From the IMG/VR virus record IMGVR_UViG_3300012940_001430, positions 1 through 24,604 of that record: DNA of 24,604 bases; one strand, written 5' to 3'. Positions 1-24,604 of the stretch are shown here, piece by piece; within the stretch, counting starts at the first letter, position 1; every line of letters starts with the position of its first letter. Under the pieces are notes generated by a model. It was not told the DNA's origin and did not search any database. It was given only the letters and a program-made list of their open reading frames with translations. Made by a program: the position numbers and the translations under genes. This DNA is from a virus (Duplodnaviria; Caudoviricetes).

Positions 1-2286
1 GCCATCAACAGAAGCGTTTACTTCGGTCAGCGCGTTGGAAATGGCAGTTACATCGCCTTCGACGCCATCAACACGGGCCTGCATCAGATCAATGACGCTT
101 GCGCCGTCGTCGGTGAACAGTTGCGCATTGATTTCGGTCAGTTGCTGACCAATGGCACTGTTCGGCCCGGTGGCAACAAAGATATCTTGCTTCCACTGTG
201 CCTTTGCAGAACCAAATGTGCTTGTCAGTTGCTGGTTAAGACGCAGAACGTTCGCAAACCCCTTGAGCGCGTCGTCGGCTGTGCCGGTGGCATTTTCCTG
301 CGCCTGTCGAATAATCTCGCGCCGGTCATCGGTCATCCAATTGACAAGGCCCTTCACGTCGCCGTCGAGCCGACCGTAATTGACCGGGCTTTCGTCGCCG
401 CGAACGTCCAGTGTTGTCACCTTCACCGCAGCGGCCCACGCAACAGGACGTGTCCCAGATGCCACGCGCAACCGGGTCCTAACCCACCAGTCAGACAGTC
501 GGGTCAGACCGTTCGATATCTGGACAACGGTTACGTCTCTCGTCACATAGTCGTTGAAGACCTGTGTGGGGTCATTGTCCGGCCAGTACTGTATCTCGAC
601 GCCCGCCACCGTCACGTCGTCAATGGCATCCCACAGCAAGCGAATGCCGGGATATTCGTCGCCGTCATCGCCCACGACTTTGTTCGGGATGACGAAGAAG
701 CCCTGAACCTCGCCCAGATAGTCGGGAGGACCAACCGGGATCGGTACAGGCGGATTGGTTTCATATGCCGTCGGGTCAAAGATGCCGTTGCCGACTTCCT
801 GAAGGGTGACAGCAACATCACGCGGTCCATCTTCCCCCAGGGCGCCAAGCCCCTTCGACAGTATCTGGAATGTCTTGGTGAAGTTGTAGCGGTCAGATTG
901 AAAATTGACCCACGAACCGACCTTCAGTTCCAGAAACTTCGGATGAATGGTGAACTGGCCGTTCGCCTGATAACGAGACGCCCGGATCGCGATATCCGCC
1001 AGCCGGTCACCGACGCGATGATCCGTGATAGCCGTATAGTCCACCTTTGACGCAAGGCGTTCCCGGTCGAGTGCCAGAGCGCCTTCATCGATACGCGTTG
1101 CAAGCGGCACGGTTTCATAGAATGCATCCGGGCTGATATAGTTGCCCGCAACTGTGTTCACGAGTTCGGCACGCGGGCGCGTCAGCGACAGCGTGAACGG
1201 CTTTTCCCAGTTGATATCGTCATCGGTGATTGTCGCAACAACGGCCTGATTTGCGCCTACGATGGGATATTCACCGGACACGCTTTCCACCCATGAGCCG
1301 GCACATGCTTCGCGCAGCGGCGTCATGTTGCTATCATGCGTGATGCCATCGCCGGACGAAGCGATCAATGCAGTGGTATAGCGCTTGCTGCCGTCCGGCA
1401 TGATTTCATCGCAGATGTTCATAGCGGTGAACCACTCGGACAAAGGCAACCGGCTCATAGCCGTGCCGCGACCGACGATCTTTTCCGTGCCGTTGTAGAT
1501 GCCTCGCTCTAGATTGAACATCATCACGGCGGGGTTGTCGGAGTAGGCCCAGGTGTTCTGGTCATTCTGCCGCTGGGGGCCGGAGCCTCCAACAGTCGTA
1601 TCAAAGCGCGGATCGTAAAGCGGAGCGCCCCGAACCTCGAACATCAGGCTAGCCGGTGACGTGAGGTTATCGGCCTCCATGCGTGACGTGACTACGACAT
1701 AGCAACAGCCAGCGCCGCGATGCGCAGGCGTCCAGCGGCCAGCCGGATTTGCATGGGCGATCAGTTGCGGGTCTGCCGCCTGATCCATGGTTCCAGCATG
1801 AAATCTCACCCAGACTTCGCCGCCCTCGTGAACTCCGAGAACCTTGCGGCCCCACGTGTCGCCATACTTGGTTTCCTCGTTTGGCGAGAGGTTCTTCCAC
1901 TCCCCGTCCATCTGAACACGCAGCAATTCAACGCAACGGAAATCCGAGAGCTTGTAAACGTCCTGAACCATCCGATTGCCTTTGCCGAAGGCGTTCCGGT
2001 AGACGTGATGGCCCATGGTGCCGAACGTGCCAAAGCCCACTTCTCTGACGAGGTTTTCGCCATACTGGGTTTCAGTTTTGGAGGCTTCTGCTTTTGGCTT
2101 TGGCCGCATCGCGCCCAGTGCGTACTTTGCAGCCGCAGCCAACCCTCCTAATACCAGATTGGCAAGGACCGTGCCGCCGAACAGCCACGATCCAGCAGAA
2201 CCGATAGCGCCGATTACCAGCGTAATGGGATCTGCTGCCGCTGGGCCAGCCAGCAGCACGAATAAAAGCACCAGGAGATATTTCAT
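1..2286 (-). CDS. Phage tail tip / central fibre protein (lambda J-like), truncated at window edge
   Basis: Not in the ORF track (no stop in window). ATG at 2286-2284 overlaps the upstream TGA (TGATG). Starts MKYLLVLLFVLLAGPAAADPITLVIG..., and the same frame at 60-1 reads EGDVTAISNALTEVNASVDG. I read both ends but not every interior codon. Position after hub and NlpC-like genes fits. Confidence 0.8.
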   Translation of the reverse strand, partial: MKYLLVLLFVLLAGPAAADPITLVIGAIGSAGSWLFGGTVLANLVLGGLAAAAKYALGAMRPKPKAEASKTETQYGENLVREVGFGTFGTMGHHVYRNAFGKGNRMVQDVYKLSDFRCVELLRVQMDGEWKNLSPNEETKYGDTWGRKVLGVHEGGEVWVRFHAGTMDQAADPQLIAHANPAGRWTPAHRGAGCCYVVVTSRMEADNLTSPASLMFEVRGAPLYDPRFDTTVGGSGPQRQNDQNTWAYSDNPAVMMFNLERGIYNGTEKIVGRGTAMSRLPLSEWFTAMNICDEIMPDGSKRYTTALIASSGDGITHDSNMTPLREACAGSWVESVSGEYPIVGANQAVVATITDDDINWEKPFTLSLTRPRAELVNTVAGNYISPDAFYETVPLATRIDEGALALDRERLASKVDYTAITDHRVGDRLADIAIRASRYQANGQFTIHPKFLELKVGSWVNFQSDRYNFTKTFQILSKGLGALGEDGPRDVAVTLQEVGNGIFDPTAYETNPPVPIPVGPPDYLGEVQGFFVIPNKVVGDDGDEYPGIRLLWDAIDDVTVAGVEIQYWPDNDPTQVFNDYVTRDVTVVQISNGLTRLSDWWVRTRLRVASGTRPVAWAAAVKVTTLDVRGDESPVNYGRLDGDVKGLVNWMTDDRREIIRQAQENATGTADDALKGFANVLRLNQQLTSTFGSAKAQWKQDIFVATGPNSAIGQQLTEINAQLFTDDGASVIDLMQARVDGVEGDVTAISNALTEVNASVDG

Positions 2287-2678
2287 CAGGAAACCTTGAA
2301 AGCCTTCTCGGCTATGGTTCTGGGCAGGAAGCGCAAGCCATCCTCGCCTTTCACGGCGAACCCGTATTCACAGAAGTACCCGGCTGTGTTTTCATAAACG
2401 CCGAGATCACCACGCTGTGCCAATGCAACGGGGATTTCCTCGAACAAGCTAGAGACAGCTTCAGGCACGGAGTTGAAACCGCGATGCTTGATGAGGCGAT
2501 AAGCACCCGTTTTGGTCTTGTACTTGCCGCGGATATCCTTGGCCGGATCATCGCCCAGAACAGCCTCTACGGCGTCCGCAGCGGTCAGAATGCAATCGGA
2601 CTGCCCCCAGACCAGAGGCGTGTTCAGGTGCGCCTCTGTGGTAGCCACAAGGCGTTTTTCCCAGTCGTGGTGTCGCAT
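2286..2678 (-). CDS. Tail-associated NlpC/P60-like (DUF6950-type) protein
   Basis: WGQSDC motif, 'AQRGDLG' segment, 130 aa, located between the hub and tip genes. Confidence 0.7.
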   Translation of the reverse strand: MRHHDWEKRLVATTEAHLNTPLVWGQSDCILTAADAVEAVLGDDPAKDIRGKYKTKTGAYRLIKHRGFNSVPEAVSSLFEEIPVALAQRGDLGVYENTAGYFCEYGFAVKGEDGLRFLPRTIAEKAFKVS

Positions 2679-2681
2679 GGT

Positions 2682-3248
2682 TTACGGTGCCGTGATGTGG
2701 AAATTTTCGCGTCGGACTGTCGAGGCGTATTCGAAGAACTTATCGCCAGGCGAAACCAACTGTTGATCCTCGTGGGAGGCAGTCCGGTATCCGTCCCGGT
2801 GATTTTCCAGTGCCGTGGTTTCGATGTTGGCTTTCAGGACGAATTCGCCGTTGTCGAAGGCATGATCGATGGTATCGATATAGCCACGATACATCGGCTC
2901 GACATGCAACAGTTGGCGCGTGTCCGGATCGAAATAGGCATCGTACAGGATGACTGTTCTGCCCTTGTAATCGAGGCTTTCAATCTGGGCGAGTTTGTCT
3001 GGCGTGATACCGAAATCTGCCGCCGCTGGCATCGTGATGGTGATTGGAAGCGCTTCGGAACCCATTTCAAATGGCGGTTCTTCAATCCCGATAAGCTGGT
3101 TTGGAAGATAAGTGTTCCCATTCCAGACCAGTTCCGACATGCCATTCCACATATACCAGGTCCCCGTCCCGAACATGAAATCGCCCATCGAGCGAATGAC
3201 AATCCGACCTTCTGCAAGAAGCTGTTGTAGTCGCGTGGGGAAAGCCAT
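2682..3248 (-). CDS. Minor tail / tail hub protein
   Basis: 188 aa with 'LVWNGNTY', 'YRGYID' and 'PGDKFFEY'; synteny after the distal tail gene; translationally coupled. Confidence 0.7.
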   Translation of the reverse strand: MAFPTRLQQLLAEGRIVIRSMGDFMFGTGTWYMWNGMSELVWNGNTYLPNQLIGIEEPPFEMGSEALPITITMPAAADFGITPDKLAQIESLDYKGRTVILYDAYFDPDTRQLLHVEPMYRGYIDTIDHAFDNGEFVLKANIETTALENHRDGYRTASHEDQQLVSPGDKFFEYASTVRRENFHITAP

Positions 3249-3859
3249 TAGCGTGGCACCTCCATCAACTGAAATGAAGCGGTAGGAAACGGCCCACGGC
3301 TCATCTGGAACGATCCCGGCACAAGGCGGGTATTCAGTTCAGGCTTTTTGAACCTGACGACGGCAGCAGCCGCGATATAGGAGGCAATCGGCTGATCGAC
3401 TGTGACGGTCATCTGAGTGCTTGCCGCCGTTGCGCCGACGGTGACCTGTGCCATTTGGCGATACGTGCCGCTTGTGAACGACAGCAAATCACCCGGCATC
3501 AGGATCAGGCCCGGAACGACGTTTGTTAGCTGCACCTGTCTGCCGTTCGTCACCGTGCCGCGTGAAGCGGTGCCGGTGATATGAGGATCGTCGGGGTTGC
3601 CCCAGTAGGCTTGCGGAATACAGATATGGGTTGGCCGATAGACGATCGTTTCCATGCCACCACGTGCCGACGCGATGAAAGCCTGAAGCGCCACAGCTTC
3701 GCGAGCTTTCATCGGTACGGTTTCCATATCGATCGTTCGATACGGGTCAGCATATTCGACAAAGGAAATTGCCCGGTTGCCGTATTTGGACATACTGACC
3801 GGGCTGTTAAGCAGCGGATAGGACGGCAGGAAACGAACCGTCGAAACAAGATCGATCAT
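3248..3859 (-). CDS. Putative distal tail protein
   Basis: 203 aa directly after the tape measure gene (ATGA overlap), beta-rich composition. Confidence 0.65.
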   Translation of the reverse strand: MIDLVSTVRFLPSYPLLNSPVSMSKYGNRAISFVEYADPYRTIDMETVPMKAREAVALQAFIASARGGMETIVYRPTHICIPQAYWGNPDDPHITGTASRGTVTNGRQVQLTNVVPGLILMPGDLLSFTSGTYRQMAQVTVGATAASTQMTVTVDQPIASYIAAAAVVRFKKPELNTRLVPGSFQMSRGPFPTASFQLMEVPR

Positions 3860-6309
3860 ACCATCCCCCGCATATTGGCTTGCCTGCTGTCGCGTTTCAG
3901 GCGCGCTGGCCCGGTTTTGTCATAAGACCGGATTGCACTCTGACTGGTCTTTCGAGATACGTTCTGAACGTAGGCTTGCAGGTTGCCGTCATTATCGACA
4001 GAAACGCCTACATCGACCCGCATGGCACCCGCCGCACTCTGTCGCGAAGGGGCTTTCAGGATCGGCATGGATGGCGCGCGCAAAGGTGACCCGCCGTCTT
4101 TCAGTCCGATAACGCCACCGCTATTGATGGCTTCCAGCAGAGCACGGTTGCGCTTCGTAGCTGCCGCGTTGACGACGAATTCCTCGTCGCTCAGAATCGC
4201 CGGGATTTTATCGCCGCGTGGCCCGCCAGGACCGCGAACAATTCCGCCACCGGCACGCTTTACCGGGCCACCGTCCTTGCGGAAGATTCCGCCCAGAGCG
4301 CTGAAAATATTGAAGCCGCCTTTGTCGACGTCGAAGATCGAATTCAGTGCGATCTCGAGCAGTTTGTCTGCGATCTTTCCAAGCGCGTTGGCAAAGGTTT
4401 CCGCAGCACTGGCGCCGTTCATCAGATCGCTGGCGATCCCGCCGACGAGATCCTTTTGGAAAGACGCCATATCTTCGGCGCTTTCCTTGATCTTGTTCTG
4501 TGCTTCAGCAAGCTTTTCAGCCTCAGAACTGGCATATGCCCACTGATCTGCCGTAGCAGAAATTTGTGCTCGCAGTTCCGGTGTTAGCGCCACGCCCGCC
4601 TTTTGCGCCGCATTGAGCAGTTCCTGCTCTGTGCGTGCCTTTTCCATGGCATAGCCATAATCGTTGATCAGCGGGTTGATCTGACGCTGTGCCTCGGTCT
4701 CTGCAACAAGTGCAGCGGTGCGGTCGGTGATACGTTGAACGTTATCGTCAAAGCGCTCAGCAGGGGTTTTCTTCGTTCGCCCCTTCTTCTTGTCGTCCGG
4801 AGTTACCGGGATGCCGCCGCCGTAACCTTCTGTGTTGCGAACTGGCTTTTTCTTACCGCTCACATAGTCTTCGAAGAGCTGCTGCTTACCCTCGTAGTCC
4901 TTGATCTGCTCTTCCAGTTTATCAATAAGGTCCTGACGGTCTTTAACGGCAGGGCTATTATCGACAGTGTTCTGAACGTCCGTTGCTTCCGGAGTCGGTA
5001 GCAACGACATTGAAGGGTTGATCTCTTCCTTGATTATAGCAGCAGCCAGCTCGCGCTCAGCCTTCGCACGCACCAATGCGGACTTAGCCGCATCTAGATC
5101 GGCGGCAATTTTACTGCGGGTCGATGCTACGGCTTCGCTATTAGCGTAGTCGAGGTTTTCAATTTGGAAGCTCAGTTCCTTGACCGCGGCTTGATGAGCC
5201 TTCGCAGACTTCTCTGCATCTGTCTGCCGATCTGACATCAGATACAAAGAAGCGGCAGCTGCTCCTGCAAGCAGCCCAATAGGGCCAAGGGCCGCGCTAA
5301 AACTTGCCGCGAGAGGAATACCAGCACGGAATGCCGTCAATAGCGCACCAAGCGCCGATACGACATTGCCAATACCGAGAACCATGCCGCCAAGGGCGCG
5401 ACCAGTCAGAGCGGCGATTGCAACCGTTGCGAATGCTACTGCGGCGTCGGCTACATCCTTGAAATTGTCGGCAAGATACTGCAGTGCCTGCACTAACCTT
5501 GCACTCGCTCCTGCAGACTGATCGGCATTACCAATATAGGCGGTGAACTCATTATTGATGCGGGTGAACGCATCTTTGATCGTTGCATTTGTTGCAGCGA
5601 AAGCAGCTTCGATCGGCTTCTGCGCGTTCAGAATAGCCTTGAAAACGCGGTCGGTCGTGAGCTTACCTTCCTCGCCGAGCTTCTTCAGCCCTGCGATCGA
5701 GACCTTGAACTCATCCGCAATCGCCTTAGCGATGATCGGCGCGTTTTCGCGGATGGAGCGAAGTTCATCGCCCTGCAAGACACCTGAGCCCAACGCCTGA
5801 GACAACTGCAGGATGCCTGCGATTTGTTCCTGCGTACTGGCGCCGCCAGCCTTAAATGCCTTAGTTACAATATCTGTTGCAGTCGCGATTTCCTGTTCGG
5901 ACTTAGCCACAGCCGATGCCGAACGGATGAGTTTGGCATAAAGATCGACGTAGGTTGTCAGATCGACTCTCGCCGCGTTCGCACCGCCCTTCAATTGGTT
6001 TAGGCTTCTGGTCTGTACGCCCGCGATCTGAGCCGCGGCACGGATCTTGTTGCCAGCTTCAGTCCACGCGTCAGCGTATTCGATAATTTCGCGAGTGCCC
6101 AATGCCGCGCCAATGCCAGCGGCGGGCCCGGCAAGGTTGCGAAACGTATTTCCAAGAATACCGTCAAGATTTCTGTTGAGCGAACGCGCGCGTCGCTCAA
6201 TGGCGTTGAATTGCGCGTTGGTGATATTGTTCGCCCTAGCCAACGACCTTTCAAATGATTTGAAATCGGCCGACAGTTGGACGACCAACTTCTCGATGTC
6301 AGTTGCCAT
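3856..6309 (-). CDS. Tape measure protein
   Basis: 817 aa, Ala-rich. Has the 'QLSQALGSGVLQGDELRSIRENAP' tape-measure motif, a hydrophobic middle and C-terminal 'GPGGPRGDKIPAILSDEEFVVNA'. Confidence 0.95.
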   Translation of the reverse strand: MATDIEKLVVQLSADFKSFERSLARANNITNAQFNAIERRARSLNRNLDGILGNTFRNLAGPAAGIGAALGTREIIEYADAWTEAGNKIRAAAQIAGVQTRSLNQLKGGANAARVDLTTYVDLYAKLIRSASAVAKSEQEIATATDIVTKAFKAGGASTQEQIAGILQLSQALGSGVLQGDELRSIRENAPIIAKAIADEFKVSIAGLKKLGEEGKLTTDRVFKAILNAQKPIEAAFAATNATIKDAFTRINNEFTAYIGNADQSAGASARLVQALQYLADNFKDVADAAVAFATVAIAALTGRALGGMVLGIGNVVSALGALLTAFRAGIPLAASFSAALGPIGLLAGAAAASLYLMSDRQTDAEKSAKAHQAAVKELSFQIENLDYANSEAVASTRSKIAADLDAAKSALVRAKAERELAAAIIKEEINPSMSLLPTPEATDVQNTVDNSPAVKDRQDLIDKLEEQIKDYEGKQQLFEDYVSGKKKPVRNTEGYGGGIPVTPDDKKKGRTKKTPAERFDDNVQRITDRTAALVAETEAQRQINPLINDYGYAMEKARTEQELLNAAQKAGVALTPELRAQISATADQWAYASSEAEKLAEAQNKIKESAEDMASFQKDLVGGIASDLMNGASAAETFANALGKIADKLLEIALNSIFDVDKGGFNIFSALGGIFRKDGGPVKRAGGGIVRGPGGPRGDKIPAILSDEEFVVNAAATKRNRALLEAINSGGVIGLKDGGSPLRAPSMPILKAPSRQSAAGAMRVDVGVSVDNDGNLQAYVQNVSRKTSQSAIRSYDKTGPARLKRDSRQANMRGMV

Positions 6310-6332
6310 GCCAGATCACGTCCTGATATATT
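6303..6332 (+). promoter_or_regulatory. Putative sigma70 promoter for the moron gene
   Basis: TTGCCA (6303-6308), 18 nt spacer, TATATT (6327-6332) with extended -10 TG at 6324-6325; GGAGGG RBS before the ATG at 6363. Confidence 0.55.
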
Positions 6333-6362
6333 GTAGGGAAAATTCGCGGCGGAGGGCGTTAG

Positions 6363-6608
6363 ATGGTTCTGAGACAAAGACTGACGGGGATGGGCAAACT
6401 TGGCGTTGCCCTTTTTCTTGTTGGGCCCCTTATGAGCATCGGCACACGCCAATGGCTGGTCTCGTATCTTGAATCCTTACGCGGCACTGGGCTCACGTCA
6501 GTTCCTGACGTAAGCCTCTATCATGCAGTGATTGTAGCTGGAGCCATTGCAACGCTGATTTCAGTGCCCTTGATGCTTCTCGGTCGAGAATACGTCAGCC
6601 AGCCGTAA
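6363..6608 (+). CDS. Small two-TM membrane protein (moron)
   Basis: 81 aa with two hydrophobic stretches, on the strand opposite the tail operon, with its own RBS and promoter-like sequence. Confidence 0.7.
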   Translation: MVLRQRLTGMGKLGVALFLVGPLMSIGTRQWLVSYLESLRGTGLTSVPDVSLYHAVIVAGAIATLISVPLMLLGREYVSQP

Positions 6609-6843
6609 TCCAGTCAAAAAGCTCATCGACTTCGGCCGTCGACAGCCCCTTACCGTCATCTGTGGAATTGGCTCTGACATACCCGTCAACAGCCGCCAGA
6701 AATTTCCACATTGACATGCGCCCTACCTCTTCCGGCGTGTAGCCGAGCGCCGCACCGTTGCCGTAGACTGCGGCAAATCTGATTTTTCCATTGGGGAGGG
6801 CGTCGAGTTGTTCTCCGCCAGATTTGCCGCCTCTTGCTCCCCC
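6595..6843 (-). CDS. Tail assembly chaperone T domain (probable -1 frameshift extension of G)
   Basis: The -1 frame gives ...GKIRFAAVYGNGAALGYTPEEVGRMSMWKFLAAVDGY..., a T-type 'TPEEVGRMS' motif. It sits between G and the tape measure gene. Confidence 0.7.
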   Translation of the reverse strand, partial: GGARGGKSGGEQLDALPNGKIRFAAVYGNGAALGYTPEEVGRMSMWKFLAAVDGYVRANSTDDGKGLSTAEVDELFDWITAG

Positions 6844-7163
6844 ACTGGTTCCTCTGGCGCTCCCATAATTCCAACTTTTAGAATGGCAGTCGCGAAAACC
6901 AGGTTTTCGAGCGGCGGACGCCTCTCGACATAGGTGCGCACGAGTTTCGTGGCCGCCGTCGGCTCCAAGCCTCCGCCAATCAACCCCTGCCGGATAACAT
7001 GGGCGATGTCGCCAATTCGGCACTGCTTGGTGAATAGCCGCTCCAGAATGACCCACGGGCCGGCGTCGCAAGCTTCCTGCAGTGCTTCTAACTCACCCCA
7101 CCCGAGGCGGAAGGTATAAGTACCATCCGCCCAGTCGAGTTCAATCTTAGCGTCTCTGCTCAT
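6723..7163 (-). CDS. Tail assembly chaperone G (GTA gp10-like)
   Basis: 'LDWADGTYTFRLGWGELEALQEACDAGP'; directly after the tail tube gene (TAATG overlap). Confidence 0.85.
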   Translation of the reverse strand: MSRDAKIELDWADGTYTFRLGWGELEALQEACDAGPWVILERLFTKQCRIGDIAHVIRQGLIGGGLEPTAATKLVRTYVERRPPLENLVFATAILKVGIMGAPEEPVGEQEAANLAENNSTPSPMEKSDLPQSTATVRRSATRRKR

Positions 7164-7612
7164 TACGGAGCCGTCGCAGCCGATGCGCGGACCATTTCGC
7201 CGTCCGACTGCATCGAAACATTGATGGTTGCGCGCTCGCCATTGTTGGCGCCGACTTCGAGGTTTTCGACATGCATCTTGCCGGTATAGGTGTAAGTCGT
7301 GGCGGGGAAAACGATTTCGACCTGCACGGGCACGGAATCAATGCTTTCCCAAGCGTCAAGCCAAGCCTCGATAGATTCCGAAGCAAGGACGCCTTCGCCA
7401 CTGATGCTCATCGATAGAGACGCTGCGTCACGGCCAATCCAGTCCACCTTATCCGGGTCAGTACAATCCGGGATAGAAACTTCATTGAGGTTCTTGGTCA
7501 GAGTCAGACTGCGCTGTGTCAGCCCGCAGGGTGCGATGTAGGCAATAGGCGCTGCGTCATCACCAAGCTTAACGCGGACCTTACCGCCTTTAATGGTAGT
7601 GGCCTGAGCCAT
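7163..7612 (-). CDS. Major tail tube protein
   Basis: Start reassigned to ATG 7612 (MAQATT, GGAG RBS). Has 'SMSISGEGV' and 'ATINVSMQSDGE'; 149 aa. Confidence 0.9.
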   Translation of the reverse strand: MAQATTIKGGKVRVKLGDDAAPIAYIAPCGLTQRSLTLTKNLNEVSIPDCTDPDKVDWIGRDAASLSMSISGEGVLASESIEAWLDAWESIDSVPVQVEIVFPATTYTYTGKMHVENLEVGANNGERATINVSMQSDGEMVRASAATAP

Positions 7613-7628
7613 GGAGTGCTCCAATACG

Positions 7629-7651
7629 AAAAAGGCCGCTCAATGGCGGCC
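7629..7651 (-). terminator. Intrinsic terminator-like hairpin ahead of the tail tube gene
   Basis: Minus strand GGCCGC-CATTGA-GCGGCC-TTTTT. Confidence 0.65.
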
Positions 7652-7686
7652 GCAAATTGCTTTTGAGGGTGATCGGCGGTGAAGCG

Positions 7687-8103
7687 CTAAGGCTGCTCGA
7701 TGAACGCCGTGAAGCGGACAGACGCATGATTAATTGCGCCGTCCTTGATGTAGTCGGTGCGCCAGTATCGGAAATCGACAAGCGCGTTGTCTGACAGGGT
7801 TGGTTCCCAGTCTCTCAGCGCCAAGCGAACAGCGTTCGCAATTTCGCGCATTTGCCTTTGTGGAAGTTCCAGCGACCAAACGTCGATCTGGAAAATAATG
7901 TCATGCCCATAGACACAATCGGCGTCATCAGCCGTGGAGCTGGATGGCCCGACGCTGACGTAGGGAAAAATCGACGGGGCGACCTGCCCTTGGTCGTTTG
8001 TGGGCGGATTATCGTAACTGCGCTGCCCGATCAGTGAAACAAGCGCAGGGAAGCTGCGCAGGCGCGGGATAACCGCGCTCTGCAACTCTTGTATAGGGTC
8101 CAT
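7687..8103 (-). CDS. Tail completion/terminator protein (DUF3168-like)
   Basis: Start at ATG 8103 (MDPIQELQ); motifs 'GQRSYDNPP', 'FPYVSVG' and 'QIDVWS'. Confidence 0.85.
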   Translation of the reverse strand: MDPIQELQSAVIPRLRSFPALVSLIGQRSYDNPPTNDQGQVAPSIFPYVSVGPSSSTADDADCVYGHDIIFQIDVWSLELPQRQMREIANAVRLALRDWEPTLSDNALVDFRYWRTDYIKDGAINHASVRFTAFIEQP

Positions 8104-8105
8104 TG

Positions 8106-8579
8106 CTATTGCCCCGCTGCGACTTGTTTGGCCGCCTTGGTGATTGCTCGCCGAACCCGGCTTTTCACCTTCTTGCGGTTGGCCCGCCATGACACCCAGA
8201 AGAAAGGCGAAGGCTTGGCGCCCGGGTGCTGCGCGCCCGCGAACATGCCGCCGACGATGTGCGGGGCGGTGCCAAATTCTACAAGGTGACCGTAGCGAAC
8301 TTTCGAATTGCCGGCGTAGATGGTGATCGTGAGATCGCCCGCCAAGCTGGATTTCACGGCTGCCAAGGTCATCGCGTATTTCGGCTTTTTGCCCCACGTC
8401 CAGGCGATGGAATCCCGTAGGTCGCCGTCATCGACGGGAACTAGCGATTTCATCATGGCAACGACTTCGTCGGCACCCTGCGCCATGGCCGCTTTGATGG
8501 TTTCTTTTGCCACGTCTGGCAGGCGCTTCAATTTCCGCTCGAGCTTGGCCAGTCCGAGAATAGTTGCACCCCTAGCCAT
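8106..8579 (-). CDS. HK97 gp10-family neck protein
   Basis: 'PVDDGDLRDSI', 'YGHLVEFGT' and 'PFF' motifs; start at ATG 8579. Confidence 0.9.
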   Translation of the reverse strand: MARGATILGLAKLERKLKRLPDVAKETIKAAMAQGADEVVAMMKSLVPVDDGDLRDSIAWTWGKKPKYAMTLAAVKSSLAGDLTITIYAGNSKVRYGHLVEFGTAPHIVGGMFAGAQHPGAKPSPFFWVSWRANRKKVKSRVRRAITKAAKQVAAGQ

Positions 8580-8949
8580 ATTCGCCCTCAACAACGAGCA
8601 TTTCCAGCATAGCGTTGCGTTCGTCCGGATTGACGACGGTCTTAATTCCGAAAACCCGGTTCGGTTCTGCCCCGGTTTTACCTGCCCTAGCGTCGTAAGC
8701 CCGCCAAGACGCCGTAATCATGCGGGCCTGCTCGCTGCTGCGAATGGTCAGATTGTACGGCTGCATAGACTGCATTCGGGCGGCCATGATGCTCTCGGCA
8801 TTACTGCCGTATCGCGGTTCCAGCCTCCCCGGTACGGTGAACTGGTCAACCCATTCACCGCGTGTTCCGCCATCCGGATCGTTGATTGTTTCGCGACGTT
8901 GGAAGGTAACAAGCTGGCGCATCGCGCCTGCTTCACTTCTCTTTGCCAT
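8572..8949 (-). CDS. Head closure / head-tail adaptor (SPP1 gp16-like)
   Basis: 'GAMRQLVTFQR...DPDGG...W'; AAGGA RBS before ATG 8949 (alternative start 8955). Confidence 0.85.
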   Translation of the reverse strand: MAKRSEAGAMRQLVTFQRRETINDPDGGTRGEWVDQFTVPGRLEPRYGSNAESIMAARMQSMQPYNLTIRSSEQARMITASWRAYDARAGKTGAEPNRVFGIKTVVNPDERNAMLEMLVVEGEYG

Positions 8950-9112
8950 CAGCATCCTTTCGTCTAGGGGTTGGGATGCGTTTAGCTTTGCCATCCGCGA
9001 TAGCCTGTTCACCGCAGCGTTTTGTTACGCTGCCTTCCCATTCTGCAGGATAGCCAAGCGTGACTTGCGGCGATGCGATGAACTGGAACTTGTCAGTGAA
9101 TTTCACCCACAT
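8933..9112 (-). CDS. Small hypothetical neck-region protein (59 aa; not in the ORF track)
   Basis: MWVKFTDKFQFIASPQVTLGYPAEWEGSVTKRCGEQAIADGKAKRIPTPRRKDADGKEK. TAGGAG RBS overlaps the upstream stop, and the ORF fills the gap between gp6 and the adaptor. Confidence 0.75.
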   Translation of the reverse strand: MWVKFTDKFQFIASPQVTLGYPAEWEGSVTKRCGEQAIADGKAKRIPTPRRKDADGKEK

Positions 9113-9121
9113 GCCGCACTC

Positions 9122-9430
9122 CTAAGCTAGTGCTGGATCACGGTAGCGATGGAGGATGGCTGTTACCGGACGATCGAGGTAGCCATTGGCTTGCGAAAGC
9201 ACTTCCTCGCCGTCGCCTCTGTCTTCGTACAAACCCGCCAGCACAAGAAGCGTGGCGGCCTTAACGAGTTTTGGAGTGGTGTCAGTCGTCCAGTCAGAAT
9301 CGCGCTTCTTGATGTAGTCGAGGACGATTTCCGATGCCGCCGAGATGCGGAACTTAATATCGTCGTCCTCATCATCGTGCGTAACTCGCAGGTGCCGCTT
9401 TGCTTCGTCCAACGTTACGAGTTCAGCCAT
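9122..9430 (-). CDS. Head-tail connector (HK97 gp6-like)
   Basis: 'LVTLDEAKRHLRV...DDD', 'KAATLLVLAGLYEDR'. Confidence 0.92.
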   Translation of the reverse strand: MAELVTLDEAKRHLRVTHDDEDDDIKFRISAASEIVLDYIKKRDSDWTTDTTPKLVKAATLLVLAGLYEDRGDGEEVLSQANGYLDRPVTAILHRYRDPALA

Positions 9431-9969
9431 TATTTCTCCCTCGCATCCTTGCCGTCGCGGCCTTTCTTGACCGCCAGACGCCAGCCTTTGCCGGTATCCG
9501 GCTTATCCGCTGTATCTTCCTGAGCAATCCAGAAGCTGCCAGCCCATGTCACCCCGTCACCGGCCTGATATGATGCACCGTCCTTGTAGACGCCGCGGTC
9601 CATCACAATTGGCAGCGCCAGAGGGAACTCCTTGCTCTGCTCGCCGCGAATGAACTTCAGGGTTAGCGTTTTTTCCCCGTCGTAATCGACAGACAAATCA
9701 TCAAAGCCAAGGCCGTCGGCACCTGGCTTGCCATCATCGCCGACAACATTGCCCAGTTCCTTTGTTTCACCGTTCGAGAATGTCAGCACGAGACTGCCTT
9801 CCCGATCAATGAAAGCGCTTTTGACGCTGATCGGTTCCGGACGGTTGACCAGATCCTCAACGCGCCTTTCAAGTGCCTCGATACGGCTGTCGTAAGCCTC
9901 AAACGAGCGGTCCACATAAGCCTTGACCGCTTCGAACCCCTCATCGAATATCTTCTGTAGGTCCATCAT
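9430..9969 (-). CDS. Hypothetical head-region protein (coiled coil, short G-X-Y repeats, CBM5/12-like C-terminus)
   Basis: N-terminal heptads, 'GDDGKPGADG' and 'YQAGDGVTWAGSFWIA'; coupled to the portal stop. Confidence 0.7.
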   Translation of the reverse strand: MMDLQKIFDEGFEAVKAYVDRSFEAYDSRIEALERRVEDLVNRPEPISVKSAFIDREGSLVLTFSNGETKELGNVVGDDGKPGADGLGFDDLSVDYDGEKTLTLKFIRGEQSKEFPLALPIVMDRGVYKDGASYQAGDGVTWAGSFWIAQEDTADKPDTGKGWRLAVKKGRDGKDAREK

Positions 9970-11315
9970 GCGGCCTTTCGTGTGATGCTTTGTCCGGCGA
10001 ATAGCGCCTTAACAGCAACGGTCGAAACGTGTTTCTGTTCTGGCTCTGTTGGCGGTGCTGGCGGTGGCGATTCCTGCGACTTGCCGAACGGGTCTTCCTT
10101 CGCGTCGCGTTTGGCGAGCGCTTCCAGACTGTAATTCTGCTGCTGAACCATGGGGCTGTTGCCACCTGTCACTGGTTTATAGCCGAGCTTCTGCCGCATC
10201 TCGTTTGTGGACAGGATGCCCTTGGACTTGTCCATGGCCTCCATCTGCGAAACCGTATCCATGCGCAGAAGATTGTCGGTGTCGAATTCAGTCCCCAATC
10301 CGTCGCCAGTTCCTAGTCCTTTGTCGAGGCATTCTTCTATGCTTTCGATCAGCACTTGCAGGCATTGCGAGTAGTATTCGAGGTTCAGGCTTTCGATACT
10401 GTTATTGGCTGGCATCTCTCCAACGCCAGCCTTATACGGCGGCACGTGATAGACCGAGCAAACGACAGTGGCAGACCAGCGCAATTGGTCGATAAGCTGC
10501 GCGTCAATCGCCTTAGCCTTGAGCGATTCGTACCTCATACCGTCGCCGACGACGGCAACTTTGCCAGCGTTCTTGCCGGTATAGTTGTCATTCCAATGCT
10601 TTTGAAGCCGAGCGGCCGTTTCATCTGAAATAGCACCGGGAGCCGTCAGCACGCCGCCCGGAGTAGCGCCATTCTGGAAAAATGATGTGCTGTCATTCTG
10701 GATAGCAAGCCCCTGCATGGCAGCCAAGCCGCCTGCGAAGATGGGCGATAGGCCTACGAGCTGATGATAAAAACAGTTAAAGCGGTCGTGAATGATTTCA
10801 CGCGCGGGAACCGTAATGGATTGCGGCAATCCGGCTAGAACGTCAGTATCCAGTCGATAATAGACATCGCCGTTGTCAGCAACCAGGGGAGTGACAAGGG
10901 CCGGGTCAAGCACGTAAAGCCTAACAACCTTATTCCGACCGTTGCGCTGCTTTAGAACGTAAGTGTTTCCAGTTTGCAGTTTTGACAGTACCCAGCTTTC
11001 CATAAACTGAATGCGCGTCTGGAAATGGTTGGGCTTGTTCAGGACGGTTGAATACGGGTTGCGCTTAACCTCACTCCAAATTCCGTTTTCGTCTTCCTCA
11101 ACCAGCTTGATACGCAACTTCGCGATGTCAGATGCGATCAGCGTCCGGCACGCGAAATCAGCATGATATGACAGTACGCTGTCGAAATTGACCTCGACGT
11201 TGCGCTGCCATGCGCCGGGAAAGCTCTCCAATACCGAAAACCAGCCGCGGCGAGATCTGATAACGGGCGACAAGGCTTTACTGACGCCGGAAGCCAGTTT
11301 CGAAATAAATCCCAT
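9966..11315 (-). CDS. Portal protein, HK97 family
   Basis: 'PNHFQT', 'EIIHDR', 'GLSPI', 'FQNGATPGGVL', 'YHVPP' and 'NEMR' motifs; 449 aa. Confidence 0.95.
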   Translation of the reverse strand: MGFISKLASGVSKALSPVIRSRRGWFSVLESFPGAWQRNVEVNFDSVLSYHADFACRTLIASDIAKLRIKLVEEDENGIWSEVKRNPYSTVLNKPNHFQTRIQFMESWVLSKLQTGNTYVLKQRNGRNKVVRLYVLDPALVTPLVADNGDVYYRLDTDVLAGLPQSITVPAREIIHDRFNCFYHQLVGLSPIFAGGLAAMQGLAIQNDSTSFFQNGATPGGVLTAPGAISDETAARLQKHWNDNYTGKNAGKVAVVGDGMRYESLKAKAIDAQLIDQLRWSATVVCSVYHVPPYKAGVGEMPANNSIESLNLEYYSQCLQVLIESIEECLDKGLGTGDGLGTEFDTDNLLRMDTVSQMEAMDKSKGILSTNEMRQKLGYKPVTGGNSPMVQQQNYSLEALAKRDAKEDPFGKSQESPPPAPPTEPEQKHVSTVAVKALFAGQSITRKAA

Positions 11316-11503
11316 TATTCGCTGCCCTTTGCCTCACGGCTCCGATTGCGTTTTCTGAGCCTCCGGCTCTTTAGCTGCGCACTGTTCCGGGAATTTTGCG
11401 GCGACGGCGGGTTAGCGCCTTCGCGGTCAATCTTCCCGAGAATGATTGCAAATCGCGGATCACACGATTGCATCGCGCGCGTCCGGTAATTGGTAGGTCT
11501 CAT
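11315..11503 (-). CDS. Small basic hypothetical protein between capsid and portal
   Basis: 62 aa with GGAG RBS; its stop overlaps the portal ATG (TAATG). Confidence 0.6.
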   Translation of the reverse strand: MRPTNYRTRAMQSCDPRFAIILGKIDREGANPPSPQNSRNSAQLKSRRLRKRNRSREAKGSE

Positions 11504-11522
11504 GGTGCATCTCCGGAGAGGC

Positions 11523-11548
11523 TGCCAGCCGCGAACCCACGGCTGGCA
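11523..11548 (-). promoter_or_regulatory. Stem-loop after the capsid gene (no U-tract)
   Basis: 9-bp stem TGCCAGCCG/CGGCTGGCA; probably an mRNA stabiliser or attenuator. Confidence 0.5.
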
Positions 11549-11567
11549 ATTGCTTAATCAAAGGGCT

Positions 11568-12971
11568 TTATGCGCCGCCTTCAGGTGCTTCCGGTTCGCC
11601 CCATGCCACGCCCGTGAGATAGGCGACAGCGCTTGCGCGGCGACGTGCCCAGTTGATGGTACGCTCGGCACGGAAAGCAACGCTGTTGGTCTGCCAAAGC
11701 GAAACCAGCTGCGCCGGAGTCGGCGTAGTGCTGTCGCCGGTCGGATCATCAGCCATTTGCAGCGAAGCCTGGTCAGACATATCGACATTCACGTCCCCGT
11801 CATCGGCCTGGTAGATGTCAGACGCATTGACGAGAGCAACGATTCCGTCAGGCACGTACTCAGATACAATTACCGGCAGGCCGGAGAGCGTACCGCCGTT
11901 CATGGTGATGCCGGGGAACTCTGCCTGACCGAGGGGATTAGTCATGAGCGACAGACCCAGCGCCGTAGTGGCTTCCATGATGAACACGCCAGAAGTTGGC
12001 GCATTGTTGGCAGCAATGAAGGCACCGAAAAGCTTCTTCAGATCAGCACGAACAGCGTCAGCTGTGTTGCCAGACGATGGAATACCGGTAACACCGTTGA
12101 GGATGGATGCCGGAGAGATATCAACAACAGCGGCTTTTGCCGGATCGATGAAATCGATATCCAGACGCTCGCGGAGTGCAGCCGCCAGCTGATCGCGGAC
12201 GATGGCCTCAGCCGACGGAGAACTATCGCGCAGCACTTCCATCGTCACTACGGCGATGTTTGCCACCTTCACTGGACCCAGCGTAGTACGGCTGAAGTCG
12301 AATTTAGTGAGCGGCTTGGCCTTACCCTCGCCTACCCAGTAGCCGGAACCGCCTGAAGTCTGACCGATCAGCGGCACACGGAACGGGACGCGACGAAGAG
12401 ACGGTACGCCGTTAGCGCCGAAGCGACCGAGAATAGTCTGCGGGCGAAGATATTCAACGAAATCCGCAAACACACTGGTTTCTTCGCCAATAAGGTTTCC
12501 AGCCCAGCTTGGATTGCCGGTATTCGCTGCCGGTACAGCAGCCTTAGAAACAAGGCCGTAGATTTCCGAATCTTCACCGTAGAGTGACTTGGCGACTTCT
12601 CGAACGTTTACAACGTCCAGCTTGGAAATCGCCTTCACCTTGGCGAGACGCGCAAACATGATGCCGGGCTCGGTTTTCGGTGCCTTCAAGGTTACACCGC
12701 TACGGAGCGCCGTAGCTGCCTTGGCGGTCTGCACCTGATTTGCGACGATTGGCGTAGCCGTCTCTGCTACCGAGCGCTCAACTACGCGCAGGCGCGCCAG
12801 ATGTTTGTCGATTGCGTCATTGTCAGCGTGAAGCTCATCGAACTTTTCCTGCTGTTCGGCGTCGAGGGTCGCGCCTTCTTCGCCGGCCTTTGCCATGATG
12901 TCTTCCATGGCCTTCTGATTTGCAGATCGGCGCGCATCAAAAGCCGCGATCTGCTCTGCGATAGTAGCCAA
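11568..12971 (-). CDS. Major capsid protein, HK97 family (TTG start)
   Basis: N-terminal coiled-coil delta domain, 'YWVGEGKAKP', 'GTLSGLPVIVSEYVP' and 'SLWQTNSVAFRAERTINW'; GGAGG RBS before the TTG. Confidence 0.95.
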   Translation of the reverse strand: MATIAEQIAAFDARRSANQKAMEDIMAKAGEEGATLDAEQQEKFDELHADNDAIDKHLARLRVVERSVAETATPIVANQVQTAKAATALRSGVTLKAPKTEPGIMFARLAKVKAISKLDVVNVREVAKSLYGEDSEIYGLVSKAAVPAANTGNPSWAGNLIGEETSVFADFVEYLRPQTILGRFGANGVPSLRRVPFRVPLIGQTSGGSGYWVGEGKAKPLTKFDFSRTTLGPVKVANIAVVTMEVLRDSSPSAEAIVRDQLAAALRERLDIDFIDPAKAAVVDISPASILNGVTGIPSSGNTADAVRADLKKLFGAFIAANNAPTSGVFIMEATTALGLSLMTNPLGQAEFPGITMNGGTLSGLPVIVSEYVPDGIVALVNASDIYQADDGDVNVDMSDQASLQMADDPTGDSTTPTPAQLVSLWQTNSVAFRAERTINWARRRASAVAYLTGVAWGEPEAPEGGA

Positions 12972-12980
12972 AATGGCCTC

Positions 12981-13604
12981 CTAAACTCTATGAATTGTCT
13001 TGATTGTGAAGGGCGCCCGATCGCGGGCCTCTTTCGCCAGGCGAGCCACATGCACCTTCTTGCCAAGCGCGGCAGGTGCAGGCTTTTCGTCGGCTGGAAA
13101 CTCAAATCGCTTGATACACGCGATTGCTTCAGCGTTAAGGCTCTTGCCTACGCTGGTGATGATTGCCTGTTCGTTGGTCGGGATGGTAACGGCAGACAGT
13201 TCGAAGACTTCCGTTTCGAGGAAGTGAACCCCGCCATTTTCCATGTAGCTATATTCGATGGCACGGAAACCAATCGAAACAGCCCTGACCAGTCCGTATT
13301 CCATGGACTGCCAAGCCTCTTCCACGCGGTCGCGCAGAATGCCGCCTTCTTTCACGACAGGTAGCTCAGCCTCAAATGGAATACCGTCCGCTGTCGGCGT
13401 TTCGAACTTAACAAGCCCGATTGGTTTGCTATGATTGTGCTGCCACAAGAGTGGAATCGGGTTCTTGAACCGGACACCAAGCGGCTCGACTATATCGTTC
13501 ACCCGATCAACTGCCGGCGTGGTCGCAACACCGCGAATAATGCGCCTATCGCCGTTGATCGATTTAACCTCGATCCGCGAATAGGCGCGGCGCGTCAAAT
13601 CCAT
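12981..13604 (-). CDS. Prohead maturation protease (HK97 gp4-like)
   Basis: 'LLWQH', 'VSIGF' and 'ELSAVTIP' catalytic motifs; start at ATG 13604 with GGAG RBS. Confidence 0.92.
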   Translation of the reverse strand: MDLTRRAYSRIEVKSINGDRRIIRGVATTPAVDRVNDIVEPLGVRFKNPIPLLWQHNHSKPIGLVKFETPTADGIPFEAELPVVKEGGILRDRVEEAWQSMEYGLVRAVSIGFRAIEYSYMENGGVHFLETEVFELSAVTIPTNEQAIITSVGKSLNAEAIACIKRFEFPADEKPAPAALGKKVHVARLAKEARDRAPFTIKTIHRV

Positions 13605-13617
13605 GACGAACTCCGTT

Positions 13618-15171
13618 TTAGAAGAAAAACATTTGATATTTAGGTTGGGCCGGTTGCGGCACTTCGGCCTCGGCAACGGACAGGGCCATTACAAGGCTGA
13701 CCATGCCGTCAATTCTGCCTCGGCTTCCCGCCTTGGTCAGCTTGCGATTGCCAGCGTCATCCTTTTTGACGACCGCGTTACCTGCGCACATGGTCAATAT
13801 CGGATGATTGCCGTGCCGAACCCGATTGTTCAGAAGCAACGTTTCGGTTGTGCGAAGCGCTGGAGACATGGAAACAAAGCCTTGCCCGAACGGCTCGAAC
13901 TTGTTTTCCAGTTCTTCTTCGGTGAACCCGACTTTTGACAGCCATGGACGAAGCTGGTTCCAGTTGTGTCTATCAAATGCGAGTTTCTTGACGTCGTAGT
14001 CATCGAACACATCCCGCAAATGCCGCGCGACATACTCATACTCGATCGATTTTTTGCCTTCGACAGCGTCAAGATAGCCGTCTCGCGCCCAGACATCGTA
14101 TTCGACGCGATCCAGCCGGGCTTTTGCGTCCAATCCCTCGCCCGGTAGCCAGAAATGCGGACGAACATCCCAGATGACTTGGCCTTCAACCGTTTCCGGT
14201 GCGACAAGAACCAGTGCCGTCAAGTCGGTCGTTTCGGATAGGTCGAGGCCGGCGTAGACCGCCCGCTTGGTGAAGTCCCGGTTCGGCTCAGCCGCATTTT
14301 CCATCCAGACCTTGCGCGAAACGAAAGGGTTGGACATTTCAACGCGACGGTTCAGAACAAGGTTTTCGAACTCTGCCTGTCGTGCGGGCATATTACGCGC
14401 ATCTTCCATCATCCCCAGCACTTCGGTCTGGTTCATGAATAGATCAAAAGCGGGATTTGCTGCCCGAATAGCTTCTTCGGAAAATGTCTCCAAATCCATC
14501 GGGGCTGTCTGAAAACGCAATACCGTCCGAGGATCACGGGCCTTGTTCGCGTCATCGATTAGAACCGAAAGCAGGTCAGCGTCGGTCGGCGCCTGCGTCG
14601 AGATGATGATTGATAGCGGATCTTCCTGCGCGGCTGTTGCCGTTTCCATCGCGTCGTACAGCGATGATCGCGGGCCTTTGACCTGTCCGAGTTCGTCATG
14701 AATGACCAGAACTGGAGAGAGGCCATAAGCCGTCGATGCGTCCGCCGACAATGCCCGGTAAACCGTTCCCAGTTCCGGGCAGACGATGCGTTTACCGCTA
14801 TCCTTCGGTTCCGCATATGCCGATAGCTTCGGAGACATACGGATCATCTTAGCGGCCAGTTCAAACAAAATACCGGCCTGCTCACGAGACTGAGCGGCGC
14901 TATACAACTGACTGTTTGGCTTGGCCTCGGGGCCGCAAAGGTGAAGCAACAGGATCATAGCCGATTCTGTCGTCTTCGCGTTCTTGCGGCCCCGGCTAAT
15001 AATCGCTCGGCGCGTTCCATGCGGGTTGTCGTAAATCGCCCGGAGGTCGTCCTTCATAAATTCGGCAAGCTTAAGGGGTTGCCCGACAAAACGACCTTCT
15101 GGAATTCTGATATGACGCTCGAGCCAGCGAATGTTGCGTTCCGCACGGGTACGCTTTGGCTTAGTCGTCAT
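13618..15171 (-). CDS. terL: Terminase large subunit
   Basis: Walker A GRKNAKT, Walker B LVIHDE, nuclease motifs GLDLS and RIDG. Confidence 0.97.
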   Translation of the reverse strand: MTTKPKRTRAERNIRWLERHIRIPEGRFVGQPLKLAEFMKDDLRAIYDNPHGTRRAIISRGRKNAKTTESAMILLLHLCGPEAKPNSQLYSAAQSREQAGILFELAAKMIRMSPKLSAYAEPKDSGKRIVCPELGTVYRALSADASTAYGLSPVLVIHDELGQVKGPRSSLYDAMETATAAQEDPLSIIISTQAPTDADLLSVLIDDANKARDPRTVLRFQTAPMDLETFSEEAIRAANPAFDLFMNQTEVLGMMEDARNMPARQAEFENLVLNRRVEMSNPFVSRKVWMENAAEPNRDFTKRAVYAGLDLSETTDLTALVLVAPETVEGQVIWDVRPHFWLPGEGLDAKARLDRVEYDVWARDGYLDAVEGKKSIEYEYVARHLRDVFDDYDVKKLAFDRHNWNQLRPWLSKVGFTEEELENKFEPFGQGFVSMSPALRTTETLLLNNRVRHGNHPILTMCAGNAVVKKDDAGNRKLTKAGSRGRIDGMVSLVMALSVAEAEVPQPAQPKYQMFFF

Positions 15172-15586
15172 CGTCCTCCTGCCATGGTCGGGAAACCTGT
15201 GAAGGCTTTTTGGCTTCCTCCGCCCGCACCGTTGCCTGTTGCGTGATGCGCATTCGGGTGGCCAAGGATGACATCGCCCGCCCCTCTCGTTCCTGCATCT
15301 TCAGGAGCTTGTCGTAATCATCGATATCGAGGGTTTTGCTCTTTTCGATCCGGCCAATGAGCTGCGCCACGTGTTTGGCCGCCACCACGTGCCGACAGTA
15401 CTGGGTTAGCAGCCCGTGGGTCTCACGTGGGAACCAGTCAGCCGGCATTCGCTCGGTGATCGCCACCCATTCGTCAGCCTGTTCCGGGGTCAATTCCTGC
15501 GGCGGCAGCGGTCGTTCAACCACCTCCACAGTCGAGGGGACAACGATTTGCGTGCTCGCCGCCGACTTACGTCCGCGCGCCGCCAT
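15161..15586 (-). CDS. terS: Terminase small subunit
   Basis: 'RGRKS', 'PPQEL...EW' and 'LATRMRIT'; directly upstream of and overlapping terL. Confidence 0.85.
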   Translation of the reverse strand: MAARGRKSAASTQIVVPSTVEVVERPLPPQELTPEQADEWVAITERMPADWFPRETHGLLTQYCRHVVAAKHVAQLIGRIEKSKTLDIDDYDKLLKMQEREGRAMSSLATRMRITQQATVRAEEAKKPSQVSRPWQEDDDD

Positions 15587-15691
15587 ATTATTCCTATCAA
15601 AAACTTTTTTTCTACAAGTTTAGCAAAAGGACTGCCCATCGACGGTTCATGGTTTCGCGCCTTCGTCAGGCGTCGATCCCCCCCCCATGGG
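15587..15691. other. Probable cos / packaging-initiation region
   Basis: Non-coding gap between HNH and terS with a poly-G run (minus strand), the near-palindrome CCATCGACGG (15636-15645) and A/T tracts. This is the usual position of cos in HK97-like phages; the exact cut site cannot be read. Confidence 0.5.
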
Positions 15692-16006
15692 TCAGTGGCC
15701 TTTCCGCCACTCTGGCCATCCCGATGCGTCGACGCCCGGGACGATCAGCCCTCTATCTTCGCGCTGACCTCGGCTTGCATGGCACGACGCGCACGTTGAT
15801 ACGAACGGGCCCGACCAAAACAGATTTTCATCGCCACGATGAGCAACAGCATGGTGAACTTCCGTCGCCTCCTCGACTATCTCTCGCTCTAGGCACCATT
15901 GGCATAGCGGGTGTTCGTATAACTGGGCTTCACGTATCCGGCGCCAGCGGGCGGTGCGATACCATCGACGGTACTTGGTAGCGTCAGCGCTGCGCTGGTC
16001 GGTCAT
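15692..16006 (-). CDS. Terminase-associated HNH endonuclease (HK97 gp74-like)
   Basis: PLCQWC...VHH...CASCH; start at ATG 16006 (ATGA overlap). Confidence 0.9.
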   Translation of the reverse strand: MTDQRSADATKYRRWYRTARWRRIREAQLYEHPLCQWCLEREIVEEATEVHHAVAHRGDENLFWSGPFVSTCASCHASRGQREDRGLIVPGVDASGWPEWRKGH

Positions 16007-16269
16007 TGTGCCGAGCCAAACGTGGGCGGCGCTGGCCGGGGGAGATGGCCACCGAACTCTGCCCATTGCGACAGGTCATTGATGCCACCCTTGCGTGGTC
16101 CGAGACGCCCGAAGGAAATCTCGCGCTGAAGTCGACACAAGCCCTTAAGCCTGAATTGCCTGTCAGCTTCCTGCTCATCCGCCGTGGCTATCCGCGGCAT
16201 CGTCAGCTTGTTTCGCTTGAACGCGGCTTCGAGCCTGCGCTGTAGATCATCCAAACGTGGATCAGTCAT
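16003..16269 (-). CDS. Hypothetical protein (88 aa)
   Basis: ATGA overlaps with both neighbouring genes. Confidence 0.65.
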   Translation of the reverse strand: MTDPRLDDLQRRLEAAFKRNKLTMPRIATADEQEADRQFRLKGLCRLQREISFGRLGPRKGGINDLSQWAEFGGHLPRPAPPTFGSAQ

Positions 16270-16496
16270 AGAAACCGCATCGATATCTTAGGCAACCTCT
16301 TCGCCTGGTTGCAGTCGGGAATGCCTTTCGAAAGGTCAGCTCGCAAGAACACGACATCCCGCGCCAACTCGACTTGCTTCGCTTCCGACTGCTCCAGTCG
16401 TTCGCGTAGGACGGCAGTGTTCTCTTTCTCGCGCTCGATCTCTTCCTCAATCTGCGCAATTCGGCCAGCGATAAGCGTCTTGGTGATACTGTTCAT
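16266..16496 (-). CDS. Hypothetical coiled-coil protein (76 aa)
   Basis: GAGGAG RBS, heptad pattern, first CDS after the tRNAs. Confidence 0.7.
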   Translation of the reverse strand: MNSITKTLIAGRIAQIEEEIEREKENTAVLRERLEQSEAKQVELARDVVFLRADLSKGIPDCNQAKRLPKISMRFL

Positions 16497-16521
16497 GATG
16501 CTCCTCGTGATGATTGGTGAA

Positions 16522-16595
16522 TGGCACCTGCGGCTGGAATCGAACCAGCATCAGCGGTTTTGGAGACCGACGCTTTGCCACTAAGCTACGCAGAT
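16522..16595 (-). tRNA. tRNA-Trp (CCA)
   Basis: Cloverleaf ATCTGCG...GCTT/AAGC...TCGGT-CT-CCA-AA-ACCGC...GCTGG-TTCGATT-CCAGC-CGCAGGT-G-CCA; G73 discriminator. Confidence 0.9.
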
Positions 16596-16600
16596 CGAAC

Positions 16601-16676
16601 TGGTGCCCTAGCGAGGGATCGAACCCCGGACCACCCACTTATAAGGCGGCTGCTCTCCCATCTGAGCTACACGGGC
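16601..16676 (-). tRNA. tRNA-Ile (TAT anticodon), imperfect stems
   Basis: GCCCGTG-TA-GCTC-AGATGGGA-GAGC-A-GCCGC-CT-TAT-AA-GTGGG-TGGTC-CGGGG-TTCGATC-CCTCG-CTAGGGC-A-CCA; two acceptor-stem mismatches. Confidence 0.8.
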
Positions 16677-16679
16677 GAT

Positions 16680-16755
16680 TGGTTGCGGGCATCGGGATCG
16701 AACCGATCATATCCGGCTTATGAGACCGGCGAGCACACCAGCGCTCTCGCCCGCT
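16680..16755 (-). tRNA. tRNA-Met (CAT), initiator-like
   Basis: AGCGGGC...GAGC/GCTC...CCGGT-CT-CAT-AA-GCCGG...ATCGG-TTCGATC-CCGAT-GCCCGCA-A-CCA; 1:72 mismatch and A11-U24 pair. Confidence 0.85.
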
Positions 16756-16763
16756 GAAACGTT

Positions 16764-16960
16764 GCCGGGGGAGCGCCCACACTTTGCGCTGCAACCCCGG
16801 CTTCACCTGGCATGAGGAGGATGCCAAGGCGAATTTGATTGTTACGCCCGGTTCAGCGGTTGCACCCAACTGCAACATGACTGAGCGTCCGCGTGACGGC
16901 GGAAACAAGGCGGGGTTAGCCACCGAGTGACTAACCCCTTCAATTACTCTCACCACACGA
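16764..16960 (-). ncRNA. Candidate structured RNA / tRNA-operon leader with four or more hairpins
   Basis: Stems at 16764-16801, 16802-16833, 16851-16886 and 16912-16938. G-U pairs in two of the stems form only on the minus strand. Loops include AAAGUGUGG and CCUCCUC. Confidence 0.55.
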
Positions 16961-16978
16961 TGCGGATTTCCCCCCCAC

Positions 16979-18031
16979 CTACGCGACAAACTTTTTTATC
17001 GCATTGGCCAGGTTTTCGTTTGCAGCCAGAAGACGCCGCTTTCCACCGCCCTTTTTGTCGGCGAAATGGCTGGGCATTCCCAACTTCTCACCGACTTCCG
17101 CGAAGCTTCTGGAAGTTAGGGCCGCGTCGAGAGTTGCGACATCTTCACGGGAAAGCTCTGCGAGCGTCTCTTCCCACACTTCCCGATCTGCCAGCGCCGT
17201 CGATACGTCTTGCCACATCAGGGAGCCGGGCTGACCCTTAGGAAATTTCTTCATTCCCATGAACAATTCAGCGACAGATGAAGGTTGCCACGGAAACCCA
17301 GGCGGGCAACGCTGCACTGACGGCAGTTTTGGCGTATTAGCATAGGCTCTTGCGAGGTCGGCGCGGGTCTCATCTTTCGACACCTTGACGTAGCGTTGAC
17401 GTTTTTTCGTCTTCACCTTGTTCGGTAGATTGGCTTCAAGTAGTTCTGCGAAATAGGCGTTGCTCTCGCCTACGCCTTTCCTGTTGCCACCCAGTACTCG
17501 CTCTTGATCTTCTGACGTTCCGAGCATCGCACCAACCGGCACTTCCGCGTCGAAGGCAATTACCTTACCGTCAGGGCCGCGCGTGTAGGCCCGTTCTGTT
17601 GCGTGCCCGTTTGAAAAACGCAGTTTCCCGATGCGAGTGACAACCTTATGCCGTTTCCCTTTGCCGTCAATGTGCGTGCCGATCTCGATATCGCCGCCAA
17701 CCGGATGCGAGTATGATTTTTCATCGGGCCCACGATCGCTAAACCGATAGCGTGAATGGCCGCTATCAATCTTCCCGCAATACGGCACTTTACGGTATTC
17801 TGCCTTGGCGATCTCGCGTTCGATTTCACCGAGCGTCGGACGGATATTGATGCGTCGCTCGATGTGAAAATCTTTGATATCTGATCGCTGGTCCTCGTCG
17901 CCTTCGTCGTAGTTGTCGTTATCATGGGTCAGGTTCCAGTTAGTCCGCAAAGGCTCATATTCCTCCTGCGGCCGGTTCCGATACGCCATCAGTGGCGCAA
18001 GCTGTTCTGCTATCGATCCATGTCGGGTCAT
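16979..18031 (-). CDS. Hypothetical 350-aa protein, candidate late-gene regulator
   Basis: C-terminal HTH-like segment 'LSREDVATLDAALTSRSFAEVGEKLGM'; lies between the replication and packaging modules; ATGA overlap with the upstream gene. Confidence 0.7.
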   Translation of the reverse strand: MTRHGSIAEQLAPLMAYRNRPQEEYEPLRTNWNLTHDNDNYDEGDEDQRSDIKDFHIERRINIRPTLGEIEREIAKAEYRKVPYCGKIDSGHSRYRFSDRGPDEKSYSHPVGGDIEIGTHIDGKGKRHKVVTRIGKLRFSNGHATERAYTRGPDGKVIAFDAEVPVGAMLGTSEDQERVLGGNRKGVGESNAYFAELLEANLPNKVKTKKRQRYVKVSKDETRADLARAYANTPKLPSVQRCPPGFPWQPSSVAELFMGMKKFPKGQPGSLMWQDVSTALADREVWEETLAELSREDVATLDAALTSRSFAEVGEKLGMPSHFADKKGGGKRRLLAANENLANAIKKFVA

Positions 18032-18312
18032 CCGATCGCCCTCCGCTTACCGCTGTACCTTTCAAGCGCTGCTTTACCCTTCGGGCTTGCAGCCAGCTTG
18101 TATTCGCCCGGCTTACCGGCAGGGAGCCATTGCAACATCTTCCGACGTTCGAGACTGGCAATAGTCATCTCGCCTCTGGCCTCACTGCAATTTTGGTGCA
18201 TTCCGTATGCAAGCATCCAAGCTTGGTTAGGCGTCAGGTATAATTCGTCGTCCGTCCATTCTGGTTCTGCGCTGGGCGGTAGGTTGTCATTCGCTGCGGC
18301 TCGCGGTGCCAT
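18028..18312 (-). CDS. Hypothetical protein, possible winged helix (94 aa)
   Basis: GAGGAG RBS; pattern 'LTPNQ...TIASLERRKML...SPKGKAAL'. Confidence 0.7.
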   Translation of the reverse strand: MAPRAAANDNLPPSAEPEWTDDELYLTPNQAWMLAYGMHQNCSEARGEMTIASLERRKMLQWLPAGKPGEYKLAASPKGKAALERYSGKRRAIG

Positions 18313-18360
18313 GTCTGCTCCTCGTGTTCGTGGTGTGGTGTGGTCAGCTGTTTATTGGGG

Positions 18361-18480
18361 TGGAATTCCAACCGGGTTCCAACCCGGGTTGGGTGTTCCA
18401 ACCCAATGGGGGTATAAGGGGGTTGGAAGGAACACCCGTTGGAAGGCGTTGGAAGACCGTTGGAAGGACCGTTGGAATTC
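18361..18480. repeat. Iteron-like cluster, putative replication origin
   Basis: TTCCAAC at 18366, 18377 and 18396; GTTGGAA at 18422, 18438, 18448, 18459 and 18471; directly downstream of the primase-helicase gene. Confidence 0.8.
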
Positions 18481-20620
18481 ATTCACGAGCCATGCGACCG
18501 GCAGCGATTTCATCGGCGATAACGACCAATCTCTGCCTCTGTTTGGACTGTGGTCCTTCCATTTCGACGCGAATTTTGTCAGCGGCAAAAAGCCGTTTCA
18601 TGGCGCCTTCAAAACCCTTCTTGTCTATGCCTTCAGCATTTGGCATGCCTTCCATGAAAGTCGGTGCATAGGTGCTGCTGCGCGATGATGAAACACGCTG
18701 ACCCGTCCGATTGATCTCAGACAATAACCGCAAGAAGACCTGCTCTTGATGCGCGTGTAAAAGCCCAGCAGCGGGCGACGGCTTACCGTCGTCGAGCATA
18801 AAGGCACCTTCCTCCCATCGCAGCTTTATTTCGCCTCCAACCTTCCCGTAGTTCGTTTTCATGGTTTTCAGGATGCGGGCGTCTGGGTCGGGGTCGTCTT
18901 TGGTGTCTGGTCTCGTCAAATACAGTCGACTCCGAACCGAATTATTCCAGGCCGTAGACCCCGATGAACCCGTGCCGTTTTGCATGCCAGCTACTGACGG
19001 GTGGGCCAAAAGGATAATCGCGCAGCTGATCTCGATCGCCAATTTGCGAAGCATGGAAACAAACTGGCGGACCTGAGCGCGCTTAACCTCGTCGCCGCCG
19101 AACAAATCGGCAGCTGTGTCCAGAACGATCAGGGCAGGACAGTAGGTCCGAGCTTCCTTGGAAAAGGCGTTCCATAACGGTGTTGGCTCCATGACGCCGG
19201 TTTTCGTGTTCGGAATGGATAGAAGTGCGTCGGCGTCCGCCAGCGGTAGTAGCTTGAAGTCTTCAAGGTCGGATAGCTTCCGGCTGTGCGCCTTGGTGAT
19301 ATCGACCAGCCGTCGGTGAAATTCCGCCGCCTCATCCTCTGCACCGAGATACAGCACGCGACCACGCATGGGCTGCATATCAAGCGTCTCGCAACCCATA
19401 GAACCAGCGGCCGCCAGTTGAAGCGCCAGCAGCGACTTGCCGACGCCACCGTCACCATTCAGGATGGTCACCTGCCGCATAGGCACAAGACCGTCGAGCC
19501 ACCATTCACGCTCTGGTACGGGCAGTCCGAACCAAACCGACGGAACGATGAATGGCAATTCTTCGCCATTGGCTTCGGCGACATGCGCTACACTAGAAGC
19601 CTGCTTGGCTTGGTGTTTGGCAATTAGGCGTGACGTGTCGACAGGTCGCGTACCGTCGTCATAGTTATCGTTCGCAGGCGCCGGCATTTGTCGCGGTTTA
19701 AGTATCCCAGCATCCAGTCCGCGCCGGATTTTCGCCCGCACCTCTTTCTCACCGTCCTTCGCAACAACGCCATTGGCAAGCGCAGCGTCAAACAACCCGC
19801 GCTCGGCGTCGATTCGTGAAAGCGCGCCTGCACCAACTAGCGTACCCAAAGAAAACGCGCTGGCATTGACCTGGGCGCCTCGGCCGCCTTGCCGCGTTCC
19901 GGCCAGTTCGGCCAGTTCGGCCTCAACTGCCGATCGAACGTAATTGTCGTGGCAATCAGCCTCAAATACCCAATCGCCTGCAGCTTGTTCGACGTGTTTG
20001 GGCAAGATCAGGTCAAGCAGCCATTGCGGAGCGTCAGCCACTGCAGGAAGCCCCTCGCCGTCATGGTCGATCCAGTCATATGTTCGCCCGTCGGCTGTGA
20101 CGCTCCCGGCCGCGATCACAAACCCGCCCTCGCCACGGATATCAAGGCCGTGGGAAAGAGCGCCACGATTGCGGACACCGTCGACGTGATTGAAGTAATA
20201 GTGAACACCGCCGCCAGCGGTGCGGACGGCTGCTGTTTTTGGCAATGGGCTATTTGCGGCTTCAAGTGCAGCCAACGCGGCCTTGCCGTCGATAAGCGTC
20301 CCGTCTGCTGTGTGATGCATGTCAACGTCGAGGACGAATATCCCGCTCCGTGCGCCGGTTGGGATTCCAACCATGGCGCCGCCATGCCGATTTTCATCCC
20401 ACCAAGCGCGCGCTATACGTTCGAAAAGTGAAGCGCCCTTCAGTCCGTTCGATATAAGCGGGGCTTTGGCTGGCAAAACTGTGATTTCACCCGTTGCATT
20501 ATCGACCAACTTGATGTCGCCAGCTCGGCATGGAAATACAGGAATGCCGTGCGAGATATAGCTTAGCGCCAGATCAAGCATGGGGTCAGTCTGACCAGAT
20601 GTTGAGTTAACTGCGACCAT
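18479..20620 (-). CDS. Bifunctional primase-polymerase fused to an AAA_25/RepA-type helicase
   Basis: Prim-Pol motifs PVFPC, VLDVD, GGGVHYYF and DIRGEGG; Walker A GDGGVGKS, Walker B IVLDT, LAHPS. Start uncertain (ATG 20620 or 20582). Confidence 0.9.
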   Translation of the reverse strand: MVAVNSTSGQTDPMLDLALSYISHGIPVFPCRAGDIKLVDNATGEITVLPAKAPLISNGLKGASLFERIARAWWDENRHGGAMVGIPTGARSGIFVLDVDMHHTADGTLIDGKAALAALEAANSPLPKTAAVRTAGGGVHYYFNHVDGVRNRGALSHGLDIRGEGGFVIAAGSVTADGRTYDWIDHDGEGLPAVADAPQWLLDLILPKHVEQAAGDWVFEADCHDNYVRSAVEAELAELAGTRQGGRGAQVNASAFSLGTLVGAGALSRIDAERGLFDAALANGVVAKDGEKEVRAKIRRGLDAGILKPRQMPAPANDNYDDGTRPVDTSRLIAKHQAKQASSVAHVAEANGEELPFIVPSVWFGLPVPEREWWLDGLVPMRQVTILNGDGGVGKSLLALQLAAAGSMGCETLDMQPMRGRVLYLGAEDEAAEFHRRLVDITKAHSRKLSDLEDFKLLPLADADALLSIPNTKTGVMEPTPLWNAFSKEARTYCPALIVLDTAADLFGGDEVKRAQVRQFVSMLRKLAIEISCAIILLAHPSVAGMQNGTGSSGSTAWNNSVRSRLYLTRPDTKDDPDPDARILKTMKTNYGKVGGEIKLRWEEGAFMLDDGKPSPAAGLLHAHQEQVFLRLLSEINRTGQRVSSSRSSTYAPTFMEGMPNAEGIDKKGFEGAMKRLFAADKIRVEMEGPQSKQRQRLVVIADEIAAGRMARE

Positions 20621-20858
20621 AGCGGGCGACGGCCTCCTGTTTCGCGAGAACGACAAGCTCATCCGCAAGGGAAATGGGAAGTGTAACGGAATAACCGAAG
20701 TTGTCCTTTGGGCCGAAAACGCGCAGTCCGTTGCGAGTTTCTGCAAGCCGCATCCGGTAAATCTTCAAACCGTTCGGAAACTCAGCGTCGAAAAAATATT
20801 TCGTTCCCCCAGCGCCAATACGCGCCGGGGTGATGTTCAGGATCGTGGCGGACGTCAT
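20607..20858 (-). CDS. Small hypothetical protein, possibly SpoVG-like nucleic-acid binder
   Basis: Beta-meander plus helix pattern 'FFDAEFPNGLKIYRMRL...NGLRVFGP'; coupled overlaps. Confidence 0.65.
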   Translation of the reverse strand: MTSATILNITPARIGAGGTKYFFDAEFPNGLKIYRMRLAETRNGLRVFGPKDNFGYSVTLPISLADELVVLAKQEAVARYGRS

Positions 20859-21241
20859 GCGGCCTCGACAACGACGTTGTGTGGCGTGAAGAACAGTTCG
20901 CCATCCGAAGCACGCCGCATCACGGCTTCCTTGCCGTGCAGTTCGGACGAATCTTCAATCCCGCAAAGGCCGACACTTTCGCGGAGACGTCCAAGTTCCG
21001 TCTGTCCTCGCTCCTGGCGACTATAAACCGGGCTTTCCAACACAACGTTGAAGTGGAATTTGCTTTTGTCGTAACGCCCATCGCAAAAAACAGTAAGTAC
21101 GGTTTCCTTGCCGATCTTATCGACCAGCGTGTCGTTCACGATGAATGCAATTTCATCCTGCTTCTGGATTGATGCGTGGAGCTTCTTCTTGCCGGAGTTC
21201 CGGCTAAGCTGAGCGGCAAGTTGTAGTGTTGCTGCGGACAT
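20855..21241 (-). CDS. Hypothetical protein, weak DUF669/SSB-like resemblance
   Basis: 'LGRLRESVGLCGIEDSSELHGK'; GAGGA RBS. Confidence 0.65.
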   Translation of the reverse strand: MSAATLQLAAQLSRNSGKKKLHASIQKQDEIAFIVNDTLVDKIGKETVLTVFCDGRYDKSKFHFNVVLESPVYSRQERGQTELGRLRESVGLCGIEDSSELHGKEAVMRRASDGELFFTPHNVVVEAA

Positions 21242-21273
21242 GTAGTTTCCTCGCGTTATTAGTGGTGTGGTAA

Positions 21274-21495
21274 TTAGTGAAATCGTGGTGCGGTTGGATC
21301 GTCACAGGTGAGCGGCTCACTGTGGTGCGGTACAGGCCGCCATTCGGTCCGATACCCTGTTTCCCGCCCTTGCTGATCATGGCTTGTAATTCCCCACGCT
21401 TGTTCCAGCTCGCCAGCATTCCAGCGCAGATATGGCGTCGGCGCTTCAATGCGGTAGGGAACAAAAGCGATGGGAAAAGCTTCCGCTTTGCTCAT
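21274..21495 (-). CDS. Hypothetical phage protein (73 aa)
   Basis: GAGGAG RBS; 'LEQAW...EWRPVP'. Confidence 0.65.
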   Translation of the reverse strand: MSKAEAFPIAFVPYRIEAPTPYLRWNAGELEQAWGITSHDQQGRETGYRTEWRPVPHHSEPLTCDDPTAPRFH

Positions 21496-21571
21496 AAATT
21501 CTCCTCGTGTTCAGGCGCGCGTCGGCCCATGGCGCGGGCTGTTGCGCATGCGGTTTGTTGTTGTGGTGTGG

Positions 21572-21775
21572 TTAAGCGGCTCGGGCTTCTTGCGCCTCAA
21601 TGAACGCCAAAATTTTTGACTTCCTTGCGCACACCAAGTCTCCAACCTTGAAGGTCGGCAAGACCCCGGTTTTTGCCAGGTGATATACTGTTCTCTCTCC
21701 AAAACCGGAGAATAATGCTATGGCTTTCGCGCCGACCAGCATATCGTCGGCAAGATTGTCATTTCCCGCGTTCAT
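21572..21775 (-). CDS. xis: AlpA/excisionase-like HTH protein
   Basis: 'GAKAIALFSGFGERTVYHLAKTGVLPTFKVG'; divergent from the integrase; GAGGAG RBS. Confidence 0.8.
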   Translation of the reverse strand: MNAGNDNLADDMLVGAKAIALFSGFGERTVYHLAKTGVLPTFKVGDLVCARKSKILAFIEAQEARAA

Positions 21776-21959
21776 ACGAATCTCCTCGCGTTACCAGCGC
21801 GCACGAAGGCGCACGACTGGCGTGGGTGTGGTAGGGTGATTTGGAATATTGCCGCAGGGTTCGGTGGCGGCTTTTTGTTAGGTGTTGGTCCCAAGGACCG
21901 GCTTGATTGCTTGTGGCAATCCTTCGATCAGACGTGAGTCTGTCGGAAACCATTACAGC

Positions 21960-22030
21960 CACATTAGGTGAGTCTCGAACGATCATGTCAACTTGTTTTT
22001 TTGACGACGGTTCATTTTCCATGTTACGCG
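21960..22030. promoter_or_regulatory. Back-to-back promoters for the xis operon and integrase
   Basis: Minus strand TTGACA (21991-21986) - 17 nt - CCTAAT; plus strand TTGACG (22001-22006) with an uncertain -10. Confidence 0.5.
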
Positions 22031-22060
22031 TATTCCGTTAGTCACAAAATGGAGACATAC

Positions 22061-23242
22061 ATGTCCATCAGGGAAAGAACCTGGACGACAAAAGGCGTAG
22101 TAAAAACAGCGTGGGTCTGTGATTATGTCGACCAGAAAGGCAAGCGCCATCTGAAAACGTTCAGGACTAAAAAAGAGGCCGAAGCATTCGATTCTCAATC
22201 GCATATAGAAGTCATGGGACGCGTTCACGTTGCCGATGCGGACACCGTGACTGTCAGGAAGGCTGCGGAGTTCTGGCTGTCCGAATGTGATGGTGCTCTG
22301 GAGCGATCGACAGTCGATCAGTACAAGCAGCACGTTGAGCTTCACATCAATCCATTCATCGGTAAAAAGCGTTTGAATGAGATATCCGTACCGGAAATTC
22401 GTAATTTCCTTGATGTGCTGAAGTCTGAAGGAAGATCGGCGGCGATGGTTCGCGCTGTCCGTGTCAGCTTGGGGTCGCTTCTCTCCGACGCGCAGGAGCG
22501 CGGCCTGGTCGTGAGGAATGCCGTGAAGGACATGGGTCGCGCGAAAGGGCGCAAAAGAGCAGAAGCGCGTCACCAACGCCCGGTCGAAGTCGGAACGGAC
22601 ATTCCGACACCCGCAGAAATAAAAGCCATCCTTGCGGCAGCTACGGGTAAATCTCGCATATTCATCTTGACCGCGTGCATGACTGGTATGCGAGCTTCGG
22701 AATTGCGAGGCTTGCGATGGCAGGACGTTAATCTTGATCGAGCCGAAATCACGGTTAGACAGCGCGCTGATGCCTATCAAGAAATAGGCTCCCCGAAGTC
22801 GAAAAAAGGAAGACGAACGATCCCGATCCCCGGCCCGCTCGCCGATGCTCTGAAAACATGGAAAGACGAATGCCCAAAAGGAACACTCGGGCTTGTATTT
22901 CCGACGGGAACGGGAGCTATTGAATATCATAGCAACATAGTTCACCGATGGTATCAGCCCGCGCAGGTAGCGGCTGGCGTCACCGTCAAAACTGGTAAGG
23001 TGGATAAGGACGGGAACGCCGAACTTGCGGCGAAATACACCGGCCTCCATGCCCTTCGGCATTTCTATGCGTCGTGGTGCATCAATCGACCGATCGATGG
23101 CGGATTGGGATTGCCCGCAAAAGTTGTTCAGGAGCGTTTGGGGCATTCTTCCATCACCGTTACATTGGACACATATTCGCATCTATTCGAACGGGGCGAT
23201 GACGGGTCACTGATGGATAAAGCGGCGTCGGCGTTTTTGTAA
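22061..23242 (+). CDS. int: Tyrosine integrase
   Basis: Catalytic motifs GMRASE, PKSK, HALRH, LGHS and TYSH; start at ATG 22061 with GGAG RBS; 393 aa. Confidence 0.97.
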   Translation: MSIRERTWTTKGVVKTAWVCDYVDQKGKRHLKTFRTKKEAEAFDSQSHIEVMGRVHVADADTVTVRKAAEFWLSECDGALERSTVDQYKQHVELHINPFIGKKRLNEISVPEIRNFLDVLKSEGRSAAMVRAVRVSLGSLLSDAQERGLVVRNAVKDMGRAKGRKRAEARHQRPVEVGTDIPTPAEIKAILAAATGKSRIFILTACMTGMRASELRGLRWQDVNLDRAEITVRQRADAYQEIGSPKSKKGRRTIPIPGPLADALKTWKDECPKGTLGLVFPTGTGAIEYHSNIVHRWYQPAQVAAGVTVKTGKVDKDGNAELAAKYTGLHALRHFYASWCINRPIDGGLGLPAKVVQERLGHSSITVTLDTYSHLFERGDDGSLMDKAASAFL

Positions 23243-23260
23243 CGCGACATGGGCGCAACA
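23243..23260 (+). repeat. Putative integrase arm-type sites
   Basis: CGCGACA (23243) and CGCAACA (23254), 11-bp period, between the int stop and the att core. Confidence 0.5.
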
Positions 23261-23297
23261 AATTCGAATTTCACTAATGTTTTCAAAGCTCCATTGA

Positions 23298-23344
23298 GGA
23301 CTCTGACTCCGTTAGTCTTGGTTCGAATCCAGGTCCCCCAGCCA
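23298..23344 (+). other. att site: 3' fragment of tRNA-Gln(CTG)
   Basis: GGA-CT-CTG-AC-TCCGT...GGTTCGAATCC...CCCCCAGCCA: anticodon loop, T arm and CCA end, with no D arm or 5' acceptor strand. Confidence 0.9.
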
Positions 23345-23403
23345 CTTGATTTTCCTGCGTAATTTCCGAAACAAAACTGGAACTGTAAAGACCATTTTGC
23401 AGT

Positions 23404-23526
23404 TTATTTCGCAACTTCCGTTACAGATTCGAGCTTGCAAATAGCCTGTCCTCCAAGCTTCGGATCGTGATTGAGATAGTGCGCCTCCAAAATCGAGCGA
23501 ACGTCCCGAAGGGCTATGTCCGTGAT
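23404..23526 (-). pseudogene. 3'-terminal relic of a second tyrosine integrase
   Basis: Reads ...LRDVRSILEAHYLNHDPKLGGQAICKLE; GGA-CAT-AGC (GHS) is present in a shifted frame at 23521-23513. Confidence 0.65.
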
Positions 23527-23779
23527 CAAAATGCTTTGGAGCCATTCAAAGCCAAAAGGTAACGGTCGCAAGCGATGCATATCGCTGACTGCCGCAGAGC
23601 GGCAGTTAATCCTGATCGCTTTGGCGATGACTACTGCTCTGCCAAGCATCTTTCGCGCTACAGAGGATCAACGCAATTCGCGCTGATTACACGATGAACA
23701 CATATCGCTTAACAATCAATAATTGCAGTTGAAATTCAAAACGTCCGGGGATACCTACCTGCGTGTTGTTGGGGGCACT

Positions 23780-24604
23780 ATGGACGGTTCTGCTGTTTTC
23801 AGCGCGAAGCCTTTGGTTTTCGCTGCATCGGATGAAGCATATTTTCGAAAGCATGCAGTTGGTTTTGCAAAGTCCTCGTTGAGGGCTGGCCACTCGGTAC
23901 ATCTAACAGTCACCCCCTCTCCAGGCGCGCAAGCAGGATCGCGCGCGCAGAAATTGCAGCGAAAGTTATTGCCTTCTTTTTGGAGACAGTTTTCGGACGA
24001 AGAACGTGCGCGTATCACCGTCGAGATTTGGTCTGATCCTCGTATAGAACGGGAGATGGGTGAGCTTGAAACCGTTATTTTCTACCAATCGGTTCGTTTT
24101 TTCCGTCTTCCTGCTTTGTTGCGCTCTTACAATCGTCCAGTAGCAGTTCTCGATATCGACAGCCTCGTAATCCAACCCATACCTGCTAGGCCAGGCAACG
24201 ATGTCGGTCTGTTCCTGCGGCTTAATGAGGAAAAGGGCAGAAATGAGTATGAGCGCCTTGGCATGAAAGTGCTGGGTGCCATGATCTACGCCGCGCCCTC
24301 TGGCGTCGAATTCTTTGAGGATGTTTCACGCTACATCGACAACCACGAACCGTTGTATTTTCTCGATCAACGCGCACTCTATGAAACTTATCTCTCAAGA
24401 CGAAATGTAAGAGTGTTCGACATCGCCGAAACAGGCTGGCTCGACTGGACTTTCAAACCTGGGGCTGTGGTTTGGACCGCCAAAGGAAAACGAAAGCGAC
24501 GCAATTTGAAATATGTCCGCGAGCGGCTGAAATTCGAGGGGCGGAGCCCGATTGCATCAACGCTTATAATTGCGGGATACCGCCTAGGGTTGCTCAGGAC
24601 GTAA
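23780..24604 (+). CDS. Putative GT-A-fold glycosyltransferase-like protein
   Basis: 'RFFRLP..L', 'VAVLDIDS' (DxD) and 'FLDQRAL'; likely start ATG 23780 after GGGGG (ORF track start 23723). Confidence 0.6.
   Translation: MDGSAVFSAKPLVFAASDEAYFRKHAVGFAKSSLRAGHSVHLTVTPSPGAQAGSRAQKLQRKLLPSFWRQFSDEERARITVEIWSDPRIEREMGELETVIFYQSVRFFRLPALLRSYNRPVAVLDIDSLVIQPIPARPGNDVGLFLRLNEEKGRNEYERLGMKVLGAMIYAAPSGVEFFEDVSRYIDNHEPLYFLDQRALYETYLSRRNVRVFDIAETGWLDWTFKPGAVVWTAKGKRKRRNLKYVRERLKFEGRSPIASTLIIAGYRLGLLRT

Follow-up and report, generated by a model that had tools for sequence, protein, structure and literature searches.

The window, i.e. the whole 24,604-nt stretch of phage DNA analysed here, carries on its minus strand a single copy of a two-hairpin RNA module that is conserved, with covarying stems, in phages and prophages of the Rhizobiales. 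We tentatively interpret this module, designated E2, as a small RNA of ~80 nt that would be cut or terminated from a tRNA/late-gene leader and would act via an anti-Shine-Dalgarno (anti-SD) loop, CUCCUC; on the comparative sequence data, a probability of roughly 40% is assigned to this interpretation. A previous sequence-only reading of the site had proposed a repressor RNA that makes two contacts with a motif in early-gene leaders. Among its elements, the conserved structured RNA, the CCUCCUC loop, and the tRNA adjacency were borne out, whereas the bipartite contact involving GUGUGG is not kept in relatives.

The 81-nt stretch 16756..16836 (minus strand), which is E2 as matched by the family model and includes a 3-nt 5' lead and an 8-nt 3' tail, folds into exactly two hairpins with a minimum free energy (MFE) of -39.7 kcal/mol (z = -4.25); this was equalled by none of 200 shuffled sequences. 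The two adjacent hairpins at 16764-16833 are thus real and stable, and all coordinates reported for them previously were reproduced on the minus strand. Hairpin 1 (16802..16833, minus strand) has a 12-bp stem with one bulge and a 7-nt, anti-SD-like loop, CCUCCUC (CCTCCTC in the minus-strand read-out, 16820-16814). Hairpin 2 (16764..16801, minus strand) consists of a basal stem, GCCGGGG/CCCCGGC, an internal GGUUGCAG...CUCCC pairing, and an apical loop region, AAAGUGUGG, which was found as AAAGTGTGG at the claimed positions 16785-16777; in the MFE fold of this copy, GUGUGG is partly paired, and the open loop is AAGUG only. Two further strings also occur where they had been placed, namely GTGTGGTG at 16958-16951 (minus strand) and CACGAGGAGCAT at 16509-16498. 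The latter forms the SD region of the first post-tRNA ORF (16498..16509, minus strand) and, by manual check, is complementary to the segment 16811-16822 in 10 of its 12 nt. From the end of hairpin 2 at 16764, it is 8-9 nt to tRNA-Met(CAU), located by ARAGORN at 16680..16755 (minus strand), which leaves the 8-nt gap noted before. The genes for tRNA-Ile(UAU) and tRNA-Trp(CCA) come next (16522..16676, minus strand), with small ORFs, an HNH gene, and the terminase genes directly after.

Model R1 identified 84 copies of E2 (E <= 0.05) in 83 of 95 related phage and prophage loci, all of them on the gene strand, downstream of a gene termed here gene X and ahead of tRNA or packaging genes. The order gene X - E2 - tRNA/HNH/terminase genes is the same in 83 of the 95 sources as in the window, where gene X is located at 16979-18031, E2 at 16756-16836, the tRNA genes at 16522-16755, and the HNH gene at 15692-16066. 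The amino acid identity of gene X across the E2-bearing loci drops to about 30%. Against R1, the narrower model, the window copy reaches no more than 10.1 bits (E = 0.68), and it is the top match in the window for model R2 (22.7 bits, E = 0.0083), the seed of which contains no window-type sequences; the E-values of both models are rough. The low R1 score set against the R2 match identifies this copy as a divergent member of the family. It has the CUCCUC core in the loop of hairpin 1 and, in hairpin 2, the internal GGUUG(N)AG motif paired to CUCCC around a bulge (GGGGUUGCAGCGC...GCGCUCCCCC in the window), a motif that occurs as the variant GGUUGUAG in loci L012, L033, L043, and L072. For the family, a hand-given structure and covariance models were used in place of MAFFT with RNAalifold, which on 30 copies recovered only hairpin 2. 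Two isolated phages, Rhizobium phage RHph_TM3_3_14B (laboratory host R. etli) and Sinorhizobium phage NV1.1.1 (S. meliloti), possess E2 in its canonical form. The module is present in single copy, one match being found in each of two host genomes and both lying inside a prophage. In a genome sample of the family, E2 was detected in 2 of 151 genomes under stricter filters that scored 27 candidates per genome and reduced the sensitivity; this is sporadic occurrence, not absence elsewhere.

The covariation that had been proposed as a check on the hairpins is strong in the E2 family, as scored on an alignment fitted to the model. In this alignment, 95.1% of cells are paired (74.5% in shuffles), changes on both sides are seen in 21 of the 22 pairs, and the covariation score is 0.434, compared with 0.120 in shuffles and reached by 0 of 500 of them; registers slid along the alignment gave 0.020-0.061. 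The R1 matches, the covariation, and the R2 match together identify the segment as a genuine conserved structured RNA module. The CCUCCUC loop is likewise a conserved feature, with CUCCUC present in hairpin 1 of 82 of 92 distinct aligned rows. Within hairpin 2, the internal GGUUG(N)AG/CUCCC helix with its bulged UU is kept family-wide, in both orientations, and the apical loop is hypervariable. A small ORF on the opposite strand, on which the reverse complement of the loop provides a GAGGAGG SD followed by ATG in some relatives, was rejected because there is 0 nt of spacing in the window, the covariation of the stems is that of an RNA, and no conserved frame follows.

Gene X (16979..18031, minus strand), the syntenic anchor of E2 and of the element E1 described below, encodes a 350-aa protein that is assigned to phrog_36072 and to no Pfam family. 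Its C-terminal ~75 aa are predicted to adopt a fold like the helix-turn-helix of sigma-70 region 4; the predicted structure is of moderate quality as a whole (pLDDT 66.6, pTM 0.32), and the C-terminal sigma-4 likeness is its only usable part. The top four Foldseek matches are all to the sigma-4 domain of SigL, with target TM scores of 0.73-0.76 and E-values of only 0.14-0.24, and no PDB match was obtained at E <= 0.001. Pfam Sigma70_r4 matches one of 30 gene X homologues (E = 0.0031), and a Pfam search of the window's own gene X protein returned nothing.

E1 (16838..16943, minus strand) is a second conserved structured element just upstream of E2, comprising a GAAGGGG hairpin, CGGAC, CUGA(A/G), and a 3' end that reads GGGCGUAAC(A/U)AU. 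It was found in 89 of 108 loci by a regular-expression search, and RNAalifold on 24 sequences predicted 24 pairs, 11 with compensatory changes; in the window, its first hairpin is terminator-like. We infer that neither E1 nor E2 is a cos site, because compensatory, conserved pairing is unlike a terminase site and no contig ends at E1. The cos site of HK97-like phages lies between the HNH and TerS genes, which would place it at 15587-15691 in the window. The GTAACTAT at the end of E1 was also considered as a -10 box and rejected, since a tRNA starts 2-5 nt past GTAACTAT in loci L029 and L007 and transcription would then start inside the tRNA. E2 is surrounded by tRNAs and by E1 and other structured modules that likewise recur.

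Direct abutment to a tRNA, previously noted in the window only, recurs in relatives: 16 of the 84 E2 copies have a tRNA that begins 10-14 nt past hairpin 2, seven of these copies lacking a U-rich tail, and five copies start at the 3' end of tRNA-Met. Depending on the phage, a tRNA insertion lies before or after E2, which fits release of the module by tRNA-processing enzymes. For 38 of the 84 copies (E <= 0.05; counted by hand), the fetched locus has no tRNA downstream of E2 and none abuts its 5' end. A U-rich tail follows E2 in 55 of the 84 copies, and the remaining 29, including the window copy, keep both hairpins and the internal motif. In the window, hairpin 2 is followed by AACGUUUC, which lacks the U-rich tract of an intrinsic terminator, and the terminator search made no call at this hairpin. 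In 19 of 84 relatives, the end of E2 is followed within about 30 nt by the start of an ORF that is at least 70 codons long; seven of these ORFs look HNH-like (the one just past E2 in L028 is annotated as HNH). A scan of 16300-17200 with E. coli consensus hexamers, and for that reason of weak evidential value, revealed no sigma-70-type promoter.

As for possible targets, ACCACACC occurs exactly five times in the window, always on the minus strand and within four early leaders (18332-18344, 21264-21271, 21565-21572, and 21825-21832), with CGAGGA(G) located 9 to about 65 nt past each of them; the motif search thereby verified the bipartite motif that had been described. The leader of a 94-aa ORF (18313..18344, minus strand) has ACCACACCACACCACGAACACGAGGAGCAGAC ahead of the ATG, is the best candidate for a bipartite 'target', and is kept in L002, L031/L111, and L110, and that of a 128-aa ORF (21242..21271, minus strand) has ACCACACCACTAATAACGCGAGGAAACTAC ahead of the ATG. 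The other two copies of ACCACACC are located just past the stop codon of an HTH_17 gene, ~65 nt upstream of the CGAGGAG of a 73-aa ORF (21565..21572, minus strand), and in the first early leader, which separates the HTH_17 gene from the integrase gene (21825..21832, minus strand). CCACAC is not enriched window-wide (10 found, 9.77 expected); the combination CCACAC-N(1-30)-GAGGA was found twice against an expectation of 0.29, which was matched by 2 of 100 shuffles. The leader motif is real as an 8- to 10-mer repeat clustered in leaders, but may be merely a CA-rich, unstructured translational enhancer, and 6- to 7-nt loop complementarities are by themselves weak evidence.

In the reading that we prefer, E2 would be transcribed within the leader of the tRNA/late-gene unit. 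Hairpin 2 would set the 3' end as an intrinsic terminator in most relatives, i.e. those with a U-rich tail, and in copies without a tail, such as that of the window, RNase P could do so through cleavage at the tRNA located 8-14 nt further on; the 5' end would adjoin E1 or the 3' end of a tRNA. Because the 29 tailless copies keep the structure and tRNA abutments recur, the module appears to be a discrete RNA and not a terminator alone. Ribosome-binding sites are the likely pairing partners of the near-invariant CUCCUC loop, and the free RNA would block strong GAGGAG sites, which in the window belong mainly to small early genes and to the first post-tRNA gene, most late genes having a weak SD or none. 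Five leaders in the window share A(A/C)RCGAGGAG, and most late genes lack a comparable SD. The predicted effect is an early-to-late (or host) shut-down of translation, as opposed to lysogenic immunity. With the late genes on read-through transcripts, E2 would also be present in the late mRNA leader.

Several results count against this reading. The loop 1 duplexes predicted for all start regions of the window do not discriminate between early and late genes: those with the late genes TerL (-13.9 kcal/mol) and Dit (-17.0 kcal/mol) are stronger than those with the early leaders (-10.4 to -11.2 kcal/mol), and therefore no early-versus-late selectivity is shown for loop 1. The GGUUGAG/CUCCC helix, kept in either orientation, is left unexplained by an anti-SD seed, and the promoter scan described above was negative. 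In addition, the window copy is weak in R1, the covariation derives from a model-fitted alignment, and the 19 ORFs that begin within ~30 nt of E2 require the hairpin 2 terminator to be read through, which a cis role would fit at least as well. A bolder version, which we regard as rather unlikely, envisages a processed non-coding RNA array, E1 - E2 - tRNAs, at the early/late boundary of Rhizobiales siphophages, in which E2, freed by a terminator or by RNase P, would mimic the anti-SD of 16S rRNA, titrate the strong GAGGAG sites of early-phage and host mRNAs, and shift translation to weak-SD, coupled late genes as an RNA-only switch.

The main rival, possible though on the doubtful side, is that E2 acts in cis within the leader of the late (tRNA-HNH-terminase-structural) operon, in which hairpin 2 would be a regulated terminator, the loop of hairpin 1 would either be recognised by a factor of the phage or host or pair alternatively with GGUUGAG, and the two hairpins would jointly set continuation into the late genes, by analogy with lambda nut/tR, pR'-tR', and HK022 put. 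Such a role is favoured by the invariable placement of E2 (gene strand, with gene X before it and the late genes after it), by the terminator-like tails of 55 copies, and by the closely spaced downstream ORFs, which leave no room for a promoter, and the sigma-70 region-4-like C-terminus predicted for gene X recalls a late regulator encoded beside its own site. The CUC-CU-CC of the hairpin 1 loop can in principle displace the CUC-CC strand that pairs with the GG-UU-GAG of hairpin 2, but both partners are nearly invariant, so that covariation is uninformative on this point. Retention of both hairpins and the motif in the 29 tailless copies implies that termination is not the conserved function, and tRNA insertion on either side suits an excised module. 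A decidedly unlikely alternative is that E2 has no regulatory target and serves the structure or processing of a polycistronic non-coding RNA/tRNA transcript, e.g. a protective hairpin pair or a spacer guiding RNase E, P, or Z, with the C-rich loop kept for contact with a protein or nuclease. Its location among E1, other modules, and tRNAs and the coincidence of its boundaries with tRNA ends are what would be expected of such a module; spacers, however, rarely keep a near-invariant 6-nt loop and an internal helix down to a gene X identity of ~30%, and the 38 copies with no downstream or 5'-abutting tRNA do not conform to it.

The model of the sequence-only reading, in which a tRNA-leader-derived antisense RNA contacts two sites (loop 1 with GAGGAG and loop 2, GUGUGG, with CCACAC) and serves as an immunity repressor like P1/P7 C4 and P4 CI, is very unlikely on the present data. 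Its attractions are the recurrent tRNA adjacency and a loop order that suits antiparallel pairing with four leaders of the window; GUGUGG and the CCACAC...CGAGGAG leaders are both kept in all three window-type phages (the window, L031/L111, and L110), and hairpin 2, including the loop, is ~92% identical between the window and L031, compared with only 68% for gene X. Beyond these three closest phages, the co-conservation of loop and target fails: 20 other loci have CCACAC-SD-start leaders, and GUGUGG is present in none of their 21 aligned E2 rows (and in 1 of 96 rows when searched for anywhere in the E2 row). In L002, with a gene X identity of 84%, the leader motif persists and loop 2 differs, which is the very pattern that the earlier reading had named as evidence against itself. 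Complements of loop 2 are little enriched in a phage's own early region relative to those of other phages (0.41 versus 0.31 per 6-mer per kb, permutation test), and, as noted, GUGUGG is partly paired in the MFE fold and the apical loop is hypervariable. E2 also lies 1.5-5 kb downstream of the target leaders, with no promoter of its own detected and no Rfam match, C4 included; the record is a partial provirus with a completeness of 39% (CheckV), which is too little to conclude that a CI is lacking. Neither the GUGUGG contact nor the repressor role finds support in the relatives. That the hairpins are ordinary GC-rich intergenic structures with a coincidental C-rich loop has a negligible probability: the seeds are just 6-7 nt long, the CCACAC count is at expectation, and R1 is weak on the window copy, but the covariation in the family, the synteny in 83 of 95 loci, the R2 match, and the z-score of -4.25 already contradict it.

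Comparison with Rfam 15, one of the checks suggested earlier, recognised no known family for E2 in the window, in 16 related loci, or in a canonical copy. At gathering thresholds, only tRNAs were identified in the window, and only tRNAs and, elsewhere in three loci, ar35 in the 16 related loci. A search of 16400-17100 at E <= 10 retrieved nothing relevant, i.e. neither ar14 nor C4, for which Rfam presumably holds a curated antisense RNA model. In the canonical copy, L066, ar14 scored 12 bits at E <= 10 against a gathering score of 58.8. Over all these searches, ar14 and abiF gave the only sub-threshold matches.

The P1/P7 C4 and P4 CI RNAs are RNase P-matured small phage RNAs in which two exposed segments pair with two sites of an early transcript. 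E2 resembles them in its abutment to a tRNA, by which RNase P could set its 3' end, and differs in that only one of its two loops is conserved and in its location at the distal end of the early operon, past the last early gene and 1.5-5 kb from the leaders, instead of in the leader of the controlled genes. Lambda 6S RNA and the StxS RNA from pR'-tR' are short promoter-proximal late transcripts of lambdoid phages; by analogy, E2 could be a terminator-ended small RNA ahead of the late genes, downstream of a putative late regulator and near tRNA genes, with termination yielding the small RNA and read-through the late mRNA. In contrast to that system, no promoter or pause site was identified for E2, many copies have no terminator tail, and gene X is not a Q homologue, having no Pfam family and only a sigma-4-like C-terminus. 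The 3'ETS of leuZ is a tRNA-linked, spacer-derived small RNA, and E2 may be comparable in having ends set by tRNA-processing enzymes within a tRNA operon, but its structure is conserved independently, also without an adjacent tRNA and with a terminator of its own. The put sites of HK022 lie just downstream of early promoters and are not known to be terminators themselves; put RNA resembles E2, by description only, in forming two adjacent hairpins in a phage transcript with a possible cis action on the polymerase.

Anti-SD loop RNAs are known from alphaproteobacterial chromosomes. The cuckoo/CcsR/NfeR1 RNAs of Alphaproteobacteria carry CCUCCUCCC in hairpin loops, which is taken as an anti-SD signature (PMC4615179, PMC3927594), and cuckoo RNAs comprise 2-4 adjacent hairpins with CCUCCUCCC in every loop (PMC4615179). 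E2 shares with the group (CcsR/RSs0680, ar14/NfeR1, and SmelA075/SmelA099) its occurrence in Alphaproteobacteria, a GC-rich hairpin with a CCUCCUC-type anti-SD loop, and adjacent hairpins without multiloops, and some of these RNAs are excised from longer transcripts (PMC4615179, PMC3927594, PMC8034643). E2 differs from them in being phage-borne and single copy, in carrying the motif in just one loop, of 7-9 nt with the core CUCCUC, and in the GGUUGAG/CUCCC helix of hairpin 2, whose loop is AAAGUGUGG in the window and variable elsewhere. With neither the motif in each loop nor an Rfam model match, E2 was not placed in the cuckoo family.

No description of a phage-borne family of anti-SD loop RNAs was found in the literature searched. 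In the trans case, E2 would give phages a compact means of reprogramming the initiation of translation; in the cis case, it would mark the control point of late transcription in a large, little-studied phage group. Either way, E2, E1, and gene X jointly offer a precise and testable entry point to the control of late genes in the phages that infect Rhizobium, Sinorhizobium, Agrobacterium, Mesorhizobium, and related genera. The module is present in two cultured phages, and its covariance model is a new resource for annotation. A published catalogue of >10,000 candidate phage RNAs contains 53 that are Rhizobiales-hosted, including the 94-nt DNAVirus_2098 from Agrobacterium-hosted phages (PMC10690425), and E1 or E2 may already be listed in it without a function.

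The window record is a provirus of 24.6 kb, with a completeness estimate of 39% (a partial record). The integrase gene (21968-23242, plus strand) is the only identified gene off the minus strand, on which the others follow one another in this order: an HTH_17-like small gene and then small ORFs, the PrimPol-helicase gene (18479-20746), a 94-aa ORF, gene X (16979-18031; 350 aa, phrog_36072, without a Pfam family), a 223-nt intergenic region holding two hairpins, the genes for tRNA-Met(CAU) (16680-16755), tRNA-Ile(UAU), and tRNA-Trp(CCA), two small ORFs, and finally the HNH, TerS, TerL, protease/capsid, portal, and connector and tail genes. Judging from gene X homologues, the host is among the Hyphomicrobiales (Brucella/Ochrobactrum, Mesorhizobium, Rhizobium, Agrobacterium, Bosea, and others). 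Among the tRNAs, tRNA-Met(CAU) is unusual: the Rfam tRNA model gives it just 33.8 bits, and the alignment to the tRNA-Sec model is a little better (37.1 bits, under its gathering score of 47), with a D-stem that reads as 6 bp. In the related locus L002, tRNA-Met is reduced to its 5' half, beside a rearrangement.

All coordinates of the sequence-only reading were correct: on the minus strand, hairpin 1 carries the loop CCTCCTC (16820-16814) and hairpin 2 the loop region AAAGTGTGG (16785-16777), and GTGTGGTG and CACGAGGAGCAT are found at 16958-16951 and 16509-16498, respectively. The hairpins do adjoin tRNA-Met, with 8-9 nt between the end of hairpin 2 and the tRNA. The 81-nt segment 16756-16836 is predicted to fold into two adjacent hairpins with an MFE of -39.7 kcal/mol (z = -4.25; none of 200 shuffles was as good), and the whole intergenic region gives a z of -3.92. 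In the predicted MFE fold, the GUGUGG of hairpin 2 is partly paired.

With gene X as the anchor, 25 loci were retrieved from bacterial genomes and 80 from viral contigs, together with those of two cultured phages. Two non-coding elements, E1 and E2, are common to the fetched loci 3' of gene X, and E2 is the homologue of the two-hairpin module of the window. E2 comprises a long hairpin 1 with the apical loop (Y)CUCCUC(Y), a linker of 3-5 nt, and hairpin 2, which contains, inside its basal stem, a conserved helix GGUUGAG/CUCCC with two bulged U and has a tip that varies across relatives. The GGUUGAG strand occupies the 5' side of hairpin 2, as in the window, or the 3' side (24 of 62 delineated copies). 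With R1, a covariance model made from 14 E2 copies, there were 84 matches (E <= 0.05) in 83 of the 95 non-redundant sources, all on the gene strand and downstream of gene X. In the model-fitted alignment, 95.1% of cells are paired versus 74.5% in shuffles, 21 of the 22 pairs have changes on both sides, and the covariation score is 0.434 versus 0.120 in shuffles (reached by 0 of 500; only 0.020-0.061 in slid registers); such fitting favours structure, yet the margin is large. The hairpin-1 loop CUCCUC is kept in 82 of 92 distinct rows. The prophage copy is the sole E2 match in each of two host genomes, and matches were found, at reduced sensitivity, in 2 of the 151 genomes of a family sample. 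Searches of the window and related loci against Rfam 15 returned no family matching E2. An AGAUAA-looped insert recurs at the tip of hairpin 2 among the relatives.

The window copy itself scored only 10.1 bits with R1 (E = 0.68). A second model, R2, whose seed of 96 aligned matches includes no copy closely resembling that of the window (window-type), gave 22.7 bits and an E-value of 0.0083 (the E-values are rough because of the short calibration); this was the top match in the window (runners-up, 14.3 and 13.5 bits). The copy is positioned as in the family, straight after E1 and straight before a tRNA, and has CCUCCUC as its first loop along with the motif GGUUGCAG...CUCCC. On the R2 match, position, loop, and hairpin 2 motif, it is accepted here as a divergent E2 member. 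Window-type copies are also present in L031/L111 (24.4 bits) and L110 (19.6 bits), and the metagenome contig L112 is identical to the window in the stretches compared, namely 151 nt spanning E2 and its flanking sequence and the displayed contexts of CCACAC and GTGTGG. L031 has two E2 copies (4181-4262 and 4952-5046), one window-type and one canonical, with ~700 nt of AT-rich, foreign-looking DNA between them.

The sequence-only reading took the two loops to pair with a bipartite motif in early-gene leaders. In the window, ACCACACC occurs in five exact copies, spread over four early leaders and all on the coding strand, with CGAGGA(G) 9 to ~65 nt downstream of each. CCACAC is found 10 times across the window versus 9.77 expected, and CCACAC-N(1-30)-GAGGA twice versus 0.29 expected, a count equalled by 2 of 100 shuffles. 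The repeat in the leaders is genuine, but complementarity over such short loops is by itself little proof. GAGGAG itself is no more than a strong Shine-Dalgarno (SD) sequence. The SD context A(A/C)RCGAGGA(G) is common to five small genes (start codons at 21775, 21495, 21241, 18312, and 16496, minus strand), in most structural genes of the window the SD is weak or absent, or translation is coupled, and the CA-rich ACCACACC(AC) tracts that lie upstream may enhance translation as unstructured segments.

Of the two proposed contacts, loop 1 is conserved, but loop 2, the discriminating part, fails family-wide. Loop 1 is predicted to pair with some late-gene start regions of the window about as well as with early leaders (TerL, -13.9, and Dit, -17.0, versus -10.4 to -11.2 kcal/mol). 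The tip of hairpin 2 is hypervariable, with GUGUGG present anywhere in just 1 of 96 aligned rows, and in none of the 21 E2 rows from the 20 loci that have CCACAC-SD-start leaders; L002, whose gene X is the most similar (84%), retains a CCACACCACACC...CGAGGAG leader and has a different E2 subtype. Complements of loop-2 6-mers occur at 0.41 per 6-mer per kb in the phage's own early region versus 0.31 in those of others, without formal significance in a permutation test. In favour of loop 2, GUGUGG and the leader motif are both kept in all three window-type phages, and the window and L031 share ~92% identity over hairpin 2 with its loop, against only 68% over gene X; a second contact specific to the window-type lineage is thus conceivable.

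A U-rich, intrinsic-terminator-like tail (6 or more U in 10 nt) follows hairpin 2 in 55 of 84 copies and is absent from 29, including that of the window, where a terminator scan called none at hairpin 2. A tRNA starts 10-14 nt past hairpin 2 in 16 of the 84 copies (9 with the tail and 7 without), and in 5 loci E2 starts at the 3' end of a tRNA-Met. In 19 of the 84, an ORF of at least 70 codons has its start within ~30 nt of the module; seven of these are HNH-like by eye, that of L028 being annotated as HNH. Such genes must be transcribed through hairpin 2, and the pattern of tRNAs, ORFs, and U-rich tails points to a position of E2 in the leader of a tRNA/late-gene unit. The structure is kept with or without the ability to terminate, and the borders of E2 often coincide with tRNA ends. 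No sigma-70-type promoter was found at 16300-17200 with the E. coli consensus hexamers, which counts as weak evidence. Just 3' of E2 in six loci (L086, L093, L095, L101, L102, and L104), a hairpin GGGUCCUCCUAAUUGAUAGUUGGAGGAGCC stands directly before an ATG; its stem sequesters the SD of the gene that follows, CCUCC pairing with GGAGG.

The most economical reading of E2, every functional step of which we infer, is a released anti-SD small RNA: the leader of the tRNA/late unit would give rise to a discrete RNA with a 3' end set by a terminator or RNase P, and this RNA would act via its anti-SD loop. This action is proposed by analogy with the chromosomal cuckoo, CcsR, and NfeR1 RNAs, for which it is likewise inferred (PMC4615179, PMC3927594). 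The likeness concerns the proposed mode of action; cuckoo RNAs carry the motif in every hairpin, whereas E2 has one motif loop and fails the cuckoo Rfam models, and it is thus not a cuckoo RNA. With C4 and CI RNAs, E2 shares only being phage-borne, two-looped, and beside an RNase P substrate; it does not match their model, it differs in location, and across the family its second site is not co-conserved. Strong GAGGAG SDs in the window belong to the small early genes and the first gene after the tRNAs, and most late genes have a weak SD, which suggests a role in early shut-off rather than lysogenic immunity. The main rival, which is compatible with a small RNA, is that E2 acts in cis as a control element of late transcription; terminators directly in front of HNH genes and the predicted sigma-4-like C-terminus of the neighbouring gene X argue for it, as does the GGUUGAG/CUCCC helix, which the anti-SD reading does not explain and for which the hairpin-1 loop is a conceivable competitor. 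E1 or E2 may already be listed, without a function, in a published catalogue of phage RNA candidates (PMC10690425).

E1 (16838-16943, minus strand; ~85-112 nt in relatives) was present in 89 of 108 loci, where it directly follows gene X and is itself directly followed by E2 or a tRNA. It consists of a GAAGGGG hairpin, CACACCUUUCCG, a GCGC hairpin, CGGAC, and a covarying stem ACGCUCGGC/GCCGGGCGU that often encloses a GCUGCA hairpin, followed by CUGA(G/A) and the 3' end GGGCGUAACUAU. RNAalifold gave 24 pairs, 11 with compensatory changes, and an Rfam search with E1 returned no match. E1 may be a leader or a site used by gene X. The C-terminal ~75 aa of gene X have a predicted fold that resembles region 4, the -35-binding part, of ECF sigma factors: the four best Foldseek hits of this domain were 3hug chains (target TM 0.73-0.76, E 0.14-0.24), in a structure model that is weak as a whole (pLDDT 66.6), and 1 of 30 homologues matched Sigma70_r4 (E = 0.0031). 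Gene X is a candidate regulator of late genes.

The DNA 3' of gene X resembles an array of structured RNAs. Visual inspection showed recurrent modules between E1 and E2 (L002, 6170-6235; L029, 5143-5200; L010, 5090-5165; also L011, L014, L022, and L023), and examples 3' of gene X include UUGGCAGUUCUAGGGUYURACCCGCGACAUCGCC, CGAAGAUGCCGCGACCCAGUGAUGGUG, and CCUGAAYYAACAGG followed by a GCGCUGCGGACGCGCAG hairpin. Just upstream of E2, L066 (4219-4257) has a hit to the abiF RNA motif below threshold (25.8 bits, gathering score 37; E = 0.018), which may be due to chance. Three related prophages have, in their early region, an ar35 (RF02346) match that exceeds the gathering score (L024, 643-798; L020, 1638-1786; L007, 1877-1985); the L020 copy has no CCUCC loop, so ar35 is unrelated to E2, and its presence means that a known 'chromosomal' alphaproteobacterial sRNA family is carried by these prophages.
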